Part shown: piece by piece, positions 1 through 64,000 of the stretch
How positions within the stretch are numbered: the first letter of the stretch is position 1
Layout of the letters: the number at the start of each line of letters is the position of its first letter
Translations under genes and position numbers: made by a program
Notes under the pieces: model-generated
The model's database searches: none
The model's input: only the letters and a program-made list of their open reading frames with translations
What the model was told of the DNA's origin: nothing
Origin: Escherichia coli
GTDB taxonomy: Bacteria > Pseudomonadota > Gammaproteobacteria > Enterobacterales > Enterobacteriaceae
DNA: 64,000 nt
Assembly (NCBI RefSeq): GCF_024502345.1
Contig: NZ_JALDNN010000001.1
Direction: 5' to 3' (one strand)

Positions 1-2
1 AA

Positions 3-1752
<1,750 letters not shown>

Positions 1753-1918
1753 TTTAATATCCCTCCGGCGAATTATGCTCACAACCTGAACTTAACAGAA
1801 AACAATCCGTTCAGGGATACGACGTTTGTATTTTAAGAATCTGACTGCCTGACCCGACGCATTTTACCTCTCCCTATATTCATGCGTCCGGGACATAAAC
1901 ATAAATAAGGGCTATGAG

Positions 1919-3634
1919 ATGAATTCGTTACAAATCTTGAGTTTTGTCGGTTTTACGCTGCTGGTGGCGGTGATCACCTGGTGGAAGGTCCGCAAAACAG
2001 ATACCGGATCGCAACAAGGCTATTTTCTTGCCGGACGTTCACTAAAAGCGCCGGTTATTGCCGCTTCGTTAATGCTAACCAACCTTTCCACGGAACAACT
2101 GGTCGGCCTTTCCGGGCAGGCCTACAAAAGCGGCATGTCGGTGATGGGCTGGGAAGTGACTTCAGCGGTGACGCTGATCTTCCTCGCGCTAATCTTTTTA
2201 CCGCGCTATCTGAAGCGCGGCATTGCCACCATCCCCGATTTTCTGGAGGAACGTTATGATAAAACGACGCGTATTATCATCGACTTCTGCTTCCTCATTG
2301 CCACCGGCGTCTGCTTTCTGCCGATTGTTCTCTACTCCGGCGCGTTGGCGCTCAACAGCCTGTTTCACGTCGGGGAATCGCTACAGATTTCTCACGGTGC
2401 GGCTATCTGGCTACTGGTAATTTTGCTTGGTCTGGCGGGAATTTTGTATGCGGTGATCGGCGGACTGCGCGCAATGGTAGTGGCGGACTCCATCAACGGT
2501 ATTGGGCTGGTTATCGGCGGGTTGATGGTGCCGGTATTTGGCCTGATCGCGATGGGCAAGGGCAGCTTTATGCAGGGCATTGAGCAACTCACCACCGTTC
2601 ACGCCGAGAAATTAAACTCAATCGGTGGCCCGACCGATCCCTTGCCGATTGGCGCGGCATTTACCGGTTTGATTCTGGTGAACACCTTTTACTGGTGTAC
2701 AAATCAGGGCATCGTGCAACGCACGCTGGCGTCAAAAAGCCTGGCGGAAGGGCAAAAGGGGGCGCTGTTAACGGCGGTGCTGAAAATGCTCGACCCGCTG
2801 GTACTGGTGCTGCCAGGGTTGATTGCGTTTCATCTGTATCAGGATTTACCGAAAGCCGACATGGCCTACCCGACGCTGGTCAATAACGTTCTGCCAGTGC
2901 CAATGGTGGGTTTCTTCGGCGCGGTGTTATTTGGTGCGGTGATCAGTACCTTCAACGGCTTTCTGAATAGCGCCAGTACGTTATTCAGTATGGGTATTTA
3001 CCGTCGCATCATTAACCAGAATGCCGAGCCGCAGCAGCTGGTCACCGTCGGGCGCAAATTTGGTTTCTTTATCGCTATCGTTTCGGTGCTGGTCGCGCCG
3101 TGGATCGCCAACGCGCCGCAGGGGCTGTATAGCTGGATGAAACAGCTCAACGGCATTTACAACGTGCCGCTGGTTACCATCATCATTATGGGCTTTTTCT
3201 TCCCGCGCATCCCGGCGCTGGCGGCAAAAGTGGCGATGGGGATTGGCATAATCAGCTACATCACCATCAACTATCTGGTGAAGTTCGACTTCCATTTCCT
3301 CTATGTGCTGGCCTGTACGTTCTGCATCAACGTGGTCGTGATGCTGGTGATCGGTTTTATCAAACCGCGCGCCACGCCGTTCACCTTCAAAGATGCGTTT
3401 GCGGTGGACATGAAACCGTGGAGAAACGTCAAGATCGCGTCAATTGGCATCCTGTTCGCGATGATTGGCGTCTATGCCGGGCTGGCTGAATTCGGCGGCT
3501 ACGGTACGCGCTGGTTAGCGATGATCAGTTATTTCATTGCCGCCGTAGTGATTGTCTACCTGATTTTTGACAGCTGGCGGCATCGTCACGACCCAGCCGT
3601 AACCTTTACTCCCGACGCGAAGGATAGCCTATGA
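1919..3634 (+). CDS. yidK: sodium:solute symporter (SSS) family transporter
   Basis: 571-aa polytopic membrane ORF with an SSS-like pattern; stop overlaps the start of the next gene. Confidence 0.85.
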   Translation: MNSLQILSFVGFTLLVAVITWWKVRKTDTGSQQGYFLAGRSLKAPVIAASLMLTNLSTEQLVGLSGQAYKSGMSVMGWEVTSAVTLIFLALIFLPRYLKRGIATIPDFLEERYDKTTRIIIDFCFLIATGVCFLPIVLYSGALALNSLFHVGESLQISHGAAIWLLVILLGLAGILYAVIGGLRAMVVADSINGIGLVIGGLMVPVFGLIAMGKGSFMQGIEQLTTVHAEKLNSIGGPTDPLPIGAAFTGLILVNTFYWCTNQGIVQRTLASKSLAEGQKGALLTAVLKMLDPLVLVLPGLIAFHLYQDLPKADMAYPTLVNNVLPVPMVGFFGAVLFGAVISTFNGFLNSASTLFSMGIYRRIINQNAEPQQLVTVGRKFGFFIAIVSVLVAPWIANAPQGLYSWMKQLNGIYNVPLVTIIIMGFFFPRIPALAAKVAMGIGIISYITINYLVKFDFHFLYVLACTFCINVVVMLVIGFIKPRATPFTFKDAFAVDMKPWRNVKIASIGILFAMIGVYAGLAEFGGYGTRWLAMISYFIAAVVIVYLIFDSWRHRHDPAVTFTPDAKDSL

Positions 3635-5124
3635 AACGCCCCAATTTTCTGTTCATCATGACCGATACCCAGGCCACCAATATGGTCGGTTGCTATAGCG
3701 GTAAACCGCTGAATACGCAAAATATTGATAGTCTGGCGGCGGAAGGTATTCGCTTTAATTCCGCCTACACCTGTTCACCGGTTTGTACGCCTGCACGCGC
3801 CGGACTATTTACCGGTATCTACGCTAACCAGTCCGGCCCGTGGACCAACAACGTCGCGCCAGGCAAAAACATCTCCACTATGGGGCGCTACTTTAAGGAT
3901 GCCGGCTATCACACCTGTTACATCGGCAAATGGCATCTCGACGGTCATGACTATTTCGGCACTGGCGAGTGTCCGCCGGAGTGGGACGCTGATTACTGGT
4001 TCGATGGGGCGAACTACCTTAGCGAACTGACGGAAAAAGAGATCAGCCTGTGGCGCAATGGCCTAAACAGCGTTGAGGATTTACAGGCGAACCATATCGA
4101 CGGAACCTTCACCTGGGCGCACCGCATCAGCAATCGGGCGGTAGATTTTCTGCAACAGCCCGCGCGCGCCGAGGAACCCTTCCTGATGGTGGTTTCGTAT
4201 GATGAGCCGCATCACCCGTTCACCTGTCCGGTGGAGTATTTAGAGAAATACGCTGATTTTTACTACGAGCTGGGCGAGAAAGCACAGGATGACCTGGCTA
4301 ACAAACCGGAACATCACCGCTTATGGGCGCAGGCGATGCCATCGCCAGTCGGTGATGGCGGGCTTTATCACCATCCGCTCTATTTTGCCTGCAATGACTT
4401 TGTTGATGACCAAATCGGACGGGTCATCAATGCCTTAACGCCAGAGCAACGTGAAAATACGTGGGTTATTTATACATCCGATCACGGCGAAATGATGGGC
4501 GCACATAAGCTGATCAGTAAAGGAGCGGCGATGTATGACGACATCACCCGCATTCCGCTGATCATCCGTTCGCCGCAAGGGGAGCGGCGACAGGTCGATA
4601 CGCCAGTCAGTCATATCGATTTACTGCCGACAATGATGGCGCTGGCAGATATTGAAAAACCAGAGATTCTGCCGGGGGAAAATATCCTTGCCGTGAAAGA
4701 GCCACGCGGCGTGATGGTGGAATTTAACCGCTACGAGATTGAGCATGACAGCTTTGGCGGTTTTATTCCGGTGCGTTGCTGGGTGACGGATGACTTTAAA
4801 CTGGTACTCAACCTCTTCACCAGTGATGAACTTTACGATCGCCGTAATGACCCAAATGAAATGCATAACCTGATCGATGATATCCGTTTTGCAGACGTTC
4901 GCAGCAAAATGCATGACGCCTTATTGGATTACATGGACAAAATTCGCGATCCGTTCCGCAGTTACCAATGGAGTCTGCGTCCGTGGCGTAAAGATGCACG
5001 GCCGCGCTGGATGGGGGCGTTTCGTCCACGCCCACAAGATGGCTATTCGCCAGTGGTACGCGACTATGACACCGGCCTACCGACGCAAGGAGTGAAGGTG
5101 GAGGAGAAAAAACAGAAATTCTGA
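3631..5124 (+). CDS. yidJ: sulfatase (Cys-type, CTPAR active-site motif)
   Basis: The translation contains the sulfatase signature C-T-P-A-R-A-G-L-F-T-G and metal-binding DHG residues; 497 aa. Confidence 0.85.
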   Translation: MKRPNFLFIMTDTQATNMVGCYSGKPLNTQNIDSLAAEGIRFNSAYTCSPVCTPARAGLFTGIYANQSGPWTNNVAPGKNISTMGRYFKDAGYHTCYIGKWHLDGHDYFGTGECPPEWDADYWFDGANYLSELTEKEISLWRNGLNSVEDLQANHIDGTFTWAHRISNRAVDFLQQPARAEEPFLMVVSYDEPHHPFTCPVEYLEKYADFYYELGEKAQDDLANKPEHHRLWAQAMPSPVGDGGLYHHPLYFACNDFVDDQIGRVINALTPEQRENTWVIYTSDHGEMMGAHKLISKGAAMYDDITRIPLIIRSPQGERRQVDTPVSHIDLLPTMMALADIEKPEILPGENILAVKEPRGVMVEFNRYEIEHDSFGGFIPVRCWVTDDFKLVLNLFTSDELYDRRNDPNEMHNLIDDIRFADVRSKMHDALLDYMDKIRDPFRSYQWSLRPWRKDARPRWMGAFRPRPQDGYSPVVRDYDTGLPTQGVKVEEKKQKF

Positions 5125-5170
5125 CGATAATGCCCGCTGATGATCACCCGGCGGGCATTATTCAGGCTGC

Positions 5171-5620
5171 TTAAACCAGCGAACCGCCGGTCAGGAAGGA
5201 AAAAATCAGGAATATCAGCAAAATGCTGCACACGATGCCGATACCAAAAAGCAAGGTATGAAAAGCCAGCGTCCCGCCGCCAAAAACCAGCGCGCCGCGA
5301 ATGCCCCAGCGATTTTCCTTACGCATACCGCCAATAAATGCGCAAAGTAGCGCAGCAATGGCCAGTGCGATACCGCTTTGATCGAGGATTTTATCGATAT
5401 CCATGTCCTCTTTTTTCTCCACAGTGGTAATTTTTTCGCCTTTTATTCCGGCGAGAAGACCTCTTTTAATTTCAGCCGTTTTGTCCGCCACGATGCTTTC
5501 AAGCGTTGGCGGTGGTGCGGAAAAAGGGCCGAATGAAAAGTGGATAATCCCCATCATTAAAGCGATGGCACCGAACAGCATGCCCAATGAACTGATTTTA
5601 TTTTGCGCTATGATACCCAT
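5171..5620 (-). CDS. yidI: inner membrane protein
   Basis: 149-aa hydrophobic ORF in the conserved position. Confidence 0.75.
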   Translation of the reverse strand: MGIIAQNKISSLGMLFGAIALMMGIIHFSFGPFSAPPPTLESIVADKTAEIKRGLLAGIKGEKITTVEKKEDMDIDKILDQSGIALAIAALLCAFIGGMRKENRWGIRGALVFGGGTLAFHTLLFGIGIVCSILLIFLIFSFLTGGSLV

Positions 5621-5728
5621 CTGACCTCCTTGTAGCGGATGGCAAAAGCATATCAGGAAACGGGCGGACGAAATTCTTAAAAAAAACCGCTAAAGATAGA
5701 GCGTTAGTGAAATTGCAAAGGAGCAACA

Positions 5729-6076
5729 ATGAAAATTTCCCGCCTTGGAGAAGCGCCCGATTACCGCTTCTCGCTGGCTAATGAGCGTACTTTTCTGGCG
5801 TGGATCCGTACCGCACTAGGATTTCTGGCGGCGGGGGTTGGGCTTGATCAACTTGCGCCAGATTTCGCCACGCCCGTCATTCGTGAACTGCTGGCGTTGT
5901 TGTTGTGTCTGTTTTCCGGCGGGTTAGCAATGTATGGCTACCTGCGCTGGTTACGCAATGAAAAAGCGATGCGTCTGAAAGAGGACCTGCCCTACACCAA
6001 CAGCTTATTAATCATTAGCTTAATATTGATGGTCGTGGCGGTGATCGTTATGGGACTGGTGTTGTATGCCGGATAG
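5729..6076 (+). CDS. yidH: DUF202-type small inner membrane protein
   Basis: 115-aa membrane ORF; overlaps the next gene by 11 bp. Confidence 0.75.
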   Translation: MKISRLGEAPDYRFSLANERTFLAWIRTALGFLAAGVGLDQLAPDFATPVIRELLALLLCLFSGGLAMYGYLRWLRNEKAMRLKEDLPYTNSLLIISLILMVVAVIVMGLVLYAG

Positions 6077-6428
6077 CCGCAAAGCCAGACGCATTGCCGA
6101 CCCAGGACTGCAGCCGGAGCGCACATCACTGGCGTGGTTTCGTACCATGCTGGGCTACGGCGCGTTGATGGCGTTGGCTATCAAACACAACTGGCACCAG
6201 GCGGGCATGTTATTCTGGATTTCGATTGGCATTCTCGCCATCGTGGCGCTGATCCTCTGGCACTACACCCGTAATCGCAATTTAATGGATGTCACGAATA
6301 GCGATTTTTCCCAATTTCACGTAGTCCGTGACAAATTTTTGATCTCCCTCGCGGTGTTATCTCTCGCAATACTGTTTGCTGTAACGCATATACATCAACT
6401 TATCGTATTTATTGAGAGAGTCGCATGA
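6066..6428 (+). CDS. yidG: small inner membrane protein
   Basis: 120-aa membrane ORF, apparently translationally coupled to yidH and yidF. Confidence 0.75.
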   Translation: MPDSRKARRIADPGLQPERTSLAWFRTMLGYGALMALAIKHNWHQAGMLFWISIGILAIVALILWHYTRNRNLMDVTNSDFSQFHVVRDKFLISLAVLSLAILFAVTHIHQLIVFIERVA

Positions 6429-6922
6429 CAGGAAGTCAGGTCATTGATGCTGAAGAGGACAGGCATAAACTGGTTGTAGAGTACAAGGATGCTCTGCAAC
6501 CTGCCGATTTTTATCACAATTTCAAACAGCGGGGCATCCGCTCCGTACAGCTCATTCCCTATCTTGAATTTGATGACCGGGGCGATCTGACGGCCGCTTC
6601 GGTGACAGCAGAGCTGTGGGGGAAATTTTTAATTGCCCTGTTCGAGTGTTGGGTGCGGGCAGATATCAGTCGTATCTCGATTGAGCTTTTTGACGCCACC
6701 TTACAAAAATGGTGTGGCAGCGAAAACCCGCAACCGCGCCGTGACTGCCAGGCGTGCGACTGGCATCGCCTGTGCCCGCACGCTCGGCAGGAGACGCCAG
6801 ACAGCGTGCTTTGTGCGGGCTATCAGGCGTTTTATTCTTACTCCGCACCGCATATGCGGGTGATGCGTGATCTGATAAAGCAGCATCGTTCTCCCATGGA
6901 GCTGATGACGATGCTGCGGTGA
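6425..6922 (+). CDS. yidF: Cys-rich C-terminal (SPASM-like) fragment of an anaerobic sulfatase-maturase-like protein
   Basis: 165-aa ORF with the cysteine cluster CQACDWHRLCP but no CxxxCxxC radical-SAM motif. Confidence 0.7.
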   Translation: MTGSQVIDAEEDRHKLVVEYKDALQPADFYHNFKQRGIRSVQLIPYLEFDDRGDLTAASVTAELWGKFLIALFECWVRADISRISIELFDATLQKWCGSENPQPRRDCQACDWHRLCPHARQETPDSVLCAGYQAFYSYSAPHMRVMRDLIKQHRSPMELMTMLR

Positions 6923-6929
6923 CGTGCGC

Positions 6930-8114
6930 TTAAACGGGCTGCCCCTGATGCGACATCCGCGTCGCCAGCGGCAGCCAGCACAGCACGATCAACAATCCCA
7001 TTAAGGTCATCAATAACCCCAGGCTACCCTGACCGGTTTGCGGCAACATCGCAGAGAGCGACGCCAGCACGCCGGAACCAATGTTTTGCAGACCGCCGAC
7101 CAGCGCGCCAGCCGTGCCCGCCAGGAAGGGGAACGGCTCCATCGCGCCGCTGGTCGCCAGCGGAAACAGCATCCCGGCACCGAAAAAGAACAGCGCGGCG
7201 GGAACGAGCAGCGTCCAGACATTCATCACGCCAAACCAGTCGGGGATCCACATCAGCAAGCCAGCCAGCAGGCAGCAGATAACCGACTGCCACATTAACG
7301 TGGAGAAGCGTTTATTGGGACGTCCGGCAAACCATGCGCCAAAAAACGCTGCCGGAATCGGCAGAATAAACAAAATACTGACCGTCATACTGCTCAGCCC
7401 TAACACCGCGCCCATCAGCACGCCGGAGCAGGCTTCAAAGGCGGCAATCCCGGCCAGACCGCCAATCAGCATCAGCAAATAACAGTTAAAACCGCTGTTA
7501 CCGAAAAGCGTTTTATAACTGGTAAGCAGGCGCGTGCGCGGTGCATCGACAGGACGCGTTTCCGGCATCCAGCGGGCCATACTGAAGGTCACACCAGCAC
7601 AAAGAACCAACAAAAAGAGATAACAGGCGCGCCAGTTCCACATCGTATCCAGCAGACCGCCGATTAGCGGTGCGAGCAACGGACTGACGAGAATCCCCAT
7701 GTTTAACAGGCTGTTAGCATGGCGCAACTGTGTCCGTTCATATAAATCTCGCGGCAAAGTACGCGCCATTACGCCGCCAACGCCGGTGCCCATCCCCTGC
7801 ATCGCGCTGGCGGCAATCAACACCGTCAAACTGGAGGTCGTGACCGCGACCAGCGTTGCCAGCATAAAAATGGACATTCCGACGAGGATCACCGGTCGGC
7901 GACCCACACGGTCGGAAATCGGGCCATAAAACAGCTGTGAGACACCGTAAGTCAGCAGATAAGCGCCCATTACGCTCTGCACCGCCCCTTCACGGACGTT
8001 GAGATCGCGCGCCATATCGGCAATAGCTGGAATATAAATGGTTTGCGCCATCTGACCGACGGCCACGAGTAATACCAACATCAATAACAAATTGACGTTT
8101 CTATGCCTTTTCAT
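6930..8114 (-). CDS. emrD: MFS multidrug efflux transporter
   Basis: 394-aa 12-TM MFS protein; start trimmed to MKRH. Confidence 0.9.
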   Translation of the reverse strand: MKRHRNVNLLLMLVLLVAVGQMAQTIYIPAIADMARDLNVREGAVQSVMGAYLLTYGVSQLFYGPISDRVGRRPVILVGMSIFMLATLVAVTTSSLTVLIAASAMQGMGTGVGGVMARTLPRDLYERTQLRHANSLLNMGILVSPLLAPLIGGLLDTMWNWRACYLFLLVLCAGVTFSMARWMPETRPVDAPRTRLLTSYKTLFGNSGFNCYLLMLIGGLAGIAAFEACSGVLMGAVLGLSSMTVSILFILPIPAAFFGAWFAGRPNKRFSTLMWQSVICCLLAGLLMWIPDWFGVMNVWTLLVPAALFFFGAGMLFPLATSGAMEPFPFLAGTAGALVGGLQNIGSGVLASLSAMLPQTGQGSLGLLMTLMGLLIVLCWLPLATRMSHQGQPV

Positions 8115-8304
8115 TATCACGGATGCTTTTATAAAAATAATTAGAATAAGTCACTACGCATTCCCATAAATGCGGGAGAGGAATCTATCACATTGATGAA
8201 TGCTAGCCAGATATGTGCCGGGAATGGCGAAAAGCAAAACGGCAGAATATGTAAACAAAAGCGGCAATAAATGTTGCCGGAAGGGATTACGTGCGAACTG
8301 TAAC

Positions 8305-8417
8305 CCTCTCCCTGAAAGGGCGAGGGGGAAACCACCGTTCCCTTTCAGAAAATGAGCTAAACATTGCACGGGACGGTCCCCTCGCCCCTTTGGGGAGAGG
8401 GCTAGGGTGAGGGGCAC
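8305..8417. repeat. REP/BIME-like palindromic repeat cluster
   Basis: CCCTCTCCC..GGGCGAGGGGG at 8305-8329 is the reverse complement of CCCCTCGCCC..GGGAGAGGG at 8378-8400. The spurious ORFs 8154..8468 and 8287..8475 are artefacts of this repeat. Confidence 0.6.
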
Positions 8418-8532
8418 AGGCAGCGCAGGTGCAAACATTCTGCTGGTAGAAGAAGCCCCCAACTCCAACCCGCACGCTAAATATAAAAGGGGAGCGGTTA
8501 CCCGCTCCCCTTTGGTGCGACTTGAATCTGAA

Positions 8533-8622
8533 TTACTTCAGGTATTTCAGAACAGCATCAAGCAGTTGCAGTGCTGCAACAATGAGTTTGAGGATAAGAA
8601 TGGCGATATCCACCAGGCTCAT
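8533..8622 (-). CDS. tisB: SOS-induced type I toxin TisB (29 aa)
   Basis: The reverse complement translates to MSLVDIAILILKLIVAALQLLDAVLKYLK followed by a stop. It is below the 60-aa cut-off of the ORF track. Confidence 0.9.
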   Translation of the reverse strand: MSLVDIAILILKLIVAALQLLDAVLKYLK

Positions 8623-8858
8623 ACGCGTCTCCTGTGGTTCAGGAGCACTGCCAGCTGACGTACCTTTCCGCTGCCTGTTGCCAGCTGTTGTGCACGCGGT
8701 ATCTCAAGGAGAAACGTTGTGCTTGTTGACATAACACAGTGTGCTCACGCGGGGTTAAGGCGCTGACGGCACCACCCGTTTCAGCCAGGACTTAGTGCGC
8801 CGGGTAACGATGCGGCCCCCGCATAACACATTGCGTACAGTGATATTATAGAAGTTTG

Positions 8859-8874
8859 CTGTATAAATAAACAG
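8859..8874. promoter_or_regulatory. LexA box (CTGT-N8-ACAG) in the tisAB/istR control region
   Basis: CTGTATAAATAAACAG; on the minus strand it overlaps a TATACA -10 element that is 17 bp downstream of a TTGTCC -35-like hexamer. Confidence 0.7.
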
Positions 8875-8975
8875 TAATTTTTGGACAAAACGCAAACTGT
8901 GATCGATACTCAACTATGTACTAAATACGTCAAAATTCGTGCCGAAATTGCGCGTTCTGCGCGGAACAGGTATAC

Positions 8976-9057
8976 TTTCAGTGTTGACATAATACAGTGT
9001 GCTTTGCGGTTACCAGCCGCAGGCGGCTGACGAAACCTCGCTCCGGCGGGGTTTTTT
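8976..9057 (+). ncRNA. istR: IstR-1-like antitoxin sRNA (approximate ends)
   Basis: A TATACT -10 at 8962-8967 is followed by a ~75-nt segment ending in a hairpin and U-tract (9036-9057). The segment carries a 21/22-nt match (GTTGACATAAYACAGTGTGCT) to sequence inside the tisAB 5-prime UTR at 8733-8754, so the two transcripts would be complementary. Confidence 0.55.
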
Positions 9058-9186
9058 GTTACCTGCAATTCAGTGCAAAACGTGATCAACCCCTCAATTT
9101 TCCCTTGCTGAAAAATTTTCCATTGTCTCCCCTGTAAAGCTGTGCTTGTATAAATATTGTTAAACACAAAACCAACAAGGTCCCCA

Positions 9187-9285
9187 ATGACTACTTCCAT
9201 GTTCAACGCAAAACTACTACCAACTGCGCCATCCGCCGCAGTGGTCGTCGTGCGTGTGGTGGTGGTCGTCGGCAATGCGCCGTAG
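9187..9285 (+). CDS. ivbL: ilvB operon leader peptide (32 aa, Val/Leu-rich)
   Basis: Translates to MTTSMFNAKLLPTAPSAAVVVVRVVVVVGNAP; an attenuator hairpin follows. Confidence 0.9.
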   Translation: MTTSMFNAKLLPTAPSAAVVVVRVVVVVGNAP

Positions 9286-9311
9286 GGACTGGAACAACAC
9301 ACGATTCCAAA

Positions 9312-9343
9312 ACCCCGCCGGCGCAAACCGGGCGGGGTTTTTC
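9312..9343 (+). terminator. ilvB attenuator (rho-independent terminator)
   Basis: CCCCGCCGG..CCGGGCGGGG stem followed by a T-tract, between ivbL and ilvB. Confidence 0.8.
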
Positions 9344-9390
9344 GTTTAAGCACCTCCCGGAAAGTCGGCCCAGAAGAAAAGGACTGGAGC

Positions 9391-11079
9391 ATGGCAAGTT
9401 CGGGCACAACATCGACGCGTAAGCGCTTTACCGGCGCAGAATTTATCGTTCATTTCCTGGAACAGCAGGGCATTAAGATTGTGACGGGCATTCCGGGCGG
9501 TTCTATCCTGCCTGTTTACGATGCCTTAAGCCAAAGCACGCAAATCCGCCATATTCTGGCCCGTCATGAACAGGGCGCGGGATTTATCGCTCAGGGGATG
9601 GCGCGCACCGACGGTAAACCGGCGGTCTGTATGGCCTGTAGCGGACCGGGTGCGACTAACCTGGTGACCGCCATTGCCGATGCGCGGCTGGACTCCATCC
9701 CGCTGATTTGCATCACCGGTCAGGTTCCCGCCTCGATGATCGGCACCGACGCCTTCCAGGAAGTGGACACCTACGGCATCTCTATCCCCATCACCAAACA
9801 CAACTATCTGGTCAGACATATCGAAGAACTCCCGCAGGTCATGAGCGATGCCTTCCGCATTGCGCAATCAGGCCGCCCAGGCCCGGTGTGGATAGACATT
9901 CCTAAGGATGTGCAAACGGCAGTTTTTGAGATTGAAACACAGCCCGCTATGGCAGAAAAAGCCGCCGCCCCCGCCTTTAGCGAAGAAAGCATTCGTGACG
10001 CAGCGGCGATGATTAACGCTGCCAAACGCCCGGTGCTTTATCTGGGCGGCGGTGTGATCAATGCGCCCGCACGGGTGCGTGAACTGGCGGAGAAAGCGCA
10101 ACTGCCTACCACCATGACTTTAATGGCGCTGGGCATGTTGCCAAAAGCGCATCCGTTGTCGCTGGGTATGCTGGGGATGCACGGCGTGCGCAGCACCAAC
10201 TATATTTTGCAGGAGGCGGATTTGTTGATAGTGCTCGGTGCGCGTTTTGATGACCGGGCGATTGGCAAAACCGAGCAGTTCTGTCCGAATGCCAAAATTA
10301 TTCATGTCGATATCGATCGCGCAGAGCTGGGTAAAATCAAGCAGCCGCATGTGGCGATTCAGGCTGATGTTGATGACGTGCTGGCGCAATTGATCCCGCA
10401 GGTGGAAGCGCAACCGCGTGCAGAGTGGCACCAGTTGGTAGCGGATTTGCAGCGCGAATTCCCGTGTCCAATCCCGAAAGCGTGCGATCCATTAAGCCAT
10501 TACGGCCTGATCAACGCCGTTGCCGCCTGTGTCGATGACAATGCGATTATCACCACCGATGTGGGTCAGCATCAGATGTGGACCGCGCAAGCTTATCCGC
10601 TCAATCGCCCACGCCAGTGGCTGACCTCCGGTGGGCTGGGCACGATGGGTTTTGGCCTGCCTGCGGCGATTGGCGCGGCGCTGGCGAACCCGGATCGCAA
10701 AGTGTTGTGTTTCTCCGGCGACGGCAGCCTGATGATGAATATTCAGGAGATGGCGACCGCCAGTGAAAATCAGCTGGATGTCAAAATCATTCTGATGAAC
10801 AACGAAGCGCTGGGGCTGGTGCATCAGCAACAGAGTCTGTTCTACGAGCAAGGCGTTTTTGCCGCCACCTATCCGGGCAAAATCAACTTTATGCAGATTG
10901 CCGCCGGATTCGGCCTCGAAACCTGTGATTTGAATAACGAAGCCGATCCGCAGGCTGCATTGCAGGAAATCATCAATCGCCCTGGCCCGGCGCTGATCCA
11001 TGTGCGCATTGATGCCGAAGAAAAAGTTTACCCGATGGTGCCGCCAGGTGCGGCGAATACTGAAATGGTGGGGGAATAA
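9391..11079 (+). CDS. ilvB: acetolactate synthase I, large subunit
   Basis: 562-aa ThDP enzyme with the GDGS..N motif region; conserved position. Confidence 0.95.
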   Translation: MASSGTTSTRKRFTGAEFIVHFLEQQGIKIVTGIPGGSILPVYDALSQSTQIRHILARHEQGAGFIAQGMARTDGKPAVCMACSGPGATNLVTAIADARLDSIPLICITGQVPASMIGTDAFQEVDTYGISIPITKHNYLVRHIEELPQVMSDAFRIAQSGRPGPVWIDIPKDVQTAVFEIETQPAMAEKAAAPAFSEESIRDAAAMINAAKRPVLYLGGGVINAPARVRELAEKAQLPTTMTLMALGMLPKAHPLSLGMLGMHGVRSTNYILQEADLLIVLGARFDDRAIGKTEQFCPNAKIIHVDIDRAELGKIKQPHVAIQADVDDVLAQLIPQVEAQPRAEWHQLVADLQREFPCPIPKACDPLSHYGLINAVAACVDDNAIITTDVGQHQMWTAQAYPLNRPRQWLTSGGLGTMGFGLPAAIGAALANPDRKVLCFSGDGSLMMNIQEMATASENQLDVKIILMNNEALGLVHQQQSLFYEQGVFAATYPGKINFMQIAAGFGLETCDLNNEADPQAALQEIINRPGPALIHVRIDAEEKVYPMVPPGAANTEMVGE

Positions 11080-11082
11080 GCC

Positions 11083-11373
11083 ATGCAAAACACAACTCAT
11101 AACAACGTAATTCTGGAGCTCACCGTTCGCAACCATCCGGGCGTAATGACCCACGTTTGTGGCCTTTTTGCCCGCCGCGCTTTTAACGTTGAAGGCATTC
11201 TTTGTCTGCCGATTCAGGACAGCGACAAAAGCCATATCTGGCTACTGGTCAATGACGACCAGCGTCTGGAGCAGATGATAAGCCAAATCGATAAGCTGGA
11301 AGATGTCGTGAAAGTGCAGCGTAATCAGTCCGATCCGACGATGTTTAACAAGATCGCGGTGTTTTTTCAGTAA
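11083..11373 (+). CDS. ilvN: acetolactate synthase I, small (regulatory) subunit
   Basis: 96-aa ACT-domain protein starting 4 bp after ilvB. Confidence 0.95.
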
Positions 11374-11447
11374 CCGCTCAAGGCTTGAACAACATCGCGC
11401 TTATCGTTAAGGTAAGCGCGTTTTTTTTTACCCGCCAGGACAAGACC

Positions 11448-12038
11448 ATGATCACCGTTGCCCTTATAGACGATCACCTCATCGTCCGCTCCGGCTTTGC
11501 GCAGCTGCTGGGGCTGGAACCTGATTTGCAGGTAGTTGCCGAGTTTGGTTCGGGGCGCGAGGCGCTGGCGGGGCTGCCGGGGCGCGGTGTGCAGGTGTGT
11601 ATTTGCGATATCTCCATGCCCGATATCTCCGGTCTGGAGCTGCTAAGCCAGCTGCCGAAAGGTATGGCGACGATTATGCTCTCCGTTCACGACAGTCCTG
11701 CGCTGGTTGAGCAGGCGCTTAACGCGGGGGCACGCGGCTTTCTTTCCAAACGCTGTAGCCCGGATGAACTCATTGCTGCGGTGCATACGGTTGCCACGGG
11801 CGGCTGTTATCTGACGCCGGATATTGCCATTAAACTGGCATCCGGTCGTCAGGACCCGCTAACCAAACGTGAACGCCAGGTGGCGGAAAAACTGGCGCAA
11901 GGAATGGCGGTGAAAGAGATTGCCGCCGAACTGGGCTTGTCACCGAAAACGGTACACGTCCATCGCGCCAATCTGATGGAAAAACTGGGCGTCAGTAACG
12001 ACGTAGAGCTGGCGCGCCGCATGTTTGATGGCTGGTGA
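11448..12038 (+). CDS. uhpA: response regulator (NarL/FixJ family) of the sugar-phosphate uptake system
   Basis: Receiver domain plus LuxR-type HTH; start trimmed to [10 protein letters not shown], giving 196 aa. Confidence 0.9.
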
Positions 12039-13540
12039 TGAAGACGTTGTTCTCCCGCTTAATTACCGTTATTGCCTGCTTTTTTATCTTCTCTGCCGCA
12101 TGGTTTTGCTTGTGGAGTATCAGCCTGCACCTGGTTGAGCGCCCTGATATGGCGGTGCTGTTATTTCCGTTTGGTCTGCGTCTGGGGCTAATGCTGCAAT
12201 GCCCGCGCGGATACTGGCCGGTGCTGCTGGGCGCGGAGTGGCTGCTGATTTACTGGCTAACGCAGGCGGTCGGTTTAACCCATTTTTCCTTATTGATGAT
12301 CGGTAGTTTACTGACGTTACTACCCGTTGCGCTGATCTCGCGCTATCGCCATCAACGTGACTGGCGCACCTTGCTGTTACAGGGGGCGGCCCTGACGGCG
12401 GCGGCGTTGTTGCAGTCGCTGCCCTGGCTTTGGCACGGCAAAGAGTCGTGGAATGCGCTACTACTGACTTTAACTGGCGGCCTGACGCTGGCCCCTATAT
12501 GTCTGGTGTTCTGGCACTATCTCGCCAATAACACCTGGCTGCCGCTCGGCCCGTCGTTAGTTTCTCAACCGATCAACTGGCGCGGGCGGCATCTGGTCTG
12601 GTACTTGCTGCTGTTTGTTATTAGTCTCTGGCTCCAGTTGGGATTGCCGGACGAACTGTCGCGCTTTACGCCATTCTGCCTGGCGCTGCCGATTATCGCG
12701 CTGGCCTGGCACTATGGCTGGCAAGGGGCGCTGATTGCGACGTTGATGAACGCCATCGCGCTGATCGCCAGTCAAACCTGGCGCGATCATCCGGTGGACT
12801 TATTGCTCTCGCTGCTGGTGCAAAGTCTGACAGGGTTGTTACTGGGCGCAGGTATCCAGCGGTTGCGTGAACTTAACCAGTCGCTGCAAAAAGAACTAGC
12901 GCGCAATCAGCATCTGGCTGAACGTTTGTTAGAAACTGAAGAGAGCGTGCGCCGCGACGTGGCGCGTGAGCTGCACGACGATATCGGTCAGACCATCACT
13001 GCTATTCGTACTCAGGCGGGCATTGTTCAGCGACTGGCGGCAGATAACGCCAGCGTGAAGCAGAGCGGGCAGCTCATCGAACAACTGTCGCTGGGTGTTT
13101 ACGATGCGGTGCGCCGTTTGTTAGGGCGGTTGCGTCCGCGCCAGCTGGATGATCTCACCCTGGAGCAGGCCATCCGCTCACTGATGCGGGAAATGGAGCT
13201 GGAAGGGCGCGGCATTGTCAGCCATCTCGAATGGCGTATCGATGAGTCAGCGTTAAGTGAAAACCAGCGCGTGACGCTGTTTCGCGTCTGCCAGGAAGGG
13301 CTGAACAACATTGTGAAACATGCTGATGCCAGCGCGGTCACCCTGCAAGGCTGGCAGCAGGATGAACGGTTGATGCTGGTGATTGAAGACGATGGTAGCG
13401 GTTTGCCACCGGGTTCCGGGCAACAAGGTTTTGGCCTCACCGGAATGCGCGAGCGCGTAACGGCGCTGGGCGGCACATTACACATTTCCTGTCTGCACGG
13501 CACGCGTGTCAGCGTTTCTCTACCTCAACGCTATGTCTAA
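12038..13540 (+). CDS. uhpB: sensor histidine kinase
   Basis: Membrane N-terminal domain and a histidine kinase region (HDDIGQ); start overlaps the uhpA stop. Confidence 0.9.
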
Positions 13541-13549
13541 GGTTCGATG

Positions 13550-14869
13550 ATGTTGCCGTTTCTGAAAGCGCCTGCCGATGCGCCATTACTGACTGATAAA
13601 CATGAAATTGATGCCCGTTATCGCTACTGGCGTCGGCATATTCTGCTGACCATCTGGCTGGGTTACGCGCTGTTTTACTTCACGCGGAAAAGTTTTAACG
13701 CCGCCGTACCAGAAATCCTTGCTAACGGCGTGCTCAGCCGTAGCGATATCGGCCTGTTAGCGACCCTGTTTTACATTACTTACGGCGTGTCGAAGTTTGT
13801 CTCCGGCATTGTCAGCGATCGCTCAAATGCCCGTTATTTTATGGGGATAGGGCTTATCGCCACGGGCATTATCAACATTCTGTTTGGCTTCTCGACGTCG
13901 CTATGGGCGTTTGCCGTACTCTGGGTGCTGAACGCCTTTTTCCAGGGCTGGGGTTCACCGGTGTGTGCGCGTCTGTTAACCGCCTGGTATTCTCGTACCG
14001 AGCGCGGCGGTTGGTGGGCATTATGGAACACGGCGCATAACGTCGGCGGCGCACTCATTCCCATTGTGATGGCAGCGGCTGCACTACATTACGGCTGGCG
14101 TGCCGGGATGATGATTGCTGGTTGTATGGCGATCGTCGTGGGGATTTTTCTCTGCTGGCGGCTGCGCGATCGCCCGCAGGCGTTAGGTTTACCGGCGGTA
14201 GGTGAATGGCGGCACGACGCGCTGGAGATTGCTCAACAACAAGAAGGGGCAGGGCTGACGCGTAAAGAGATCCTCACCAAGTATGTGTTGCTGAATCCGT
14301 ATATCTGGCTGCTTTCGTTTTGCTATGTGCTGGTCTATGTGGTCCGGGCGGCAATCAACGACTGGGGCAATTTGTATATGTCCGAGACGCTGGGCGTCGA
14401 TCTGGTCACGGCGAATACGGCAGTGACGATGTTTGAACTGGGCGGATTTATCGGTGCGCTGGTAGCCGGTTGGGGCTCGGACAAATTGTTTAACGGCAAC
14501 CGTGGGCCGATGAATTTGATTTTCGCCGCCGGAATTTTGCTTTCAGTCGGCTCGCTGTGGCTGATGCCATTTGCCAGCTACGTGATGCAGGCAACCTGCT
14601 TCTTCACTATTGGTTTTTTTGTCTTTGGCCCGCAGATGTTAATCGGCATGGCGGCGGCAGAGTGTTCACACAAAGAGGCGGCAGGGGCGGCGACGGGGTT
14701 TGTCGGCTTGTTTGCTTATCTGGGGGCGTCGCTTGCTGGTTGGCCGCTGGCGAAAGTACTCGATACCTGGCACTGGAGCGGTTTTTTTGTGGTTATCTCT
14801 ATTGCCGCCGGGATTTCCGCACTGCTGTTACTGCCCTTTTTGAACGCCCAGACACCGCGCGAAGCGTGA
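13550..14869 (+). CDS. uhpC: MFS membrane sensor of glucose-6-phosphate
   Basis: MFS sugar-phosphate family, about 439 aa. Confidence 0.9.
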   Translation: MLPFLKAPADAPLLTDKHEIDARYRYWRRHILLTIWLGYALFYFTRKSFNAAVPEILANGVLSRSDIGLLATLFYITYGVSKFVSGIVSDRSNARYFMGIGLIATGIINILFGFSTSLWAFAVLWVLNAFFQGWGSPVCARLLTAWYSRTERGGWWALWNTAHNVGGALIPIVMAAAALHYGWRAGMMIAGCMAIVVGIFLCWRLRDRPQALGLPAVGEWRHDALEIAQQQEGAGLTRKEILTKYVLLNPYIWLLSFCYVLVYVVRAAINDWGNLYMSETLGVDLVTANTAVTMFELGGFIGALVAGWGSDKLFNGNRGPMNLIFAAGILLSVGSLWLMPFASYVMQATCFFTIGFFVFGPQMLIGMAAAECSHKEAAGAATGFVGLFAYLGASLAGWPLAKVLDTWHWSGFFVVISIAAGISALLLLPFLNAQTPREA

Positions 14870-15006
14870 TGCATCTCACCTTTTCACTTCATATCCGGCA
14901 AAACTAAGAAATTTTCCAGGTTTTGCCTGGACGCTATCTCAGGCCTGATTTGCTGCTGATTTTTACAATGCATGCCTCACGCAGGTATTCATTTCAGGAG
15001 TAACCC

Positions 15007-16398
15007 ATGCTGGCTTTCTTAAACCAGGTTCGCAAGCCGACCCTGGACCTTCCGCTCGAAGTGCGGCGCAAAATGTGGTTCAAACCGTTCATGCAATCCT
15101 ACCTGGTGGTCTTTATCGGCTACCTGACGATGTACCTGATTCGCAAGAACTTTAACATCGCGCAGAACGACATGATCTCGACCTACGGGTTGAGCATGAC
15201 GCAGCTGGGGATGATCGGCCTGGGTTTCTCCATCACTTATGGCGTGGGTAAAACGCTGGTTTCCTACTACGCCGACGGCAAAAACACCAAACAATTCCTG
15301 CCGTTCATGCTTATCCTGTCTGCCATTTGTATGCTGGGCTTCAGTGCCAGTATGGGCAGCGGCTCGGTTAGCCTGTTTCTGATGATTGCCTTCTACGCCT
15401 TAAGCGGCTTTTTCCAGAGCACCGGCGGTTCGTGCAGTTACTCCACCATCACCAAATGGACGCCGCGTCGTAAGCGCGGGACCTTCCTCGGTTTCTGGAA
15501 TATTTCTCACAACCTTGGCGGTGCAGGCGCAGCAGGTGTGGCGCTGTTCGGGGCAAATTACCTGTTCGATGGCCATGTCATCGGCATGTTTATCTTCCCG
15601 TCGATTATCGCGCTGATTGTCGGTTTTATCGGCCTGCGTTACGGCAGCGACTCCCCGGAATCTTATGGCCTCGGCAAAGCTGAAGAACTGTTCGGCGAGG
15701 AGATCAGCGAAGAGGACAAAGAGACAGAATCTACCGATATGACCAAGTGGCAGATCTTTGTTGAGTATGTGCTGAAAAACAAAGTGATCTGGCTGCTGTG
15801 CTTCGCCAACATTTTCCTCTATGTGGTACGTATTGGTATCGACCAGTGGTCAACCGTATACGCGTTCCAGGAACTGAAACTCTCTAAAGCGGTGGCGATT
15901 CAGGGCTTTACGCTGTTTGAAGCTGGTGCGCTGGTCGGTACGCTGCTGTGGGGCTGGCTCTCTGACCTGGCGAACGGTCGCCGTGGCCTGGTGGCCTGCA
16001 TCGCGCTGGCGCTGATTATCGCCACGCTCGGTGTGTATCAACATGCCAGCAACGAATATATCTATCTGGCTTCTCTCTTTGCGTTGGGTTTCCTGGTCTT
16101 TGGCCCGCAATTGTTGATTGGTGTGGCTGCTGTTGGTTTTGTACCTAAAAAAGCGATTGGTGCTGCCGATGGTATTAAAGGCACCTTTGCTTACCTGATT
16201 GGCGACAGCTTTGCCAAGTTAGGTCTGGGAATGATTGCCGATGGGACGCCGGTATTCGGCCTTACCGGCTGGGCAGGCACCTTCGCCGCGCTGGATATCG
16301 CCGCGATTGGTTGTATCTGCCTGATGGCGATAGTGGCGGTGATGGAAGAACGCAAAATCCGCCGCGAGAAAAAAATTCAGCAGTTGACAGTGGCATAA
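15007..16398 (+). CDS. uhpT: hexose-6-phosphate:phosphate antiporter
   Basis: 463-aa MFS organophosphate:Pi antiporter. Confidence 0.95.
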
Positions 16399-16416
16399 AC
16401 GTAACTGGTGACTTTT

Positions 16417-16444
16417 GCCCGGCATGACGCCGGGCTTTTTTTTT
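16417..16444. terminator. bidirectional rho-independent terminator between uhpT and ade
   Basis: GCCCGGC-ATGAC-GCCGGGC hairpin followed by a T-run. Confidence 0.7.
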
Positions 16445-16445
16445 A

Positions 16446-18212
16446 TTATTCCGTGACTTCCAGCGTAGTGAAGGCAAATTTCTCGCCATCAAATAGCCCC
16501 TGACTGGTTAGTTTCAGCGCGGGGATCACTGGCAGAGAAAGAAACGCCATCTGAATAAACGGCTCATCCGGTAACGGACCGCATTCACGGGCGGCGGCTT
16601 TCAAGGCGTCAATTTGTTCCGCCAGCGACTGCGCCGTGTCGGTGCTCATCAGCCCGGCAATGGGCAACGGTAGATGACTTTGTACCTGGCCGTTACGTAC
16701 CACGCACAACCCGCCGCCATCCTGAATCACCTGATTGACCGCCAGCGCCATCTCTTCGGCACTGCGACCGATCACCACAATATTATGGCTGTCATGACTG
16801 ACCGTCGCAGCCAGCGCACCTTCATTCAGGCCAAAGCCGCCGAGCAAACCACAGGCCGGAGCCAGACGTTGCCCGTAACGCTCAAGTACGGCAATAAAGC
16901 ACACATCATCGCGATCAAAACCATTTTCGCTGTAGACGCTGGAGCGGGAGTGCGTAATCAATTCGTTATGGATGACGTCAATGACCCGATAGCGTTTTCC
17001 GGGCATGAATTGCAGGGAAAAGTCGCTGGCGGAAACTGGCTGGCGGGCAATGGTATTGCCATACGGCGGAGCGGATTGTGCCAGTCTCGCCGACTCTTCC
17101 GCCTGTAAGGTTTGCGCATCAATCGGTTCGCCTTTCACCAGTACCTGCTGCACCGTGACCTTACGCGCATCGCTCAACAGGACGATATCAGCCTGCTTAC
17201 CGGGTGCCAGTAAGCCCAGGTGATTCAGACCAAAGTGGCGCGCCGTCGACCAGCTGGCGACGCGATATGCCACATGCAGCGGCACATTGTGTTGTTCGAT
17301 CAGGCGGCGAATTAGGGCATCGATATGCCCTTCATGGGCGATCTCCCACGGGTTACGGTCATCAGTACAGAGCATGCATTGCGGGCTGTTAAATTCGTTG
17401 ATCAACGGTGCCAGTGCGTTGAGATTGCGGGCAGCGGACCCCTCGCGGATCATCAACGACATGCCGAGTTGTAATTTCCGGCGTCCTTCTTCCAGCTGAT
17501 AACTTTCGTGGCAGTTTTCAATACCCGCGGCAATATAGGCATTAAGTTCTTTACCACCCAAACCCGGGCAGTGACCGTCCAGCGTCAGGTGGCGAAATGC
17601 ATCCAGTTTATCGAGCAGCGCATTCTGCCCGCTAATTACGCCAGGGTAGTCCATCATTTCTGCAAGGCCGGTAACCTGCGGATGGTCCCGCCAGGCGAGC
17701 ATCTGTTCAAGGGTAAAACTGGCACCGTTAACATCGCAGCCTTCCAGAGCGGGCACGCAAGAGCTGACCTGTAAGTACTGGTTTTGCCTTGCCTGTTTGG
17801 CACAGCGGGCAAACCAGGCGAATCCGGCTTCGCCCATCACGTTGACGATTTCATGAGGGTCGCAAATAACGGTCGTCAGGCCGCGCGGCAGAGTAGCGGT
17901 TTCAAAGGTGACCGGCGTCATCATGCTGGATTCAATATGCAGGTGAGCATCAATAAACCCTGGCACCGCCGTTGCGCCGCGGGCATCAATCCGCTGCAAA
18001 GCCGGAGCATCAGTGTATTCTGCGCCAACACCGGCAATGTAACGTCCTTTAATCACAATTGGGCCGGAAATTTCTCCGCCATTGATCAGGTCGAGAATAG
18101 AGACATTATCAATAATATAATCGGCAACAGCGTCGCCACGGGAAACGGCTAACAATTCCTGGTATTCAGCCCGGCTAATGTGATGAAATTTATGGTTAAT
18201 AGAATTATTCAT
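16446..18212 (-). CDS. ade: adenine deaminase
   Basis: 588-aa amidohydrolase with the [12 protein letters not shown] metal-binding motif. Confidence 0.95.
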
Positions 18213-18386
18213 ATTTTTCTCATTTTGATTTTATCAATTTGATTATTATTTATCATAAAGAAACGTCGCGAGATTATTAAAGAATATCCATTAATGTGCA
18301 ATTGAAATGTGATAATTATCACTGAACCGTTGTTGTCATTTGTTTTACAAAAGCAAGGGATTAAATCTCCTCCAATGGACAAAAAA

Positions 18387-19721
18387 ATGAATAATGACAA
18401 TACCGATTACGTGAGTAATGAATCAGGGACGCTTTCGCGATTATTTAAACTACCTCAGCATGGGACCACCGTCCGCACAGAATTGATTGCGGGGATGACC
18501 ACTTTTTTAACCATGGTGTACATCGTTTTTGTGAACCCGCAAATCCTCGGCGCGGCACAAATGGACCCGAAAGTGGTGTTTGTTACCACCTGTTTGATTG
18601 CCGGTATCGGCAGCATTGCGATGGGGATATTTGCTAACTTACCCGTGGCGCTGGCTCCGGCAATGGGGCTGAACGCCTTCTTTGCCTTCGTGGTCGTGGG
18701 GGCGATGGGCATCTCCTGGCAGACCGGGATGGGCGCAATATTCTGGGGCGCAGTTGGACTATTTTTGCTCACGCTGTTTCGTATCCGGTACTGGATGATC
18801 TCCAACATTCCCTTAAGTTTACGTATTGGTATCACCAGCGGAATTGGATTATTTATCGCCTTAATGGGATTAAAAAATACTGGCGTTATTGTCGCCAATA
18901 AAGACACGCTGGTGATGATTGGCGATTTAAGTTCTCACGGCGTGTTGTTAGGTATTTTAGGGTTTTTTATTATAACCGTGTTGTCATCACGTCATTTTCA
19001 TGCCGCGGTGCTGGTTTCTATTGTGGTGACGTCTTGCTGTGGATTATTTTTCGGTGATGTTCATTTTAGCGGCGTCTATTCCATTCCGCCTGATATTAGC
19101 GGCGTCATTGGTGAAGTAGATTTGAGCGGCGCGTTAACACTTGAACTCGCCGGTATCATTTTCTCCTTTATGCTGATCAACCTATTTGATTCATCAGGAA
19201 CATTAATTGGTGTAACTGATAAAGCGGGCTTAATAGATGGTAACGGTAAATTCCCCAATATGAATAAGGCGCTGTATGTTGATAGCGTCAGTTCGGTGGC
19301 GGGTGCGTTTATCGGCACCTCGTCTGTTACTGCCTATATTGAAAGTACTTCTGGTGTGGCAGTCGGTGGCCGCACGGGGCTGACTGCGGTTGTGGTTGGC
19401 GTTATGTTCCTGTTGGTTATGTTCTTCTCACCGCTGGTGGCGATGGTTCCTCCTTACGCAACCGCCGGAGCGTTAATCTTTGTTGGCGTGCTGATGACTT
19501 CGAGCCTGGCGCGCGTTAACTGGGATGATTTTACCGAATCGGTGCCTGCGTTTATTACCACGGTGATGATGCCCTTTACTTTCTCGATCACCGAAGGGAT
19601 TGCACTCGGCTTTATGTCGTACTGCATCATGAAAGTGTGCACCGGGCGCTGGCGCGATCTGAACCTGTGTGTGGTGGTGGTCGCAGCTCTGTTTGCACTG
19701 AAGATTATTCTGGTGGATTAG
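18387..19721 (+). CDS. adeQ: adenine permease (NCS2/AzgA family)
   Basis: Start trimmed to MNNDNTDY, giving 444 aa; polytopic membrane protein. Confidence 0.9.
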   Translation: MNNDNTDYVSNESGTLSRLFKLPQHGTTVRTELIAGMTTFLTMVYIVFVNPQILGAAQMDPKVVFVTTCLIAGIGSIAMGIFANLPVALAPAMGLNAFFAFVVVGAMGISWQTGMGAIFWGAVGLFLLTLFRIRYWMISNIPLSLRIGITSGIGLFIALMGLKNTGVIVANKDTLVMIGDLSSHGVLLGILGFFIITVLSSRHFHAAVLVSIVVTSCCGLFFGDVHFSGVYSIPPDISGVIGEVDLSGALTLELAGIIFSFMLINLFDSSGTLIGVTDKAGLIDGNGKFPNMNKALYVDSVSSVAGAFIGTSSVTAYIESTSGVAVGGRTGLTAVVVGVMFLLVMFFSPLVAMVPPYATAGALIFVGVLMTSSLARVNWDDFTESVPAFITTVMMPFTFSITEGIALGFMSYCIMKVCTGRWRDLNLCVVVVAALFALKIILVD

Positions 19722-19773
19722 TAACTGGCAAGGGTTTCCAGATATCATGAGTTCTGATTACGCAGGAGAACTC

Positions 19774-20226
19774 ATGATCTGGATAATGCTCGCCACGCTG
19801 GCGGTAGTGTTTGTGGTTGGTTTTCGGGTGCTGACATCCGGGGCCAGAAAAGCGATTCGCCGTCTCAGTGATCGGCTGAATATCGATGTCGTACCCGTGG
19901 AGTCGATGGTCGATCAAATGGGAAAGTCAGCCGGTGACGAATTTTTACGTTATTTGCATCGCCCGGATGAGTCGCACCTGCAAAACGCCGCGCAGGTGTT
20001 GCTCATCTGGCAAATTGTCATTGTCGATGGTAGCGAACAGAACCTGCTGCAATGGCATCGGATTTTACAAAAAGCCCGTCTTGCCGCGCCGATTACCGAT
20101 GCTCAGGTCAGGCTGGCGCTGGGTTTTCTGCGCGAAACCGAACCTGAAATGCAGGATATTAATGCTTTTCAGATGCGCTATAACGCGTTCTTTCAGCCTG
20201 CCGAGGGCGTTCACTGGCTGCATTAA
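19774..20226 (+). CDS. yicN: small membrane-anchored protein of unknown function
   Basis: Conserved position; start trimmed to MIWIMLA, about 150 aa. Confidence 0.7.
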   Translation: MIWIMLATLAVVFVVGFRVLTSGARKAIRRLSDRLNIDVVPVESMVDQMGKSAGDEFLRYLHRPDESHLQNAAQVLLIWQIVIVDGSEQNLLQWHRILQKARLAAPITDAQVRLALGFLRETEPEMQDINAFQMRYNAFFQPAEGVHWLH

Positions 20227-20436
20227 AACCGCTTCGTCTTATCAGCCTACAGACCGCGCCTGACCTGTCGGGTGGATAAGACGTTCACGCCGCATCCGGT
20301 AATCTTTGCCCTGTTCCGTTTCGATCTTAACTCCAGCTCAAGCAACACCGTAAAAGTTGCAAAAACGTTAAATGCGTCACACATTTCAATGTTAAAGTGG
20401 TCGGCTTTTCCCCTGAAACATGCCACGGGTAACACC

Positions 20437-21627
20437 ATGAGTGAATTTATTGCCGAAAACCGCGACGCGGATGCCATCACCCGACCGAACTGGTCAGCCG
20501 TTTTCTCGGTGGCGTTTTGTGTCGCCTGTCTGATTATCGTTGAGTTTTTGCCCGTCAGTTTGTTGACGCCAATGGCCCAGGATTTAGGCATTTCGGAAGG
20601 GGTTGCCGGGCAATCGGTGACCGTGACCGCCTTTGTGGCAATGTTTGCCAGTTTGTTTATTACCCAGACAATTCAGGCTACTGACCGCCGCTACGTTGTT
20701 ATTTTGTTTGCCGTTTTGCTGACGCTCTCCTGCTTGCTGGTTTCCTTTGCTAACTCATTCAGTTTGCTTTTAATCGGTCGTGCCTGTCTGGGGCTGGCGC
20801 TGGGCGGGTTCTGGGCGATGTCGGCGTCGCTGACCATGCGTCTGGTACCACCGCGTACGGTGCCGAAGGCGCTGTCGGTGATCTTCGGCGCGGTTTCTAT
20901 TGCGCTGGTGATTGCCGCGCCGTTGGGCAGTTTTTTAGGCGAGCTTATCGGTTGGCGCAATGTCTTTAATGCGGCGGCGGTGATGGGCGTGCTGTGTATT
21001 TTCTGGATTATCAAATCATTGCCTTCACTGCCAGGCGAACCCTCGCATCAGAAACAAAATACTTTCCGCTTATTACAACGTCCGGGTGTGATGGCAGGGA
21101 TGATCGCCATCTTCATGTCTTTCGCCGGGCAGTTTGCTTTCTTCACGTATATTCGCCCGGTGTATATGAACCTGGCGGGATTCGGCGTGGATGGCTTAAC
21201 GCTGGTGCTGTTGAGTTTTGGTATCGCCAGCTTTATTGGTACGTCGCTTTCGTCGTTCATTCTTAAACGTTCGGTAAAACTGGCCTTAGCAGGCGCGCCG
21301 TTAATACTGGCTGTGAGTGCGTTGGTACTGACGTTGTGGGGAAGCGATAAAATCGTTGCTACCGGCGTGGCGATTATCTGGGGGCTAACTTTTGCATTGG
21401 TTCCCGTCGGCTGGTCAACGTGGATCACCCGCTCGCTGGCCGATCAGGCAGAAAAAGCCGGGTCTATTCAGGTGGCGGTTATTCAGCTTGCTAATACCTG
21501 TGGCGCGGCAATCGGCGGTTATGCGCTGGATAATATTGGTCTGACTTCGCCGTTGATGTTGTCCGGCACATTGATGTTGCTGACTGCATTGTTGGTTACT
21601 GCAAAGGTGAAAATGAAGAAATCCTGA
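20437..21627 (+). CDS. nepI: MFS purine ribonucleoside efflux pump
   Basis: Start trimmed to [10 protein letters not shown], giving 396 aa; MFS topology. Confidence 0.9.
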
Positions 21628-21667
21628 TATCAGGTAAAGAAGCGTTGGTCAGTAGTTGTTGCTGTTC

Positions 21668-21961
21668 TTACATATCCGGGCATTCTACCTTACCCAACGC
21701 TTCCCAATAATTGCTCTGATTATTACGTTCCATCGCCACGATGGCCTCGCGTATATGTTGTTTATTGTTTTCATCTGACAACATTAACTTTTCCCACGCT
21801 TCATCTGATAATGACGCCTGTGGCGTGCAAATTTTACGTAAATCTTGTAATACCGTGGTTTTCTCTTTTGCGGACTGCAGTGAGCTAAAAGGCGACTCGG
21901 CGTATACGATGCCTGGCATAGCGAAAAAAGTGAAAATAAGCAGTAGTGTCGTTGGTTTCAT
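21668..21961 (-). CDS. yicS: small secreted protein
   Basis: 97 aa with an N-terminal signal peptide (MKPTTLLLIFTFFAMPGIVYA). Confidence 0.8.
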   Translation of the reverse strand: MKPTTLLLIFTFFAMPGIVYAESPFSSLQSAKEKTTVLQDLRKICTPQASLSDEAWEKLMLSDENNKQHIREAIVAMERNNQSNYWEALGKVECPDM

Positions 21962-22182
21962 GGATTCAACCTTTTACAAATGTGTATCGAATGAAGCATA
22001 AGTGTAGTTTGCTTTCATCGCTCTCATCATGCTGTACGAAACGCGCTTGCGTGGTCAGTAAGAAGTGCCAGACTTTATATTCCACTTTTATTCCTTTTTA
22101 TTCTTATCGATAGCGTTTCGTTTTTTAAACCGCAGCGACCTTACCGCTATAGTCAGGTAATCATTAATAAAAGGATAAAAAA

Positions 22183-23001
22183 ATGAAACTGACAACACAT
22201 CATCTACGGACAGGGGCCGCATTATTGCTGGCCGGAATTCTGCTGGCAGGTTGCGACCAGAGTAGCAGCGATGCAAAACACATTAAAGTTGGCGTTATAA
22301 ATGGCGCAGAACAAGATGTCGCGGAAGTCGCTAAAAAGGTGGCAAAAGAGAAATATGGCCTCGATGTTGAACTGGTAGGATTTAGCGGTTCGTTGCTACC
22401 GAACGATGCGACAAATCATGGCGAACTTGATGCGAATGTCTTCCAGCATCGACCCTTTCTTGAACAAGATAATCAGGCGCATGGTTATAAACTGGTAGCG
22501 GTGGGAAATACGTTTGTCTTCCCTATGGCGGGTTATTCCAAAAAAATCACAACCGTGGCGCAAATAAAAGAAGGCGCGACAGTGGCGATCCCCAACGACC
22601 CGACCAACCTTGGTCGCGCACTTTTACTGTTGCAAAAAGAGAAGCTAATTACTCTGAAAGAGGGAAAAGGGTTATTACCTACCGCGCTGGATATAACCGA
22701 TAATCCTCGTCATTTGCAGATTATGGAACTCGAGGGGGCGCAGCTTCCGCGCGTACTGGATGATCCCAAAGTTGATGTAGCGATTATCAGCACCACTTAC
22801 ATTCAGCAGACAGGGCTTTCTCCGGTGCACGACAGCGTATTTATTGAAGATAAGAATTCGCCGTATGTGAATATTTTGGTGGTACGGGAAGATAATAAGA
22901 ATGCAGAAAACGTGAAGGAATTTCTGCAATCTTATCAATCACCCGAAGTCGCTAAAGCGGCAGAAACCATTTTTAACGGTGGCGCGGTGCCTGGCTGGTA
23001 A
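22183..23001 (+). CDS. nlpA: lipoprotein-28 (methionine-binding lipoprotein family)
   Basis: Lipobox LLAGC; 272 aa. Confidence 0.95.
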   Translation: MKLTTHHLRTGAALLLAGILLAGCDQSSSDAKHIKVGVINGAEQDVAEVAKKVAKEKYGLDVELVGFSGSLLPNDATNHGELDANVFQHRPFLEQDNQAHGYKLVAVGNTFVFPMAGYSKKITTVAQIKEGATVAIPNDPTNLGRALLLLQKEKLITLKEGKGLLPTALDITDNPRHLQIMELEGAQLPRVLDDPKVDVAIISTTYIQQTGLSPVHDSVFIEDKNSPYVNILVVREDNKNAENVKEFLQSYQSPEVAKAAETIFNGGAVPGW

Positions 23002-23004
23002 TTC

Positions 23005-23928
23005 TCACTCATGCCGCGCCGGACGATTTATTTTTCTGGCGCGGCGACGGGAATCCATTGAAATCAAAATCACCGATGACAGAATCAGCAGCGTTCCCAG
23101 CCAGTCCGGTAATGTGAACGTGATCCCCAGCAACAGCAAAGAGAGTAGCGCGCTACTTAATGGTTCTGCACAGCTCAAAATGCTGGCTTTTGGACCGCCA
23201 ATTAATTGTGCTCCTTTCAGGTACAGACTAAATGTCAGGGATGTACCAATGACCACCAAATAAAAAAACGCCAGAATCAAACTGCCGTTAACGACAAAGT
23301 TTGTTCCTTGTCTGGCATAAAAAGGCAACAGAATCAGACCGCCAATCAGCATACTCCAGCCGACGACTGGTAACGTGCCATAGCGGGCAATTAGCGTTGA
23401 GGGATAGGTGGTATAGAATGCAGCAGCAAATGCCGAGGCAATGCCCCAGAACAACGCGGCAGGAGAGATCGATAATGACGTCGGATTACCGTGTGTCACC
23501 AATAAAAAAGTCCCGACCAGCGATGTCAAAATAGCGCAGAAAACCAGAATGCCCGGGCGCGATTTACGCACCAGTGAGAACCAGGCGACGATAATCGTCG
23601 GTGAGAGGAATTGCAGCACCGTTGCCGTGGCTGCGTTCGATTTTTCGATGGTTAGCAAAAAAGTGAGCTGTACAGTTAGCGCGCCAACCACGGAAAAAAT
23701 CAGCAGGCTAATGGCATCTTTATGATTGTTAATAATAGAAAAGATTTTATCGCCATGAACAAATGACAGCGTCAGTAGAATCAAACCGGCGAATATCAAA
23801 CGCGTCATAGTCAAAAACTGCGACGACATCTGGCTTTGCTCCATGATGTATTGCGCGCAGACCCCTGAACTTCCCCACAACACGGCGGCAATCAGAACGT
23901 TCAGCATCCCCTTTCTGGTGGAACCCAT
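23005..23928 (-). CDS. yicL: EamA/DMT-family transporter
   Basis: 307-aa protein with 10 predicted TM segments. Confidence 0.9.
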
Positions 23929-24564
23929 TTTTCCCTCTGCATACTGTTTTGTCGTTTATGTATGCAGGCATGATAGCAAAAATGGCGAGGATGGCTCTGT
24001 TTGCGCCACGCCGATTTTTCTTAGCCCAGACTGGTGAGCTAAATATCTTTAATAAACAGCAGGCAAATCATCGCAATACCCAACATCCCTATCGCCAGCC
24101 AGAACAACGCATGGTAGCTCCAGATTTCAACCATAATTCCGTCAACAGAGCCGGCGATAATCCAGCCGACGCGTGAAGTATTTGCATATAACGTTGTCGC
24201 AGAGCCTATTTTTTCAGGCATCAAGTCCTGAAAATAAAGCATGCCGATACCACAGAGAATACCAAGGAAGATGGCATTAAGAATTTGCAATTCCAGCTCA
24301 ACCGCCGGAGTCGTCGCCATGAGTACGCTGGCGTAAAAACACATTCCACTCACGATAGCAATGAGCATTAATAGTCGCTTGCCAATACGTTTCATGTAAT
24401 AGCCTGCGATTAACATCATCGGAATTTCCAGACCGGCAGCGATACCAATCATTTCTCCAGCCAGTTTATCGGTTAGATGCAGTTCATCAATAATAAATAG
24501 CGGCATATTTATCATGTAGAGATTATTCGCCGCCCACATCATTGAACAAACCACAAAAAGTAGC

Positions 24565-25785
24565 TGTAGATTCAATCTGTCAATGCAACACCCCTTTCAA
24601 TTATCTCTTTCGGTGTTTTGAACTTCAGTGTCTTTCTCGGTCTGTTGTTTAGCTGAGCAGCAACCAGATCTAGTTCATGTTGAGTATATTGGGCAAGACA
24701 TGTCTTTTTAGGAAAGTACTGCCGAATTAGCCCATTTGTGTTCTCATTTGTTCCCCGCTGCCAAGGACTCTGAGGATCGCAGAAGTAAACTTTAACGCCG
24801 GTGCTGACAGTAAATTCTAGATGTCTGGCCAGTTCCATTCCTCTGTCCCATGTCAGTGATTTTCTGAGTTCTGACGGTAAACTCAGGAATTTGTCGGTAA
24901 GAGCCTGATTTACTGAGACAGAATCTTTGCCCCTGAGTCTAAGGATGATCGTATAACGTGATTTTCGGTCTACAAGTGTGGCTATATGAGAGTTTTTTGT
25001 ACCTGAGACTAAATCGCCCTCCCAATGCCCCAGAGAGCGTCTGTTATCGATATTTCGGGAACGTTCGTGAATTGGTGTTCCGTTCACTATGTTAATCGTA
25101 CCTCTTTCGCCTTTGCGGGTATGACGCCTGCCATGGCGAAGGCTATGCGACCGTCGCAGATGCTGTATATTCAGGTGGTGTAGCGCTTCACGGCTACGAA
25201 AGTACAGCGTTTTATAAATTGTCTCAGGTGATATTCGCAGCGTTTTTTGACGTGGTTTTGTTCGCCTTAACCATCCTGATATTTGCTCTGGAGACCATTT
25301 CATCTCCAGCTTTTCCAGAACAAGCTTTCGCAATGGTAAATTTTGATCCAGTAAGCACGGTTTTGGCCTTTTCGCCATTCTGTTGGCTCGGTTATTAGCA
25401 TCAACAGCTTTGTAATAGCGTCTGCCCCGATTACGCTGAACTTCACGTGAGATCGTCGAAGGACTGCGATTCAGCGCAGTAGCTATCGCACGAATGCTCA
25501 TTTTGGCTGACAAACCAGCTCGTATCTCCTCGCGCTCAGACAGTGTCAGGTGAGCTACAGCCCGCTTACGCTCATGGGGTTTTATGCCGCCAGTATCCCT
25601 TAACATAGTGAAGATCGTTCCGGGTTTTGAACCCAGGATATTCGCTATTTCACTGAAGCCTGTTCCGTTCTTCCATAGTTCAAAAACAGAGGCTTTTTCC
25701 TCTGCTGTAAATGTTCGTCTCATTCAAAAAACCTCCGCAACCCCATGTTTTCACATAACTGTTGCGTTGACCAATTGAATCTACA
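24565..25785 (-). mobile_element. IS30 (1221 bp, complete, with terminal inverted repeats)
   Basis: Ends TGTAGATTCAATCTGTCAATGCAAC (24565) and GCGTTGACCAATTGAATCTACA (25785); flanking GC dinucleotide on both sides. Confidence 0.9.
24572..25723 (-). CDS. insI: IS30 transposase
   Basis: 383-aa ORF; matches the IS30 transposase I remember, with an N-terminal HTH region and a C-terminal DDE domain. Confidence 0.9.
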   Translation of the reverse strand: MRRTFTAEEKASVFELWKNGTGFSEIANILGSKPGTIFTMLRDTGGIKPHERKRAVAHLTLSEREEIRAGLSAKMSIRAIATALNRSPSTISREVQRNRGRRYYKAVDANNRANRMAKRPKPCLLDQNLPLRKLVLEKLEMKWSPEQISGWLRRTKPRQKTLRISPETIYKTLYFRSREALHHLNIQHLRRSHSLRHGRRHTRKGERGTINIVNGTPIHERSRNIDNRRSLGHWEGDLVSGTKNSHIATLVDRKSRYTIILRLRGKDSVSVNQALTDKFLSLPSELRKSLTWDRGMELARHLEFTVSTGVKVYFCDPQSPWQRGTNENTNGLIRQYFPKKTCLAQYTQHELDLVAAQLNNRPRKTLKFKTPKEIIERGVALTD

Positions 25786-26875
25786 GCCGCGTATCTCGCT
25801 TTCTATGGATGGAGGGTAAAATTTCTACGGGTTGGGTAACGACAGGAATATTTCTTTGTATTGATGGCAAAAACAACCAGACTATCAGCCCGCAAACAAC
25901 AAATGCGATGGCAGCGGTGAGATACATCACTTTAAAACTAAATCCCATTGCCAGTTCATAAGCGAGCGGTGGCCCGATAACCCAGGCAAGCGAGATCTGA
26001 GCACGTAAAAATGTACTGAACATGACCGTCTCACGGCCTGTTCTATCGGCGTGTTCACGGGCGAGGGCGAACATTTGCGGGTTTGCGGTGGAAGCAAAAC
26101 TACTCAGAAGTACGCCCGTTGAGAGGAGAATGAAGTAGTTGCGATTCCACGCAAAAAGCGTGCAGGCCAGCACTCCAAATAAGCAACATAGCAGAATCAG
26201 TAATTTACGGTCGCCTTGTTTATCGGAGTGCCTTGCCAGAAATTGACTGACCAGAATTCCCATAATAGCGCTACCGGTGAAGAAAAAACCTACCATTATA
26301 GGACGGGCTTTCAGTTCATCTGCGAGGAATATACTTAGGGTAGGAGTCTGAAGAGCGCCCGCAATACCCGTCAGAAAGGCGACAAGTAAAAATGCCGCGG
26401 CAGTGAGATCAAGTATTTTTGATGGAGTGGTAGCCGTTTTTTGCATTCTTCTGAATCACCGGGCGAAAAAATATAACTGAGTTACAAATAAGTACCAGTC
26501 GAATGAGTATTGTATTAAGAATTTTTGAGTATCGCTGATACAACCAGAAAGCAATGCTAGCGCAATATTATAGGGCCAGCAATTGAGATTATTAGCAAAA
26601 GCATGTTAAGAATTAATTACCGAATTTATATATTAATTATAGTAAGGCAATGAGCTATTTTTGATAGTAAAAATAAAACAAGTTGATTTGATATATTAAA
26701 TGAACAAATTAATCTTGATGGCAGTCTGATTATTGGTGAAGTTTATAGTCAGTTTTTTTCGCCAGCGGTTAAAGAAATAGAATAATCGTATAAAAAAGGG
26801 TGTTCTGGGGCGAGTAAAACAACATCTTCACCTTAATGGCGATACAGTTGGCTGAGAGTCAGCAGGGGGGCAAAT

Positions 26876-27000
26876 CACCTGCAAATAAACACGGCGCATA
26901 CTGGCGTGAATATCGCGGATGCGTTCGAGGACAGAAGAACCGACAGGCGGATTCTTCAGCCGCTCATCGTCCATCACAAAACCTTAGACCAGGTATTCCT
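26876..27000 (-). pseudogene. degenerate internal fragment of a rhuM-family gene
   Basis: About 125 bp align to the intact rhuM-like gene at 27741-27890, with an internal deletion of ~25 bp and several substitutions; no intact ORF. Confidence 0.6.
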
Positions 27001-27067
27001 GAAGCCGATTGAATATTGAGCAGTAGAAAATATCTGGATTGACAGTATTACAAGGGGTTGGAGAACG

Positions 27068-27100
27068 TCAGGAGAGGCATTTTGGCGATCACAGGAGTCG
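27068..27100. repeat. degenerate direct repeat of the selC 3-prime end plus flank (candidate distal att site of the island)
   Basis: TCAGGAGAGGC....TGGCG----ATCACAGGAGTCG compared with TCAGGAGAGGCTAATTGGCGGAAGATCACAGGAGTCG at 35848-35884. Confidence 0.55.
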
Positions 27101-27214
27101 CATTCAGCGGCTTGATCTGTTGAATTTAGTGGTTTTTATCGTGTTGGATTTTTGTTGGTGCCCCCTATTATGCCCCCAAATGATTTTGCTTGTGGTGGTT
27201 ATAGGCATTCAGAG

Positions 27215-28252
27215 CTACTTTTTAGGCTCTGTTTTCCATTGTAGCAAACCGGCGATATCCTTCTCACCTTCGGCTTCTTTTAAGCGCCGTTGTTGTTCAG
27301 CAAACTGACCATACTCCGCCTGCGCTTTTTCATCGGCCATTTTCTTACTGATTTTACCTGCGCCTTGCAAAACCTCACGGTCGTTAAATTGCAGGAACTG
27401 ATCCAGCTTATCCTGCCAGTCGCGTAAAAAGACCTGCTGACGACGACGGGCCTGATCCTCGGCAAAATCCAGCCACATGTTAACTACGCGGTTAAGCTCG
27501 CTGACTTCATCCTGAGTGAGATAATTTTTTGCCACCGTCACGTCACCCTTACGCACCTCTTCACCTTTATAGCTGGTCAGCCCCATATGTGGCTGGCTGG
27601 CGTCAGCACGCAGATGAATGAGTTCAGCGGCGGTATGTCCGGTACAGGCAAAATGTAACTTGTTCTGGATGGTTTGAAAAAACTGCGTGGTTTCTTTCAG
27701 TGATGGTTGATAGTCGGCGGCTAACGCAAAGATCTCTCGCACCCGTAAATAAACCCGACGTTCGCTGGCGCGAATATCGCGGATACGCTCCAGCATCTCA
27801 TCGAAATAGTCGGGCACAGCCGATGAACCCACGGGCGGGTTCTTCAGCCGCTCATCGTCCATCACAAAACCTTTGATCAGGTATTCCTGGAGCGTCTGGG
27901 TTGCCCACTGGCGGAACTGCGTGCCGCGAGGGGAGCGAACGCGGTAGCCGACAGCAAGAATAACAGGCAGGCTGTAGTGAAGCCTGTTGCGGCTTACCTG
28001 ACGGCCACCTTCCTGTTGAACTTGTAAGTAAGACTTACAGGTTGCGTTTTGTTCAAGTTCGCCTTCTTCATAGATCGCTTTAATGTGCTGTGTAACTGCC
28101 TGGGGAGTGATCTGATAAAGGTTTGCGATGGTTGCCTGAGGGAGCCATAGTGTCTCTTGCTCAAAGCGGCATTCAACACGAACTTCACCGTCATCGCTGG
28201 CAAACATAACAAATTCGCCTGCCGGGGATTGGGTTAAGTATTTATCTGTCAT
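27215..28252 (-). CDS. rhuM: RhuM-family protein (virulence-associated, function unknown)
   Basis: 345 aa with the family signature LPVILAVGYRVRSPRGTQFRQWAT. Confidence 0.8.
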   Translation of the reverse strand: MTDKYLTQSPAGEFVMFASDDGEVRVECRFEQETLWLPQATIANLYQITPQAVTQHIKAIYEEGELEQNATCKSYLQVQQEGGRQVSRNRLHYSLPVILAVGYRVRSPRGTQFRQWATQTLQEYLIKGFVMDDERLKNPPVGSSAVPDYFDEMLERIRDIRASERRVYLRVREIFALAADYQPSLKETTQFFQTIQNKLHFACTGHTAAELIHLRADASQPHMGLTSYKGEEVRKGDVTVAKNYLTQDEVSELNRVVNMWLDFAEDQARRRQQVFLRDWQDKLDQFLQFNDREVLQGAGKISKKMADEKAQAEYGQFAEQQRRLKEAEGEKDIAGLLQWKTEPKK

Positions 28253-28339
28253 GCCGTCTCCGCTTATATCTGACTCGCAATGCTGTAATCCGCTTAGTAT
28301 GCCAGAAATTCTTGGTGAAGCTTATTACGCAGATAGCGT

Positions 28340-29284
28340 TTATTTTGCGGGCAGCGCTCCCGGATAATGCTTTGCCACAATGTCATTCATCTTCTCCACC
28401 AGGTCCAGACGCTTAAACGTGATATGCCCGTTGCCTTTCTGAAAGTAGCGAATGGTGAACATATCGTCTTTAAAGACCTGTTGATGCGGGTTATCGCGAA
28501 CAAAATTCATAAATCGGATAGAGACATCATGCCGGTTGTCAGGAATGGTTTTGCCATCCAGCAGGTAAAGCATCCGTTCCAGATCGGCGAGCTGATCGCG
28601 CCGCCAGCCCCAGTTCAGACTGAAGCCCCATCTGTCATGCTTCACCAGATTGTTGACGATAATCTTCTTACCGAAGTAACAGGGATTATTGGTTTTGTAG
28701 TCCCAGCTTAACCCTTTAAATACATTGATAATCCCACGTTCGAAAACATCCTGTTTATTGTGGTGGAGTTGTTCAAAGGTACTTAGGATGTTGGCTTCAC
28801 TGATGGCCGGAAGATCGCCCTCTTCGAGGTTTTTAGCCCACTGGCTGCGGGCTTCGGCATCCATCAAGGTCAACATCCCGGACTTCAGCATGAGATCGCG
28901 CCAGATACTGCGATCGATATTGCAGGTAATCACCGGCATCGCTTTATCGACTGGTTGCATCAGCCAGCAGTCAAAGGAATGGCCCTGTCGCATCGCCCAA
29001 TGCTCCGCCACATCACCACCGATGCTGGAGGTTAGCCGTGAGATATCATCAAGCTTATGGATCAGGATTTCTATCAGGCTCAGCGCAGCATCACGCCCTG
29101 TGACGATGCGTTCTATACTGGTTGAGCAAATTAGCTCATTATGATCGGTTAAAACTTCAGCTTCTGTTTGCATGATATTTTGTCCGTAAAAAGCAAACAC
29201 GCCCGCCGGGAGTGGCAGGCGCATTATGCAATGAGTAAATAAGGAAGACAGATCGGGAATGTAATTCGGGAAGGAGGCTCGCAA
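28340..29284 (-). CDS. hypothetical protein, possibly DUF4942-like as is commonly found downstream of CbtA-family toxins
   Basis: 314-aa ORF directly downstream of the cbtA-like gene; family assignment is from memory only. Confidence 0.4.
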   Translation of the reverse strand: MRASFPNYIPDLSSLFTHCIMRLPLPAGVFAFYGQNIMQTEAEVLTDHNELICSTSIERIVTGRDAALSLIEILIHKLDDISRLTSSIGGDVAEHWAMRQGHSFDCWLMQPVDKAMPVITCNIDRSIWRDLMLKSGMLTLMDAEARSQWAKNLEEGDLPAISEANILSTFEQLHHNKQDVFERGIINVFKGLSWDYKTNNPCYFGKKIIVNNLVKHDRWGFSLNWGWRRDQLADLERMLYLLDGKTIPDNRHDVSIRFMNFVRDNPHQQVFKDDMFTIRYFQKGNGHITFKRLDLVEKMNDIVAKHYPGALPAK

Positions 29285-29287
29285 GAT

Positions 29288-29620
29288 TCAGCGTGTCGAA
29301 AGATTATGGCCTTGTCGTAACAACCCCATTGCCTGTCGCGCCCGCAAAATGTCTACAGCCCGCAGATAAGGCGATTGTTCCTGCCAGCTAAATCCTTTGC
29401 GATCGATGCGAACGAGTTCGTATTTTTCCACCAGAAAGTTCACGGCATCGGCAAGAGTAACGCCTGCGTTGATATGTTCCTGAATGACTGTTTCATCGCA
29501 GAATGGCGTGTCACTCAGGGCCAGGCCATAGTGTTGTGCAAGTAGACGGGTCAGTAACATCTGCCAGACGGCCACAGGCGACGGGCATGGCTTCGCTATG
29601 TGTGCGTCCTCCTTTCGCAT
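29288..29620 (-). CDS. CbtA/YeeV-family type IV toxin homolog, with no cognate antitoxin gene upstream
   Basis: Translation [61 protein letters not shown] resembles CbtA ([31 protein letters not shown]); its 5-prime end overlaps the upstream gene. Confidence 0.65.
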
Positions 29621-30329
29621 TGCGCCCGTTCAGACCACCTTTAATCAGGTTCTCCTGAATGCGCTGATAGGTTGTCCAGAGGTCACCGGACTCATCCTGC
29701 CAGCGACGGGGAGCCAGTAGCTGAGATTCCGTCACCGGCTGATGCTCTTCGCCAAAACGATACGTCAGCGCAGCTTGCGCCAGCGCCGCCTGTGCTGGTG
29801 GAGGTAGCATGAGTGACTGCATGGCATCGCGCTTCTCTTCTACGCGGTCAAATATCCCCAGCACTTCGTAAGCCCCTTCAATGACCTTCTCTACTACGTT
29901 GCCTTTATGCGGGACACGCACCTCCCCGAACGACTCGCCGCAAATCAACCCATTTTGGCAAACAGATCTGAATAAACCCGGCAGCATTTGATATGAACTG
30001 GAGCCGTCATGGCTGTTAAGCAGGATTATTTCTGGCACTTGTTTGCCAGTAATCTGGCCTTCTCGGCGTAGGCGCAGCATGTGTTTGGTGTGCTCACGCT
30101 TGCTCTGGTCCCGCACTCGGGTCTGGCAGGCAAAGAACGGTTGAAAGCCTTCACGCTTCAGGTTATCGAGCAGAGTGATTGTCGGAATGTAGGTATAGCG
30201 GTCACTGCGGGATTCATGTTTGTCTTCGCTGAAGACGCTGGGCACATAGTGCGCCAGCTCCTCGCGGGTTAACGGGCGGTCACGGCGCACAAGATTGGTA
30301 GCACCAAAACGGCTGGCTAAACGGGTCAT
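29511..30329 (-). CDS. DUF932/YfjQ-like protein of CP4-type prophage remnants
   Basis: Starts MTRLASRFG..., as I recall for DUF932 proteins of CP4-57-like elements; its 3-prime end overlaps the cbtA-like ORF by 110 bp. Confidence 0.5.
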
Positions 30330-30399
30330 AGGCGACTCCTTTAAAAATGGGCATAAAAAAGCCACCCCGAAGGATGGCCTGGATTGAAAGGCTGGATTA

Positions 30400-30891
30400 T
30401 TAAGGTGAAACAGAAGGGTGTATCTGCGATGCAGTCTTTTCTGAATCTGGTATCGGCAATGCAGATAGTTCGGCAGGACTAAGCTTTCCTGCGCGGTAAA
30501 GTTGCAGTTTCACCAGAATCGGCGCTTTTTGCGACTGAAGGTAACTCAGGCACCATTCCCGCTTCAGGACTATCCTGACCGGGGCAGGCAAAAGCTCATA
30601 TGCTTTGCTAAAAACGACTTCAACAAAAGCATCATCACTCAGTTTATCCTCGGCAATATTCAACAGACCATTGATGACAATATTTTCCAGTAACAGCCTG
30701 TATTTGTCAGAACCCGTTACCGAAGCTTTAACCGTGTTTTCCGGTAAGTGTTCAGAAGATGTGTCATGATTTTCTGTGTGTGCTTTTCTGCGTGAGAAAT
30801 TCAGCTTTTCTGTAAGGCTACGAAATTTTCCTGTGCTATTTTCAGACATCGTAATTTTATCCTGTGGCCTCCGCGTCTTGCCATCAGGCAA
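30400..30891 (-). CDS. hypothetical protein
   Basis: 163-aa ORF just upstream of and co-oriented with the DUF932 gene; no recognisable motif. Confidence 0.4.
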   Translation of the reverse strand: MPDGKTRRPQDKITMSENSTGKFRSLTEKLNFSRRKAHTENHDTSSEHLPENTVKASVTGSDKYRLLLENIVINGLLNIAEDKLSDDAFVEVVFSKAYELLPAPVRIVLKREWCLSYLQSQKAPILVKLQLYRAGKLSPAELSALPIPDSEKTASQIHPSVSP

Positions 30892-31736
30892 GTACGGCGA
30901 GTTTTTTTATCGCTTTAATCAGGCTAAAGGTGGTCAAACCTGCACCTAGAGCCCTGACCGTGACCGAATGGCTTCGCATCAACGTAACCCCCATTACGCA
31001 CAGGACAAGTTGCCACGTACAATCAGGCCATGGGGGGTCATTACCCGGCATGTCCGTAACCACTTCGCTTTGACTATGCACGGAAAACACCTCTACTTGT
31101 AGCCATTAGGGAGCCACTGGCCCTGTTTGCGAATATCAGTAATAATGCCCCCCTCTTTGACCGAAATGGTACGCCAGCTTGGTTCTTTGCTGGATGCATT
31201 CCCATAGGTATACCCGACAGTCATTGTCAGGTTTTCGCCTGAAGTTGTGGTGAGATCAGCCTCATACTTAGCTTCGGTATTTTGTTTGCGAATAAAACGC
31301 ACGGTGTTGATTGCAGAACAGCGAATACTGCTTTTCGCATATTCAAAGGAATTGTTAGCCATTTGGCATCCGTCGTTTTTAATTTCATCCGTCAGGTTTG
31401 CAGAAACATTAAAGTTCTTAGGTACAGGGGCAAATTTAGCCATGTCGTTTCGCATAGTCGGTGGATCTGTCTGAAGCACAAGATAAACAGGACAATCTGA
31501 TTTGCCTACTTCACACGCTTTTGCCACGTAATCACGTACTGGCCATCCAGCATTACCGAAATATTCCGCACCACTTTCATCTTTGCATTGTGACCAGGTA
31601 GCTTTTTTCCCCATCATAATGCCGTCTACCAGCACACAGGTGACGGCTTTTACAGGCTCACCATCCCACCGGACTGCATCAAAGGGCTGAATGCCTGTAT
31701 GGTTCACGTCAAGCGTGTAGGCCTGTGGATTCCTAG

Positions 31737-32932
<1,196 letters not shown>

Positions 32933-33038
32933 CTAATCAGATAGAACAGTCCCGGATAATATTCGGGACTCATACACTGACATACTGAGTTCTGAATTTA
33001 GTAGCAAGATTACTTATGATTATTTAAGGATAGTAACC

Positions 33039-34004
33039 ATGCCTTTAGATTTAAGTAACACCTTAGTTATTGGCATCAGCGCAACCGCGCTTTTCGACAT
33101 GAGTGAATCCGATCGCATGTTTCGCGAAACCTATGCGACCGATCCTGATAGCGCCATTGAAAAGTATCGCGCCTACATGCTGGAGCACGAAAACCAGCCT
33201 TTACAACCAGGAACAGGCTATCCCTTGGTCAAAGCGCTTTTGGGACTCAACCAGCACCGTCAACCCGATGATAAATCACCGCTGGTTGAAGTTGTCGTGA
33301 TGTCGCGTAACAGCCCTGATACCGGTATCCGTGTCCTAAATACCATTCGCCATGACAAACTCGATATTACACGTTCAGCCTTTACCGCAGGTGAAACTGT
33401 TGCCGATTACTTAGATGCTTTTGATGTGGATCTGTTTTTAACGACCAACGTTGAAGATGCGCAAAAGGTGATTGATTCCCGGTTCTGCGCCGCAGCAATC
33501 CTGAAAGATCCGCCTTCTGACGCATCTGATATCCCCGAAGGGCAAGTGCGCATTGCTTTTGACGGTGATGCAGTGCTTTTCTCTGATGAAAGTGAGTTAG
33601 TTTATAAAACTCAAGGGATGGCCGCTTTTCACGCCCAGGAGGATGCGCAGCAAGATATCCCGATGGCTGAGGGACCTTATGCCACTTTGCTAAAAAAAAT
33701 AGCCAAGCTTCAGGAGCGATTGCCAACACGAGTCGAGTATTCTCCCGTCCGTATTGCGCTGGTGACAGCCCGAAATAGCCCTTCGGAAATGCGCGTCATT
33801 AAAACGCTGAGAAGCTGGGGGGTATATGTCGATGAAGCTTTTTTTCTTGGCGGTGTAGAGAAAACAAAAGTTCTGAAGGCGTTTAAACCGCACATTTTCT
33901 TCGACGACCAGGATGTGCATTTGGTTGCTGCCGCAAAGGTTGTTCCTTCCGGTAAAGTACCTTATGCCAGTAATTCAGAGCTTTTTGAAAACGTAGCATC
34001 ATGA
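33039..34004 (+). CDS. HAD-superfamily phosphatase resembling the bacterial 5-prime-nucleotidase family; cytoplasmic
   Basis: HAD motifs in the C-terminal half (IAFDGDAVLF, LVTARN, FFDDQDVH); no signal peptide; N-terminal ~170 aa is a separate domain. Confidence 0.6.
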   Translation: MPLDLSNTLVIGISATALFDMSESDRMFRETYATDPDSAIEKYRAYMLEHENQPLQPGTGYPLVKALLGLNQHRQPDDKSPLVEVVVMSRNSPDTGIRVLNTIRHDKLDITRSAFTAGETVADYLDAFDVDLFLTTNVEDAQKVIDSRFCAAAILKDPPSDASDIPEGQVRIAFDGDAVLFSDESELVYKTQGMAAFHAQEDAQQDIPMAEGPYATLLKKIAKLQERLPTRVEYSPVRIALVTARNSPSEMRVIKTLRSWGVYVDEAFFLGGVEKTKVLKAFKPHIFFDDQDVHLVAAAKVVPSGKVPYASNSELFENVAS

Positions 34005-34052
34005 AACTTTAAACAAATAGCCATCTTTACATCTAGATGGCTATTTGTTAAT

Positions 34053-35267
34053 TTATGCCGTCTTCCTAAATGCACCCTCTACCACACCCCCGCCTTTCCC
34101 CAGCTCACCAATGTAATCCGCATACCACTGCATCATTTGCCTACGCCCATCAAGATACTGCGCATGGTTATACGTGCCGCGAATCGCATTCTTATCGACA
34201 TGGGCAAGCTGCGTTTCAATCCACGCTGAGTTAAAGCCCTGCTCGTGCAGAATGGTACTCATCGTGTGGCGGAAACCATGTCCCGTCAGCCTGCCTTTAT
34301 ACCCTAATAACTCAATGACCTGATTGATGCTTTCCTTGCTGATCGGCTTGCGAGGATCATTCCTGCCGATAAAGACCAGCGCGTGATGTTTTGATATCGG
34401 CTCAAGTTGCTTGAACAGCGCAATAACCTGTTCTGAGAGCGGCACAATATGGGGCCGTTTCATCTTCATCACTTCTGCCGGGATCTCCCATAGTTTTGTC
34501 TCAAAATCGATATCCTCCCAGCGTGCGAAACGTAGTTCTTGCGTGCGTACACCGGTTAACATAATGATCTGAGTGGCGGTCTTCGTGATAACACTGCCGG
34601 TATAACCCGCCAGATCATTGAGAAAGTGAGGTAGTTCATTGGCAGTAAGGAAAGGAAAATGTACCTTTTTTGGCGTAGCTAAGGCGCTGGCAAGATCGGG
34701 GGCGGGGTTGTAATTCGCTCTGCCGGTAATAATTGCAAAACGGAATACTTCCCCGCAGCGCTGGCGAACTTTACGCATTTTCTCCAGCGCTCCGCGTTTC
34801 TCCATCTTACGTAGCGCTTCCAGTAGTTCCATTGGCTTAATATCAGCAATAGGGCGCTTACCGATGTAGGGGAAGATGTCCTTCTCAAAGGTGTCGATGA
34901 TTTCATCGCGGTAGCGCAATGACCAGCGATCGGCTTTAGTCTGATGCCACTCGCGAGCCACGGCTTCAAACGTGTTCTCTGCATTCAGTTTCTGCGCAAG
35001 TTTCTCGGATTTTTTAGTTTCTCCGGGGTCGCCACCTGCCGCCAGAATCTTCTTCGCCGCATCACGTTTTTCACGGGCGTCTGCCAGAGAAACATCGGGG
35101 TAGACGCCAAAAGCGAGACGCTTCTCTTTACCTGCAACGCGATATTTCATGCGCCAGTAGCGTGAGCCATTGGTTGCTACTTCAACGTACAACCCTCCTG
35201 CATCACCTAAGCGATACGTCTTTTCTCTGGGTTTTAACGCACGCACTTTTGCATCAGTTAATGGCAT
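34053..35267 (-). CDS. P4/CP4-57-type tyrosine integrase
   Basis: 404 aa with an N-terminal arm-binding region (YRLGDAGGLYVEV..YWRMKYR) and catalytic R..HGFRHT..Y residues. Confidence 0.9.
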   Translation of the reverse strand: MPLTDAKVRALKPREKTYRLGDAGGLYVEVATNGSRYWRMKYRVAGKEKRLAFGVYPDVSLADAREKRDAAKKILAAGGDPGETKKSEKLAQKLNAENTFEAVAREWHQTKADRWSLRYRDEIIDTFEKDIFPYIGKRPIADIKPMELLEALRKMEKRGALEKMRKVRQRCGEVFRFAIITGRANYNPAPDLASALATPKKVHFPFLTANELPHFLNDLAGYTGSVITKTATQIIMLTGVRTQELRFARWEDIDFETKLWEIPAEVMKMKRPHIVPLSEQVIALFKQLEPISKHHALVFIGRNDPRKPISKESINQVIELLGYKGRLTGHGFRHTMSTILHEQGFNSAWIETQLAHVDKNAIRGTYNHAQYLDGRRQMMQWYADYIGELGKGGGVVEGAFRKTA

Positions 35268-35706
35268 CGTTGTTTCCTCCTGAAAGCAAGAATGCTTTGA
35301 CAGCCTGGGTTTGTTCGGGTGTCAGGGATAGGGTTTGTTTGGTTGTTTTGATGGTTAAGCCGTAATGCTCTGAGAGGGAAAGTTGAAAGGATTGTTTGGC
35401 CCGTTCCTGGCGACGTTGCTCTCTTTCGTGAGCCTTATCGATTGCAGGATCGTAGCCCTCTTTGATTTTTACTCTGGCTTTATCCCTTAGCACAATGGCT
35501 TCTTTAATCGTGACGTCCGGCCATGCTCCAAATGTGAGGCTTTTCTCCTTCCCCTCTATCCGGTACTTCATCCGCCAGCACTTTGACCCCGTTGGATTCA
35601 CCAACAAAAAGAGCCCTCTGCCGATAGAAAATTTGTAAGGTTTACTACGGGCATCAAGTGACTTTATTATTTGATTATTAATGATTTTTTGTTCTTTTGG
35701 TGGCAT
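35254..35706 (-). pseudogene. N-terminal remnant of a second P4-type integrase
   Basis: Residues ~20-95 are homologous to the N-terminus of the adjacent intact integrase (CWRMKYRIEGKEKSLTFGAWPDV); it then runs out of homology and ends 14 bp inside the next gene. Confidence 0.7.
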
Positions 35707-35862
35707 GTCATTTTACCTCCAATGGTTGGTATGCCCAATTGTGCCCCCAAAGGCGTATTGATACCAGTAGACTCCGGTTGACCTCAGAATACAAGGAAGG
35801 CTTGATATATAAGGGATGAGAAGAGATTTTGTTGACGTCAGAAGAGTTCAGGAGAGGCTAAT

Positions 35863-35957
35863 TGGCGGAAGATCACAGGAGTCGAACCTGCCCGGGACCG
35901 CTGGCGGCCCCAACTGGATTTGAAGTCCAGCCGCCTCACCGGAGACGACGATCTTCC
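35863..35957 (-). tRNA. selC: tRNA-Sec (selenocysteine, 95 nt including CCA)
   Basis: The reverse complement reads GGAAGATCGTCGTCTCCGGTGAGGCGGCTGGACTTCAAATCCAGTTGGGGCCGCCAGCGGTCCCGGGCAGGTTCGACTCCTGTGATCTTCCGCCA. Confidence 0.97.
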
Positions 35958-36249
35958 GCGCCTCGATTGCTACATGGAGGCGGGGCGCATTATAGCTACT
36001 TCCTTGAGTTTCTACATCCCCCAGATCAGTTTTTTCCGCCTAATACACGCAGCGTATTATCACGAAAGCATTATAGTTCATATAAAACCCATATTTTACA
36101 ATGATATATGAGCGGAATTAACGCTACCACGATCACATAAAACAAGAATCATAAATTAATAACCAGATATCGGAATATTCGCTCTCACAGGGATGGTTTA
36201 CAAAATGCGTTATCGGTCTCAGCACCCCTATAGCATCAAGGAAAAGCAG

Positions 36250-37632
36250 ATGAAGAGTGAAGTGTTGTCCGTTAAAGAGAAAATTGGTTATGGCATGGGA
36301 GACGCCGCCAGCCACATTATTTTCGATAACGTAATGTTATATATGATGTTCTTTTATACCGATATTTTTGGCATTCCTGCCGGTTTTGTCGGAACCATGT
36401 TTTTGGTCGCTCGTGCACTGGATGCGATTTCCGATCCTTGCATGGGGTTGTTGGCCGATCGAACGCGCTCTCGCTGGGGTAAATTTCGTCCGTGGGTACT
36501 GTTTGGCGCACTGCCATTCGGGATCGTCTGTGTACTGGCCTATAGCACGCCAGATCTCAGTATGAACGGCAAAATGATCTATGCAGCAATTACTTACACC
36601 CTACTTACCTTACTTTATACCGTCGTCAATATCCCTTACTGCGCATTGGGTGGTGTAATCACCAATGACCCGACTCAGCGTATCTCGCTGCAATCCTGGC
36701 GTTTTGTGCTGGCGACCGCGGGAGGCATGCTTTCTACTGTTCTGATGATGCCACTGGTTAATTTAATTGGCGGTGATAATAAACCACTCGGTTTCCAGGG
36801 CGGTATCGCGGTCCTTTCCGTGGTGGCATTCATGATGCTGGCATTTTGTTTCTTCACCACTAAAGAACGCGTTGAAGCACCACCTACAACAACGTCTATG
36901 CGGGAAGATTTACGTGATATCTGGCAAAACGACCAGTGGCGGATTGTCGGTTTACTAACCATTTTCAATATCCTGGCGGTGTGCGTACGCGGTGGGGCGA
37001 TGATGTATTACGTCACATGGATTTTGGGTACGCCGGAAGTGTTTGTCGCTTTTCTCACCACTTATTGCGTGGGTAACCTGATTGGTTCCGCACTGGCAAA
37101 ACCGCTGACCGACTGGAAATGTAAAGTCACTATCTTCTGGTGGACGAACGCCCTGCTGGCAGTGATTAGCCTCGCAATGTTCTTTGTTCCCATGCAGGCC
37201 AGCATCACTATGTTTGTCTTCATCTTCGTGATTGGTGTGTTGCATCAACTGGTGACACCTATCCAGTGGGTAATGATGTCCGATACCGTCGATTACGGCG
37301 AGTGGTGCAATGGTAAACGCCTGACCGGGATCAGTTTTGCTGGCACGCTGTTTGTGCTCAAACTGGGGTTGGCCTTCGGCGGCGCTCTTATCGGCTGGAT
37401 GCTGGCTTATGGCGGATATGATGCGGCAGAAAAAGCTCAGAACAGCGCCACGATTAGCATCATTATCGCGCTATTCACGATTGTTCCGGCGATCTGTTAT
37501 TTGCTGAGCGCGATTATCGCTAAACGCTACTACTCACTCACGACGCACAATCTGAAAACCGTTATGGAACAGCTGGCTCAGGGCAAACGCCGTTGCCAGC
37601 AACAATTCACCTCTCAAGAAGTGCAGAACTAA
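36250..37632 (+). CDS. yicJ: GPH-family (glycoside-pentoside-hexuronide) cation symporter
   Basis: Start trimmed to MKSEVLSVKEK, giving 460 aa; sits upstream of the xylosidase gene. Confidence 0.9.
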   Translation: MKSEVLSVKEKIGYGMGDAASHIIFDNVMLYMMFFYTDIFGIPAGFVGTMFLVARALDAISDPCMGLLADRTRSRWGKFRPWVLFGALPFGIVCVLAYSTPDLSMNGKMIYAAITYTLLTLLYTVVNIPYCALGGVITNDPTQRISLQSWRFVLATAGGMLSTVLMMPLVNLIGGDNKPLGFQGGIAVLSVVAFMMLAFCFFTTKERVEAPPTTTSMREDLRDIWQNDQWRIVGLLTIFNILAVCVRGGAMMYYVTWILGTPEVFVAFLTTYCVGNLIGSALAKPLTDWKCKVTIFWWTNALLAVISLAMFFVPMQASITMFVFIFVIGVLHQLVTPIQWVMMSDTVDYGEWCNGKRLTGISFAGTLFVLKLGLAFGGALIGWMLAYGGYDAAEKAQNSATISIIIALFTIVPAICYLLSAIIAKRYYSLTTHNLKTVMEQLAQGKRRCQQQFTSQEVQN

Positions 37633-37641
37633 GGAACGGCA

Positions 37642-39960
37642 ATGAAAATTAGCGATGGAAACTGGTTGATTCAACCTGGCCTCAATTTGATTCACCCGCT
37701 TCAGGTGTTCGAGGTTGAACAGCAGGGTAATGAAATGGTGGTCTATGCTGCCCCCCGTGATGTACGTGAACGTACATGGCAGCTTGACACGCCTTTATTT
37801 ACGCTGCGCTTTTTCTCCCCACAGGAAGGTATTGTCGGGGTGCGGATTGAGCATTTTCAGGGGGCGCTGAATAACGGCCCTCATTATCCGCTCAATATTT
37901 TGCAGGACGTGAAGGTCACAATCGAAAACACAGAACGTTATGCTGAGTTTAAAAGTGGCAACTTAAGCGCGCGTGTCAGCAAAGGTGAGTTCTGGTCACT
38001 GGATTTTCTGCGCAACGGCGAACGTATTACCGGTAGTCAGGTGAAAAATAATGGCTACGTGCAGGACACGAATAATCAACGCAATTATATGTTTGAGCGG
38101 CTTGATCTTGGCGTTGGCGAAACAGTTTACGGTCTGGGAGAGCGCTTTACTGCCCTGGTGCGCAATGGCCAGACGGTAGAGACCTGGAACCGGGACGGCG
38201 GCACAAGTACTGAACAGGCGTATAAAAATATCCCGTTCTACATGACTAACCGTGGTTATGGGGTACTGGTCAATCATCCCCAGTGTGTCTCTTTTGAAGT
38301 GGGATCGGAGAAAGTCTCCAAAGTGCAGTTCAGCGTTGAGAGTGAATATCTCGAATACTTTGTTATCGACGGCCCGACGTCGAAAGCGGTACTTGATCGT
38401 TATACCCGCTTTACTGGTCGTCCGGCGCTGCCGCCCGCGTGGTCCTTCGGCCTGTGGCTAACCACTTCATTTACCACCAACTACGACGAAGCGACGGTAA
38501 ACAGCTTTATCGATGGTATGGCGGAACGCAATCTGCCGCTGCATGTTTTCCACTTTGACTGTTTCTGGATGAAAGCCTTCCAGTGGTGCGATTTTGAGTG
38601 GGACCCGCTGACTTTCCCTGACCCGGAAGGGATGATCCGCCGCCTGAAAGCGAAAGGGCTGAAAATCTGCGTCTGGATTAACCCCTATATCGGTCAAAAA
38701 TCCCCCGTCTTTAAAGAGTTACAAGAGAAAGGCTATTTACTCAAACGCCCGGACGGTTCGCTATGGCAGTGGGATAAATGGCAGCCAGGTCTGGCGATTT
38801 ATGACTTTACCAATCCGGATGCCTGCAAATGGTACGCCGACAAACTGAAAGGTCTGGTCGCGATGGGCGTTGATTGCTTTAAGACCGACTTTGGCGAACG
38901 TATCCCAACTGATGTTCAGTGGTTTGACGGTTCCGAACCGCAGAAAATGCATAACCATTATGCGTACATCTACAACGAACTGGTGTGGAACGTGCTCAAG
39001 GACACCGTTGGTGAGGAAGAAGCTGTCTTGTTTGCCCGCTCGGCCTCCGTCGGTGCGCAGAAATTCCCGGTACACTGGGGTGGCGATTGTTACGCTAACT
39101 ACGAATCAATGGCGGAAAGCCTGCGCGGTGGTTTGTCTATTGGCCTTTCAGGTTTTGGCTTCTGGAGCCACGATATCGGCGGCTTTGAAAATACCGCTCC
39201 GGCGCACGTTTACAAACGCTGGTGCGCGTTTGGTTTGCTCTCCAGCCATAGCCGTTTACACGGTAGCAAATCTTATCGTGTGCCGTGGGCCTACGATGAT
39301 GAGTCCTGTGATGTGGTGCGCTTCTTCACGCAACTGAAATGCCGCATGATGCCGTATCTGTATCGTGAAGCTGCGCGTGCGAACGCGCGGGGTACGCCGA
39401 TGATGCGGGCCATGATGATGGAGTTCCCGGACGATCCGGCTTGTGATTACCTTGACCGTCAATACATGTTAGGCGACAACGTGATGGTTGCGCCGGTGTT
39501 CACTGAAGCGGGCGATGTGCAGTTCTACCTGCCGGAAGGTCGCTGGACACACCTGTGGCACAACGATGAACTCGACGGTAGTCGCTGGCATAAACAGCAG
39601 CACGGCTTCCTGAGTCTGCCCGTTTATGTGCGTGATAACACTCTACTGGCGCTGGGCAACAACGATCAACGTCCCGATTACGCGTGGCACGAAGGTACGG
39701 CATTCCAGCTCTTTAAACTGCAAGACGGGCATGAAGCCGTCTGTGAAGTGCCCGCTGCTGACGGTTCGGTGATCTTTACTTTAAAAGCAGCACGTACTGG
39801 CAACACGATTACTGTGACTGGTGCGGGCGAGGCGAAGAACTGGACGCTGTGCTTGCGCAATGTTGTGAAAGTAAATGGTCTGCAAGGCGGTTCGCAGGCT
39901 GAAAGTGAGCAGGGGCTGGTGGTGACGCCTCAAGGGAATGCGCTGACAATTACGTTGTAA
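37642..39960 (+). CDS. yicI: alpha-xylosidase (glycoside hydrolase family 31)
   Basis: 772 aa with the GH31 catalytic region ([16 protein letters not shown]). Confidence 0.95.
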
Positions 39961-40012
39961 TCTATTGACGGAATGCCGGGTACGTCTGAGTCGTACCCGG
40001 CGAGATTGATGT

Positions 40013-41722
40013 TTACCGCACCGGCTCCGTCGATGTAACTTCACCGCTGGAAACGATGCCAGCATTCATGGTTTGAGTCACTTGCTGCTTTGCGGCGTTC
40101 ACGGTATGCAATTGCCCGCTAACCGTAGGTTTCAGCGGGGCATTGGCCTGAATATCTCCACTGGCGGTAAGCTGAATATTGCCGTCGCCAGTCAACGGTA
40201 ATTCAGGCCATCCCCATTGTTGCAAAATATTCACCGGCACACCGCGTCCATTCAGGCTGATATGGGTCTGACGTTGTGGCGTTTGTGAAACACTGGCAGT
40301 GGCTTCCAGAATGCCTTTTTCAGTAAATGCACTCAGTTCGCTGATATTCACCGTGCTGCTGTTGGCGGTCAGCGCCAGCGACGGGCGACGAACATCAACA
40401 CGATTGAATGTCGCGGCGGCGGCATTCAGATTCGCCGAGCCACTCCAGACGCCCCATTTATGATCGGTAACCAGCGTCAGGTTGGCACCGTAACCATCGA
40501 GCGCGGTGAGCTGCCACGGGAAGTCAGGGTCGATATCAATGATCAGATTGCGGCTGGCGCTAAATCTCTTCAGTTGCAGGCTGTTTAACCAACCCGGTGT
40601 CGTTTCCATCCACAACTGTTGCCAGTTTTTCGGCAAGGTATATTCCAGCCCGGCAATTGCCGCATCATCAAGGAGTAACGTTTTCCCGTCACGCAGCCAG
40701 TTCCCTGACGTTCTGACCATACCCCCTTCCCAGCGGCTGGTGAACTGGCGCAGCGCTACGCCCTGCGGGGAAAATTCCGCGTTTATAATCGGGTCAAATA
40801 AATGCAGTGAACCATAAATGAACTCGCTGGCGTTCATCGACAGTTTGCCTTCCTGTGTCTGCCAGTCATCTTTACTGAAGGTCATGTTGCGCAAGCTGAG
40901 ATCGAGGTCGGTCACCGCCCAGTCCGGACCTTGCAGACGAGCATCGATCACTTCCAGGCGACCAATCTGCAACGACGGGACAGAGCGTAATGGCGCAAAG
41001 AAGTCGGTTAGCGATTTTTCGCTTTGTAGACGGATATCCGCCATGCGCAGATTTTCCACTTGCCAGCTGCCGTCGGCGTTACGCTGCGCGTTTCCGGTTA
41101 ATGTCCCGCGCGCGATGTCGGCACCCAGGTTAGTCAGCGTAACGCGATCGTTATCAATACTGCCTTCAATCAGTACATTGGTGGCAGGAACATCATTGAG
41201 CGAAAGCGATCCGGCACTAAACTGAATCTGCGCCTTCGTACCCAGCACTTTACCGGCTTCTGGTGACCACGGAACCACGCCGCCATTTACCCGCTGCGCG
41301 CTCAGTTTCCATTCGCTATTCGGGCTATTAAACGCCATATCACGCAGTTGCAGACGATCGGCTTTGAACGGTAGCGGCGCGGTCTGGCCGGTGAGATTCA
41401 GCGTCCCGTTTTCCAGCAGGATGGTATCGACATGGCGTGGTTCGGTCAGTTGCCGACTGCTTAGCGCAATGTCGACACTTTTTGCCACCAGGGTCGCGGG
41501 CTGACCATCACGACCAAACGTGACGTTCTCCAGCACGATATGAGATGGCGCGGAAAAACGGTGATCCATCGCCCCGAAGGCCAGATGATAGTCGCTATTC
41601 TCGGAAACCCATGCGCTGATATGTTCTGCTCCCCAGCGAGTTTGCAGAAGAAAATAGAGGCCAGCGATCACCACTAACAGAGCGATGAGAATGTAGAGAA
41701 GCAGCTTCCCAATAAATTTCAT
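40013..41722 (-). CDS. yicH: AsmA-family membrane-anchored protein
   Basis: Start trimmed to MKFIGKLLLYIL (N-terminal TM helix), giving 569 aa. Confidence 0.85.
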   Translation of the reverse strand: MKFIGKLLLYILIALLVVIAGLYFLLQTRWGAEHISAWVSENSDYHLAFGAMDHRFSAPSHIVLENVTFGRDGQPATLVAKSVDIALSSRQLTEPRHVDTILLENGTLNLTGQTAPLPFKADRLQLRDMAFNSPNSEWKLSAQRVNGGVVPWSPEAGKVLGTKAQIQFSAGSLSLNDVPATNVLIEGSIDNDRVTLTNLGADIARGTLTGNAQRNADGSWQVENLRMADIRLQSEKSLTDFFAPLRSVPSLQIGRLEVIDARLQGPDWAVTDLDLSLRNMTFSKDDWQTQEGKLSMNASEFIYGSLHLFDPIINAEFSPQGVALRQFTSRWEGGMVRTSGNWLRDGKTLLLDDAAIAGLEYTLPKNWQQLWMETTPGWLNSLQLKRFSASRNLIIDIDPDFPWQLTALDGYGANLTLVTDHKWGVWSGSANLNAAAATFNRVDVRRPSLALTANSSTVNISELSAFTEKGILEATASVSQTPQRQTHISLNGRGVPVNILQQWGWPELPLTGDGNIQLTASGDIQANAPLKPTVSGQLHTVNAAKQQVTQTMNAGIVSSGEVTSTEPVR

Positions 41723-41842
41723 GGTCTTCCATCCCGTGAAATGCACATAAGGGAGTTATGCACGATTTACGCGCAATCCTCAAGGCGGGAATGGTGAAAG
41801 AGGTGAGACTGCGGCGGTAATTATCTTACCGCCGCCAGTGAA

Positions 41843-43234
41843 TTACTGTTTTTCTGGTGGGAAAATCAGATTCAGCACGATGGCAGTAATACCGCCCGCG
41901 GCGATCCCGGAGGAGAGCAGGTTTTTCAGCCATTCAGGGGCAAACTGCAAAATCAGCGGCTGCTGAGACACGCCCAGACCAACCGCCAGCGACAGCGCGA
42001 TAATCAGAATCGCCCGACGGTTCAGCGGCTCACGAGAAACGATACGCACACCGGAGGCGGCGATGGTGCCAAACATTACAAGCGTTGCGCCGCCCAGAAC
42101 CGGTTCTGGAATGTGTTGTACAAAACCGCTCACTGCCGGGAACAGACCCAGCACGATCAACATCAGCGCGACGACAAAACCGACATAGCGGCTGGCAACA
42201 CCGGTCAACTGGATCACTCCGTTGTTCTGCCCGAAGCAGGAGTTCGGGAAGGTGTTAAACACCGCCGAAACAAACGAGTTCAGGCCGTTTGCCAGCACGC
42301 CGCCTTTCAGGCGTTTCATGTACAGCGGACCGGACACTGGCTGTTCGGAAACGTCAGAGGTCGCCGTGATATCGCCAATGGTTTCCAGCGAAGTGATCAT
42401 AAAGACCAGCATCAGCGGCAGCAGCAGACTCCATTCAATGCCAAGACCGTAATAGAGCGGCGTTGGCACCATAATCAGTTCTTGCGTCATCGGTTCGTTG
42501 CTTTCTGGCAACATGCCCATAAACCACGCCAGCGCATATCCGGCCGCCATCGCAATCACCAGTGAGGCCACGCGTAAGTAAGGGTTACGTTGACGGTTAA
42601 GCAGGATAATTAAGGCTAAGACCACGCCTGCCAGCAGCAGATTTTTCGGTGCGCCGAAGGTGTTATCGCTCATGGCTGCGTAACCGCCGCCAATTGAGGT
42701 CAGCCCCACCTGAATTAGCGACAGGCCGATAATCATCACCACAACGCCAGAAACCAGCGGCGTAATAATGCGGCGCGCCAGATGCAGAACACGGGAGATC
42801 ACCATCTCGGTGCAACTTGCCAGCATCAACGTGCCGAACAAAGCCGCCATCATGGTAGGAACATCAGCACCACCGGTTTTCAGCGCGGTACCGCCCATAA
42901 TCAGCGGGGCAACAAAGTTGAAGCTGGTGCCCTGAATAGACAACAGCCCGGAGCCAACCGGACCCCAGGCCTTAATTTGAATAATCGATGCCACACCGGA
43001 GGCAAACAGCGACATACTAATAATGTGTTGCGTGTCTTGTGCCGGTAAACCCAGCGCCTGGCAGATTAATAGCGCTGGCGTGATCACCGCAACGAACATT
43101 GCCAGCAAATGCTGACAGGCGGCAAACAGGGTTTGAGGAAGCGGCGGACGATCTTCAAGACGGTAAATCAGTTCGCTGTTTTGAGTCTGCGCAACCGGTT
43201 GCGCACTTTCTGACTCGAGGGTGGAAACAGACAT
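41843..43234 (-). CDS. xanP: xanthine permease (NCS2 family)
   Basis: 463 aa; NCS2 motifs; start trimmed to MSVSTLESE. Confidence 0.9.
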
Positions 43235-43513
43235 CGAAAACAATCCCGTGGTAGCAAAGCGGGCATTTTAGCTGACCGAAAGAGAAAAGCAAACGTTTGC
43301 TACATCCTCATCTAAATATTTAAATGAGATAAATGCACTTTTTTATATAACTTTTGGTATTTTTCTGCTTAAAATCCATGCCATTTGTTCATTAACAGCT
43401 GAGAATTTGACCCAGGAAAGCATGACTCGATACCCGTCATATTTCATGAAGTTGCCACTGCGCGATGAAGTATGACGAGTATGAAAGAGTGATGCGGATA
43501 CAAAGGAGTAACT

Positions 43514-44719
43514 ATGTTTCATCTCGATACTTTAGCAACGCTTGTTGCCGCAACGCTGACGTTGCTGCTCGGGCGTAAGTTGGTCCATTCCGTCTCCTTT
43601 TTGAAGAAATACACCATACCGGAACCTGTTGCGGGTGGTTTGTTGGTGGCGCTGGCGCTACTGGTACTGAAAAAAAGCATGGGCTGGGAAGTCAACTTTG
43701 ATATGTCCCTGCGCGATCCGTTAATGCTGGCTTTCTTCGCCACCATTGGCCTGAACGCCAACATTGCCAGTTTGCGTGCCGGTGGGCGTGTGGTTGGCAT
43801 CTTCTTGATTGTGGTTGTTGGTCTGTTGGTGATGCAAAATGCCATTGGCATTGGGATGGCTAGCCTGTTAGGGCTTGATCCGCTGATGGGGCTGTTGGCC
43901 GGTTCTATTACGCTTTCCGGCGGTCACGGTACGGGAGCTGCATGGAGTAAATTGTTCATTGAACGTTATGGCTTCACCAATGCGACGGAAGTGGCGATGG
44001 CCTGTGCAACGTTCGGTTTGGTGCTGGGCGGCTTGATTGGCGGTCCGGTAGCGCGCTATCTGGTGAAACACTCCACCACGCCGAACGGTATTCCGGATGA
44101 CCAGGAAGTCCCGACGGCGTTTGAAAAGCCGGATGTGGGCCGCATGATCACCTCGTTGGTGCTGATTGAAACTATCGCGCTGATTGCTATCTGCCTGACG
44201 GTGGGGAAAATTGTTGCGCAACTTTTGGCTGGCACTGCTTTTGAACTGCCGACCTTCGTCTGTGTACTGTTTGTTGGCGTGATTCTGAGCAACGGTCTGT
44301 CAATAATGGGCTTTTACCGCGTCTTTGAGCGTGCGGTATCCGTGCTGGGTAACGTAAGCTTGTCGTTGTTCCTGGCGATGGCGTTGATGGGGCTGAAACT
44401 GTGGGAGCTGGCTTCGCTGGCGCTGCCGATGCTGGCGATTCTGGTGGTACAGACCATCTTCATGGCGTTGTATGCCATCTTCGTTACCTGGCGCATGATG
44501 GGCAAAAACTACGATGCGGCAGTGCTGGCTGCGGGTCACTGTGGTTTTGGCCTCGGTGCAACGCCAACGGCAATCGCCAACATGCAGGCGATCACTGAAC
44601 GTTTTGGCCCGTCGCACATGGCCTTCCTGGTAGTGCCGATGGTCGGTGCGTTCTTTATTGATATCGTTAACGCGCTGGTGATTAAGCTGTATTTGATGTT
44701 GCCGATTTTTGCGGGTTAA
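43514..44719 (+). CDS. gltS: sodium/glutamate symporter
   Basis: 401-aa polytopic ORF ending KLYLMLPIFAG. Confidence 0.95.
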   Translation: MFHLDTLATLVAATLTLLLGRKLVHSVSFLKKYTIPEPVAGGLLVALALLVLKKSMGWEVNFDMSLRDPLMLAFFATIGLNANIASLRAGGRVVGIFLIVVVGLLVMQNAIGIGMASLLGLDPLMGLLAGSITLSGGHGTGAAWSKLFIERYGFTNATEVAMACATFGLVLGGLIGGPVARYLVKHSTTPNGIPDDQEVPTAFEKPDVGRMITSLVLIETIALIAICLTVGKIVAQLLAGTAFELPTFVCVLFVGVILSNGLSIMGFYRVFERAVSVLGNVSLSLFLAMALMGLKLWELASLALPMLAILVVQTIFMALYAIFVTWRMMGKNYDAAVLAAGHCGFGLGATPTAIANMQAITERFGPSHMAFLVVPMVGAFFIDIVNALVIKLYLMLPIFAG

Positions 44720-44721
44720 AA

Positions 44722-45588
44722 ATGAAAAAGCGTCGGAAGGAACCGGAAACGCTACGTGAACACTGTCGCCACATTTTTGGTGATGAGCCGCCAGTGCTCT
44801 GTGTATGGGAAACGGAATTTGATTACGCAGATGCCGAACTCAAGGCGCTGGCGGCTAAAGAGTGGCAGCAGATCAGCGAATGGGATTTGAGTGCTTACTA
44901 TGTACTCAATCTCGTTTATAACGAACCGATGCAAATAGAGTTGTTTCGCTATCTGTTTCCGCTCTGCCTGGCGCAATGGCATGAAACCGTTTTAGCTGGC
45001 GGTTATGGTGATCACTTCGAAGAATCCTTAATGAAGGCATTGCGTCGGCCCTATCTCTGGCAGGAGATGATGAATGCTTCCCAACGCCAGCAGGTACGGC
45101 AATTTTTACTGGACACCGCGTTGCAGCGTATGGATAACGAGCGTGGTTTCAATAACGTTCTTTGCTGGCTGGCGGTGTTCAATACTCTGGGTGGGGCCGC
45201 GCCGTTAATTCGTTCTCTCTGGTCGCGCTGGTGGGCGCTGGATACGCCGGGAAAAGCGGTGTGTGCTATTCAGTATGCCGCGCATCTAATTTATCCCATA
45301 GAAGCCAATCCGTTATGGTCGCAAGAATGGATAGGCTGGGGGCATCCATTAGGCCATAAAGATGGCTGGTCCTCTGATAATCGCGCTTTTCTTCGCCAAA
45401 TGTTAACACCTGAAATGATTGTGGCTGGCGTACAGGCAGCGGCTGAAATTCTGCGTGGTGAACCGGAAGGCGCAATGGCGGCGCGAATTGCACAGGATGC
45501 GTATGAGGCAATGGATATCCTCACTATCCAGATTGAAGATTTACTGCGTGACTTGTCTCGTGATGAGTCTGGTCATGCGTTGGAGTAA
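44722..45588 (+). CDS. hypothetical Trp-rich protein (288 aa) wedged between gltS and recG
   Basis: ATG lies 3 bp after the gltS stop; the 3-prime end overlaps the convergent recG stop by 16 bp; no recognised motif. Confidence 0.5.
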   Translation: MKKRRKEPETLREHCRHIFGDEPPVLCVWETEFDYADAELKALAAKEWQQISEWDLSAYYVLNLVYNEPMQIELFRYLFPLCLAQWHETVLAGGYGDHFEESLMKALRRPYLWQEMMNASQRQQVRQFLLDTALQRMDNERGFNNVLCWLAVFNTLGGAAPLIRSLWSRWWALDTPGKAVCAIQYAAHLIYPIEANPLWSQEWIGWGHPLGHKDGWSSDNRAFLRQMLTPEMIVAGVQAAAEILRGEPEGAMAARIAQDAYEAMDILTIQIEDLLRDLSRDESGHALE

Positions 45589-47654
45589 CGTTCCGTCTCC
45601 GGCATCCAGCGTTCTATCAAGGCTTTTGCCTGTTGTGGGTAACGTTCGTGAATATGTCGCGCCAGGCGCTGAACTTCCGGGATCATCGCCTGATCGCGCA
45701 GTAAATCCGCCACTTTAAATTCAGCATTACCCGTCTGACGCGTGCCTAACAATTCGCCAGGGCCGCGAATCTCCAGATCTTTTTGCGCAATCACAAAACC
45801 GTCGTTACTGTCGCGCAGCACTTGCAGGCGAATTTGCGCCGTTTTAGAAAGCGGCGTTTTGTAGAGCAGCACGCAGTGAGAAGCCACCGCGCCACGACCT
45901 ACGCGCCCGCGCAGCTGGTGTAACTGCGCCAGACCCAGACGCTCAGGGTTTTCGATAATCATCAGGCTGGCGTTAGGCACATCAACACCGACTTCAATAA
46001 CGGTAGTGGCAACCAGCAGATGTAGCTCACCTTGTTTAAACGACGCCATCACCGCCTGTTTCTCGGCTGGTTTCATCCGCCCGTGTACCAGGCCAACATT
46101 CAATTCTGGTAGCGCCAGTTTCAACTCTTCCCAGGTAGCTTCCGCCGCCTGCGCTTCCAGTAACTCTGACTCTTCAATCAACGTACAAACCCAGTACGCC
46201 TGACGACCTTCAGTTATGCAGGCGTGGCGCACGCGGTCAATGATGTCGGTACGGCGAGTATCAGGAATAGCGACCGTAGTCACTGGCGTGCGGCCTGGCG
46301 GCAGTTCATCAATGACCGAGGTGTCGAGATCGGCATACGCAGTCATCGCCAGCGTGCGGGGGATCGGCGTGGCGGTCATGATCAACTGATGCGGATGGAA
46401 GCCTTGCTGCTGGCCTTTCTCCCACAATGCCAGACGCTGATGCACGCCAAAGCGATGCTGTTCGTCGATAATCACCAGCGCCAGGCCGTTAAACTGCACC
46501 TGTTCCTGGAAGATGGCGTGTGTTCCGACAATCATCTGCACCTGACCGCTGGCGATGGCTTCCTGCTGTGCCAGCCGCGCTTTACCTTTCTGCTTACCGG
46601 CGAGCCAGCCCACTTCGATACCGAGCGGTGCAAACCAGTTACGGAAGTTATTGGCGTGCTGTTCGGCGAGTAATTCGGTTGGTGCCATCAATGCCACCTG
46701 TTTGCCGTGGGCAATCGCACGCAGCGCGGCGAGGGCAGCGACCAGCGTTTTACCGGAACCTACATCGCCCTGTACCAGGCGCATCATCGGCACATTCAGC
46801 GCCATATCGCGCTCGATCTCCGCCACCACGCGAGCCTGAGCGCCCGTTGGCTTGAACGGTAAGGCGGCAAGAAGTTTATTTTTCAGCGTGTCATTGGCGC
46901 TCAGCGGCTGGGCATGGAAACGTTGCGCTCCGGCGCGTAAGGCTAACATGCTGAGGTTATGCGCCAGCAGTTCTTCCAGAATCAGACGACGTTGCGTCGG
47001 ATGCTGCCCGGTTTCCAGATCGCTAAGTTGCAGCGTCGGCGGCGGGCGGTGCAAAGTGCGCAACGCTTCCGGTAGCGTCATCATTCCTTGTGACAGTTCC
47101 GGCGGCAGGAGTTCTTCAATGGCGCAGGTGTCGAGCAGATCCAGCGCCTGGTCGGTTAATTTACGCAGCGTGGCCTGCTTTACGCCTTCGGTTGTTGGAT
47201 AAACCGGCGTGAGCGTTTCCTGCAACTCTGGCGTACTGAGATCGCCCTGCACGCGGTATTCCGGGTGGATCATCTCCGCACCATATTTACCGCGCTTTGC
47301 TTCTCCATAGGCCAGCACGCGGCGGCCCGTCGCCAGGCTATTTTTCATTGCCGCGTTGAAGTTGAAAAAGCGCATGGTGAGAATGCCGGAACCGTCGCTG
47401 ATCTGGCAGGTCATCATCCGCCGACCGCCGAAGGAGATATTGCAGTTCAGCACTTCGCCTTCCACCGTGGCATAAACGCCCGGTAGTAGTTCTCCGATGG
47501 GGTAGAGATGGGTGCGATCTTCGTAGCGCAGGGGAAGGTGTAACAGTAGATCCTGCACGGTATGCAGGTTGATTTTCGCCAGTTTGTTACTAAGTGCTGC
47601 GCCAACGCCCGTTAGGGAACTGAGTGGGACAGCATCTAACAGGCGACCTTTCAT
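45573..47654 (-). CDS. recG: ATP-dependent DNA helicase RecG
   Basis: Start trimmed to MKGRLLDAVPL, giving 693 aa; helicase motifs GDVGSGKT and DEQHRFG. Confidence 0.95.
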   Translation of the reverse strand: MKGRLLDAVPLSSLTGVGAALSNKLAKINLHTVQDLLLHLPLRYEDRTHLYPIGELLPGVYATVEGEVLNCNISFGGRRMMTCQISDGSGILTMRFFNFNAAMKNSLATGRRVLAYGEAKRGKYGAEMIHPEYRVQGDLSTPELQETLTPVYPTTEGVKQATLRKLTDQALDLLDTCAIEELLPPELSQGMMTLPEALRTLHRPPPTLQLSDLETGQHPTQRRLILEELLAHNLSMLALRAGAQRFHAQPLSANDTLKNKLLAALPFKPTGAQARVVAEIERDMALNVPMMRLVQGDVGSGKTLVAALAALRAIAHGKQVALMAPTELLAEQHANNFRNWFAPLGIEVGWLAGKQKGKARLAQQEAIASGQVQMIVGTHAIFQEQVQFNGLALVIIDEQHRFGVHQRLALWEKGQQQGFHPHQLIMTATPIPRTLAMTAYADLDTSVIDELPPGRTPVTTVAIPDTRRTDIIDRVRHACITEGRQAYWVCTLIEESELLEAQAAEATWEELKLALPELNVGLVHGRMKPAEKQAVMASFKQGELHLLVATTVIEVGVDVPNASLMIIENPERLGLAQLHQLRGRVGRGAVASHCVLLYKTPLSKTAQIRLQVLRDSNDGFVIAQKDLEIRGPGELLGTRQTGNAEFKVADLLRDQAMIPEVQRLARHIHERYPQQAKALIERWMPETERYSNA

Positions 47655-47659
47655 GGCAC

Positions 47660-48349
47660 TTACTCTGCAGCCTGCATAGTAGCCCACCAGTCGGCATCAG
47701 CTTCGATCTCGCCTTGCTGATTGACGTGGGGATAAGGCAGGCCTTTGCGTTTTGCGACTTTCGCCAGCACCGGATAGCCGCCTTCAAACAACAGGCGTTG
47801 TTGCTCTGCTTCCGGCAACATGCTGTTTTCACGCAGGTACATGCCCGCATTTTGCCGCTGGCGCTGGGCTTCGTAAAGAATGAGGGCTGAGGCAACGGAA
47901 ACATTCAGCGATTGCACCATGCCAATCATCGGAATGATGATGTCCCGATCCGCCAGGGCCAACGCTTCCTCAGTGATGCCCGTTTTCTCCTGACCCATCA
48001 AAATGCAGGTCGGGCGAGTGTAATCAATTTCGCGAAAATCGACAGCGTTATCAGAAAGATGGGTTGCCAGAATTTGCATGCCCTGGCCTTTGAGATGAGC
48101 GACGGCATCGCCAATGGTGCGGTGCGTTTTCACCTGCACCCAACTGTTGCTACCCGCCGCCGCAGAGGCCATGGTACGCATGCGGCTACCAGGCCAGACG
48201 GCGTGAACTTCATGTACGCCAACGGCATCTGCGGTACGAATAATCGCAGAAACGTTATGAGGTTTGTGGACCTGCTCCATGCAGACGGTCAGATCAGGCT
48301 GCCGCCTGGCGAGCATTTCGCAGATGCGTGCATAACGTGTTGGGTTCAT
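47660..48349 (-). CDS. trmH: tRNA (Gm18) 2-prime-O-methyltransferase
   Basis: 229-aa SpoU-family methyltransferase directly downstream of spoT. Confidence 0.95.
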   Translation of the reverse strand: MNPTRYARICEMLARRQPDLTVCMEQVHKPHNVSAIIRTADAVGVHEVHAVWPGSRMRTMASAAAGSNSWVQVKTHRTIGDAVAHLKGQGMQILATHLSDNAVDFREIDYTRPTCILMGQEKTGITEEALALADRDIIIPMIGMVQSLNVSVASALILYEAQRQRQNAGMYLRENSMLPEAEQQRLLFEGGYPVLAKVAKRKGLPYPHVNQQGEIEADADWWATMQAAE

Positions 48350-48355
48350 AAAACA

Positions 48356-50464
48356 TTAATTTCGGTTTCGGGTGACTTTAATCACGTCTGGCATCACGCG
48401 GATTTTGCGCATGATATTCGCCAGATGCACACGGTCACGAGCGGTCAGACGAATAAAGGCGCTGTAGACGCGACCATCTTTCTCTTCCGTATTCAAACTT
48501 TGAATATTCGAAGTCGTGGTGTTAATTGCCGCCGTCAGGTTTGCCAGCGCGCCCTGATGATTGAACATCTCCACCTTGATTTCGGTGATGAACTCCTGCG
48601 CCGTCTCTTTATCCCATTCCACAGCCATAAACTTCTCTGGCTCTTTCTGGTAGCCACGGATGTTACGGCAGGATTCATGGTGGATCACCAGACCTTTACC
48701 GGGGCTGACGTGGGCGATAATCGGGTCGCCAGGAATAGGGCGGCAGCATTTCGCAAAGGTGATCAGCACGCCATCGGCACCTTTAATGGGCAGATGTCCG
48801 TGACTTTGGGTTGCCGGTGGAATGGAGGCGTCCCCATGTTGCAGATTTTTCGCGACCACCACGCTCATTGCGTTACCAAGTCCGATTTCTGCCAGCAGAT
48901 CGTCAAGCGTTGCCAGCTTCATACGATCCAGCTCGCGCTGAATATTTTCCTGCGGGATTTCATTCAGCTTACGGCTACCACCCAAAGCATGGTTGAGCAG
49001 ACGACGGCCCAGGCTTACAGAATCATCACGCTTGAGGTTTTTCAGCAACTGACGAATTTTGGCGCGCGCTTTCGAGCTAACGACAAAGTTCAGCCACGCG
49101 GCATTCGGGCGAGCGCCGGGTGCGGTAATGATTTCAACGGTTTGACCGCTGGTAAGCGGCTGCGACAGCGGGTAAGGCTGACGGTCGACGCGTGCGCCCA
49201 CGCAGGCATGACCGATATCGGTATGCACTGCATAAGCGAAGTCGACAGGCGTTGCACCGGCAGGCAGTTCGACAATGCGCCCTTCCGGTGTGAAAACGTA
49301 AATCTCATCCGGGAAGAGATCGGATTTAACGCTCTCGATAAATTCAAACGAGCTACCGGCGCTTTGTTGCAGCTCCAGCAGGCTTTGCATCCAGCGCTGG
49401 GCGCGGATTTGTGCAGTCGTGCTGGTTTCGCCGTGCTCTTTATAAGCCCAGTGCGCGGCAACACCCATCTCCGCCATCTGATCCATATCTTCGGTACGGA
49501 TTTGGACCTCAACCGGCACGCCGTGCGGGCCAATCATCGAGGTGTGCAACGACTGATAGCCGTTCGCTTTTGGAATGGCGATGTAGTCTTTCACGCGACC
49601 CGGACGCGGCTTATACAGGCTATGCATCTGGCCGAGCACGCGATAACAGGTGTCGGAATCATTGACGATCACGCGGAAAGCGTAGATGTCCATGATCGAG
49701 TGAAAACGCTGCTCTTTGAGCACCATTTTGCAGTAAATCGAATAAAGATGCTTCTCGCGACCACTGACGCGGCACGGTATTCCCGCTTCCTGCAAACGCC
49801 CTTCGATTTCAGAGAGGATTTTTTGGATCATCTCTTTACGGTTGCCGCGCGCGGCTTTCACCACTTCTTTGATTACGCGATAACGGTTGGGATACAGCGC
49901 CTCAAAACCCAGCTCTTCGAGTTCGGTTTTAATGTGGTGGATACCTAAACGGTGCGCCAGCGGGCTATAAATTTCGAGAGTTTCACGGGCGATGCGGCGA
50001 CGTTTGTCCGGGCGAAGTGAGCCCAGCGTGCGCATGTTGTGGGTACGGTCGGCAAGTTTGATGAGGATGACGCGGATATCCTGCACCATCGCCATAATCA
50101 TCTTGCGAAAGTTTTCGGCCTGCGCCTCTTTCTTATCGCGGAACTTGAGCTTATCAAGTTTCGACACCCCCTCTACCAGCTCGGCGACGCTTTTACCAAA
50201 AAGCTGTTCCATGTCCTGGTAGGTGGCGGGAGTATCTTCAATCACGTCATGCAGCAGCGCTGCCATAAGCGTTTCATAGTCGAGTTTCATCTCGGCCAGA
50301 ATGCAGGCAACAGCTACCGGGTGCGTGATATAGGGTTCACCGCTTGAACGTGTTTGCCCCTCGTGAGCATCACGTGCAACGAGATACGCCTGCCGCAGAC
50401 GCTTGATTTGGTCTTCCGGCAGGTAGGTTTGAATCAGTTGATTCAGGCTTTCAAACAGATACAA
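48356..50464 (-). CDS. spoT: bifunctional (p)ppGpp synthetase/hydrolase
   Basis: 702 aa with HD, synthetase, TGS and ACT regions; conserved rpoZ-spoT-trmH-recG order. Confidence 0.97.
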   Translation of the reverse strand: MYLFESLNQLIQTYLPEDQIKRLRQAYLVARDAHEGQTRSSGEPYITHPVAVACILAEMKLDYETLMAALLHDVIEDTPATYQDMEQLFGKSVAELVEGVSKLDKLKFRDKKEAQAENFRKMIMAMVQDIRVILIKLADRTHNMRTLGSLRPDKRRRIARETLEIYSPLAHRLGIHHIKTELEELGFEALYPNRYRVIKEVVKAARGNRKEMIQKILSEIEGRLQEAGIPCRVSGREKHLYSIYCKMVLKEQRFHSIMDIYAFRVIVNDSDTCYRVLGQMHSLYKPRPGRVKDYIAIPKANGYQSLHTSMIGPHGVPVEVQIRTEDMDQMAEMGVAAHWAYKEHGETSTTAQIRAQRWMQSLLELQQSAGSSFEFIESVKSDLFPDEIYVFTPEGRIVELPAGATPVDFAYAVHTDIGHACVGARVDRQPYPLSQPLTSGQTVEIITAPGARPNAAWLNFVVSSKARAKIRQLLKNLKRDDSVSLGRRLLNHALGGSRKLNEIPQENIQRELDRMKLATLDDLLAEIGLGNAMSVVVAKNLQHGDASIPPATQSHGHLPIKGADGVLITFAKCCRPIPGDPIIAHVSPGKGLVIHHESCRNIRGYQKEPEKFMAVEWDKETAQEFITEIKVEMFNHQGALANLTAAINTTTSNIQSLNTEEKDGRVYSAFIRLTARDRVHLANIMRKIRVMPDVIKVTRNRN

Positions 50465-50482
50465 GGGCGACCCGCTTTGTGA

Positions 50483-50758
50483 TTAACGACGACCTTCAGC
50501 AATAGCGGTAACGGCTTGTAATTCAGCGGCTTCCTGCTCTTGCTGTTCCTGGCGTTCGCGAACGTCGAGGATCTGGTTGTTGATCAGACCTTCTTCGATT
50601 TCGCGCAGCGCGATTACAGTGGTTTTATCGTTTTCTTCCGGTACCAGCGGATCCTTTCCGCCTACCTGCATCTGACGAGCGCGACGCGCGGCGACCAGTA
50701 CCAGGTCAAAACGGTTACCAATTTTCTCTACAGCGTCCTGAACAGTTACGCGTGCCAT
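50483..50758 (-). CDS. rpoZ: RNA polymerase omega subunit
   Basis: 91 aa, [29 protein letters not shown]. Confidence 0.97.
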
Positions 50759-50812
50759 ACTTAAAAAGCTCCACAGGTGAAGAAATGACTGGGCATAATA
50801 CTGAAATCAGGT

Positions 50813-51574
<762 letters not shown>

Positions 51575-51601
51575 AGTGATTCACTGCAATAAAGACGATT
51601 C

Positions 51602-53989
<2,388 letters not shown>

Positions 53990-54280
53990 GGTTCTCTCCC
54001 TAAAAATCTGTCTGGCAGGGTAGCGATTTGTGCGCATTGTCACGATTGAGATTTTTTAAGGTGAGGGGGAATTGATAACTTGTAGTTATGTGAAATCGCT
54101 ATTTTCTGTAGCGGAGATGCATTCTTCTGACTTCTTGTCTGAGAAAATGCATAAGAAAAAATAGGTTAAAACTGAGGGGTGGAAAAGAAAGGTGCAATGT
54201 TTAGCTATTGTATTCACCGCACCTGGACTTTGGCTTACGCATCGGGTGTCTCAATCAACAAAAAGAGTTTTTAGTTTCTG

Positions 54281-54592
54281 CTATTTTTTCTCTGTAATTT
54301 TTACACTGTTTTCCAACTGCTTAATGCTGACCTGCGGGGTCGGCAACTCCTCAGGCATGGTTCCGCCAAGTTCCTGAATGGTTTGCCTCACCTTGCGACC
54401 TACGTCAAAGTGTGTGGTGTTAGCTTGCTGTTTTGAATTCACGCCATCCCGCTTAAGTTTTTCTTCTGTTTGGGTAGCTACTTTGAACCGGATAACCTCG
54501 AATGGGTGACTGGTGAGATTGGTGCGCCGCCGTTCGATGTGTCGGGTGTGGCCTACCTGCTTCATGGCATGGTGTCGTTCGATAAGCGCCAC
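54281..54592 (-). CDS. small ORF of uncertain reality; its C-terminal ~60 codons look protein-like and may be the remnant of the gene displaced by the islet
   Basis: GTG-initiated 103-aa ORF with a charged C-terminus (TQTEEKLKRDGV...GGTMPEELPTPQVSIKQLE); its 5-prime half overlaps a plus-strand ORF. Confidence 0.3.
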   Translation of the reverse strand: MALIERHHAMKQVGHTRHIERRRTNLTSHPFEVIRFKVATQTEEKLKRDGVNSKQQANTTHFDVGRKVRQTIQELGGTMPEELPTPQVSIKQLENSVKITEKK

Positions 54593-54858
54593 CAGATCGA
54601 ATCAACCCGGCGCACACTGGAAAGCATGGTTGCTGGTGGACTGCTTGAGCGGGTGACAGTGTATGAATCGCGCCAGATACGGCGCGGCGGTGAGACTAAC
54701 GCAACGGTCGTGCGCTACGGTTTACCCGGTCAGTGCGCTGTTATGCGCGATACTGGCGGCGCTGATAGCCTGGCTGATTCCGGTAATACTGCGGAGTTAG
54801 GTCTACCGGCATAGCTTACCCGTGGAGAAATGAATCATCGAATGAGTTTGGTCGGGAG

Positions 54859-55539
54859 TTATTCCACCAGCAAAAATGGCGTTGCCCGGTCTATGACGTT
54901 GATGCCAATTAACGAGCTAACATTTCGACCATTCACAATGCTATCCCGTTCAAGCAAATGCGCTATTTTTTCTACTTCATACCAGTATTGAGCCATGAGG
55001 GCTTTGGTCTTTTCAACGAGTTTAGAAAGCATTAACTCCCTGTTAATTTGCTTATTTGTAGCGCAGATTAAATCGAGCATGTCATTTACGTTAGCCATGT
55101 CATAGCGATGAGGTAGCGAATACTTTTTGTTGAAAATATCGTTGTTTTCGTAAAGGGCTTCGCTTACTGGTCCGGCGAGGGATACAAAAGCGGCCTTTTT
55201 TGCATCGCGCTTTATACCATCCGCATAGTAACGTATGAAAGGGATAACTTTACCATTCTGCCCAACTACACCAGATTTACTATCCCGCAAACGCCCGAGA
55301 TCGTGGCTGTGAATTATGCTGTGTTTAACAACGCCCAAACACTTGGCCTCATGTACATGTTCGCCAGCAACGTAACCGTATTCATCCATAACGGCGATAA
55401 CAATATTGGTTTCACGCCCACCGATATGACCAGGAATAACCGGGACAATTGTGGCAAATTCATTACCGTTAATTGTGCCCTGATAGGCGTTCAGATGAGG
55501 GGCGGCCTCAGAAATTAATCTGCTTTTTTCGATGTTCAT
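54859..55539 (-). CDS. hypothetical protein (226 aa, His-rich central segment), cargo of the integrase islet
   Basis: Clean ORF with a TAA stop; contains HVHEAKC and HSIIHSHD segments; no family recognised. Confidence 0.5.
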   Translation of the reverse strand: MNIEKSRLISEAAPHLNAYQGTINGNEFATIVPVIPGHIGGRETNIVIAVMDEYGYVAGEHVHEAKCLGVVKHSIIHSHDLGRLRDSKSGVVGQNGKVIPFIRYYADGIKRDAKKAAFVSLAGPVSEALYENNDIFNKKYSLPHRYDMANVNDMLDLICATNKQINRELMLSKLVEKTKALMAQYWYEVEKIAHLLERDSIVNGRNVSSLIGINVIDRATPFLLVE

Positions 55540-55761
55540 TTTCAGTCTCCGTTAGGCGGCGGTGAGATTGTCCGGGTACCACATGGTTGACACTTAGATC
55601 CAACACGTAGTCGTACCTATCCAGTGAAAACCATTCCATCACATCGCCGTATTTAGCCCGTTTCATAACGCCACCTTTTACGCTGCGCCTTATTTTGTGA
55701 TTGAGCCAGGCGGTAAGGCTTCCCGCTTTTCGCCCCGTCGGGCTAGACTCAATCTATTCAG

Positions 55762-57021
55762 TTAGTTCGCCCTTCTGAGAGGCGTCACGTTGTAATCTTC
55801 GCCCTTCTCCAGAGCCACCAGCAAGCCCGCCCACTGTGTTAACGCAGCCCGTCGCTCGTCAAAGTATTGGTGACGGTTATAAATCCCCTCTACGCCCTTA
55901 ATGCGATGATTGAGGCATCGTTCCGCCACTACCGGATCAACGCCCAGCGCTGCTAAATGGGTGCGGGCCGTGCGTCGGAAGTCGTGAATCGTGAAATTAG
56001 GCACATCCGGCATTTCGGCGCGAACCTTAGCCAGTGCTACGGGCAGGGTGCTTTCCTGAATATGGGGGATCATGCGGTTTTGCATCTTTCTGGCTGGCAG
56101 TACCCATGCGCTGTTGCATGAGAACGTTTTAAGCTCTCTCAGCCATTCGACGGCTGGCGGTGCTAATGGGATGTCTATAGCGTCGCCGTTTTTGCTGCGT
56201 TCCTCTGGCAAGCGCCATACGGCTTTATCAAAATCGAACTCCTCCCAGCGGGCGGCGCATAACTCCATTTTGCGGACGCATAACGCTAACAGTAATTTGA
56301 ACGTGATTTCGTTCTGGCGACTGAATCCCTTAGCCGTGCGCATGGCTTTGAATAGCTGGATTAACTCATCGCGGGTTAACCAGCGGTCACGGGCAACTTC
56401 TTTCCCTCCGGCGTCTGCCACCTCAAAGGCTGAACAGGGGTTAATCTCCAGCGCGTGCCGTTTGATTCCGTAGTCGAATATGCGGCGCGTCCATCTCAGC
56501 ACGTCCGTTGCTATGGTCGGCGCTCCACGGTCAACAATACTTTTCAGCATGTCGTCGATATGGCGCGGCTTCACGTCCTCTACCTTCATGCTGCCAATGC
56601 AGGGGTTTATATCTTTGTCGATACGGCGGCGGAGTATATCTGGGTGCTTCCAGCGCGGCAGGATCTGACGCTCAAAGTATTCAGCGGCAAGCTCTGAAAC
56701 GCGCATGGCATTCTTCTCTGCTTCGATCTTCGCCAGTGCTTCGGCTTTCCGTTCCTGCTTCTCTCCTGCAACGTCATAGCCCAACGCAACGCGAGCCGAT
56801 AGCTCTTTGGCTGTCTCTCTGGCCTTTGATAGTGATAGCTCGGCATATGAGCCGATAACCATTGCTCGCTGCTTACCTGCGAATTTATAGCGAAAGCGCC
56901 AGAAAGGGACTGTGTAGTTTTTGGGGTAGCAAATATAAAGGCCGTTGCCATCGGCCCTTCCTTCAAATCTATCTCCGGCCTTTATCCATGCGCGGATCTG
57001 CATGTCTGTAATCTTTGGCAT
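55762..57021 (-). CDS. P4-type tyrosine integrase
   Basis: N-terminus MPKITDMQIRAWIK..GLYICYP is typical of the arm-binding domain; C-terminal catalytic HDFRRT..Y residues; start trimmed from 57057. Confidence 0.85.
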   Translation of the reverse strand: MPKITDMQIRAWIKAGDRFEGRADGNGLYICYPKNYTVPFWRFRYKFAGKQRAMVIGSYAELSLSKARETAKELSARVALGYDVAGEKQERKAEALAKIEAEKNAMRVSELAAEYFERQILPRWKHPDILRRRIDKDINPCIGSMKVEDVKPRHIDDMLKSIVDRGAPTIATDVLRWTRRIFDYGIKRHALEINPCSAFEVADAGGKEVARDRWLTRDELIQLFKAMRTAKGFSRQNEITFKLLLALCVRKMELCAARWEEFDFDKAVWRLPEERSKNGDAIDIPLAPPAVEWLRELKTFSCNSAWVLPARKMQNRMIPHIQESTLPVALAKVRAEMPDVPNFTIHDFRRTARTHLAALGVDPVVAERCLNHRIKGVEGIYNRHQYFDERRAALTQWAGLLVALEKGEDYNVTPLRRAN

Positions 57022-57048
57022 TGCGAATACCTGAACATTGAATGGGGG

Positions 57049-57102
57049 TGTGTACATAAACCGATGTACATAAAACCCATTATGTACACCACTATGTACA
57101 CG
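57049..57102. repeat. four TGTACA palindromic iterons upstream of the islet integrase
   Basis: TGTACATAAA, TGTACATAAA, TGTACACC and TGTACACG spaced 12-17 bp apart. Confidence 0.6.
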
Positions 57103-57210
57103 GCAATCGTGCGCTTTGTTGCTTCCTCATGATAGCCCATGATAACAAAAAAGCCCGACAAAATGCGGGCTTTGCTGGTTTTGTGTATCTTTGTGATAGC
57201 TCTTAAATAT

Positions 57211-58074
57211 TTACTCGATATTCTGAATCTGCTCGCGCATCTGCTCAATCAACACTTTCAGCTCAATCGCGGAGTTTGTCACTTCGGCATTGATAGACTT
57301 CGACGCAAGAGTGTTCGACTCGCGGTTGAACTCCTGCATCATAAAGTCCAGACGACGACCAACGGCTTCTTTTTTCTTCAGAATGTTGTAGGTCTCTTTG
57401 ACATGCGCTTCGAGGCGGTCCAGCTCTTCGGCAACGTCAATTCGTTGTGCCAGCAGAACCAACTCCTGCTCCAGACGGTTGTTTTCCAACTGCACCTGAG
57501 CATCTTCCAGCTTCGCGACCAAGCGTTCACGCTGCCATTGCAGGATTTCCGGCATATGGGAGCGGACTTTGACCACTTCGGCGGTGACGCCTTCCAGACG
57601 CTGCTCGATCAATGCTTTCAGTGCCTGACCTTCGGTTTCGCGCGCGACAATAAAGTCGTCCAGGGTGCCATCCAACGCCGCGAGAATTTCAGCGGCAATG
57701 GCGTCAAGATCCTGCTCCTGGGCTGCCATCACGCCCGGCCAGCGCAGAATATCAACCGGGTTGATTTCCCCTTCGTCACTCTGCATTTTTACCCAGTTCG
57801 CGGCAGTTACCAGCTGTTTAGCCAGTTTTTCGTTGAGGATCAGCTCACCTTGCGCGCTAACATCTGGCTCATAGCGCAGGGTACATTCCACTTTACCGCG
57901 CGTCAGGCGAGAACGAATACGCTCACGAACGACAGGTTCAAGGCTACGGAACTGCTCCGGCAGACGAAAGTAAGTTTCCAGATAACGCTGGTTTACCGAG
58001 CGCATTTCCCAGGTTGCGCTCCCCCATTCACCCTTGATTTCACGCCGGGCGTAGGCGGTCATACTGCGGATCAT
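57211..58074 (-). CDS. yicC: YicC-family stress-induced protein
   Basis: 287 aa, MIRSMTAYARREIKGEWGSATWEMRSVNQRYLE. Confidence 0.95.
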   Translation of the reverse strand: MIRSMTAYARREIKGEWGSATWEMRSVNQRYLETYFRLPEQFRSLEPVVRERIRSRLTRGKVECTLRYEPDVSAQGELILNEKLAKQLVTAANWVKMQSDEGEINPVDILRWPGVMAAQEQDLDAIAAEILAALDGTLDDFIVARETEGQALKALIEQRLEGVTAEVVKVRSHMPEILQWQRERLVAKLEDAQVQLENNRLEQELVLLAQRIDVAEELDRLEAHVKETYNILKKKEAVGRRLDFMMQEFNRESNTLASKSINAEVTNSAIELKVLIEQMREQIQNIE

Positions 58075-58200
58075 AGACGTTCCTGTTTATAAAAGGAGAG
58101 GTGGAAGGATTATAGCCATCGATGCCTTGTCAGGATAGGAATAACCGCCGGAAGTCCGTATAATGCGCAGCCACATTTGTTTCAAGCCGGAGATTTCAAT

Positions 58201-58917
58201 ATGCGTCCAGCAGGCCGTAGCAATAATCAGGTGCGTCCCGTTACCCTGACTCGTAACTATACAAAACATGCAGAAGGCTCGGTGCTGGTCGAATTTGGCG
58301 ATACCAAAGTATTGTGTACCGCCTCTATTGAAGAAGGCGTGCCTCGCTTCCTGAAAGGTCAGGGCCAGGGCTGGATCACCGCAGAATACGGCATGCTGCC
58401 ACGTTCTACCCACACCCGTAACGCTCGTGAAGCAGCGAAAGGTAAGCAGGGTGGACGCACAATGGAAATCCAGCGTCTGATCGCCCGTGCTCTTCGTGCG
58501 GCAGTAGATTTGAAAGCGCTGGGTGAGTTCACCATTACGCTGGACTGCGACGTGCTTCAGGCTGATGGTGGCACGCGTACCGCTTCGATTACGGGTGCCT
58601 GTGTGGCGCTGGCAGATGCGCTACAGAAGCTGGTGGAAAACGGCAAGCTGAAAACCAATCCAATGAAAGGGATGGTAGCCGCGGTTTCTGTCGGGATTGT
58701 GAACGGCGAAGCGGTTTGCGATCTGGAATACGTTGAAGACTCAGCCGCAGAGACCGACATGAACGTAGTGATGACCGAAGACGGGCGCATCATTGAAGTG
58801 CAGGGGACGGCAGAAGGCGAGCCGTTCACCCATGAAGAGTTACTCACCTTGTTGGCGCTGGCCCGAGGGGGAATCGAATCCATTGTAGCGACGCAGAAGG
58901 CGGCGCTGGCAAACTGA
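58201..58917 (+). CDS. rph: ribonuclease PH (intact, wild-type C-terminus)
   Basis: 238 aa ending ...ATQKAALAN, so it is not the K-12 MG1655 rph-1 frameshift allele. Confidence 0.95.
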
Positions 58918-58922
58918 TTTTT

Positions 58923-58952
58923 AAGGCGACTGATGAGTCGCCTTTTTTTTGT
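58923..58952 (+). terminator. pyrE attenuator (rho-independent terminator)
   Basis: AAGGCGACTGATGAGTCGCCTT hairpin followed by a T8 run between rph and pyrE. Confidence 0.8.
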
Positions 58953-58982
58953 CTGTAGAAAAGTAAGATGAGGAGCGAAGGC

Positions 58983-59624
58983 ATGAAACCATATCAGCGC
59001 CAGTTTATTGAATTTGCGCTTAGCAAACAGGTATTAAAGTTTGGTGAGTTTACGCTGAAATCCGGGCGCAAAAGCCCCTATTTCTTCAACGCCGGGCTGT
59101 TTAATACCGGGCGCGATCTGGCACTGTTAGGCCGTTTTTACGCTGAAGCATTGGTGGATTCCGGCATTGAGTTCGATCTGCTGTTTGGCCCTGCTTACAA
59201 AGGGATCCCGATTGCTACCACAACCGCCGTGGCGCTGGCGGAGCATCATGACCTGGACCTGCCGTACTGCTTTAACCGCAAAGAGGCAAAAGACCACGGT
59301 GAAGGCGGCAATCTGGTCGGTAGCGCGTTACAAGGACGCGTAATGCTGGTGGATGATGTGATCACCGCCGGAACGGCGATTCGCGAGTCGATGGAAATTA
59401 TTCAGGCCAATGGCGCGACGCTTGCTGGCGTATTGATTTCGCTTGATCGTCAGGAACGCGGGCGCGGCGAGATTTCGGCGATTCAGGAAGTTGAGCGTGA
59501 TTACAACTGCAAGGTGATCTCTATCATTACCCTGAAAGACTTGATTGCTTACCTGGAAGAGAAGCCAGAAATGGCGGAACATCTGGCGGCGGTTAAGGCC
59601 TATCGCGAAGAGTTCGGCGTTTAA
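58983..59624 (+). CDS. pyrE: orotate phosphoribosyltransferase
   Basis: Start trimmed to [13 protein letters not shown], giving 213 aa; PRPP-binding [14 protein letters not shown]. Confidence 0.95.
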
Positions 59625-59660
59625 AGAAACTCGCCGGATGAAAAGTCATCCGGCGTCATA

Positions 59661-60257
59661 TTACTGCAACTGCGCGGCAATTAGCGGCCAGCGGGCGTCA
59701 AAATCATCCGTCGGGCGGTATTTAAACTCGCTGCGGACAAAGCGTGACAGCATACCTTCACAGAAGGCCAGGATCTGGCTTGCCAGCAGGGTTTCATCGG
59801 TGGTGTAACCTTCACCCTCACGCATTCTCTTTTCACGCAATACCTGGCGCAGCTGCGCTTCAATACGCTCGAACAGCTGGTTGATGCGCCCTTGCAGGCG
59901 ATCCTGTTCAAACATCAGTGCATGACCAGTGAGGATGCGGGTCAGGCCAGGATTACGCTCACCAAAACCGAGAAGCAGCAACACAATCAGACGCAGGCGC
60001 GCTGTGGTGTCTTTCTCATCTTTCAGAATCAGGTTGATGCGAGTAATCAGGCTATCTTCGATAAACTCAATCAGGCTATCGAACATGCGGGTCTTACTGG
60101 GGAAGTGGCGATACAGTGCCGCTTCGGAAACGCCGACAGAGGCGGCCAGTTTTGCCGTCGTGATACGTTGGCTTCCATCGCTGGATTCCAGCATCAGCGC
60201 CAGAGACTGAAGTATTTCTTCGCGACGGTTCCTTTTCGCAGTTTGTTTTTCTGCCAT
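59661..60257 (-). CDS. slmA: nucleoid occlusion factor (TetR family)
   Basis: Start trimmed to [16 protein letters not shown], giving 198 aa. Confidence 0.95.
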
Positions 60258-60363
60258 GTTACAAAATACCCCTGAAAATAAGCACTTGCCAGGCGGCACC
60301 CACGCTATGACCGCAAACGAAATGTTTGCGGCTATGTTATGACGTTATTCGGATGCGTATGTG

Positions 60364-60819
60364 TTACTGACGACCAGAGTGACCAAAGCCGCCTTCACCG
60401 CGGTCGGTGGCGTCGAAATCTTCCACCAGATTAAATTCAGCCTGTACTACCGGAACAAAAATCATCTGGGCGATGCGTTCGCCAGGTTGAATGGTGAAGC
60501 TGTCCTGACCACGGTTCCACACGGAAATCATTAACTGGCCCTGATAGTCGGAATCGATCAATCCTACCAGGTTACCAAGCACGATACCGTGCTTATGTCC
60601 CAATCCGGAGCGCGGCAGCATCATTGCCGCCAGTGAAGGATCGGCAATATGAATCGCCAGCCCGGTCGGAACCAGAGTAGTGTCACCCGGAGCCAGTTCT
60701 ACGGCGTCGTCGAGACAGGCACGCAGGTCAAGTCCGGCAGAGCCAGAGGTGGCATAAGTCGGGAGCGGAAATACCTTCCCAACGCGCGGGTCCAGAATCT
60801 TAACGTCGATTTTTTTCAT
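60364..60819 (-). CDS. dut: dUTP diphosphatase
   Basis: About 151 aa, [14 protein letters not shown]... Confidence 0.95.
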
Positions 60820-62020
60820 CATAACGGGTCACGATCTCGTCGAGTAATAATTGGCCAAGGAGCTCTTTGCGCTCAAGCGGTAAGACTTTATCTCCGTCCT
60901 GCCAGAAAAGGTGTAATGCGTTGTTGTCGCTGTTAAATCCTTGAGTTGGCTGGGAAACATCGTTCGCGCAGATCATATCAAGGTTTTTACGGATACGTTT
61001 TTGCCGGGCGTATTCTTCCACATTATTTGTTTCGGCGGCAAATCCAACGACGTAGGGGCGATGGTCTTTTAGTGCGGCAACGCCTGCGACGATATCGGGG
61101 TTTTTAACCATTTTTATTGTTAATTCATCACCCTGCGTGGCCTGCTTTTTGATTTTTTCTGGGGCCACGGTAGCTGCGCGATAATCCGCCACGGCGGCGC
61201 AGCCGATAAAAATATTTTGCTGCTGTACAGAAGCATTCACGGTGGCTTCCATTTCCAGCGCGGTCATCACATCAACACGTTTAACAAACGGTGGCGTCGG
61301 TAGTGAAACCGGACCTGATATCAGCGTGACGTTCGCGCCACGACGGGCAGCGGCGGCGGCGATAGCAAAACCCATCTTGCCGGAGCTGTGATTAGAGATA
61401 TAACGCACCGGATCGAGCGGTTCACGCGTCGGGCCGGCGGTAATCATAATGTTCAGATGTTTCAGGTCGTTGACGGGCGAAAAATGCGCCACCGCCATAT
61501 CCACAATGGTTAACGGATCGAGCATTCGCCCAGGACCGATATCACCACAAGCCTGACTGCCACTGTCTGGCCCCCAGATGAGCAAACCACGGGAAGCAAG
61601 CACCTCTAAATTATGCTGCGTGGCAGCGGCACGGTACATCTGCTGGTTCATGGCGGGGATCACGGCTACAGGCGCAGGTGTAGCCAGACAAATCGTCGAT
61701 ACCAGGTCATTCGCCATTCCGGCAGCAACACGGGCAATCAAATCTGCCGTGGCAGGGGCGAGAATCACTAAATCAGCCCATTTACCCAGCTCAATATGGC
61801 CCATAGCGGCTTCGGCTGCCGGGTCCAGCAGACTGTCGGAAACGGGATAACCAGAAACCGCCTGCAAGCTAAGTGGGGTGATAAAGGCTTTTGCCGCTTC
61901 GGTCATGGCTACGCGGACGTCGGCCCCGCGATCGCGCAAACGACGCACCAGTTCAGGGGTTTTATAGGCAGCAATACCGCCGCTAACGCCGAGAACGATT
62001 TTTTTACCGGCCAGGCTCAT
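60800..62020 (-). CDS. coaBC: bifunctional phosphopantothenoylcysteine decarboxylase/synthetase
   Basis: Start trimmed to [20 protein letters not shown], giving 406 aa. Confidence 0.95.
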
Positions 62021-62191
62021 GATGATTTTTCCTGTTGGGTGACACCAGAAGTTGGCGATTTTATCACAATACTTTTGTTGTCGTGCCTTCACCTGAGAAT
62101 CACTTTGCGAGGCGCTTTCCAGGATTGAAAACTGGCCGTCGATTTAACGGAACGGCTATGACAGGATGCGAGCACCACAAAGGAGGTGAAG

Positions 62192-62860
62192 GTGAAAAAC
62201 AATGCACAGCTGTTGATGCCGCGCGAAAAAATGCTGAAGTTTGGTATTAGCGCCTTAACGGATGTCGAGCTGCTGGCGCTATTTCTGCGTACCGGAACGC
62301 GCGGTAAAGATGTATTAACCCTGGCAAAAGAGATGCTGGAGAATTTCGGCTCTCTTTATGGCTTGTTAACCTCTGAATATGAACAATTTAGTGGTGTTCA
62401 TGGAATTGGCGTGGCGAAATTTGCCCAGTTAAAGGGGATTGCTGAACTGGCGCGGCGTTACTACAACGTGCGGATGCGTGAAGAAAGCCCTTTACTCAGC
62501 CCGGAGATGACGCGGGAATTTTTACAAAGCCAGCTCACGGGTGAGGAGCGGGAGATCTTTATGGTGATCTTTCTCGACTCACAACACCGGGTTATAACGC
62601 ATAGCCGTCTTTTTTCCGGCACGCTAAACCATGTTGAAGTCCATCCTCGGGAAATTATCCGCGAAGCGATAAAAATAAACGCCTCGGCGCTGATCCTTGC
62701 ACATAATCACCCTTCGGGTTGTGCTGAACCCAGTAAAGCGGATAAACTCATTACTGAACGGATAATAAAGAGTTGTCAGTTCATGGATTTACGCGTGCTC
62801 GACCATATCGTGATTGGGCGTGGAGAGTATGTTTCTTTTGCCGAACGCGGCTGGATTTAA
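62192..62860 (+). CDS. radC: RadC-family JAB-domain protein
   Basis: JAMM motif HNHPSG; GTG start 5 nt downstream of an AGGAGG ribosome-binding site. Confidence 0.9.
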
Positions 62861-63055
62861 CCCGCTATGCGCGATCCTTCGGGATCTTTGTCTGTTCGGG
62901 ACTTGAGCACATCGCTGAGTCAGCGTATACTACGCCACCTTTGAGAATCTCGGGTTTGGCATTTGGGCCTGGCAATCGAGAGTTCACATAGAACTGCGAT
63001 GACCGGGCTGTAAAGCCTGACGAGGCGCCAATACCCCATACGAAGCTCGAGCTAA

Positions 63056-63313
<258 letters not shown>

Positions 63314-63330
63314 GTACTTAGAGGAAATAA

Positions 63331-63501
<171 letters not shown>

Positions 63502-63520
63502 TTCTCGCTTTGATGTAACA

Positions 63521-63550
63521 AAAAACCTCGCTCCGGCGGGGTTTTTTGTT
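63521..63550 (+). terminator. rpmBG rho-independent terminator
   Basis: CCTCGCTCCGGCGGGG hairpin followed by a T6 run. Confidence 0.8.
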
Positions 63551-63598
63551 ATCTGCTTGCCCCCATATTGACTGCATCTGTTCATTCCTGGAGATGCT

Positions 63599-64000
63599 AT
63601 GCCTGAATTACCCGAAGTTGAAACCAGCCGTCGCGGCATAGAACCGCATCTCGTTGGTGCAACCATTCTTCATGCGGTGGTGCGCAACGGACGCTTGCGC
63701 TGGCCGGTTTCAGAAGAGATCTACCGATTAAGCGATCAACCAGTGCTTAGCGTGCAGCGGCGGGCTAAATATCTGCTGCTGGAGCTGCCTGAGGGCTGGA
63801 TTATCATTCATTTGGGGATGTCTGGCAGCCTGCGCATCCTTCCAGAAGAACTTCCCCCTGAAAAGCATGACCATGTGGATTTGGTGATGAGCAACGGCAA
63901 AGTGCTGCGCTACACCGATCCGCGCCGCTTTGGTGCCTGGCTGTGGACCAAAGAGCTGGAAGGGCATAATGTGCTGGCCCATCTTGGACCGGAGCCGCTT
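63599..64000 (+). CDS. mutM: formamidopyrimidine-DNA glycosylase, 5-prime partial (runs off the window)
   Basis: Translation [36 protein letters not shown]... Confidence 0.9.

Follow-up and report, generated by a model that had tools for sequence, protein, structure and literature searches.

Anaerobic sulfatase maturases of the anSME family (AtsB, AslB, YdeM, and anSMEcpe; TIGR03942) carry a radical SAM core followed by a SPASM region. In anSMEcpe, the ligands of auxiliary cluster Aux I are C255, C261, C276, and C330, and those of Aux II are C317, C320, C326, and C348 (PMC5715301). Related twitch-domain radical SAM enzymes have a truncated SPASM region with one auxiliary cluster (PMC5715301). 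Two putative anSMEs, AslB and YdeM, and a suspected third system have been reported for Escherichia coli (PMC8379841), and in the aslA-aslB and ydeN-ydeM pairs the sulfatase gene lies beside the gene for its radical SAM maturase. The 64,000-nucleotide stretch of E. coli DNA analyzed here (the window) contains the yidK-yidJ/yidI/yidH-yidG-yidF locus, in which a predicted sulfatase gene is found close to a gene for a short maturase-like protein. We consider it likely that YidF is a gutted maturase of YidJ which has been kept by selection, that YidJ is matured in trans, and that the remnant serves as a partner of YidG and YidH.

Organization of the yidK-yidJ/yidI/yidHGF locus

The feature positions given in the initial annotation agree with those annotated in an E. 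coli record of 100% identity (Table 1). The initial annotation did not mention yidI between yidJ and yidH, the ancestral start retained by yidF, or the loss of the Aux I part of the SPASM region.

YidJ had been proposed to be a Cys-type sulfatase, and this assignment holds: residues 4 to 341 match the Pfam Sulfatase domain PF00884 (E = 2e-72; 244.5 bits against a cut-off of 25), an SGSH_C match is also present (9e-17), and C52-T-P-A-R56 conforms to the S1 signature (C/S)-x-(P/A)-x-R. YidJ is thus a sulfatase by sequence, with formylglycine formation and activity predicted. The string CTPARAGLFTG is identical in all 26 YidJ orthologs compared, beside full-length and short yidF alike. The sulfatase domain begins at residue 4, leaving no room for a signal peptide, and YidJ is presumably cytoplasmic. 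The symporter gene yidK was upstream of yidJ in every yidJ-bearing locus examined.

The yidI gene, for which a Pfam search returned no family, was restricted to Escherichia, S. arizonae, and a small number of Citrobacter loci and is a lineage-specific insertion that splits yidJ from yidH; in loci without it, the two genes are spaced 10 to 120 nt apart. Since yidI lies on the opposite strand, the sulfatase gene and yidHGF form separate transcription units in E. coli. YidH and YidG both belong to the DUF202/YidH family (69.8 and 46 bits on PF02656, respectively, against a cut-off of 23.4). The junction sequences bear out the description of yidH and yidG as overlapping, coupled membrane protein genes, with an overlap of 11 nt, and 4-nt ATGA overlaps join yidG to yidF and yidK to yidJ. 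Between positions 5000 and 7300, a promoter scan returned no promoter-like site, and terminator-like matches were about as frequent as expected by chance.

Table 1. Positions of genes and YidF features in the window
Feature	Position	Strand	Description
yidK	1919..3634	+	Solute:sodium symporter; stop overlaps yidJ start (ATGA)
yidJ	3631..5124	+	Predicted Cys-type S1 sulfatase, 497 aa
yidJ signature codons	3784..3798	+	Formylglycine signature C52-T-P-A-R56
yidI	5171..5620	-	Predicted membrane protein, 149 aa; between yidJ and yidH
yidH	5729..6076	+	DUF202 membrane protein; PF02656, 2.8e-19
yidG	6066..6428	+	Second DUF202 membrane protein; PF02656, 7e-12
yidF	6425..6922	+	165 aa; derived by in-frame deletions from the anSME of this locus
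yidF start and first 6 codons	6425..6442	+	Retained from ancestor; MTGSQV versus MTGCQV in full-length orthologs
YidF residues 22-98	6488..6718	+	Remnant of C-terminal part of radical SAM barrel; pLDDT 85-96
YidF Cys knot	6746..6814	+	C108-x2-C111-x5-C117...C130; HMMER alignment to 4k36 and full-length alignment
YidF C-terminal tail	6812..6919	+	C130-R165 (CAGYQAFYSYSAPHMRVMRDLIKQHRSPMELMTMLR); most constrained part; invariant columns
emrD	6930..8120 (annotated 6930-8114)	-	Convergent neighbor; stop 7 nt from yidF stop

YidF has lost the catalytic core of an anSME by internal deletion

The initial annotation described YidF as a C-terminal fragment of a maturase that lacks CxxxCxxC. The motif is indeed missing, the cysteines of YidF being C75, C97, C108, C111, C117, and C130, and the protein matches only the C-terminal half of anSMEs; however, "fragment" is too weak a term, because the ancestral start is kept and the deletions are internal and in frame. 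A simple 5' truncation is rejected, as yidF and its full-length orthologs agree in the start codon and the first ~6 codons, and both the ATGA overlap with yidG and the MTG[CS][QH]V start are common to short and full-length forms. Against TIGR03942, YidF aligns only to profile positions 160 to 245 and a second C-terminal stretch, scoring 75.4 bits versus the curated equivalog cut-off of 349.45, and a Pfam search of YidF returned nothing. The initial annotation had allowed for a complete, unrelated protein family, a reading that is rejected: an exhaustive phmmer search of 1.84 billion representatives matched only short YidF-like and full-length anSME-like proteins, and NCBIfam, a PDB sequence search, and Foldseek gave only anSME relatives. 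The Foldseek matches of the AF2 model (pLDDT 80) were restricted to the anSMEcpe structures 4k36 to 4k39 (TM, 0.63).

E. coli YidF aligns to residues 1 to 6, ~149 to 240, and ~295 to 370 of the full-length proteins. The first interval missing, full-length residues ~7 to 148, removes ~140 residues of the radical SAM core, including CX3CX2C (C15, C19, and C22 in full-length orthologs), GGE, and the N-terminal two thirds of the partial TIM barrel. Also absent is a segment of ~55 aa bearing the equivalents of the first three Aux I cysteines (C255, C261, and C276); the equivalent of the fourth, C330, is gone through a 4-residue deletion, so that all four Aux I ligands are missing. We predict with high confidence from these losses that E. 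coli YidF can neither cleave SAM nor make formylglycine. The PGAP label "radical SAM protein," attached to YidF in thousands of genomes, is wrong, since the radical SAM core is not there.

YidF residues 22 to 98 correspond to full-length residues 164 to 240 (~175 to 246 of anSMEcpe) and preserve ~77 residues of the barrel. C108, C111, C117, and C130 align with C317, C320, C326, and C348 of anSMEcpe and are equivalent to the Aux II [4Fe-4S] ligands; the CX2CX5C spacing is present, and a cluster may be bound there. Across 61 sequences, no change occurs at C108, C111, or C130, and conservation of C117 is at least 90%. Residues 100 to 129, the Cys region, are the fastest evolving (dN/dS, 0.25) and the least confidently modeled (pLDDT 46 to 57), and helices are predicted at residues 130 to 152 and 158 to 164 in the tail.

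Full-length orthologs in sister genera and recurrence of short forms

Enterobacter cloacae, several Citrobacter species, Kluyvera, Trabulsiella, and Atlantibacter encode, overlapping the yidG stop, a full-length anSME of 367 to 381 aa that begins MTGCQVMAKPASSRCNLDCRYC. In total, 29 Enterobacteriaceae loci contained a yidF ortholog of 350 to 381 aa at the same position, with CX3CX2C and GGE intact in all but two. About half of the 29, including the closest relatives of E. coli here, have the ATGA overlap with the yidG stop, and the others start no more than 11 nt after it. Full-length orthologs score 480 to 484 bits on TIGR03942; one that scores 484 bits (cut-off, 349) aligns end to end with anSMEcpe (E = 9e-68). 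Common descent of YidF with bona fide anSMEs is seen in its position after yidG, its start codon, the colinear alignment, and the tree, and on these comparisons E. coli YidF is an internally deleted ortholog of the locus's full-length anSME. The yidH gene was directly 5' of yidG-yidF in all Enterobacteriaceae loci examined; Erwinia rhapontici has yidHG and no yidF.

Short yidF forms arose at least twice in the Enterobacteriaceae. Those of Leclercia and Silvania cluster with full-length Leclercia forms (90% bootstrap) and have a 5-aa indel in common with them, and in both C. amalonaticus and Kluyvera the short forms are nearest to full-length forms from within the genus. Deletion boundaries vary between short-form lineages. 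A single origin of all short forms is not supported (monophyly, 6.5% bootstrap); because branches outside Leclercia and Silvania are long in the neighbor-joining tree, the number of origins is claimed only as at least two. All short forms lack the Aux I segment with the C255, C261, and C276 equivalents. CX3CX2C survives in one of them, and the C330 equivalent survives in many. In short forms of the Citrobacter freundii complex, Tyr replaces the C326 equivalent, which makes an Aux II-type cluster uncertain.

Short yidF is maintained by purifying selection

The yidF gene is intact in length in 5,420 of 5,426 complete E. coli genomes and is a core gene of the species. Within Escherichia, its dN/dS is 0.18 overall and 0.05 to 0.07 in the tail, where dS is undiminished; the corresponding values for yidJ, yidH, and yidG are 0.05, 0.02, and 0.06. 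Pairs of short forms in six lineages gave dN/dS values of 0.11 to 0.33 (binomial P ≤ 4e-4 each) and pairs of full-length forms gave 0.06 to 0.07, these being Nei-Gojobori counts from pairs that are not independent and that include some dS values near saturation. Short yidF is thus maintained by purifying selection, which is strongest on the tail (dN/dS of 0.03 to 0.09 in most lineages, with dS like that of the rest of the gene), at a constraint 2 to 5 times weaker than that on full-length orthologs.

A functionless relic, with an open frame and a conserved tail that have not yet decayed, would fit the missing catalytic core and the amino acid identity of YidF within Escherichia, which is 82 to 87% versus 94 to 99% for its neighbors. 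Erosion has also reached different stages in different lineages, including point lesions in Kosakonia and at one other locus, and the frame is broken in single assemblies of E. albertii and Leclercia adecarboxylata, so that yidF is dispensable in some backgrounds. Such a relic is nevertheless unlikely, because dN/dS is significantly below 1 in each of the six independent short-form lineages and the tail is constrained at normal dS. The frame, moreover, is intact in E. coli and most other lineages, and open frames of 162 to 192 aa survive across genera at 42 to 55% identity despite several in-frame indels.

The same sequence could be conserved as DNA or RNA, through the convergent 3' end of emrD, an antisense element, or ribosome movement required for yidG coupling. 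The stops of yidF and emrD are separated by 7 nt, no terminator lies between the two genes, and a terminator-like hairpin is located inside yidF at 6666 to 6684. This explanation is exceedingly improbable: dS in the tail (0.45 to 0.46) is close to that in the remainder of yidF (0.53), which places the conservation at the amino acid level and is the reason for rejecting a DNA-level cause. Neither a lowered synonymous rate nor conserved RNA structure was seen in the 3' 100 nt across genera, the region contains no Rfam family, and the tail shows the same degree of conservation in Citrobacter and Salmonella, whose loci have emrD at a distance of 5 kb or not at all.

Probable uncoupling of YidJ and YidF

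The initial annotation questioned whether YidJ can be matured from this locus. It cannot supply a working maturase, YidF having no radical SAM motif, and with the catalytic core deleted YidJ must be activated from elsewhere. Conversion of YidJ to the formylglycine form would then occur in trans, with AslB, YdeM, or the suspected further E. coli system as candidates; aslB is present in 5,424 and ydeM in 5,335 of the 5,426 E. coli genomes, both full length with all motifs. The third E. coli sulfatase/maturase pair would then be functionally uncoupled, leaving YidJ as an orphan Cys-type sulfatase and hence a natural reporter of the trans-acting formylglycine system, whichever it is.

Short YidF might still assist in the maturation of YidJ as a noncatalytic helper, binding the unfolded signature or relaying electrons via the cluster left to it, with AslB or YdeM responsible for the radical chemistry. 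Its descent from the cognate maturase, the retention of the surface-proximal Aux II ligands, and the presence of strongly constrained YidJ alongside short YidF in Escherichia, S. arizonae, and Superficieibacter are compatible with such assistance. In anSMEcpe, however, the substrate peptide is held by the N-terminal barrel and by the Aux I region, and it is these parts, adjoining the radical SAM active site, that YidF is missing. Furthermore, yidK-yidJ has been lost from most short-form genomes, whereas yidHG-yidF is still constrained: short yidF occurs with yidHG and without yidKJ in the Citrobacter freundii complex, Salmonella enterica, Klebsiella, Raoultella, Leclercia, and Silvania, and ~300 E. 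coli genomes have yidF but no yidJ. A helper role in YidJ maturation is quite unlikely.

Proposed history and role of short YidF

We propose that the ancestral gene string was yidK-yidJ-yidH-yidG-yidF and that its full-length anSME originally served YidJ. In-frame deletions cost yidF its radical SAM cluster motif, the GGE that binds SAM, and each of the four Aux I ligands; the start codon, translational coupling to yidG, ~77 barrel residues, the four cysteines of Aux II, and the C-terminal helices were spared. The product would be a pseudoenzyme with a noncatalytic role unrelated to YidJ. That role is probably exerted with YidG and YidH, short YidF most likely being a small cytoplasmic partner of these DUF202 proteins that possibly holds one [4Fe-4S] cluster. 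Strict gene order and translational coupling tie the uncharacterized YidG and YidH to this anSME lineage.

It is conceivable, as a bolder and tentative suggestion, that short YidF represents a new stand-alone "Aux II-only" mini-domain, repeatedly carved from a radical SAM maturase and serving YidG/YidH as a redox or adaptor subunit with a single cluster, in a role unrelated to sulfatases. A more remote version would make YidHGF part of the suspected formylglycine-forming system beyond AslB and YdeM. Almost nothing was found in the literature on yidF, yidG, yidH, and yidJ, and one mention of "YidF" is a typographical error for YdiF. One table entry lists increased D-serine resistance upon YidF overexpression, and two overexpression reports with D-amino acids hint at small-molecule tolerance or export.

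The locus offers a rare natural case in which in-frame deletion has stripped a radical SAM enzyme of its catalytic module on at least two occasions and the remainder has stayed under selection, which implies an autonomous function of the Aux II/C-terminal module.

Comparison with known systems

By position and sequence, YidF is a true ortholog of the full-length anSMEs of sister genera, with which it shares strands and helices of the C-terminal part of the barrel, the CX2CX5C...C ligands of Aux II, and the C-terminal helices. It is shorter (165 versus ~370 aa), and CX3CX2C and GGE are missing from it, as are the Aux I segment and the equivalent of C330. The ancestral yidJ...yidF arrangement would have been a third pair of the aslA-aslB and ydeN-ydeM kind. 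In contrast to those pairs, two DUF202 genes separate yidJ from yidF and are translationally coupled to the maturase gene, YidJ lacks a signal peptide and comes paired with an Na+/solute symporter, and the E. coli maturase is gutted. YidF resembles twitch domains in that its SPASM region is reduced and contains one auxiliary-cluster site, but twitch domains keep an Aux I-type site and lack CX2CX5CX3C, whereas YidF has kept Aux II-type ligands and lost Aux I; twitch enzymes also retain the radical SAM core, which YidF does not. As in other pseudoenzymes, catalytic residues have been lost while purifying selection continues. Unlike typical pseudoenzymes, for which such loss is by point substitution, YidF has lost them through large in-frame deletions that recurred in parallel lineages, and its role is a presumed one.

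Organization of the yidJ-yidF locus and anatomy of YidF

YidF is an ortholog of the sulfatase maturase native to this locus that has lost its catalytic core but has been kept by selection. The 4.5 kb around yidJ, yidH, yidG, and yidF are 100% identical to many Escherichia coli chromosomes, and 5420 of 5426 complete genomes contain them. The annotated gene order is yidL(-), yidK, yidJ, yidI(-), yidH, yidG, yidF, emrD(-), where yidL encodes a regulator of the AraC type. YidJ carries the formylglycine-type signature C52-T-P-A-R56, which agrees with its initial annotation as a Cys-type sulfatase, and its gene is joined by an ATGA overlap to yidK, which encodes a Na+/solute symporter. The sulfatase domain begins at residue 4, too close to the N terminus for a signal peptide to fit in front of it, and yidK and yidJ look like a pair for uptake plus cytoplasmic desulfation. 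The overlapping small membrane protein genes described between the sulfatase gene and yidF were also found; both encode DUF202 proteins (Pfam), yidH and yidG overlap by 11 nt, and yidG and yidF share an ATGA overlap. The initial annotation had not mentioned yidI, which lies antisense and separates the sulfatase gene from yidHGF; no Pfam family matched its product. At the other end of the locus, the convergent stop codons of yidF and emrD are so close that any terminators must fall within the opposing coding regions.

Features of the yidJ-yidF region and its downstream flank (window coordinates)
Feature	Coordinates	Strand	Length	Description
yidJ	3631-5124			Pfam Sulfatase domain, residues 4-341, E=2e-72
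yidI	5171-5620	-	149 aa	Predicted membrane protein, between yidJ and yidH
yidF	6425-6922		165 aa	anSME relative by NCBIfam
Hairpin-plus-T site	6666-6684	+		Inside yidF
yidF and emrD stop codons	6920-6932			Convergent, merely 7 nt apart
Hairpin-plus-T site	7032-7019	-		Inside emrD
ysdE and tisB (toxin gene)	8197-8484			Beyond emrD; by homology to annotated records
istR antitoxin RNA	8928-9057			Rfam RF01400, 144.8 bits

A Pfam search returned no match for YidF. The NCBIfam model of the anaerobic sulfatase-maturating enzymes (anSMEs), which combine radical-SAM and SPASM domains, was matched only at profile positions 160 to 245 and over a C-terminal stretch, with 75 bits against a cutoff of 349, bearing out the earlier description of YidF as a C-terminal maturase segment without the radical-SAM core. 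Among solved structures, YidF matches residues 175 to 246 and 312 to 370 of the Clostridium perfringens enzyme (anSMEcpe), skipping 247 to 311. The E. coli protein begins with MTGSQV, the start of the full-length protein, and then jumps to approximately residue 149; homology is secure between YidF residues 22 to 98 and full-length residues 164 to 240 and between 113 to 165 and 318 to 370. Missing are about 140 residues of the radical-SAM core, about 55 residues with the equivalents of C255, C261, and C276 (an internal SPASM piece whose loss the initial annotation had not mentioned), and four more residues, including the C330 equivalent. In anSMEcpe, the auxiliary [4Fe-4S] cluster Aux I is bound by C255, C261, C276, and C330 and Aux II by C317, C320, C326, and C348 (PMC5715301). 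YidF has no Aux I or radical-SAM ligand; its predicted Aux II ligands, from the HMMER alignment and the CX2CX5C spacing, are C108, C111, C117, and C130. We infer with high confidence that radical-SAM chemistry would be impossible for this protein.

An AlphaFold model built from a 61-sequence alignment had a mean pLDDT of 80, high at residues 10 to 99 and 130 to 165 and low in the Cys region, and its only significant PDB matches were eight anSMEcpe chains (TM 0.63). When 1.84 billion representatives were searched exhaustively, only short YidF-like and full-length anSME-like proteins came back; with no complete, unrelated family among these representatives or in the PDB, the initial observation is confirmed and its interpretation as a maturase fragment is supported. 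Although the core is absent, every E. coli genome sampled has YidF labeled "radical SAM protein" by PGAP; the MG1655 record reads "uncharacterized protein YidF."

Full-length orthologs and recurrent deletions

E. coli proteins were mapped onto 77 related loci (L numbers) taken from one-genome-per-species contigs. In the Enterobacteriaceae loci, the YidF homolog is directly preceded by yidH and yidG, and in many genera it is 350 to 381 aa long, starting in an ATGA overlap with the yidG stop in about half of the loci and at most 11 nt downstream in the others. These full-length homologs begin MTGCQVMAKPASSRCNLDCRYCFY and contain the SAM-binding GGE motif and all eight auxiliary-cluster cysteines; one reached 484 bits against the anSME equivalog model, and its alignment ran end to end with anSMEcpe (E=9e-68). 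They occur in Citrobacter (werkmanii, braakii, sedlakii, amalonaticus), Kluyvera, Trabulsiella, Kosakonia, Atlantibacter, Dryocola, Pluralibacter, several Enterobacter, and Leclercia sp. 29361; in Enterobacter cloacae, yidL-yidK-yidJ-yidH-yidG is followed by a 367-aa Radical_SAM+SPASM protein. Full-length maturases at the same position in sister genera therefore indicate an ancestral unit of symporter, sulfatase, two DUF202 proteins, and maturase, in which, judging from the compared loci, yidJ and yidH would lie 10 to 120 nt apart. The gene yidI, confined to Escherichia, S. arizonae, and a few Citrobacter and absent from most genera, is a later insertion. Downstream of yidF, the Citrobacter, Salmonella, and E. 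cloacae loci (L007-L019, L082, L083) carry a block of about 5 kb with genes for a PALP-family enzyme, a GntP permease, and a LysR regulator, which in the Citrobacter and S. diarizonae loci sits between yidF and emrD (emrD being inside the fetched stretch); emrD abuts yidF in E. coli, Trabulsiella, and some Enterobacter.

Short forms of 162 to 192 aa, with internal in-frame deletions, were found in Escherichia, the Citrobacter freundii complex, Salmonella (enterica, arizonae, diarizonae), Klebsiella, Raoultella, Superficieibacter, Silvania, Leclercia adecarboxylata, and Kluyvera sichuanensis. Neither the core nor the Aux I segment survives in any short form, and in all of them the reading frame stays open through the C terminus. 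Monophyly of all short forms received 6.5% support. The Leclercia and Silvania short forms cluster with the full-length protein of Leclercia sp. 29361 (90% bootstrap) and have a 5-residue deletion (D-----NPES) in common with it, L049, and E. cloacae. The K. sichuanensis short form is nearest to full-length Kluyvera proteins, and a 192-aa form from C. amalonaticus ku-bf3, which keeps the radical-SAM motif CX3CX2C, is nearest to full-length C. amalonaticus; a 249-aa Pluralibacter form has other deletion boundaries. We conclude that the short forms arose at least twice independently, and probably more often. Lesions in key residues also occur in full-length copies lacking yidKJ (L036, L050, L058, and L060, from Kosakonia and a related soil MAG, and L039): the Kosakonia copies have GGD, DGE, or lost Aux I cysteines, and in L039 (360 aa) one substitution and a one-codon deletion destroy CX3CX2C. 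These copies seem to represent earlier steps in the same process of decay.

Selection on the short forms

The short forms are 42 to 55% identical to E. coli YidF, yet the tail PHMRVMRDLIKQHRSPMELM is nearly invariant. By the Nei-Gojobori method, dN/dS of yidF within Escherichia is 0.18, falling to 0.05 to 0.07 in the tail, where dS (0.45 to 0.46) is similar to the 0.53 of the body; the neighbors of yidF have values of 0.02 to 0.06, and yidI has 0.15. Pairs of short forms from six lineages gave dN/dS of 0.11 to 0.33, each significantly below 1 (binomial p<=4e-4), against 0.06 to 0.07 for full-length pairs; constraint at the protein level has therefore been loosened two- to five-fold but clearly persists. 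A complete yidF is present in 5420 of 5426 E. coli genomes. Broken frames in two single assemblies (E. albertii L016 and Leclercia L056) show that the gene can be lost.

Relationship of YidF to the sulfatase and to YidG and YidH

By our own count, uncorrected for phylogeny, yidKJ adjoins intact full-length yidF in about 18 of 24 assessable loci and degenerate yidF in about 9 of 34. Among E. coli genomes, 5113 have yidJ at >=80% of its length, versus 5420 for yidF, and about 300 complete genomes keep yidF where yidJ is absent. In strain N3 (L086), yidL, yidK, and most of yidJ have given way to an IS200/IS605 element that carries an insQ/TnpB gene (3314-5159), with yidI, yidH, yidG, and yidF left intact. 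The maturase core seems to degenerate after the sulfatase disappears or when other maturases suffice, leaving yidH, yidG, and a short yidF.

The YidF remnant may work with YidG and YidH, a less confident proposal suggested by their invariant adjacency, the retained ATGA coupling, and their co-retention without the sulfatase. In this role YidF would rely on its C-terminal helices and possibly on a single cluster of the Aux II type. Counting against such a partnership, Erwinia rhapontici has yidHG without yidF. YidH came out of an overexpression screen for D-alanine exporters as a candidate that a transport assay did not confirm (PMC10299036), and a table in PMC12363166 lists YidF overexpression as raising D-serine resistance; both D-amino-acid leads are weak and may be coincidence. 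The locus was already known and named, and the missing radical-SAM motif is visible to anyone aligning YidF; we came across no published account of YidF as an ortholog of full-length maturases, of the exact deletion anatomy, of its recurrence, or of continued selection.

Where YidJ adjoins a short YidF (Escherichia, S. arizonae, Superficieibacter), CTPARAGLFTG is invariant; YidJ has a dN/dS of 0.05, and from its sequence it would still require formylglycine. Individual E. coli genomes have aslB split by ISApl1 or ydeM split by IS1 (genome records H51 and H54), the ydeM halves being labeled "radical SAM protein" and "SPASM domain-containing protein" by PGAP. We infer that YidJ is matured in trans. 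E. coli encodes full-length paralogs of the maturase, each beside its own sulfatase, in aslB (5424 genomes) and ydeM (5335 genomes); AslB and YdeM are putative anSMEs, and a third system is suspected in this species (PMC8379841).

Follow-up and report, generated by a model that had tools for sequence, protein, structure and literature searches.

The window, by which we mean the whole 64,000-nucleotide (64-kb) stretch of Escherichia coli DNA that was analysed, includes the ilvB-ivbL-istR-tisB-ysdE-emrD-yidF region in reverse orientation relative to K-12, as judged from the list of open reading frames (ORFs) and the RefSeq annotation of near-identical loci. The same sources place emrD on the minus strand (6930..8114), the tisB toxin gene also on the minus strand (8533..8622) and ilvB on the plus strand from position 9391, while istR is located at 8928-9057 by an Rfam match. 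A small ORF homologous to ysdE (8196..8270, plus strand) is convergent with tisB. The tisB gene has its own intrinsic terminator (8486..8513, minus strand), recovered by inverted-repeat, terminator and fold scans as a 12-bp stem followed by TTATATTT; its hairpin has a predicted DNA folding energy of −15.4 kcal/mol (z = −6.5). The repeat pair under study, which we assign below to the BoxC family, lies in the gap of the convergent ysdE/tisB units, between the ysdE stop codon (8270) and the tisB terminator (8486). It is separate from this terminator, which precedes it in the minus-strand direction. The original prediction had put the element in the 3′ region of emrD, which is incorrect: since emrD is encoded on the minus strand, its start codon and not its 3′ end faces the element, which is located 5′ of the gene at a distance of 174 bp. 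It is 3′ of both tisB (minus) and ysdE (plus).

Several other features of the window were recorded. The product of the ysdE homologue (8196-8270, +), MNASQICAGNGEKQNGRICKQKRQ, differs from that of K-12, MNVSQIYARNGELFSGRICKQKRQ, at 7 of 24 residues, and the differences from K-12 form a dense patch of substitutions, especially at 8215-8240. The gene carries no RefSeq annotation in FDAARGOS_943, the genome closest to the window, and only 9 records are at least 99% identical to the window over positions 8100-8530. A search of the literature on ysdE returned nothing relevant to this locus. A small hairpin (8262..8279) overlaps the ysdE end; read on the minus strand, it precedes CTTTTGTTTA and has a terminator-like score, and it could act as a stop for tisB read-through ahead of the emrD promoter. 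Just downstream of ivbL, weak Rfam hits (P6, STnc310) fall on a G/C-rich hairpin with T-runs at 9300-9361, most likely the terminator of the ilvB leader attenuator and not an sRNA. Rfam further identifies selC (tRNA-Sec, 35867-35957, minus strand) and int-alpA RNA (55687-55753, minus strand). By the K-12 coordinates, selC is about 10 kb farther from emrD than expected, which suggests that there is extra DNA between ilvB and selC, plus a selC-associated island beyond.

The repeat search delimits two arms at 8301-8327 and 8378-8404, each 27 nt long, 85% complementary and separated by 50 nt, bearing out the proposal that the element consists of two inverted copies of about 25 bp. The end originally given to the element, position 8417, also takes in a third G-rich block, GGGTGAGGG, located at 8405-8413 directly after the right arm, although the block itself had gone undescribed. 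When both strands were scanned for the motif CCCTCTCCC-N5-GGGNGAGGGG with up to three mismatches, only these two sites were found in 64 kb, yielding 4 hits compared with 0.06 expected, and none of 100 shuffles reached 4. RNA folding of the region predicts a stable hairpin on both strands with z close to −5: a stretch of 131 nt folds into one long hairpin of −65.9 kcal/mol on the plus strand (z = −5.2) and of −63.4 kcal/mol on the minus strand (z = −5.0), and none of 200 shuffles was equally stable. As DNA, the predicted fold of the same stretch has −30.3 kcal/mol (z = −4.0), and either arm alone is also predicted to form a small hairpin. The G+C content of the element is 59%, compared with 39% in the neighbouring intergenic DNA, and two of its minus-strand frames contain no stop codon, which accounts for the mechanical ORFs of 39-104 aa that overlap the element in the ORF list. 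Pfam gave no match for the five ORFs overlapping or adjoining the element, and no RefSeq CDS is annotated over it in any genome examined. The earlier suggestion that the palindrome explains spurious ORFs is thus plausible for the mechanically called frames, in view of the missing stop codons and Pfam matches, and for nothing beyond those.

Judged by its sequence, the element is a head-to-head pair (minus, then plus) of BoxC repeats, an already known G/C-rich family of dispersed, strictly intergenic repeats that occurs in E. coli and its relatives, and not a REP/BIME. BoxC repeats were reportedly described by Bergler in 1992 and by Bachellier in 1999. They are identical to the PIT elements (Hoyne & Maher 2000, 2002) and to the TMECO triplex motifs (Holder et al. 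2015, PMC4666352), for which the consensus is CCCTCNCCC-N3-6-GGGNGAGGG-N3-GGGNGAGGG (PMC4666352). The complete right unit (8379..8414, plus strand) reads CCCTCGCCC-CTTTG-GGGAGAGGG-CTA-GGGTGAGGG-G and matches this consensus exactly over 8379-8413, with no other exact match in 64 kb (0 expected by chance). The unit resembles type A but has one mismatched triplet; in its second loop it carries CTA, unlike either published form (TTA in type A, CCG in type B). The tail flank of the right unit (8415..8445, plus strand; CACAGGC...TGCAAAC...CTGCT) is in part common to other BoxC copies, as seen from alignments and from the sequences of three copies (L006, L007, L008).

Of the left unit (8304..8326, minus strand) only a Watson-Crick hairpin remains. 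Its minus-strand sequence, CCCTCGCCC-TTTCA-GGGAGAGGG, agrees with only the two-block hairpin part of the BoxC consensus, the third block having been deleted. In a pairwise alignment with a homologous pair found between cpxA and yiiM in some strains, the left unit lacks 12 nt (CCCTCACCCCGG), containing the third block and the second loop, and it therefore has no triplex potential. The hairpin that is left has the same sequence as the one in K-12 TMECO no. 10, type B mm (PMC4666352 Table 1), and its paralogue at cpxA-yiiM (L006) carries a CCG loop. The window pair may combine an A-like right unit, with its CTA loop, and a type B left unit, the loop diagnostic of the type being deleted from the left one. 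The tail flank of the left unit (8291..8300, minus strand; GTGCGAACTG on the plus strand) is common to the cpxA-yiiM pair in the pairwise alignment; this 10-mer abuts the hairpin in the window and is found just outside the third block in the cpxA-yiiM copy. Between the two units lies a 50 nt spacer (8328..8377) built from the head flanks of both, the inner part of which lengthens the long hairpin in the predicted fold. The spacer is homologous to that of the cpxA-yiiM pair, with an alignment score of 17 compared with −9.3 ± 3.7 for shuffled sequences, none of 1000 reaching it.

The median number of places with related sequence in an E. coli genome is 12 and the maximum 24, which confirms the earlier view of a dispersed palindromic intergenic repeat with other copies in the genome; the other BoxC copies examined are intergenic as well. 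Chromosomes account for 60,892 of 60,920 such places. Copies at adk-hemH, cpxA-yiiM, yijF-gldA and fabI-ycjD share a unit of about 50 bp, ACAGT-CCCCTCGCCCC-TTT-GGGGAGAGGG-TTA-GGGTGAGGGG-AACAGGC. Two of these, located independently in K-12 and a K-12 derivative, coincide with published motifs: the fabI-ycjD copy (L009 3206-3240, corresponding to 1,351,205-1,351,239) with TMECO no. 9 and the adk-hemH copy with TMECO no. 6 (PMC4666352). Position and sequence alike thus link these copies to the published family. Between cpxA and yiiM, some strains have a complete head-to-head BoxC pair (L006 1489-1610, strain YZLc1-3), homologous to the window pair with flanks and spacer in common. There is no entry for cpxA-yiiM in the published K-12 table, making it another presence/absence site.

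In MG1655, 23 BoxC/TMECO copies are known, always intergenic (PMC4666352), while other counts give 32-33 copies of a BoxC of about 56 bp (PMC2267715; PMC5172473). In total, 3,610 TMECO copies have been recorded in 262 proteobacterial genomes, Salmonella having none, and they show no association with transposons, phages or plasmids (PMC4666352). K-12 contains five inverted pairs, each composed of one type A unit (loop TTA) and one type B unit (loop CCG) (PMC4666352). Four of the five are arranged tail-to-tail with 16-27 nt between the units, whereas the window pair is head-to-head with 50 nt between them, as is the K-12 pair 17+18. At the present locus K-12 is empty of BoxC, which means that the site is not among the 23 K-12 copies. 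The window pair resembles the published motifs in several ways: the consensus in the right unit, a left-unit hairpin identical to that of a K-12 type B copy, an intergenic position, multiple copies in the genome, an inverted arrangement, partial deletion of one unit with retention of the hairpin, and hypervariable surroundings. It departs from them in the CTA loop and in the missing third block of the left unit. The G-rich strand of type A and type B oligonucleotides forms a stable intrastrand purine-motif triplex in vitro, as seen by CD and NMR, yet the triplex could not be demonstrated in double-stranded DNA nor by DMS footprinting in vivo (PMC4666352). Sequences around TMECOs are more variable than those around controls, and paired TMECOs frequently show partial deletions that keep the hairpin, termed a 'palindrome effect' (PMC4666352); the link between motif and variability is a correlation.

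Other families of repeats were considered as well. The ERIC/IRU core AAGTGACTGGGGTGAGCG gave 0 hits with up to three mismatches. ERIC elements and other MITE-like palindromes of enterobacteria resemble the present one as imperfect palindromes of about 120-170 bp that can form one long hairpin and that show insertion polymorphism between strains, but the palindrome in the window consists of two copies of a shorter repeat and is not a single unit with terminal inverted repeats. With Rfam, no family was found over the element when the whole window was searched at gathering thresholds, and permissive E-values produced only a chance-level hit to mir-1275 (19.7 bits compared with a gathering score of 71). 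The composite does not constitute a dispersed family of 150-170 bp either: its spacer is single-copy per genome, and K-12-type genomes match one BoxC unit only. In strain g83, of the K-12 lineage, at most 41% of the 172-bp segment is matched, which corresponds to one BoxC unit. Six copies of the RSA repeat (150/151 bp) are present in K-12 (PMC5172473); the partial match in the K-12 lineage and the single-copy spacer thus speak indirectly against RSA, and the segment is probably not a member of that family.

Alleles at the site were counted in 5,426 complete E. coli genomes, and the three alleles that we observed cover 5,392 of them. The allele of the window, the BoxC pair, occurs in about 1,497-1,509 genomes. 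From the alignment of alleles, the allele-specific segment is about 172 bp long (8288..8459) and contains the whole BoxC pair with its flanks; it starts 18 nt past the ysdE stop codon, its right end can be placed only to within about 6 bp (8453-8459), and full-length matches to it are found in 1,498-1,509 of the 5,426 genomes. The most frequent allele (2,836 genomes, 52%), which includes K-12, has a single REP in place of the BoxC pair, with about 40 bp of REP sequence where BoxC strains have about 172 bp. In the third allele (1,059 genomes, about 20%) the tisB/istR module is missing, and about 160 bp of unrelated sequence is present between ysdE and ivbL (L010 1672-1835); its breakpoints map to 8281-8287 on the left, no more than about 6 bp from where the BoxC/REP segment starts, and to about 9080-9110 on the right. 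On their left side, the three alleles thus break within about 6 bp of one another (8281-8287), just past the hairpin at the ysdE end (8262..8279). This allelic variability matches the variability and the partial deletions published for TMECO loci (PMC4666352). The long allele itself shows little diversity, its spacer being present in one copy per genome in 1,497 genomes with at least 99% identity throughout, which would fit either a young haplotype or constraint.

Only three positions, clustered in the left arm (8313, 8314, 8317), distinguish the window from the common long allele. FDAARGOS_943 has the window variant, to which about 20 records are at least 99% identical. In the common long allele the left arm is the exact reverse complement of the right arm, and the predicted DNA hairpin has −39.9 kcal/mol compared with −30.3 in the window. 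An imperfect inverted repeat becoming perfect is the classic signature of quasipalindrome template-switch hotspots, as described by Ripley and by Lovett. The difference between the present alleles, three clustered substitutions that perfect the inverted repeat, is of the same kind and shows the pattern expected of hairpin-templated quasipalindrome switching. An identical pattern would arise in the opposite direction by gene conversion from a type B paralogue, and the difference may reflect either. A three-base difference that perfects a palindrome can be taken as a hint of a structural effect at the DNA level.

The idea that the element is a cluster of REP units forming a BIME, to which gyrase or IHF would bind and which a RAYT transposase would mobilise, comes naturally from its architecture, an inverted pair of short, G/C-rich, imperfect intergenic palindromes in a convergent-gene gap, a setting in which REP units also often occur as inverted pairs. 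Nevertheless, the element has no sequence similarity to the REP consensus and is an exact match to a different family: the REP half-site CTTATCMGGCCTAC gave 0 hits with up to two mismatches in the element and in the whole 64-kb window, and the same half-site was found at the allelic position in the K-12 allele (L005 1235-1248), providing a positive control. A degenerate 38-nt REP consensus with up to three mismatches had no hits anywhere and was too strict to be informative. The REP/BIME label is refuted at the level of sequence, and we give this explanation practically no credence. We know of no link of BoxC to RAYT, IHF or gyrase. A role as mRNA stabiliser has been shown for REP, not for BoxC. 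It is a different matter whether the hairpin could serve at the RNA level all the same, as a REP-like protector of the 3′ end of ysdE transcripts, or as a barrier or insulator against read-through from ysdE/tisB and into the emrD promoter. Its position, starting 18 nt past a stop codon between convergent genes, is a typical REP niche; the predicted RNA hairpin is very stable on both strands, such that read-through from ysdE or tisB would carry a hairpin of about −65 kcal/mol; and the alternative allele puts a REP exactly here, as though the two repeats could be functionally interchangeable. Yet no terminator-like hairpin with a T-run is observed on either strand inside 8288-8459, nor any sigma-70 promoter, the terminator-like sites being those outside the segment at 8513-8486 (the tisB terminator) and at 8279-8262. 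The strong terminator of tisB comes ahead of the element, and the absence of the tisB module leaves about 20% of the genomes with neither repeat. In addition, Hoyne & Maher (2002), whose results are recounted in PMC4666352, detected neither promoter nor terminator activity of PIT/BoxC elements, nor any influence on RNA polymerase; the tests in print were made with single units. The initial proposal of an mRNA stabiliser or terminator is accordingly unsupported, and we regard an RNA-level function as distinctly unlikely.

The element might also be a non-autonomous, MITE-like unit, in which the BoxC hairpins would be the terminal inverted repeats of a composite of about 150 bp inserted by a transposase acting in trans. 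This could account for its presence/absence polymorphism, the many BoxC copies per genome and the homologous composite at cpxA-yiiM with flanks and spacer in common. We know of no cognate transposase for BoxC. The junctions, however, show no target-site duplication, and the segment replaces a REP in the alternative allele instead of interrupting an empty site; the spacer occurs only once per genome, merely 28 of the 60,920 BoxC-related places are on plasmids, and TMECOs are not associated with transposons, phages or plasmids (PMC4666352). Taken together this makes a MITE highly improbable. A further, more far-reaching reading stays within the BoxC family. The repeat site after ysdE (about 8281-8459) might be the joint through which genomes acquire, lose or swap the tisB/istR module, with the structure-prone repeats driving the three-allele polymorphism and the three-base change recording hairpin-templated mutation in vivo. 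We put this forward as a speculative possibility that is rather doubtful at present.

The explanation that we consider probable is that the BoxC pair is a structure-prone, functionally neutral dispersed repeat marking an unstable junction beside a toxin-antitoxin module. The pair would have no dedicated RNA-level or regulatory role here and would represent near-neutral repeated DNA in a transcriptionally quiet gap. Since the units are inverted, single strands could adopt either two small hairpins or one long hairpin or cruciform. In principle, the complete unit could also form a purine-motif intrastrand triplex by fold-back of its G-rich strand. Any effect would then be exerted at the DNA level, where structures formed on single strands during replication or repair may favour slippage, template switching and local rearrangement, which would explain why the site is hypervariable. 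We infer both the neutrality at this locus and the DNA-level mechanism, and a structural mechanism is hypothetical even for the BoxC family as a whole.

What has been gained is mainly housekeeping: a supposed REP/BIME is relabelled as BoxC, its gene context is corrected to upstream of emrD, and its designation as a terminator is argued against. Beyond this, the site is a clear case of the variability near these motifs, with three alleles (BoxC pair, REP, no toxin-antitoxin module), and the three-base difference gives a hint, open to testing, of hairpin formation by the pair in vivo. If the more far-reaching reading of the site as a joint for the tisB/istR module were true, the locus would be direct evidence, at the population level, for the extrusion of BoxC pairs as hairpins inside living cells, something that in vivo footprinting has failed to show.

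Follow-up and report, generated by a model that had tools for sequence, protein, structure and literature searches.

An intact, ordinary copy of the chromosomal tisAB/istR toxin–antitoxin module in an Escherichia coli strain with a minority LexA operator variant

The Escherichia coli sequence analysed here, a contiguous stretch of 64,000 nucleotides that we call the window, contains at positions 8480–9057 what we consider, with a probability of about 0.96, to be an intact and ordinary copy of the chromosomal tisAB/istR type I toxin–antitoxin module. The biology of this locus is already known at textbook level, and an E. coli-wide survey of it has been published (PMC11264685). The pair tisB/istR-1 is the reference system for both SOS-induced persistence and ribosome-standby control. 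For us the locus serves to check quality; it is no discovery and opens no new question. It illustrates that a reading of raw sequence can recognise a small-peptide and small-RNA module that length-filtered open reading frame (ORF) lists leave out, and it now provides exact coordinates for every functional element of tisB/istR in this strain. For phenotyping work on this strain, it helps to know that an intact module is combined with the majority N2S form of TisB and a minority variant of the operator.

The gene order emrD–tisB–istR–ivbL–ilvB is that of K-12, and synteny with the E. coli genomes compared, K-12 included, is full. The locus is flanked by emrD (6930–8120, minus strand) on one side and by ilvB (9391–11079, plus strand), with its ivbL leader peptide, on the other. 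The 621-nt locus was matched at ≥95% identity in 4358 of 5426 complete E. coli genomes, and every match is chromosomal. Identity to the tisB locus of thousands of E. coli genomes is 98–99.8%, and the best match (99.8%) has tisB annotated beneath it. In the K-12 RefSeq record, tisB (29 aa), IstR-1 (73 nt), and IstR-2 (140 nt) are annotated in the same arrangement. An initial annotation, made from the sequence alone, had named the locus tisB-istR and proposed an alignment to the K-12 istR/tisAB sequences as a check. In a three-way alignment of the window, K-12, and the nearest strain, the sequences are collinear, with about nine SNPs relative to K-12 over 8480–9100, and the identification is further borne out by matches to the Pfam TisB and Rfam istR families. 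The same annotation held that no ORF-based annotation would find the locus. This is not so for tisB, which the PGAP pipeline annotates routinely in matching genomes, but it is so for istR in the nearest PGAP-annotated genome, which carries no istR feature; the K-12 RefSeq record does carry one. Apart from this remark and the coordinates of a repeat (below), every part of the interpretation in that annotation was borne out by independent tools.

The window resembles the K-12 tisAB-istR locus (b4618/b4616) in its genomic site between emrD and ivbL-ilvBN and in its divergent architecture. The IstR-1 pairing segment, the standby and pseudoknot region, the ribosome-binding site (RBS), and the promoter hexamers are identical in the two, and the LexA operator lies in the same place. 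The differences are few. The window encodes Ser2 in TisB where K-12 encodes Asn2, and it carries substitutions relative to K-12 at 8858 (A→G, operator position 2), 8879 (A→T), 8922 (C→T), and 8972 (C→G). An A→G difference at 9029 lies in an IstR hairpin, where the window's G agrees with the Rfam consensus. A few further SNPs fall in the terminator loop and in the istR 3′ flank. Finally, the tisAB 3′ flank of the window bears a repeat-containing insert of ∼185 nt, whereas K-12 has a single REP there.

The toxin gene tisB occupies 8533–8622 on the minus strand, stop codon included, and encodes the 29-aa peptide MSLVDIAILILKLIVAALQLLDAVLKYLK. A minus-strand, 29-aa TisB had been proposed from the sequence alone; the small-ORF listing contains exactly this frame, and its product matches Pfam PF13939 (TisB_toxin) with 37.6 bits (cut-off 25; E = 2.1e-9) over residues 4–26 of 29. 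The peptide is identical to K-12 TisB at 28 of 29 residues, the sole difference being N2S (AAC→AGC), and the gene is identical at the DNA level to the PGAP-annotated tisB (WP_000060506.1) of strain FDAARGOS_943. N2S is the majority TisB variant, present in 85% of E. coli; it is toxic, and reportedly more so than the Asn2 form at low induction (PMC11264685). Membrane depolarisation and toxicity upon expression have been demonstrated for both K-12 TisB and the N2S variant (PMC11264685), and we infer from this literature that the peptide would be toxic in this strain as well. The tisB Shine-Dalgarno sequence, read directly from the sequence, is AGGAGA (8628–8633, minus strand). This RBS is reported to be 100% conserved within E. 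coli (PMC11264685), and the Shine-Dalgarno reads AGGAG(A/G) in all 12 loci of other species from which tisB was recovered.

To collect these other-species loci, one genome of each species was scanned with a degenerate istR DNA pattern. The scan returned 17 loci, 14 of which have an Rfam-significant istR. The istR loci come from seven Citrobacter, Salmonella enterica subsp. arizonae and subsp. diarizonae, Pseudenterobacter timonensis, Siccibacter turicensis, Franconibacter helveticus, two Enterobacteriaceae, and a second Escherichia. One Agathobacter metagenome-assembled genome and two Meiothermus contigs (L004, L005, and L014) also matched the degenerate pattern; they lack an istR match and were taken as chance. 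A Clostridiales-1 RNA (RF01699) lies near L004. Among the other-species loci with enough flanking sequence, 12 of 12 encode a 29-aa TisB on the strand opposite istR, with an invariant core LKL(I/M)VA..QLLDAVLK.

The published numbering of the tisAB mRNA allows its 5′ end to be placed. With +1 at 8838, all ten residues numbered in a mutational study of the tisB standby pseudoknot (PMC7708055) agree with the window: C50, C51, G54, C55, U56, G57, C74, A75, G76, and C77. The tisAB RNA is 359 nt long (PMC2577331), so that the primary transcript would span 8480–8838 on the minus strand and end at 8480, just beyond an intrinsic terminator hairpin at 8486–8513. This terminator consists of a 12-bp perfect inverted repeat (repeat family I1) followed by a T-rich tail. 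The −10 hexamer of the tisAB promoter, TATAAT, is read on the minus strand at 8845–8850, 7 nt upstream of +1, and the same hexamer has been published (PMC11264685). The tisB AUG lies at +217 of this transcript, downstream of a long structured 5′ UTR and preceded by its RBS.

A LexA operator sits between the tisAB promoter and the istR-2 promoter. The core CTGTATAAATAAACAG, of the form CTGT-N8-ACAG, lies at 8859–8874, precisely where the initial annotation had placed a LexA box, and the full 20-mer TGCTGTATAAATAAACAGTA spans 8857–8876. As that annotation also had it, the box falls within the divergent promoter region: the 20-mer occupies positions −19 to −38 relative to the tisAB +1, and its far end lies 6 nt ahead of the −35 hexamer of istR-2. 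Within this promoter region, it matches the TACTG(TA)5CAGTA consensus. The bare CTGT-N8-ACAG motif is not significant in 64 kb, where 0.65 occurrences are expected and 45 of 100 shuffled sequences contain at least one match. What makes the box significant is where it lies, how closely it matches the K-12 operator, and that other species keep it. The K-12 operator at the same place is TACTGTATAAATAAACAGTA, with a heterology index of 1.81 (PMC5668327); the window differs from it solely at position 2 (19 of 20 identical). In the other species, a CTG-N10-CAG box stands at the same relative position, ∼60–70 nt upstream of istR, in 14 of 14 loci.

The one operator difference raises an alternative that is unlikely but survives better than the others we weighed, namely that the locus is present and regulated differently in this strain, with G8858 weakening LexA binding and thereby raising basal tisAB and istR-2 transcription, spontaneous TisB production, and persister frequency. 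At position 2 of the operator (8858), the window reads TGCTGT, as opposed to TACTGT in both K-12 and the nearest strain. With a 59-nt probe, the G allele was found in ∼128 of 4352 locus-bearing genomes, a minority that fits the published figure of 93.5% conservation for the K-12 LexA site (PMC11264685), and the 59-mer that spans both G8858 and T8879 has no exact full-length match among the 5426 complete E. coli genomes. Moreover, tisB transcription is documented as leaky even from the K-12 operator (PMC5668327, PMC13159721). Against this, the window retains both the CTGT-N8-ACAG core and the AT-rich spacer unaltered, and two post-transcriptional layers, the 5′ inhibitory arm of the mRNA and IstR-1, remain intact and would dampen leaky expression. 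Because species differ at positions 1–2 of the 20-mer (TA, CA, AA, and AC) but share the CTG/CAG core, a large effect of G8858 on LexA affinity seems unlikely. The more specific proposal, that the G8858 plus T8879 allele measurably weakens LexA repression of both tisAB and istR-2 and so forms a natural ‘leaky’ allele with more spontaneous TisB and more persisters, strikes us as somewhat more doubtful still.

The 5′ UTR of the tisAB transcript carries the elements described for K-12. Nucleotides +1 to +41 (8798–8838, minus strand), placed from the predicted fold and from published work, form the 5′ inhibitory arm whose removal yields the active +42 mRNA; the role of this arm is described in PMC5668327. 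In the minimum-free-energy fold of the +1 mRNA, nt 3–22 pair with nt 85–105, which takes up half of the IstR-1 target, and a hairpin at nt 50–64 that is also seen in the published structure is retained. Because the predicted accessibility of the target is just modestly higher in the +42 than in the +1 mRNA (mean unpaired probability 0.47 against 0.38), thermodynamic folding alone reproduces the published +1/+42 switch only weakly. A stem-loop and a pseudoknot at nt 50–77 of the +42 mRNA (8762–8789, minus strand) form the part of the ribosome standby site that depends on S1; their standby function has been demonstrated (PMC7708055), and this segment is identical to the K-12 sequence.

Alignment of tisAB 5′ UTRs across genera shows that nt 47–85, which contain the standby stem-loop and pseudoknot, are almost invariant, and that nt 1–41 are variable. 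The pseudoknot pair 54–77 is G-C in nine sequences, G-U in three, and A-U in one. An RNAalifold consensus of the 13 tisAB 5′ UTRs was unlike the published structure and contained no compensatory pairs, and the named helices were tested directly instead. In this test, the +1 helix, the hairpin, and the pseudoknot together have 89.5% of cells paired over the 13 sequences, compared with 28–57% for slid controls, a control that is biased in that the structure tested came from the window's own fold. Covariation is weak: both sides change in three pairs only, and a score as high as the observed one arises in 28 of 500 shuffles.

The antitoxin side of the module is read from the plus strand. Rfam istR (RF01400) matches 8928–9057 over the full model (1–130) with 144.8 bits, threefold the gathering score of 45, and E = 2.2e-31. 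Other Rfam matches in 7800–9800 (P6, STnc310, Termite-leu, and others) are sub-threshold; they lie far below their gathering scores and were set aside as terminator-like chance. A promoter scan places the istR-2 promoter at 8882–8910 (TGGACA, 17-nt spacer, GATACT), and the istR-1 promoter is read from the sequence at 8948–8976 (TTGCGC at 8948–8953, 17-nt spacer, TATACT at 8971–8976); the hexamers of both are identical to the published ones (PMC11264685). Placed from these promoters, IstR-2 would start at ∼8918 and IstR-1 at ∼8983. IstR-2, the 140-nt SOS-induced long form, is assigned to 8918–9057 from the Rfam match and from the K-12 annotation carried over by alignment. IstR-1, the antitoxin RNA of ∼73–75 nt, is assigned to 8983–9057 from the 73-nt K-12 annotation, the fold, and a terminator scan. 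In its predicted fold, IstR-1 leaves its 5′ tail free and then forms two hairpins, of which the second is the terminator (∼9032–9057), with its U-run at 9052–9057. With the transcript ends transferred from K-12 by alignment, the two RNAs would form the nested IstR-1/IstR-2 architecture, with two promoters and a shared terminator.

The two halves of the locus are connected by a direct repeat (repeat family D3). Copy 1, TGTTGACATAACACAGTGTGCT, lies at 8724–8745 and corresponds on the minus strand to mRNA nt +94 to +115, that is, to the IstR-1 target within the single-stranded standby region. Copy 2, TGTTGACATAATACAGTGTGCT, lies at 8982–9003 on the plus-strand, istR side. The copies are identical at 21 of 22 positions and are spaced 258 nt apart. 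A 21/22 repeat had been reported in the initial annotation and does exist, although the coordinates given there (8733–8754 and 8986–9007) deviate by 9 and 4 nt and put the copies out of register with each other. Because tisAB and istR are transcribed divergently, the direct DNA repeat becomes RNA–RNA complementarity. IstR-1 nt 1–21 (8983–9003) are antisense to tisAB mRNA nt +94 to +114, and all 21 positions pair (20 Watson-Crick and one G·U); the single mismatch between the repeat copies (T8993 vs C8735) is a U·G wobble in the RNA duplex. This agrees with the earlier proposal of an IstR-like plus-strand segment complementary to the tisAB 5′ UTR. The duplex formed by the 5′ 25-mer of IstR has a predicted energy of −37.7 kcal/mol, compared with −15.9 ± 2.3 kcal/mol for 1000 shuffled 25-mers (best −24.4; z = −9.4). 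We used the 25-mer in place of a duplexfold of the whole IstR-1 against the mRNA, which ignores intramolecular structure and gave an inflated 70-nt duplex of −78 kcal/mol. The IstR-1 target lies ∼100 nt upstream of the tisB RBS, in agreement with the literature (PMC7708055, PMC4147584). The complementarity of antitoxin to toxin mRNA that characterises type I toxin–antitoxin systems is present in the window.

The locus contains three copies of a 12-nt motif, CATAAYACAKTG: within the IstR-1 target (8730–8741), within the 5′ arm (8822–8833, mRNA nt 6–17), and within IstR-1 (8988–8999). Its core is nearly palindromic. The pairing of 5′-arm nt 3–22 with nt 85–105 in the predicted +1 fold overlaps the target.

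Upstream of tisB, the transcript contains a second open frame, tisA, of 37 codons (8619–8732, minus strand; small-ORF listing). The IstR-1 duplex includes its AUG, at +107, and its stop codon overlaps the tisB start as ATGA. This arrangement, together with >99% conservation of the 37-codon frame within E. coli (PMC11264685), could suggest that tisA is a genuine coding gene alongside tisB and that the two are translationally coupled, as mok and hok are, in which case IstR-1 would act by blocking the tisA start. We consider this very improbable. An in-frame tisA ATG is found only in the window, in K-12, and in Citrobacter sedlakii; the other-species loci otherwise have ACG or an out-of-frame ATG at this place (11 of 12), and TisB stays exactly 29 aa in the loci that lack the tisA ATG. 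Since the start codon is absent elsewhere while TisB keeps its length, the comparison speaks against tisA as a conserved coding gene. In addition, a Pfam search with tisA matched no family, no evidence of tisA translation is reported in the literature (PMC11264685), and the mechanism published for tisB is ribosome standby, not translational coupling (PMC4147584, PMC7708055). We conclude that tisA is probably not translated, and that IstR-1 would act on the standby site.

The IstR-1/target duplex is maintained across species. It can be formed in all 13 other-species loci that include the target region, each with 20–21 of 21 positions paired. At IstR-1 nt 7, six sequences have an A-U pair, six have G-C, and two have an A·C intermediate, and this compensatory change supports selection on pairing. 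That the repeat is instead a chance or purely historical duplication, and IstR a small RNA with other targets that is not the tisB antitoxin in this strain, is scarcely credible: two-copy short repeats do often arise by chance, and IstR-2 carries the same sequence yet reportedly does not repress tisB translation (PMC11264685), but the duplex energy is 9.4 SD beyond that of shuffles, the repeat is kept in 13 of 13 loci with its compensatory change, it coincides exactly with the IstR-1 5′ end and the mapped standby site, and published K-12 genetics and biochemistry demonstrate repression of tisB by IstR-1 through pairing sequences identical to those of the window (PMC4147584).

The mechanism that we propose for this strain joins the elements, positions, pairing, and conservation reported here to literature-derived steps of LexA binding, mRNA processing, standby, RNase III cleavage, and toxicity, which would operate as they do in K-12. 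LexA represses tisAB in K-12 (PMC5668327); bound at 8857–8876, it would cover the tisAB spacer and −35 region, abut the istR-2 promoter, and keep tisAB off until damage triggers LexA cleavage. The 359-nt primary mRNA would be inert, with its first ∼40 nt paired to the region around +85 to +105. Processing at the 5′ end would produce the +42 mRNA, in which the single-stranded standby region and the 5′ pseudoknot are expected to load S1 and the 30S subunit ∼100 nt upstream of the structured, sequestered tisB RBS, as described for K-12 (PMC7708055). IstR-1, made constitutively, would pair through its free 5′ 21 nt with +94 to +114, compete for the standby site so that ribosome loading is blocked, and trigger RNase III cleavage (PMC4147584). 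After SOS induction, tisAB mRNA in excess of IstR-1 would allow synthesis of the 29-aa TisB, which would insert into the inner membrane and collapse the proton-motive force and ATP, favouring dormancy and persistence; in the published system, the excess of mRNA yields TisB, which depolarises the membrane and promotes persistence (PMC4147584, PMC5668327). As far as the sequence tells, all of the determinants of this mechanism are present and are identical to K-12 except for the operator SNP. No observation made here contradicts this account.

The module shares features with other type I systems. Like tisB, dinQ encodes a small hydrophobic toxin whose primary mRNA is inert until 5′ processing, and it is LexA-repressed as well (PMC5668327). 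The sequences of the two systems are not homologous, however, and the peptide and RNA of the window match the TisB and istR families specifically. The hok/sok system likewise follows a type I logic: its full-length mRNA is inert and becomes active through processing, and it too involves an antisense RNA and cleavage by RNase III (PMC4147584). It differs in that hok relies on 3′ processing and on translational coupling to mok, and in that Sok overlaps its target gene in cis, whereas the small RNA in the window is separately encoded and blocks a standby site.

Approximately 1070 of the 5426 complete E. coli genomes (∼20%) have no tisB-istR module, which indicates that the module is dispensable. 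Variation in its presence within E. coli has already been reported (PMC11264685). In strain H105 (locus L003, 1172–1415), for example, ∼140 nt of unrelated DNA lie between ysdE and the ivbL promoter in place of the module.

Several further features lie in the flanking DNA. The ∼185-nt insert lies at 8285–8470, between a ysdE-like ORF and the tisAB terminator, and contains 27-nt inverted arms at 8301–8327 and 8378–8404. It is unannotated and is present at full length at this site in 1497 of the 5426 E. coli genomes. A core of 50–60 nt within the insert occurs at 1–8 places per genome and also on two plasmids. The adjacent 24-codon ORF MNASQICAGNGEKQNGRICKQKRQ (8196–8270, plus strand) is the counterpart of K-12 ysdE (b4798), with several residue differences in the middle of the peptide. 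On the other side of the module, the ivbL leader peptide (9188–9286, plus strand) begins MTTSMFNAKLL and has phenylalanine at position 6, where K-12 presumably has leucine.

Follow-up and report, generated by a model that had tools for sequence, protein, structure and literature searches.

A complete IS30 element interrupts the sugar exporter gene setC next to the selC island of Escherichia coli

Our analysis of a 64,000-nucleotide (nt) stretch of Escherichia coli DNA (contig NZ_JALDNN010000001.1), referred to here as the window, revealed the gene order nlpA, yicL, setC, selC, as in K-12. Within this order, setC is split into two pieces by an insertion sequence. The features of the split gene and its downstream neighbor are the following:

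23005..23928, minus strand: yicL, the next gene downstream of setC, separated by a 110-nt gap (from the open reading frame [ORF] list and K-12 gene order)
24039..24564, minus strand: setC 3′ fragment, about 174 native codons, stop codon at 24039-24041; collinear with K-12 and extending over the left-hand GC of the duplicated target
24563..24564: target-site duplication copy 1, GC; a single GC in intact alleles
24565..25785, minus strand: complete IS30, transposase codirectional with setC, 100% identity to other copies
24565..24590: IS30 right inverted repeat (IRR), 3′ of the transposase gene
25723..24572, minus strand: intact IS30 transposase gene, 383 amino acids (aa) (from the ORF list and domain searches)
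25760..25785: IS30 left inverted repeat (IRL), 5′ of the transposase gene
25786..25787: target-site duplication copy 2, GC
25786..26446, minus strand: setC 5′ fragment, codons 1-220 (by comparison with K-12 setC)

Direct reading, together with a check of the ends by script, identified the element at 24565..25785 as a complete IS30 of 1221 bp. It begins with TGTAG (TGTAGATTCAAT) and terminates with CTACA (ATTGAATCTACA), and its terminal inverted repeats of 26 nt agree at 23 of 26 positions. A repeat search returned arms of 28 nt (89%) rather than 26, because the flanking GC is palindromic and extends the repeats. The target duplication consists of GC on both sides, and a single GC is found at this place in the intact alleles of K-12 and FDAARGOS_944. 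The preliminary description of this DNA, which had reported a complete 1221-bp IS30 with both terminal repeats and a 2-bp GC target duplication, was accurate in each of these respects (24565..25785; 23/26 match; 24563-64 and 25786-87).

The transposase carries the Pfam domains HTH_38 (1.6e-23) and rve (4.1e-14) and reached 276 bits against the NCBIfam model transpos_IS30 (cut-off of 80). Over all 1221 nt, the element was 100% identical to IS30 copies present in many complete E. coli genomes, and some IS30 match was present in 3,824 of the 5,426 complete genomes; the difference from the annotated IS30A of K-12 MG1655 amounted to 2 nt and 1 aa. Since the match is a full-length element at 100% identity, chance similarity is not an issue. 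Hence, the IS30 hallmarks that can be tested in silico were all found here, namely, length, repeats, an ORF with helix-turn-helix and DDE/rve domains, the 2-bp duplication, and identity with the type element. No other IS30 sequence occurs in the window, 24565..25785 being the sole copy. With both its ORF and its ends intact, this copy would be expected to be active in transposition.

The two pieces of setC were compared with intact alleles, a test that had been proposed in the preliminary description. Removal of the element and one GC joins 24039-24564 to 25788-26446 and restores an uninterrupted 1185-nt ORF of 394 codons, which aligns without gaps to K-12 setC (b3659) with 1177 of 1185 nt identical (99.3%); the two genes differ by 8 nt and 2 aa. 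The intact setC of FDAARGOS_944 is even closer, with one synonymous nucleotide difference and no amino acid difference, and the two halves are contiguous and gap-free against both references. The protein encoded by the repaired gene contains an MFS_1 domain (Pfam, 1e-40) and scored 645 bits against the sugar efflux transporter model TIGR00899 (cut-off of 522). The earlier estimate of about 220 and 175 codons for the two halves also held, and its outer limits, 24039 and 26446, are exactly the stop and the start of setC.

The reading frame of setC as it stands in the window is interrupted, with IS30 inserted after gene nt 659-661, i.e., at codon 220-221. The truncated 5′ ORF (26446..25781) comprises 221 aa and ends at a TAG stop codon created by the IS30 end (C/TG TAG, with the slash marking the junction). 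According to hydropathy, the polar stretch SIQRNIPVVTQPVEILPSIHRKRDTR runs up to the break, and a hydrophobic segment follows directly. MFS proteins have a general 6+6 architecture, and the break probably falls in the loop that joins the N- and C-terminal MFS halves.

Five of the eight nucleotides that distinguish the window's setC from the K-12 gene (nt 638, 642, 645, 651, and 675) are clustered within 22 nt of the insertion (window about 24550-25810), and every one of these changes raises the A/T content of the site. We considered that this cluster might be a consequence or a prerequisite of the insertion and rejected both ideas: FDAARGOS_944 has the same allele intact, and K-12-type alleles without those single-nucleotide polymorphisms (SNPs) also carry IS30 at the site.

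SetC, a poorly characterized exporter of sugar, possibly arabinose, is the least studied of the three SET exporters. In K-12, deletion of setC raised and its overexpression lowered an intracellular arabinose readout (PMC3429515). Direct reading of 24565-24600 revealed no obvious ribosome-binding site ahead of the setC 3′ half, and in a promoter and terminator scan of 23700-27200, promoter-like sites were less numerous than in shuffled sequences and none read into the 3′ half. An outward TTGAAT in the IS end had no correctly spaced −10 hexamer in the flank. Given that translation stops after 221 residues and that neither a promoter nor a ribosome-binding site was found for the 3′ half, SetC was most likely lost through the IS30 split, which would make this a null allele; the 3′ half is presumably unexpressed, and no arabinose-related function as in K-12 would be expected of the split gene. 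A polar effect of the insertion on yicL is possible.

A split MFS transporter need not be inactive, as proteins divided in the central loop, such as LacY, are sometimes functional when both halves are made. Accordingly, the setC promoter could drive synthesis of the N-terminal six-helix half and read-through from IS30 that of the C-terminal half, with the two assembling into a functional exporter. The location of the break within the interdomain loop would suit such an arrangement, as would the common orientation of IS30 and setC, which could allow read-through transcripts to span the 3′ half; furthermore, the mechanical ORF list contains an in-frame 178-aa ORF that starts with TTG within the IS end and runs into the 3′ half. 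We nevertheless regard a functional split exporter as very unlikely, given the lack of promoter-like and obvious ribosome-binding sites before the 3′ half and of a properly placed partner for the outward TTGAAT; in addition, the reverse-orientation insertions of other lineages described below could not use the read-through route. Most likely loss of SetC remains our preferred reading. In any case, setC is clearly a dispensable gene, since a setC match was found in only 4,281 of the 5,426 complete genomes and others carry an IS-split setC. For the annotation of this genome, setC is an IS30-disrupted pseudogene, and the strain is probably short of one minor sugar exporter.

Upstream of setC, comparison with K-12 reveals an additional genomic island; it is integrated at the selC 3′ end, and a partial copy of the tRNA end marks its boundary. 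The preliminary description had placed the insertion next to the selC island, and this was confirmed, since the setC start and the near end of the upstream island are 654 nt apart. Its coding content comprises RhuM, DUF4942, a CbtA toxin, DUF932, an IS5-family transposase, a 5′-nucleotidase, and a P4-type integrase:

about 27101..35847: selC-associated island, about 8.7 kb, absent from K-12
27215-28252: RhuM, intact
31805-32785: IS5-family element
33039-34004: 5′-nucleotidase, PF06189
34053-35267: integrase, intact, 404 aa
35254-35706: second Arm-DNA-binding fragment, beside selC
35863..35957, minus strand: selC, tRNA-Sec

The CbtA toxin gene is immediately followed by DUF932, and no antitoxin or RadC domain was found by Pfam in the scanned ORFs of the island. 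As a whole, the island had no match in complete E. coli genomes and is a patchwork. Because the second Arm-DNA-binding fragment adjoins selC, the arrangement suggests that remnants of two successive integrations may be present at this tRNA gene.

Three further segments of the window differ from K-12. A 2.7-kb segment at 54479-57211, between yicC and yicG, stands in place of K-12 dinD and contains two ORFs, neither of which had a PADLOC match:

54859-55539: 226-aa ORF of no convincing family
55762-57057, minus strand: tyrosine integrase, 431 aa

A 288-aa ORF (44722-45588) with no Pfam or PADLOC match occupies the gltS-recG interval, which measures only about 180 bp in K-12. Near the tisB/istR-ivbL intergenic region, about 177 bp (8287-8465) correspond to about 39 bp in K-12.

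We then examined the distribution of the insertion in E. coli. Queries spanning the junctions at both ends matched none of the 5,426 complete genomes, a synthetic query representing the reverse orientation likewise matched none of them, and an exact-pattern scan for the left junction found it absent from the species representatives of GTDB. In contrast, public draft and metagenome contigs did yield carriers. The exact 221-aa truncated product occurred in 62 blocks of a large assembly collection; in five contigs (L018, L019, L022, L023, and L025), the stop codon is followed by the left end of IS30 as in the window, with 0 to 2 mismatches, and L019 also contains the window's island genes upstream. 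The other junction, in which the transposase 3′ end is followed by the setC 3′ half, was matched at 100% over 848-1336 nt in L038-L041. The designation of the insertion as strain-specific in the preliminary description can thus be upheld for the 5,426 complete genomes, from which the insertion is absent, but not beyond them, since the same junctions exist in other draft and metagenome assemblies and, moreover, other setC alleles were apparently hit independently, and in the other orientation, at the same dinucleotide. The insertion is rare, lineage-restricted, and recurrent.

As IS elements commonly cause misjoins and the junction occurs in no complete E. coli genome, we considered that a repeated IS30 could have been misplaced in setC during assembly. 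An artifact of this kind would hardly leave a perfect 2-bp duplication and a perfectly repairable gene, and both junctions were found independently in contigs from other samples that had been assembled with large k-mers; we therefore consider it extremely unlikely and treat the insertion as genuine.

A megablast search with the region as query returned 18 complete genomes that covered at least 80% of it. These were rejected as carriers of the same insertion, because the joining of alignment pieces had merged an intact setC with an unrelated IS30 of the selC island, at a distance of about 1.5 kb. In these 18 genomes, the IS30 copy is partly truncated and lies in the selC island about 1.3-1.5 kb from the intact setC; it is conceivable that such a copy serves as a local donor for hops into setC.

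The carriers differed in both the orientation of the element and the allele of setC. Three contigs (L020, L021, and L024) combine the window-type allele with an inverted IS30 at the very same dinucleotide. A look-up with a K-12-type fragment (T213) recovered more junctions at the site, with the element inverted in every case: L030 and L034 have a K-12-like allele, L028 has a variant of it, and L027 and L035 have a divergent allele with at least eight additional SNPs. The contigs reach into the IS over a stretch shorter than the assembly k-mer, and their orientation should therefore have been fixed by junction-spanning reads, judging from contig names and tails. The same dinucleotide is consequently occupied in both orientations and in at least three setC allelic backgrounds. 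The carriers differ by SNPs at gene nt 638, 642, 645, and 651, at distances of 9-22 nt from the junction, which renders the spread of one event by recombination unlikely. The simplest reading of these junctions is that at least four independent IS30 insertions took place at one dinucleotide of setC.

Two other observations concern the ends of contigs near codon 221. Five contigs that end in native sequence 1-3 nt beyond the site were first read as a signal and then rejected, because an exact-length look-up picks contigs that chance to end at codon 221. In L026 (Logan SRR7213657), whose setC allele is divergent, an IS10 end (CTGATGAATCCCC) lies 1 nt beyond the position used by IS30, and this insertion coincidentally yields the same 221-aa truncated product.

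A comparable situation was seen in pbp4b (yfeW), where IS30 occupies an identical position in the complete genomes L014 (TW10690) and L054 (TUM1881) but is oriented oppositely in the two. The duplication is imperfect (GT/GC) in one of these genomes, and the left arm resembles that of the setC site. On these two junctions, pbp4b is a second apparent recurrent chromosomal target of IS30.

The opposite view would be that a single ancient insertion, passed on by descent and recombination, gave rise to all public IS30::setC alleles, and that the site is not a preferred one. Contigs that share orientation and allele (L018, L022, L023, and L025) have differing selC-side contexts, as an old event followed by turnover of the island would produce. 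This history conflicts, however, with the opposite orientation of IS30 at the same dinucleotide in L020, L021, L024, L027, L028, L030, L034, and L035, and it would require implausibly short recombination tracts to account for SNPs that differ 9-22 nt from the junction. The contigs also suggest that carriers are scattered among noncarriers in at least three clades, in both orientations. The use of the pbp4b site both ways in two complete genomes provides a precedent for repeated hits, and the setC site ranks as the window's best match to the usual IS30 target, as detailed below. Descent from one ancient insertion thus appears distinctly improbable, and recurrent insertion remains the simplest reading.

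To assess target preference, we used as probes the flanks of IS30 copies that had been picked without regard to the setC site; these probes are empirical and stand in for the published 24-bp consensus. Most such copies reside in IS911/IS3-type transposase genes, with the target ...ATTAAAAAAAGCA-AC-CGCGTATTTTGC..., and the setC site reads ...CCACAAAAAGTA-GC-CGCGTATCTCGC.... When the window without the IS was scanned on both strands with the ±14-nt flanks of the IS911/IS3-type target, the empty setC site matched at 19 of 28 positions and ranked first among 125,496 positions (mean of 6.9, standard deviation of 2.35). With two related probes, the site ranked second in the window, and since the probes are mutually homologous, they amount to roughly one independent reference. 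Other IS30 copies exhibited the same 2-bp duplications and the A-rich/T-rich arm pattern, in a comparison for which half of the first flank set had been preselected by likeness to the setC site. At other IS30 copies, BLAST matches of the junction reach 14-19 nt into the flank, which represents the same signal as the similarity detected by the target scan. Our literature search found neither a description of the setC site as an IS30 hot spot nor a link between IS30 and E. coli setC. A natural IS30 hot spot that seems to have been used repeatedly would be mildly notable.

IS30 is known for a dual target specificity, inserting into nearly palindromic hot spots or beside its own ends, and it moves by a copy-out/paste-in mechanism that generates 2-bp duplications (PMC9333248). 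The element transposes by way of a circular IR-IR intermediate. The best explanation here is that a single IS30 copy entered the setC coding sequence. It landed at codon 220-221, in a sequence favored by IS30, and produced the standard 2-bp duplication (GC), severing the transporter gene between the parts for the N- and C-terminal halves. Translation from the setC start yields 221 residues before it reaches the TAG in the IS30 end. The event was probably recent, because the element matches active-type copies at every position, its target duplication is perfect, and nothing else is defective in the repaired gene. As K-12 collinearity holds on both flanks, no rearrangement was involved. Collectively, we consider it highly probable that the window carries one simple insertion of IS30 that is recent and lies in a favored target, with probable loss of SetC.

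A more far-reaching proposal is that codon 220-221 is a genuine hot spot and that the repeated knockouts may reflect selection in gut E. coli against sugar efflux through SetC, beyond target preference and neutrality. It could draw on the number of inactivations, as setC was apparently hit by IS30 at least four times in both orientations, by IS10 1 nt away, and by IS1 and IS5 elsewhere, and on the complete absence of setC from about a fifth of the complete genomes. We regard this proposal as unlikely.

Current knowledge of IS30 and of MFS transporters is not altered by the insertion. Its value lies in providing a natural chromosomal IS30 target that appears to be used repeatedly with single-nucleotide precision and may serve as a lineage marker, and in the caution that identical IS junctions across strains may arise without common descent. 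The setC site is also a candidate for a defined target in IS30 transposition assays.

Compared with known systems, setC of the window occupies the same position as in K-12 (b3659, yicK; a SET-family MFS sugar exporter), in the order selC-setC-yicL-nlpA, but is interrupted where the K-12 gene is intact. Splits of setC by other elements have the same outcome; IS1 is found near gene nt 987 in many complete genomes and an IS5-family element in FDAARGOS_943, and the positions differ from the IS30 site except for that of IS10. The element itself shares with the IS30 of K-12 (the type element, with copies IS30A/C/D) the length of 1221 bp, the 26-nt repeats, the 383-aa transposase, and the 2-bp duplication, and it differs in location alone, K-12 IS30A lying within IS911A and the window's copy within setC. 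With the natural IS30 hot spots (lambda LHS and the IS911/IS3-type target), the setC site shares an A-rich arm, 2 bp, and then a CGCGTAT..T-rich arm. Like natural IS30 hot spots, the setC site is used both ways, as expected of a nearly palindromic target (PMC9333248), although its self-complementarity is modest in comparison (18/46). Finally, the left arm of the setC site, ACAAAAAGTAGC, resembles AATAAAAGTGGC of the lambda LHS.

Follow-up and report, generated by a model that had tools for sequence, protein, structure and literature searches.

A decayed rhuM fragment and an intact rhuM gene on opposite sides of an attachment site at selC in Escherichia coli

How does an Escherichia coli genome come to hold, close together near selC, an intact gene of the rhuM family and a decayed piece of another? 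The question arises at positions 26876-28252 of a 64,000-nucleotide stretch of contig NZ_JALDNN010000001.1 (assembly GCF_024502345.1), which was analysed at its full length and is called the window here. A preliminary description of this DNA had placed a partial rhuM copy at 26876-27000 and aligned it with an internal part of the intact gene, 27741-27890. Comparison of the two regions located the copy there, and the matching part had been given correctly to within a few bases. The similarity consists of two gapless blocks in direct orientation, of which the first (26876-26929) agrees with 27740-27793 at 42 of 54 positions (78%) and the second (26934-27005) with 27822-27893 at 65 of 72 (90%). 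Their offsets, 864 and 888 bp, correspond to a 24-bp gap between the blocks; identity is unbroken over 34 bp at most (26952-26985). Aligned locally, the remnant and intact rhuM scored 131, as against 22.1 ± 2.5 (maximum 36) for 200 dinucleotide shuffles (z = 43), and the repeated sequence is not of low complexity. When intact RhuM was searched against the spacer with tblastn, a single collinear match was obtained (E 9e-20, 40/65 identical, one in-frame stop), in which residues 121-185 of the 345 correspond to 27004-26843 on the minus strand. The remnant scores below the Pfam gathering threshold (PF13310, 23.3 bits, cut-off 33.7; E 4.7e-5; profile positions 61-98 only), and its descent from rhuM therefore rests on the DNA and protein alignments to rhuM and on the PGAP annotation of the same feature. 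The preliminary description had allowed for a chance or low-complexity similarity, a reading that can draw on nothing but the short length of the match (about 130-160 nt); the shuffles, the 34-nt exact run, the protein and Pfam matches and the annotation make it next to impossible, and it was rejected.

The intact rhuM (27215-28252; 345 aa, on the minus strand) comes last among the genes of an island, at 114 bp from the attR of that island. Its product matches PF13310 (Virulence_RhuM) with 385.8 bits against the cut-off of 33.7, residues 70-323 covering positions 1-250 of the 252 in the profile, and it matches the PADLOC models of PDC-S05 from end to end (568 bits; for PDLC04852, E 1.2e-171, with residues 2-342 on profile positions 2-338 of 346). 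It carries the core FVMDDERLKN...DYFDE, and an alignment of 77 sequences, with the window protein as first row and members 42-98% identical to it, contains 58 invariant columns, all defined on the window RhuM, which include K127-N138, D148 and F150. The DNA of this core (27740-27890, residues 121-165) has a nearly fixed 29-nt pattern in more than 120 species from several phyla. Neither a relative of RhuM in the PDB, searched by sequence, nor an NCBIfam model for the family was found. The AlphaFold model is mediocre (pLDDT 69, pTM 0.47) and weakest over the conserved core; residues 121-165 are the most conserved part of the family, yet their pLDDT is below 50. DdrC (8u0g) was the best fold match, but was too weak to be accepted as a fold relative (E 3e-3, TM 0.22-0.31).

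The deletion in the remnant, first put at about 25 bp, is present and measures exactly 24 bp; it is in frame, falls between 26929 and 26934, and takes away the segment AVPDYFDE, with the invariant D148 and F150 and the nearly invariant Y149 and E152. Because D148 and F150 are removed, the deletion is a disabling lesion and not a natural length variant. The left limit first given for the remnant needed revision: in a multiple alignment the rhuM homology goes on for about 30 nt beyond 26876, past a 9-bp deletion near 26872-26876, and reaches about 26845, which brings the remnant to about 160 bp. It also contains an in-frame TAA stop (TTA on the plus strand, 26984-26986) and is truncated at both ends. 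The resulting 162-bp feature (26843-27004, minus strand), an internal piece equivalent to RhuM residues ca. 121-185, is supported by tblastn, the DNA blocks, PF13310 and PGAP, and combines homology to a functional gene with truncation and disabling lesions, as expected of a pseudogene. When the remnant peptide was searched against protein sequences, all that matched were short ORF calls made from the remnant itself, which range from 34 to 96 aa and vary between strains. From the truncation, the 24-bp and 9-bp deletions and the stop, we infer that the remnant would make no functional protein, and it is best read as inert.

The position of the remnant relative to the island could be settled by comparison with K-12. 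From the setC start (26447) to exactly 27100, the window is collinear with K-12 (ca. 99%) and with other island-free genomes; the point at which the homology with K-12 breaks off falls within a partial copy of selC. This copy (27083-27100), together with a 15-nt flank that belongs to the backbone and is shared with K-12 (TCAGGAGAGGCATTT, 27068-27082), constitutes the attR at 27068-27100; aligned with the selC genes of the window and of K-12, it represents 18 of 22 nt of the selC 3' end, TGGC/GATCACAGGAGTCG, with GGAA missing. The flank recurs as a direct repeat at 35848-35862, next to selC itself (tRNA-Sec; 35863-35957, minus strand; ARAGORN; Rfam RF01852, 83.8 bits), which is the integration target and forms the attL end. 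Since homology with K-12 ends at 27100, all the DNA between 27101 and selC was inserted, and the remnant is external to this insertion, on the side of setC, as had been proposed from the att repeat. The inserted DNA (27101-35862, about 8.7 kb), recognised from its ORFs and Pfam matches and absent from K-12, has the features of a tRNA-integrated genomic island in a degraded state: selC with an adjacent tyrosine integrase, a distal repeat of the tRNA 3' end, and an empty site in related genomes. The intact rhuM falls within this element, whose limits are selC with the integrase at one end and attR at the opposite end, in agreement with the original suggestion that the island had brought it in. 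The same form of attR is found in strains LF82 and CS5L.

The preliminary description had also asked whether the K-12 spacer between selC and setC holds the same remnant, and it does: in MG1655, 396 bp separate setC from the remnant and 78 bp the remnant from selC. RefSeq/PGAP enters the K-12 feature as a pseudogene of rhuM (RhuM family protein) that has an internal stop and lacks the N- and C-terminus, and the same 162-bp pseudogene is annotated in CFSAN051542 and CS5L. The pseudogene of K-12 and most other E. coli agrees with that of the window in locus, sequence (ca. 99%), length, deletion, stop and distance to the selC att site. The differences lie around it, as the island of the window parts the remnant from selC and an IS30 disrupts setC, whereas the remnant itself is no different. 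The empty site, with setC, spacer, remnant and selC in succession and nothing inserted, occurs in K-12 and in many other genomes. Among 5426 complete E. coli genomes, 4526 gave a match to the spacer, 3602 of them with at least 80% spacer coverage, and most E. coli retain the remnant, with identities of 94-99%. An exact-match scan, a weak test, found the 20-mer across the deletion junction of the remnant in 0 of 100,044 species-representative genomes. The spacer between the setC start codon and the remnant (26447-26842) is AT-rich (31.6% G+C), is about 99% collinear with K-12 and has no detectable homology to rhuM or att. Beyond it stands setC, identified from its ORFs and from its annotation in K-12 and CFSAN051542; because the IS30 (24563-25787; 28-nt inverted repeats at 24563-24590 and 25760-25787; 383-aa transposase, 24572-25723) splits it into a 5' part (25781-26446, minus strand) and a 3' part (24039-24575), setC is inactivated in this strain.

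These distributions bear on the simplest origin that can be imagined for the pair. The copies share one orientation and stand within 900 bp of each other, as would be expected if the remnant had been copied in part from its rhuM neighbour recently, within this genome, and had since decayed. However, the remnant occupies the same place in K-12 and in thousands of genomes that have neither the island nor an intact copy, it lies outside attR, and its identity over 130 alignable nucleotides is 84.6% with the adjacent gene but 89.2% with the alleles of LF82, E302, E69 and E. albertii. A local duplication is thus extremely improbable, and it is refuted by K-12, where the remnant stands at the empty site. 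That the remnant is nearer to the alleles of other strains and species than to its neighbour indicates an older, independent lineage, which bears out the proposal of an older rhuM relic in the backbone. The remnant variant of CS5L is less decayed, without the stop codon, and 90.8-92.3% identical to the same four alleles; being closer to them and free of the stop, it indicates that decay went on after the E. coli lineages had split. The island allele is itself rare, since among complete genomes identities of at least 99% were found only in G3/10 and CFSAN051542; the window gene is 98% identical to that of an Escherichia sp. (locus L125) and 96.5% identical to that of E. albertii. Two separate rhuM-related places, as in the window, were found in about 64 records.

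A second arrangement of this part of the genome is represented by LF82 and E302 and accounts for about 845 of the 5426 complete genomes. Like the remnant, the rhuM of this haplotype lies directly downstream of selC in the same orientation, and its attR has the form seen in the window; its allele is the closest to the remnant among those sampled. It differs in that rhuM is an intact resident gene of full length (345 aa), only 52 bp from selC, and in that the backbone between yicL and selC lacks setC, in place of which it carries a 498-bp hypothetical gene.

Two strains combine features of both arrangements. HH45 (locus L006, 3543-4196) and HH97 (locus L129, 3664-4317) contain a 654-bp rhuM pseudogene that lacks only the N-terminus. 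Its 3' (left) part has 0-1 mismatch in 450 bp relative to the LF82 allele, and its selC-side part is a remnant of the K-12 type, with the same 24-bp deletion, stop and 78-bp junction. Since these shared features run on into the 3' half of rhuM, the pseudogene could be an ancestral intermediate from which the K-12 remnant arose when a setC segment replaced the rest. We consider this unlikely, because the step from a nearly identical 3' half to a remnant part with ca. 11-17% divergence is abrupt and not what uniform decay would give, and because the K-12 remnant has about 30 nt more on the left, which are diverged and are missing in HH45. The type is, moreover, very rare (2/5426 genomes), and the flanking genes nlpA and yicJ encode the same proteins as in K-12. 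The abrupt step, the rarity and the K-12-like flanking genes point instead to recombination between two yicL-selC haplotypes, with a junction within the rhuM homology and in either direction; an ancestral intermediate is less likely than this. The opposite recombinant, in which the remnant would be joined to an island rhuM and attR lost, occurs in 0 of 5426 genomes. The selC of HH45 (L006, 4275-4368) is annotated with 94 nt, one base of the 3' acceptor GGAA being missing, which may reflect either an error in sequencing or a genuine lesion.

The wide occurrence of the remnant at high identity, and the fact that the HH45/HH97 junction sits in the homology between remnant and rhuM, could be taken to mean that the remnant is retained for a function, as a small protein (a 49-aa ORF, 26828-26977), as part of the upstream region of setC or as a homology patch by which DNA bearing rhuM enters the selC locus through recombination. 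The remnant is, though, no better conserved than the non-coding spacer that flanks it, the stop is polymorphic and the ORF calls vary in length as described above. Scans of the spacer matched no Rfam family and found nothing notable among promoters and terminators, with promoter-like sites not in excess, and the genome counts are also unfavourable, with the mosaic in two genomes and a chimaera of remnant and island rhuM in none. Retention for a function is therefore improbable, and the remnant is better regarded as a decayed fragment.

Five Enterobacterales species other than E. coli have rhuM-family genes downstream of selC, likewise in the same orientation. In E. albertii, selC is followed by a truncated integrase, a truncated DUF4942 gene and rhuM; Citrobacter koseri has a frameshifted rhuM 393 bp from selC and Providencia rustigianii a rhuM at 249 bp; in Yersinia ruckeri rhuM is likewise downstream of selC, and Y. 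pestis retains only a fragment there. At the 25 rhuM loci examined outside the Enterobacterales, selC was absent from the fetched sequence in every case. Taken together, a decay series exists at the one site, comprising the large island of CFSAN051542, the 8.7-kb island of the window, E. albertii, LF82/E302, C. koseri and the 162-bp relic of K-12. SPI-3 of Salmonella measures 17 kb and carries mgtCB, misL and further genes. According to the literature it has a rhuM of the same protein family at the same tRNA site (PMC1626090, PMC3680342), as the preliminary description had mentioned; RhuM was named from SPI-3 (PMC1626090), and the Pfam family Virulence_RhuM takes its name from the SPI-3 gene (PMC1626090, PMC3680342).

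The island of the window is itself in decay. After rhuM follow a DUF4942 gene (28340-29284) and a 5'-clipped cbtA toxin ORF (29288-29620), which is fused behind a truncated DUF932 gene (29511-30365) with the two ORFs overlapping. Two ORFs without family matches lie between DUF932 and an IS5-family element (31734-32935; 19-nt inverted repeats; 326-aa transposase, 31805-32785). One ORF, 31093-31806, has its 5' end cut by the IS5 and gave no Pfam, NCBIfam or PADLOC match. A 5'-nucleotidase-family gene (33039-34004; PF06189, E 3e-120; PADLOC PDC-S08, E 2e-134) lies beside the full-length tyrosine integrase (34053-35267; Arm-DNA-bind_3, Phage_int_M and Phage_integrase domains). The segment 26447-29598 is 99.8% identical to CFSAN051542, in which the island is larger and retains the yeeU antitoxin, DUF987 and radC; relative to this strain, a 2.6-kb deletion in the window (junction ca. 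29597/29598) has removed yeeU, DUF987 and radC together with the adjoining ends of DUF932 and cbtA. The CbtA toxin ORF is left without its yeeU antitoxin in the window island. With an integrase by the tRNA gene, a distal repeat of the tRNA 3' end and DUF932, cbtA and DUF4942 as cargo, the element resembles islands of the CP4 type (DUF932 - radC - DUF987 - yeeU/cbtA - DUF4942), from which it differs in being heavily degraded, by the 2.6-kb deletion, the IS5 and a second integrase fragment, and in ending in rhuM.

The second integrase fragment is a 150-aa ORF adjoining selC (35254-35706), which has only an arm-DNA-binding domain and overlaps the integrase ORF; by eye its sequence looks quite different from that of 34053-35267, and it may be the vestige of a further island. 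Close to each end of the 8.7-kb island and within it, at 27154-27180 and 35725-35751, there is a 27-nt direct repeat (GTTGGTGCCCCCTATTATGCCCCCAAA and a variant, 81% identical), whose copies are not collinear with the att repeat and could be arm sites of the integrase.

We conclude, with a probability of about 0.9, that the remnant is a dead, old fragment of rhuM in the E. coli backbone, and that a later island at selC brought an intact rhuM in beside it. An old rhuM gene would once have stood directly downstream of selC. An internal fragment of it, decayed by truncation, deletions and a stop, is now fixed in the common setC-type backbone. A tyrosine-integrase island later entered selC at its 3' end and so came to separate selC from the remnant, and with rhuM as the terminal cargo of that island type, the intact gene now lies some 750-890 bp from the remnant in the same orientation, with attR between them. 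The homology, the disabling lesions, the occurrence of the remnant in island-free genomes and the boundaries of the island were each observed directly. The remnant itself probably descends from an earlier selC-associated element or from a resident rhuM. A search from yicL to the remnant, in K-12 and in the window, detected no second, degenerate copy of the selC att site (best score 11; shuffle mean 10.9), and no other vestige of an island flanks the remnant on the setC side; for this reason, we can only infer whether a whole island or a resident gene was the source.

RhuM-family genes are enriched beside type I restriction-modification loci (PMC9881135), and a PDC-S05 gene with a RhuM domain reduced the plating of phages T7 and T5 about 1000-fold (preprint, doi 10.1101/2024.09.26.614923), although this resistance-conferring member is a distant one from a cold-seep microbe. 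As a working hypothesis, the island rhuM could be an anti-phage cargo gene; with the PDC-S08 match of the 5'-nucleotidase gene and the PDC-S05 match of rhuM, the small island holds two candidate defence genes. A more extended proposal is that rhuM, as a candidate anti-phage gene, is a persistent terminal cargo of selC islands across the Enterobacterales and that the remnant serves as a homology patch by which yicL-selC haplotypes and rhuM alleles are exchanged, as HH45 and HH97 suggest; we put this forward tentatively and think it, on the whole, doubtful.

The remnant is already known, as its annotation in thousands of RefSeq genomes shows. Its arrangement with the intact gene is what repeated insertion and decay ordinarily produce at a tRNA hot spot, and it matters little beyond correct annotation. 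It does illustrate layering at such an integration site, with an old relic in most E. coli and then a newer, already degrading island with a fresh rhuM, and it warns against taking two rhuM copies for a local duplication. The finding of rhuM downstream of selC in several Enterobacterales is a mildly useful by-product, and membership of a candidate phage-defence family may explain why rhuM has outlasted the rest of the selC islands.

Follow-up and report, generated by a model that had tools for sequence, protein, structure and literature searches.

The distal end of a selC island in Escherichia coli: a probable attachment site with P4-family arm repeats

In an Escherichia coli chromosome, a degenerate copy of the end of a tRNA gene lies within positions 27041-27180 of a 64,000-nucleotide stretch (the window, which here means this whole stretch of DNA). 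Does this copy mark one end of an integrated island, and are the motifs beside it sites for the island's integrase? We consider it very probable that 27041-27180 is the attR of an island inserted into the 3' end of selC by a P4-family tyrosine integrase, with the arm repeats as putative sites of that enzyme. Such a feature is ordinary, already understood biology of a known kind. Coordinates are collected in Table 1.

Borders of the selC island

The sole tRNA gene that ARAGORN finds in the 64-kb window is selC (tRNA-Sec, anticodon tca). Its right neighbours are yicJ and yicI, and setC, yicL and nlpA lie to the left of 27068, which identifies the region as the E. coli selC locus. An IS30-family transposase gene (24572-25723) interrupts setC in the window, leaving ORFs at 25781-26446 and 24039-24575. 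An earlier note on this DNA had described a degenerate direct repeat of the selC 3' end, and this repeat is real: 27068-27100 (TCAGGAGAGGCATTTTGGCGATCACAGGAGTCG) aligns with 35848-35884 (TCAGGAGAGGCTAATTGGCGGAAGATCACAGGAGTCG), with 30 of 33 aligned bases identical and one 4-nt gap. The duplicated unit comprises the final 22 nt of selC (35863-35884) and 15 nt of downstream flank (35848-35862). Between the flank copies (27068-27082 and 35848-35862) 12 of 15 bases are identical, with three substitutions. The gap in the distal copy is genuine, GGCGGAAGATC being shortened to GGCGATC; the block CGACTCCTGTGATC[TTCC]GCCA is present at 35863-35884 and is found at 27083-27100 with 4 nt missing.

Comparison with the empty site defined the junction. 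The empty selC site of K-12 MG1655 matches window positions 26460-27100 at about 99%; the homology ends at 27100/27101, and the K-12 alignment runs from 27100 directly into the body of selC, while no K-12 homology exists from 27101 on. Because K-12 homology stops at 27100/27101, 27083-27100 represents the displaced selC 3' end and 27068-27082 the native flank. The same flank was matched in 4,522 of 5,426 E. coli genomes, and the end point lies at 27100 or a few bases from it in most of the genomes listed, which are spread across these flank matches. The inserted DNA is 27101-35862, or 8.76 kb. The earlier note had proposed an empty-site comparison as the means by which its reading could be refuted; K-12 MG1655 and most E. 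coli genomes place the junction at 27100/27101, and the reading stands. Its further claim, that the layout is that of attL and attR for a tRNA-targeting integrase, is borne out by an empty site that joins the flanks at the identity block and by the presence of arms on both sides. Neither ARAGORN nor a repeat search revealed an extra copy of the selC core between the two island ends. The segment 35863-35884, the 3' end that now completes selC, was most likely supplied by the island, because island-type-specific bases start directly after the CCA.

Table 1. Coordinates of features at the two ends of the island and within it (positions in the window)
Feature	Position	Strand	Basis or remark
K-12-type chromosomal flank downstream of selC	26460-27067		About 99% identical to K-12 MG1655 3836317-3836950
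Native flank directly 3' of selC, TCAGGAGAGGCATTT on the + strand	27068-27082	-	Identical to K-12; 12/15 against the island copy
Displaced selC 3' end, attR core, chromosome-derived	27083-27100	-	K-12 alignment ends at 27100; 18 of 22 nt, without GGAA
Island-side P' arm of the distal junction	27101-27214		Without K-12 homology; 100% identical in CFSAN051542 and G3/10
P' arm doublet: TGCCCCCTAT (27159-27168) and TGCCCCCAAA (27171-27180), then tail TGATTTTGC	27154-27189	+	12-bp spacing
Full-length rhuM, first cargo gene at the distal end	27215-28252	-	ORF; "virulence protein RhuM" in CFSAN051542 and G3/10
IS5-family element	31734-32935	+	Inverted repeats 31734-31752 and 32917-32935; transposase ORF 31805-32785
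P4-type tyrosine integrase, 404 aa	34053-35267	-	Arm-DNA-bind_3, Phage_int_M and Phage_integrase domains; PRK09692 match
orf150, stand-alone arm-type DNA-binding domain protein, 150 aa	35254-35706	-	Sole Pfam domain Arm-DNA-bind_3; 14-nt overlap with the int start
Degenerate inverted arm copy TGCCACCAAA over the orf150 start codon	35696-35705	-	Motif scan
Island-side P arm (attL), including the orf150-int promoter region	35707-35862		Module kept in E. coli, Serratia and Proteus selC islands
P arm doublet: degenerate TATGCCCAAT, then TGCCCCCAAA at 35742-35751	35725-35751	+	Repeat search, arm alignments
Island-borne sequence just 3' of selC, TCAGGAGAGGCTAAT on the + strand	35848-35862	-	Resembles the chromosomal flank; kept among selC-island P arms
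Last 22 nt of selC, identity block, attL core	35863-35884	-	ARAGORN, repeat and K-12 alignments
selC (tRNA-Sec), intact	35863-35957	-	ARAGORN; aligned part identical to K-12

The chromosomal flank carries traces of its own. The part shared with K-12 holds an internal rhuM fragment at about 26842-26973 (the K-12 pseudogene yicT), and 26934-27005 is 90% identical to 27822-27893 within the full-length rhuM of the island. As the fragment is already present in the K-12-type flank, the K-12 site is the scar of an older selC island. No core-like or P'-tail-like sequence beside this scar was found in 26447-27067, where the single C5 tract sits within the rhuM fragment on the opposite strand. At the other border, the island DNA directly 3' of selC (35829-35862, TTTTGTTGAC..GAGTTCAGRAGAGGC) is kept in all aligned selC-island P arms. 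Over its last 11-15 nt it is similar to the chromosomal flank at the empty site, and the hexamer CAGGAG forms a direct repeat, with one copy in the selC T-arm and the other in this island flank. A search for a terminator downstream of selC found none in 35150-35990, so that the conservation of this flank is not explained by a terminator; it may be an extra core-proximal protein site.

Arm repeats and the attP of phage P4

The motif that the earlier note had placed at both ends is real and lies on the island side of the core, but its coordinates shift. The best ungapped repeat pairs 27154-27180 (GTTGGTGCCCCCTATTATGCCCCCAAA) with 35725-35751 (GTTGGTATGCCCAATTGTGCCCCCAAA), both on the + strand and identical at 22 of 27 positions. 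The exact 10-mer shared by the two copies, TGCCCCCAAA, occurs in the 64 kb only at 27171-27180 and 35742-35751; it was expected 0.23 times, and at least two matches arose in none of 100 shuffles. By contrast with this exact form, TGCCCCCWAW with one mismatch allowed was not enriched across the window (15 found versus 16.4 expected), indicating that the signal resides in exact paired copies and their placement, not in motif density. Measured into the island, the two copies lie 59-80 nt from the distal junction and about 97-120 nt from the proximal one. Each island arm carries a tandem TGCCCCC(W)A(W) pair, 12 bp apart and in the same orientation; in the int-side doublet the first copy is degenerate, with GCCCAA instead of GCCCCC. 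When the IHF consensus WATCAANNNNTTR was searched for with at most one mismatch, no match was found in either arm.

The GenBank record of phage P4 (NC_001609) annotates 12-nt "attP arm sequence repeats", which allow a direct comparison. P4 has one doublet just upstream of int (AGATGCCCCCAA, TTATGCCCCCAA), another across the 20-bp core (ATATGCCCCCTT, TTGTGCCCCCAC) and a copy inverted over the int start codon (ATGTGCCCCCAA). A virtual attP for the window was made by joining 35690-35884 to 27101-27215. In it the P' doublet stands at +59/+71 from the core, versus +57/+69 in P4, and the int-side copy at -122, versus -126/-114. The two systems have in common a TGCCCCC repeat with A/T-rich flanks, 12-bp tandem doublets of equal orientation on both sides of the core, an inverted copy over a start codon (that of int in P4 and of orf150 in the window) and an integrase of equal architecture. 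They differ in target, which is leuX for P4 and selC for the window island, with unrelated core sequences, and orf150 is missing from P4. P4 replicates as a satellite phage, whereas the window holds a decayed CP4-type island with rhuM, DUF4942, YeeU and DUF932 cargo. Since the P4 repeats match in sequence, in doublet arrangement and in distance from the core, the window motif is a P4-family arm repeat, kept between P4 and the window island though the other arm DNA is unalignable. The suggestion that the motifs could be arm-type integrase sites thereby gains weight: they are homologous to annotated P4 attP repeats and accompany a P4-type integrase with an Arm-DNA-bind_3 domain, and we regard them as putative sites.

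Between selC and the integrase gene, 596 nt away, lies orf150. The integrase shares 43% identity with P4 Int across 408 aligned positions, and its N-domain is the part best conserved with P4 (53-59% identical versus 42-44% for the remainder). This domain matches the arm-binding domains 3ju0 and 3jtz/3rmp with E values of 7e-23 to 4e-25. These solved domains (3jtz, 3ju0, 3rmp), which the N-domain of the window integrase resembles, come from the P4-like integrases of HPI and HAI7, which target asn or other tRNA genes, unlike the window integrase with its selC target. By the lambda/P4 model, the arm repeats would be bound by the N-terminal Arm-DNA-bind_3 domain, and Int would bridge them and the core through its two DNA-binding domains. 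In a circular form of the island the arms would flank the core as in P4 attP, an arrangement that would aid assembly of the recombination complex. Once integrated, the attL copies would overlap the orf150-int promoter and probably autorepress orf150-int.

Repeats of this kind have been listed for other selC islands. For AGI-3 of APEC BEN2908 and GIselC17584/1 of STEC, the part of Saile et al. 2018 that deals with their ends (citing Chouikha et al. 2006; PMC6174562) gives a 16-bp core repeat, TTCGACTCCTGTGATC, and 21-bp G5/C5 repeats near the two ends, TTTGGGGGTACTTTAGGGGGT and TTTGGGGGTTCTTATGGGGGT, and in that part the repeats stand without an assigned function. These islands share the selC target with the window island, and their 21-bp repeats are reverse complements of the ACCCCC-type doublets seen in BL21. 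They differ from it in having the ACCCCC variant and no orf150, the window island being of the TGCCCCC variant.

Arm variants, integrase classes and orf150

How far the arms are shared was examined across selC islands. As a conserved module, the selC-proximal arm recurs in 1,632 E. coli genomes. Aligned P arms (window, S43, BL21(DE3), O157:H7, SC406, no107 and two internal junctions) diverge strongly around the doublet; a CCCCA core is invariant and a TTGA block downstream of it is conserved, and the doublet keeps a fixed distance from the core. The arms of Serratia and Proteus likewise retain the doublet amid divergent sequence. The conserved block of the distal arm reads GTGTTGGAT...[A/G]CCCCC...[A/G]CCCCCAAATGATTTTGC. 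P' arms related to the window's are present in SC406, no107 and Yersinia ruckeri, the last being almost identical. A pattern scan with one genome per species, using GATCACAGGAGTC followed after 60-85 nt by CCCCCAAAT, returned 17 loci in 17 species of about 10 genera (Serratia, Hafnia, Yersinia, Enterobacter, Phytobacter, Trabulsiella, Yokenella, Lelliottia and Pseudocitrobacter, as well as E. coli), and the doublet was found in 17/17.

The arms come in two variants. In the window, SC406 and no107 the TGCCCCC type occupies both island ends; Serratia and Proteus, compared at the selC-proximal end only, have it in that arm. S43 and BL21 carry the ACCCCC type at each end, and it was also seen in the O157 proximal arm and to either side of the internal junction of Z1322. 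Among 5,426 E. coli genomes the TGCCCCC variant is rare, with 2 identical and 4 related genomes. The first 90 residues of the integrases form two classes that follow the same split: the window, SC406, no107, Serratia and, more distantly, Proteus on the TGCCCCC side, and S43, BL21 and O157 IntL on the ACCCCC side. N-domain identity is 87-98% within a class (71-73% for Proteus) and 62-73% between classes, although the full-length integrases are 78-87% identical. Measured against the P4 N-domain, the two classes are not told apart by overall identity, with 53-58% for one and 57-59% for the other. An assignment of the S43 integrase to the window type, which would have broken the match between arm and protein, was rejected when the N-domain comparison put S43 in the other class. 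The match fits a co-adaptation of the arm-binding domain and its sites; it could also reflect co-inheritance of one module, and the covariation rests on few independent lineages per class.

At Int residues of about 24-32, a strand reading GLY(V/L/I)EV is common to P4 Int and the class with TGCCCCC arms; the same strand reads GMYLLI in the class with ACCCCC arms and GLFLLV in orf150. This strand is a candidate, from the sequences compared, for setting specificity toward the base before the C5 tract. Complete attP-like junctions, with P arm, core and P' arm, were also seen inside composite islands, in Z1322HEC0002 (L005 1900-2230), between a LEE segment and a CP4-type segment, and in Trabulsiella (L036). 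Internal junctions of this kind are what tandem integration at selC would produce.

The gene between the proximal arm and int belongs to a family of its own. Members of the orf150 family have 148-159 aa and consist of Arm-DNA-bind_3 and a conserved C-terminal segment with an invariant LSLT (LSLTP) motif; homologues are 91% identical in Citrobacter, 81% in Serratia, 78% in Hafnia, 60% in Proteus and 34-43% in metagenomes. Searched with a profile of the C-terminal segment, 50%-identity clusters gave 76 matching representatives, of which about 40 have a length of 143-159 aa. In all contexts fetched (L038-L042, L044 and L045 among the relatives) orf150 overlaps the start of the downstream gene by 10-14 nt, and wherever the contig is long enough that gene is a P4-type integrase. 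The gene order selC-arm-orf150-int is conserved; in Serratia and Proteus orf150 lies about 155 nt from selC, behind a TGCCCCC-type arm. Among selC islands it is confined to the lineage with TGCCCCC arms, and it is decayed in E. coli SC406 and no107. The decayed homologues in SC406 and no107 had suggested that orf150 is a truncated integrase and the island a chimera of two elements. This was rejected because orf150 is conserved at 148-159 aa down to 35% identity and always overlaps a full-length int.

The predicted structure of orf150 has a mean pLDDT of 81, and its N-terminal part superposes on 3ju0, 3jtz and 3rmp with an rmsd of 0.9-1.3 A. The fold search matched the N-terminal arm-binding fold only and gave no PDB match for the C-terminal part. 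A literature search found no paper describing an orf150-like protein or its function. On sequence grounds, orf150, which through its overlap is translationally coupled to the integrase gene, may be an undescribed accessory factor that sits on the arm repeats, either setting directionality or repressing the operon.

In a Proteus mirabilis contig (L042, 5836-8450) two reverse-transcriptase (RVT_1) genes come after the selC-orf150-int module. A retron is the cargo of the selC phage phiR73, which these genes recall. This retronphage, reportedly described by Sun, Inouye and Inouye in 1991, is said to have a P4-like integrase and to duplicate the selC 3' end on integration.

With these data the other explanations of the repeats can be weighed. 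Both arms travel with the integrase as one module, so that shared variants may be co-inherited, and the relaxed motif is not enriched across the window; the shared motif might thus be an inherited similarity of the termini, left over from common ancestry or an old duplication and now without a part in DNA binding. We think this improbable. The repeat survives between P4 at leuX and the selC islands, although their arm DNA cannot be aligned and their integrases share no more than 43% identity, its spacing and core distance are kept, and the doublet persists in about 10 genera while neighbouring bases vary. It is likewise improbable, and if anything a little more so, that the repeats are mainly operators for the orf150-int operon rather than arm sites for recombination, even though the int-side doublet lies 20-45 nt upstream of the orf150 start and its first copy overlaps a promoter-like site on the minus strand (-35 at 35737-35732, -10 at 35715-35710). 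In the O157 selC island, IntL brings about a roughly 4-fold repression of its own promoter fragment, which spans the P arm homologous to the window's (Panis et al. 2010, PMC2951348). Integrases arranged tRNA-then-int are generally autoregulated (PMC2951348). LEE/933L IntL of O157:H7 resembles the window integrase in its tRNA-then-int layout, with the int promoter within attL, and the O157 P arm aligns with the window arm and keeps the doublet; IntL differs in its N-domain class (68% identical in the first 90 residues) and in its ACCCCC-type repeats. An operator role does not account for the equally conserved doublet at the far end of the island, which lies beside the 3' end of rhuM, with no int promoter there. 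Moreover, in KplE1, where IntS is a different integrase and the arm sites contain TAAA, these sites also act as operators (PMC2951348); as the same sites serve both functions there, an operator role is an added role and not an alternative.

That 27068-27100 is no island junction at all, and represents a chance or local tRNA-like duplicate or the ends of two tandem elements, is hardly credible. Tandem selC islands with internal attP-like junctions do exist, as in Z1322HEC0002 and Trabulsiella, and the 150-aa ORF initially resembled a truncated second integrase. Against this, the K-12 empty site joins 27100 directly to the body of selC, there is no third core copy between the ends, both arms are of the TGCCCCC type, and the 150-aa gene, far from being a remnant, is conserved as a companion of this integrase class. 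An attR with putative arm sites for a P4-family integrase therefore remains the preferred reading of 27041-27180.

Displaced-core deletions and island decay

In the displaced selC core small deletions of 1-4 nt recur at one spot (27083-27090 in the window), between GGC(GG) and GATCAC, or between GATC and GCCA in selC orientation. Among the 13 E. coli distal ends that were read, a non-random sample, the core is intact in 6 strains; 1 nt is missing in CFSAN051542, G3/10, S43 and Tig228, 3 nt in BL21, and 4 nt in the window and strain 2D. The deletions occur in at least three unrelated arm types among these ends, and substitutions elsewhere in the displaced core were found in none of the 13. Counts of the exact variants with a K-12-type flank in 5,426 genomes were 210 for 1 nt missing, 65 for 3 nt and 18 for 4 nt. 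In the 17-species scan 2/17 cores were intact; that scan required an exact GATCACAGGAGTC, which renders substitutions there undetectable. Near-identical arms can have differing cores, being 1 nt short in S43 and in Yersinia artesiana and intact in Lelliottia, and a single island occurs in two core states, the window lacking 4 nt where CFSAN051542 and G3/10 lack 1 nt.

The textbook P4 model explains neither orf150 nor the core deletions. The deletions could mark the position of integrase cleavage, through abortive cleavage and misrepair, or they may represent a mutation that arises repeatedly and locks islands in position, or a result of selection for fixed islands. A slippage hotspot and an old deletion inherited through island turnover at the core are further candidates. 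The combined proposal, with orf150 as an accessory factor of the arm repeats and the deletions as a cleavage-misrepair mark or an island-fixing mutation, is put forward tentatively, and we would sooner expect it to fail than to hold.

The window island itself is decayed. From the distal end its order is rhuM; the DUF4942, YeeU-antitoxin and DUF932 genes; the IS5-family element; a 5'-nucleotidase gene; the integrase gene; and the 150-aa ORF. Its nearest relatives, in CFSAN051542 and G3/10, are 100% identical to the window in both junction arms. The junction matches in CFSAN051542 lie about 27 kb apart, which makes that island roughly three times the size of the window island. The window matches CFSAN051542 (L003) up to the IS5 element, where the blastn match ends at 31734, and again from IS5 onward. 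This break points to a deletion adjacent to IS5, on its left, that removed about 16 kb. In CFSAN051542 the corresponding DNA includes an AlpA/Vis-like excisionase gene (L003 25264-25470), beyond the last segment shared with the window. The deletion also took TerY-P-type and other cargo genes, and a segment with the CbtA toxin and RadC (CFSAN051542 L003 17902-20515) is also absent from the window, at 29597/29598.

No excisionase was recognised in the window island among ORFs of 60 aa or more, those at 30400-30891, 31093-31806 and 33039-34004 being without a PHROG match. A mobile island should have an intact core, and the distal core lacks GGAA. With the attR core damaged and the excisionase region gone, excision is unlikely. 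As judged from its sequence, this copy, with an attR core 4 nt short and about 16 kb including the excisionase gene deleted, is probably immobile and fixed in place.

The main value of the analysis lies in correct annotation: the borders of the island are fixed to the base (27101-35862). The core followed by CCCCCAAAT 60-85 nt on provides a simple signature, with which a single scan located distal island ends in 17 species. P4 arm repeats are common to selC islands with differing cargo, of LEE type, of CP4 type and, in Proteus, retron-like. A stand-alone arm-binding protein of natural origin, should it be confirmed, would add a new kind of regulator to tyrosine-integrase systems, and the deletion hotspot, if likewise confirmed, would allow the place and manner of island fixation to be read from genomes.

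Follow-up and report, generated by a model that had tools for sequence, protein, structure and literature searches.

Results and Discussion

In the window, by which we mean the whole 64,000-nucleotide stretch of Escherichia coli DNA that was analyzed, about 8.8 kb of DNA separates selC from setC. The initial annotation had described this DNA as a mosaic island with an unfamiliar combination of cargo genes, which raises the question of whether it is a new island or what is left of a known one. Our comparisons indicate that it is a real island and, very probably, an eroded form of a larger E. coli island, known from sequenced genomes, that was reduced by two deletions.

An accessory island bounded by copies of the selC 3' end

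selC is encoded on the minus strand, with its 3' end directed towards the island (Table 1). The right att repeat at this end, TCAGGAGAGGCTAATTGGCGGAAGATCACAGGAGTCG, pairs with the left repeat, TCAGGAGAGGCATTTTGGCGATCACAGGAGTCG, and a direct repeat of the tRNA 3' end thus bounds the island. Insertion at the selC 3' end with a degenerate repeat at the far boundary had been proposed before, and the match bears this out; the proposed limits (27068-35884) coincide exactly with the outermost positions of the two repeats. The 64-kb window has exactly two copies of the 14-mer core GATCACAGGAGTCG, and none of 100 shuffles gave two. All the listed island genes lie between the two att copies, and the G+C content of the island is barely atypical (49.4%, vs. 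51.4% for the window).

An unoccupied selC site was found in WP7-S17-ESBL-01, where the 37-bp att stretch is present in a single copy. The module of 5'-nucleotidase and integrase was detected at ≥80% coverage in 2 of 5,426 complete E. coli genomes, and none of the complete E. coli genomes carried ≥80% of 26000-37000 in one place. With an intact empty site and this narrow distribution the DNA is accessory and not core.

Table 1. Positions of the island features in the window.
Feature	Position	Strand	Evidence and remarks
Left att repeat, degenerate, 33 nt	27068-27100		3 mismatches and a 4-nt gap vs. right copy
Island-end motif GGTGCCCCCTATTATGCCCCCAAA	27157-27180	plus	56 nt inside left att copy; candidate arm-type integrase site
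rhuM, intact	27215-28252	minus	PF13310; PADLOC candidate PDC-S05, E 1.2e-171; 345/345 identical to G3/10
DUF4942 gene, intact	28340-29173	minus	277/277 identical to G3/10
cbtA toxin gene lacking first 10 codons	29288-29597 (CbtA-like ORF 29288-29620)	minus	PF06755 on 90-aa call
1,299-bp deletion junction	29597/29598		2-nt microhomology TA
DUF932 gene lacking 3' end	29598-30329	minus	Residues 1-248 of 273 align
hyp456, intact 149-aa conserved hypothetical	30400-30849	minus	Helical core, disordered ends
hyp804, 5'-truncated	31093-31736	minus	C-terminal 213 of 267 codons; signal peptide lost
IS5 (ISKpn26-like), 1,196 bp	31737-32932	plus	Transposase 31805-32785
HAD-type 5'-nucleotidase, intact	33039-34004	plus	PF06189; 321/321 identical to G3/10
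P4-type tyrosine integrase, intact, 404 aa	34053-35267	minus	404/404 identical to G3/10
Arm-DNA-binding fragment, 150 aa, of an older, different integrase	35254-35706	minus	NF007246 positions 5-119 only; PF13356 on identical product
Island-end motif, second copy GGTATGCCCAATTGTGCCCCCAAA	35728-35751	plus	96 nt inside right att copy
Right att repeat, 37 bp	35848-35884		15 bp downstream flank and 22 nt selC 3' end
selC (tRNA-Sec), integration target	35863-35957	minus	ARAGORN; Rfam RF01852, 83.8 bits

Colinearity with larger selC islands

The window was compared with three larger selC islands, OZ039639.1 (GCA_964045355.1), G3/10 (NZ_CP060075.1, 47.4-75.2 kb) and CFSAN051542 (NZ_CP020835.1), which have been sequenced and automatically annotated and for which we found no describing paper. 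Identity to OZ039639.1 was 100% over 29597-31736 and 99.95% over 31733-36000, and identity to G3/10 was 99.66% over 25785-29598 and 99.95% over 32933-36647, with 100% on both sides of the 29597/29598 junction. The rest of the island was 99.7-100% identical to G3/10 and CFSAN051542. The att repeat, the Arm fragment (150/150 identical to G3/10), the integrase, the 5'-nucleotidase, RhuM, DUF4942 and the gene order are shared with all three, and the right junction of IS5 is also present in OZ039639.1 and CFSAN051542. The parent islands range from ~23.6 kb (OZ039639.1-type, summed) to 27.5 kb (G3/10); the full G3/10 island has only two att-core copies and is thus a single element. Two stretches of these parents are missing from the window, one of 1,299 bp (with the antitoxin, DUF987 and RadC) and one of ~13.5 kb (with AlpA, YagK/YfjJ, the TIR or TerY-P cargo and type I R-M). 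Every segment is therefore colinear with sequenced selC islands and the differences amount to two deletions, so the cargo combination is not novel. What stands of the mosaic description is an accessory island with named gene families; its mosaic look results from losses (type I R-M, TIR or TerY-P genes, AlpA, YagK/YfjJ, antitoxin) and not from new acquisition.

The smaller deletion took the cbtA 5' end, the yeeU/cbeA antitoxin, DUF987, radC and the DUF932 3' end. As a consequence, the DUF932 ORF (29511-30365) continues into cbtA in a different reading frame until 29511, and the exact 272-aa fusion product was found in metagenome contigs. The first 10 toxin codons and the antitoxin gene fall inside the deletion, leaving no type IV CbtA/CbeA toxin-antitoxin pair; cbtA has also lost the operon promoter and is probably a pseudogene. 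A decayed CP4-like module with DUF932-like, CbtA-like and possibly DUF4942 genes had been suspected, and all three could be confirmed under names taken from the RefSeq/Pfam annotation of 99-100% identical genes. DUF4942 is intact, DUF932 and CbtA are truncated, and RadC, DUF987, CbeA, AlpA and YagK/YfjJ are deleted, a gene content which at the level of sequence shows descent from a CP4-like backbone and a present membership that is partial.

The larger deletion abuts IS5 and took the AlpA-like gene, YagK/YfjJ, the TIR protein and the type I R-M system. IS5 is flanked by CTAG on the left and CTAA on the right, hence without target duplication, and no gene continues across the element as expected for a simple insertion; its left flank is hyp804 and its right flank the end of a 580-aa gene, which are 13.5-18.7 kb apart in the parents. 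Hyp804 had been taken for a gene split by IS5, but only its 3' 213 codons exist, with no 5' part beyond the element, and the start of its ORF at 31806 is within IS5. Like cbtA, we infer it to be a pseudogene. The right junction, CTAA joined to TCAGATAG, is identical in five other records, and four different left junctions were found on it (OZ039639.1/JAPQJT01, CFSAN051542, the window and JBEWRW01), the deletion in JBEWRW01 extending through setC to yicL. The IS5 target CTAR terminates three of the four left flanks. The fixed right junction and the varying left junctions thus form a nested deletion series, in which all IS5-adjacent deletions extend only leftwards, so that no variant has lost genes to the right of IS5. 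One IS end that is fixed while the other abuts differing sequences is the textbook picture of IS-mediated adjacent deletion, and with its fixed end and lack of target duplication the window shows nothing unusual in this respect.

The ancestor would have been a P4-integrase/CP4-like integrative island that entered the selC 3' end by site-specific recombination and left the 37-bp att duplication. Its order from setC would have been RhuM, DUF4942, CbtA, CbeA, DUF987, RadC, DUF932, four hypothetical genes, AlpA and YagK/YfjJ, then variable defence cargo (TIR protein or TerY-P triad), type I R-M with DUF4268, next a 580-aa P-loop protein, and towards selC the 5'-nucleotidase, the integrase and the Arm-domain fragment. 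A first event, the 1,299-bp microhomology (TA) deletion, would have removed the antitoxin and truncated cbtA and DUF932. In a second event IS5 would have inserted into CTAA just upstream of the 5'-nucleotidase gene, followed by a one-sided ~13.5-kb deletion adjacent to IS5 that ended at a CTAG target site in hyp804; intramolecular transposition and recombination with a second IS5 copy fit the sequence equally well. This step would have cost the island its excision regulator and every recognised defence system, leaving a remnant of 8.75 kb. The island is an ordinary decaying island and not a new one, since it is the remnant of a sequenced island with its restriction and anti-phage genes lost by an IS5-linked deletion.

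The 5'-nucleotidase and the remaining candidate defence genes

The gene that had been noted as HAD nucleotidase-like matches PF06189 over nearly its full length (E 3.9e-120, model positions 1-300 of 302) and has HAD motifs I (D175-G-D177-A-V), II (T243) and IV (D289-D290), which confirms it as a HAD-superfamily 5'-nucleotidase of predicted activity. Of 120 homologues, 115 retain motifs I and IV, and the protein is conserved at 73-91% identity across a range from E. coli to Shewanella, Pseudoalteromonas, Azotobacter and Desulfomicrobium. It is found in defence neighbourhoods in at least seven genera. At four operon-like loci (Azotobacter, both Pseudoalteromonas and Desulfomicrobium) it comes right after the last type I/type III-like R-M gene, on the same strand and with a gap of ~30 bp at most. 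R-M genes are also nearby in eleven other informative contexts (E. coli S43, TUM18781, the G3/10-type and OZ039639.1-type islands and Shewanella loci), there with one or more genes intervening, while a 45%-identical relative instead adjoins a pPIWI-RE gene. These neighbourhoods tentatively suggest that the PF06189 5'-nucleotidase is a strongly conserved accessory of restriction-modification systems that has so far gone unrecognised, although we would sooner doubt this than assume it. Possibly, it dephosphorylates (modified) dNMPs freed by restriction or drains nucleotide pools in infection. The copy in the window is orphaned from the R-M genes that accompany it elsewhere and, stranded in this way, offers a natural orphan for asking whether it acts alone; a 5'-nucleotidase that is usually found beside R-M genes is the best lead from the island.

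The PADLOC search that had been suggested for the island gave two candidate families, PDC-S08 for the 5'-nucleotidase (E 1.8e-134) and PDC-S05 for RhuM, and no recognised anti-phage system. RhuM, a family assignment that PF13310 upholds, was earlier predicted as a toxin domain associated with R-M loci (PMC3710099). If any activity remains, it would lie in these two stand-alone candidate defence genes. The island could then be a minimal defence island under selection, in which both act against phages and for that reason survived. This reading is compatible with an eroded remnant and adds a functional claim to it. The candidate families, the intactness of both genes and their identity to the parent, the retained HAD catalytic motifs, the defence neighbourhoods of the 5'-nucleotidase and the predicted role of RhuM speak in its favor. 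However, the PDC families are candidates only, the R-M partner of the 5'-nucleotidase is lost, and the survival of both genes can be explained without selection, because the IS5-adjacent deletions run leftwards only and rhuM lies beyond the end point of the window deletion. Selection for defence is therefore a possible but rather doubtful addition to the eroded remnant that we favor.

Integrase and mobility

Two integrase genes had been reported beside the tRNA. The one at 34053-35267 adjoins it with the Pfam domains Arm-DNA-bind_3, Phage_int_M and Phage_integrase and with both the HGFR box and the C-terminal Tyr of the catalytic site; it falls in phrog_1 and matches NF007246 (E 4.8e-91) with 305 bits, under the curated full-length cut-off of 434. 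The other is no more than a 150-aa Arm-domain fragment, which shares 41% identity with the corresponding domain of the full integrase (BLASTP). Related integrases are present in the O157:H7 and Nissle 1917 genomes (81-87% DNA identity).

An island that is slimmed down and still mobile, as an integrative mobilisable element or a satellite excising by its intact integrase, could account for the catalytic residues and for the 24-nt motif just inside both ends, which could represent integrase arm sites. However, the left att copy departs from the right one by 3 mismatches and a 4-nt gap, the window has lost the AlpA-like gene and YagK/YfjJ found in the parents, and no replication, transfer or capsid-hijacking genes were matched among the island ORFs in PHROGs, where matches were limited to the integrase, DUF932, the DUF4942/methylase-like family and one weak match of CbtA to a family of unknown function. 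The same search gave neither a primase-helicase nor Psu/Sid/Delta-type genes as in P4-like phage satellites. We consider continued mobility highly improbable and infer that the island is no longer able to excise, given the imperfect left att copy and the absence of any AlpA/Xis-like gene. Rare excision through the imperfect repeat is still conceivable, since the integrase gene is intact and its product matches that of the full-length islands exactly.

Unassigned ORFs and origin of the junctions

An independently assembled mosaic whose unassigned ORFs carry a new function, as was first envisaged, would fit an arrangement that is present in no complete E. coli genome and two ORFs without family assignment. 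Colinearity largely refutes this origin, as all segments are 99.7-100% identical to larger sequenced islands and the breaks between them correspond to a microhomology deletion and a deletion adjacent to IS5. Both ORFs are conserved backbone genes of the island family and give no specific sign of new function in their sequences: hyp804 is truncated, and hyp456, a small, helical protein for which no match was informative and which, among the hits, is found in Enterobacterales only, occurs in its exact form within full-length islands in 364 blocks of public assemblies. We give a new mosaic very little credence. The junctions hardly represent assembly artefacts, e.g. a collapse across repeats, for although multicopy IS5 often breaks or misjoins assemblies, the 1,299-bp and IS5 left junctions recur at 99.9-100% in four independent metagenome assemblies (ENA contigs) and the IS5 right junction recurs in several complete genomes. 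The same eroded island is present in gut-metagenome contigs; the search for a complete public record of exactly this remnant recovered none. Because the metagenome contigs stop inside IS5, its left and right junctions were seen together in the window only.

Comparison with known islands

The classical islands at selC are LEE, SHI-2, PAI-I536 and Salmonella SPI-3, from which the rhuM gene name comes; in contrast to these, the window ORFs carry no virulence cargo, with type III secretion, aerobactin and mgtCB genes all absent from them. CP4-44, CP4-57 and CP4-6 of K-12 are cryptic elements with a P4-type integrase at a tRNA gene. The window resembles them in this integrase, and its parents in their annotated backbone (DUF932, RadC, DUF987, YeeU/CbeA, CbtA, DUF4942, AlpA and YagK/YfjJ), whereas the tRNA target is another one and the backbone in the window is broken. 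The interval setC-yicJ with tRNA_Opal_TCA is hotspot #1 for E. coli defence islands in Hochhauser et al. 2023, a site detected in 905 genomes, of which 228 had it occupied (PMC10121019, supplementary file 2). This chromosomal site is identical to that of the window, and the parent islands there carry defence systems, whereas the remnant in the window has, in place of a validated system, only the two PADLOC candidate genes.

Boundaries of the island at selC

The limits given in the initial annotation coincide with the outer ends of two att repeats; the island is real and correctly delimited, and the island proper spans 27101-35847. Both ARAGORN and Rfam place tRNA-Sec, the sole Rfam match, with its 3' end pointing leftwards into the island. 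The right att repeat (37 bp) consists of 15 bp of downstream flank and the 22-nt 3' end of the tRNA, and the left copy is degenerate, with three mismatches and a 4-nt gap relative to the right one. There are exactly two copies of the 14-nt att core, GATCACAGGAGTCG, in the 64-kb window, a number reached in 0 of 100 shuffles. At the unoccupied site of WP7-S17-ESBL-01 the 37-bp stretch is present once. From the att duplication and the integrase we infer that a tyrosine integrase inserted the island into the 3' end of selC. The full island of strain G3/10 (NZ_CP060075.1), a larger selC island, has only two att cores and is therefore one element, not a tandem array. With a degenerate left att copy and no AlpA-like gene, the remnant is probably locked in place.

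A 24-nt motif, GGTRYSCCCHATTRTGCCCCCAAA, was found exactly twice in the 64 kb, on the same strand and just inside each end of the island (two matches in 0 of 100 shuffles), and the G3/10 island likewise has a copy at each end. The motif may serve as an arm-type binding site for the integrase. Next to the degenerate selC copy and external to the island is a short rhuM fragment that is 78-90% identical to part of the full gene. The same fragment precedes the 37-bp stretch in WP7-S17-ESBL-01 and stands next to selC in unoccupied sites, including that of a K-12 derivative; it is present in about 4,100 genomes. An earlier occupant of the site left it behind.

Features of the selC island and its surroundings (positions in the window)
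Feature	Position	Strand	Remarks
setC, first part	24039-24575		
IS30, 1,221 bp	24565-25784		interrupts setC
IS30 transposase	24572-25723	minus	
setC, second part	25781-26446		
rhuM fragment	26876-27005		outside the island
Left att copy	27068-27100		degenerate
24-nt motif, left copy	27157-27180		
rhuM	27215-28252	minus	intact
DUF4942 gene	28340-29173	minus	intact
cbtA	29288-29597	minus	first 10 codons missing (comparison with G3/10)
DUF932 gene	29598-30329	minus	3' end missing (comparison with G3/10)
hyp456, 149 aa	30400-30849	minus	intact; hypothetical without assigned function
hyp804	31093-31736	minus	3' 213 codons only; truncated at IS5
IS5, 1,196 bp	31737-32932	plus	left of the 5'-nucleotidase gene
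5'-nucleotidase, HAD-type, PF06189	33039-34004	plus	catalytic motifs kept
Integrase, P4-type, 404 aa	34053-35267	minus	intact; next to the Arm fragment
Arm-domain fragment, 150 aa	35254-35706	minus	integrase model positions 5-119 only
24-nt motif, right copy	35728-35751		
Right att repeat	35848-35884		37 bp
tRNA-Sec (selC)	35863-35957	minus	

Two deletions from a larger parent island

None of 5,426 complete E. coli genomes carried at least 80% of 26000-37000 in one place. The cargo had initially been taken for a new combination, a reading that did not hold, as the pieces are all known and the odd composition is explained by two deletions. The selC islands of G3/10 and CFSAN051542 (NZ_CP020835.1) are about 27.5 kb and read, from setC, RhuM, DUF4942, CbtA, YeeU, DUF987, RadC and DUF932, followed by four hypothetical genes, an HTH/AlpA-like gene and YagK/YfjJ, then TerY-P (VWA, phosphatase, kinase) and a type I restriction-modification (R-M) system (M, S, DUF4268, R), and at the selC end a 580-aa P-loop protein, the 5'-nucleotidase, the integrase, the Arm fragment and selC. 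Identity of the window to G3/10 is 99.66% over 25785-29598 and 99.95% over 32933-36647, and RhuM, DUF4942, the 5'-nucleotidase, the integrase and the Arm fragment are the same at every residue. Over the middle segment (29597-31732) identity is 94%, with patchy divergence (86-100% per 200 bp) from about 29998, and G3/10 was dropped as the parent here against OZ039639.1 (GCA_964045355.1), which matches at 100% over 29597-31736 and at 99.95% over 31733-36000. This third island was located through the exact 149-aa product of hyp456. The shift in identity to G3/10 near 29998 does not fall at the deletion junction, 29597/29598, both sides of which are 100% identical to G3/10. The patches at 29998-31732 indicate recombination among related CP4-like backbones. 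Against strain E2 the identity of this segment is patchy too, in a pattern unlike that against G3/10, and CP4-like backbones are also found at other chromosomal sites (E2 and loci L019 and L021).

Compared with OZ039639.1, which has a TIR-domain gene in place of the TerY-P of G3/10, two segments of 1,299 bp and 13,535 bp are missing from the window; together with the 8.75-kb remnant they add up to about 23.6 kb for the parent island. At the junction of the 1,299-bp deletion is a 2-nt microhomology (TA), and the deletion took the start of cbtA, the YeeU/CbeA antitoxin, DUF987, RadC and the 3' end of DUF932. Its 272-aa fusion product is present in 34 blocks of public assemblies, and four ENA metagenome contigs match 25785-31876 at 99.9-100%, spanning both this junction and the left junction of IS5 and stopping within IS5. 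Since the junctions are reproduced in these contigs, the eroded island is real and circulating, and no assembly artefact. In metagenome contigs with the same eroded island setC is intact (394 aa), and the IS30 in setC is therefore private to the strain of the window.

Nested deletions beside IS5

The large deletion adjoins IS5, whose left flank is CTAG and right flank CTAA; a target duplication is therefore lacking. OZ039639.1, JAPQJT01, CFSAN051542, JBEWRW01 and the window all share one right junction (CTAA, then TCAGATAG), which coincides with the stop codon of the 580-aa gene. On the left the junction comes in four forms, lying within the 580-aa gene (OZ039639.1 and JAPQJT01), just past hsdR (CFSAN051542), within hyp804, a gene of unknown function (the window), or beyond setC, next to yicL (JBEWRW01), and the IS5 target CTAR terminates three of these four flanks. 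Such a pattern is characteristic of nested IS-adjacent deletions that run to one side only and go back to one ancestral insertion. Being one-sided, these deletions always spare what lies to the right of IS5, which accounts for the survival of the genes there without selection.

In GCA_040537825.1 (locus L023, 7661-10966) IS5 comes directly after yicL, and then the 5'-nucleotidase, the integrase and selC; setC, a core gene, and everything else in the island have been lost in a still larger deletion from the same IS5. A PADLOC match to SIR2 (PDLC04091) in the ORF at 32767-32988 was rejected as a model artefact, the matched residues 10-55 being encoded by the right end of IS5. This model probably contains IS5-fused sequence and is a likely source of false SIR2 calls beside IS5 copies.

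Genes left in the remnant

Two integrase genes had been described beside the tRNA, and one of them is indeed an intact integrase. The other is just a fragment, which shares only 41% identity with the arm of the neighbouring integrase and overlaps the start of that gene by 14 nt; it is a remnant of a different, earlier integrase, and the island variant of S43 is without it. Related integrases (81-87% DNA identity) were found in about 690 genomes and divergent full-length rhuM genes in about 365. The cbtA remnant, without antitoxin, operon promoter and 10 codons, is regarded as a pseudogene. Gene hyp804, thought to be split by IS5, turned out to be truncated and lacks its first 54 residues. Its full-length homologue (L005, 16981-17784) encodes 267 aa with a signal peptide and six invariant cysteines, and the predicted fold is weakly that of a two-domain (tandem) cystatin/PepSY-like protein. 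The 267-aa backbone protein may be a secreted inhibitor-like protein. The hyp456 product is a small helical protein, confined among the matches to Enterobacterales. Neither protein had a match in Pfam, NCBIfam, PADLOC or PHROGs, and the suggestion that a novel function would sit in the unassigned ORFs came to nothing usable.

No recognised defence system was found in the remnant, where PADLOC gives candidate families only, PDC-S05 (RhuM) and PDC-S08 (the 5'-nucleotidase). RhuM is a predicted toxin domain with an association to R-M loci (PMC3710099). Sequence searches of RhuM and of the 5'-nucleotidase against the PDB gave no match at E <= 0.01.

The 5'-nucleotidase and its neighbourhoods

The exact 5'-nucleotidase protein is present in 790 blocks of public assemblies, and with 73-91% identity across Gammaproteobacteria and Desulfomicrobium it is unusually conserved; the PF06189 family comprises 2,391 clusters at 50% identity. 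Eighteen contexts of the gene were inspected, two of which (those of two of the three distant homologues) were on contigs too short to show neighbours. All sixteen informative contexts are defence-type neighbourhoods. The gene follows directly after the last R-M gene, within about 30 bp and on the same strand, in four of the 16 (Azotobacter, both Pseudoalteromonas loci and Desulfomicrobium), and is near type I R-M genes with at least one gene between in 11. The intervening DNA is a SIR2/Dsr1 gene in S43 and TUM18781, the 580-aa gene in G3/10-type islands, IS copies and gene remnants after hsdR in the CFSAN051542, OZ039639.1, JBJNGX01 and CP047279 types, and variable cargo including McrBC in Shewanella. 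The remaining context (1/16), of a 45%-identical relative, adjoins a pPIWI-RE gene and shows no R-M gene in the region inspected. These neighbourhoods also contain GmrSD, a triad resembling TerY-P and a RhuM-Fic fusion, and the cargo mix of the E. coli island looks like a travelling set with partners recurring in other genera. In Azotobacter (L029, 639-12782) the order is type I R-M, 5'-nucleotidase, GmrSD and a VWA/PP2C/kinase triad (TerY-P-like), and in Pseudoalteromonas (L030/L031, 1-7954) the RhuM-Fic fusion is flanked by hsdR and hsdM, and the 5'-nucleotidase comes after them.

In the window the R-M partner has been deleted. The 5'-nucleotidase is a candidate defence effector, R-M accessory or passenger, and we found no paper on this island family or on a PF06189 nucleotidase as a defence gene. 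It is the one lead worth following from the island: together with RhuM, to a lesser degree, it is a candidate gene recurring beside R-M systems and is worth a phage challenge.

Significance and relation to known islands

Taken together, the island has little significance for new biology, and its apparently odd gene mix is a well-documented example of island decay. A natural series of nested IS5-adjacent deletions removes R-M and anti-phage cargo and spares the integrase-proximal genes, a caution that eroded islands can be misread as novel cargo combinations. Among the sites of E. coli that take up defence islands, this one is the busiest. In the published survey of E. coli defence islands the interval between setC and yicJ, with its tRNA, is hotspot #1; it was detected in 905 genomes, and in 228 it was occupied (PMC10121019, supplementary file 2). 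By its sequence, the island is best described as an ordinary one, a decayed member of a known island kind at a known hotspot.
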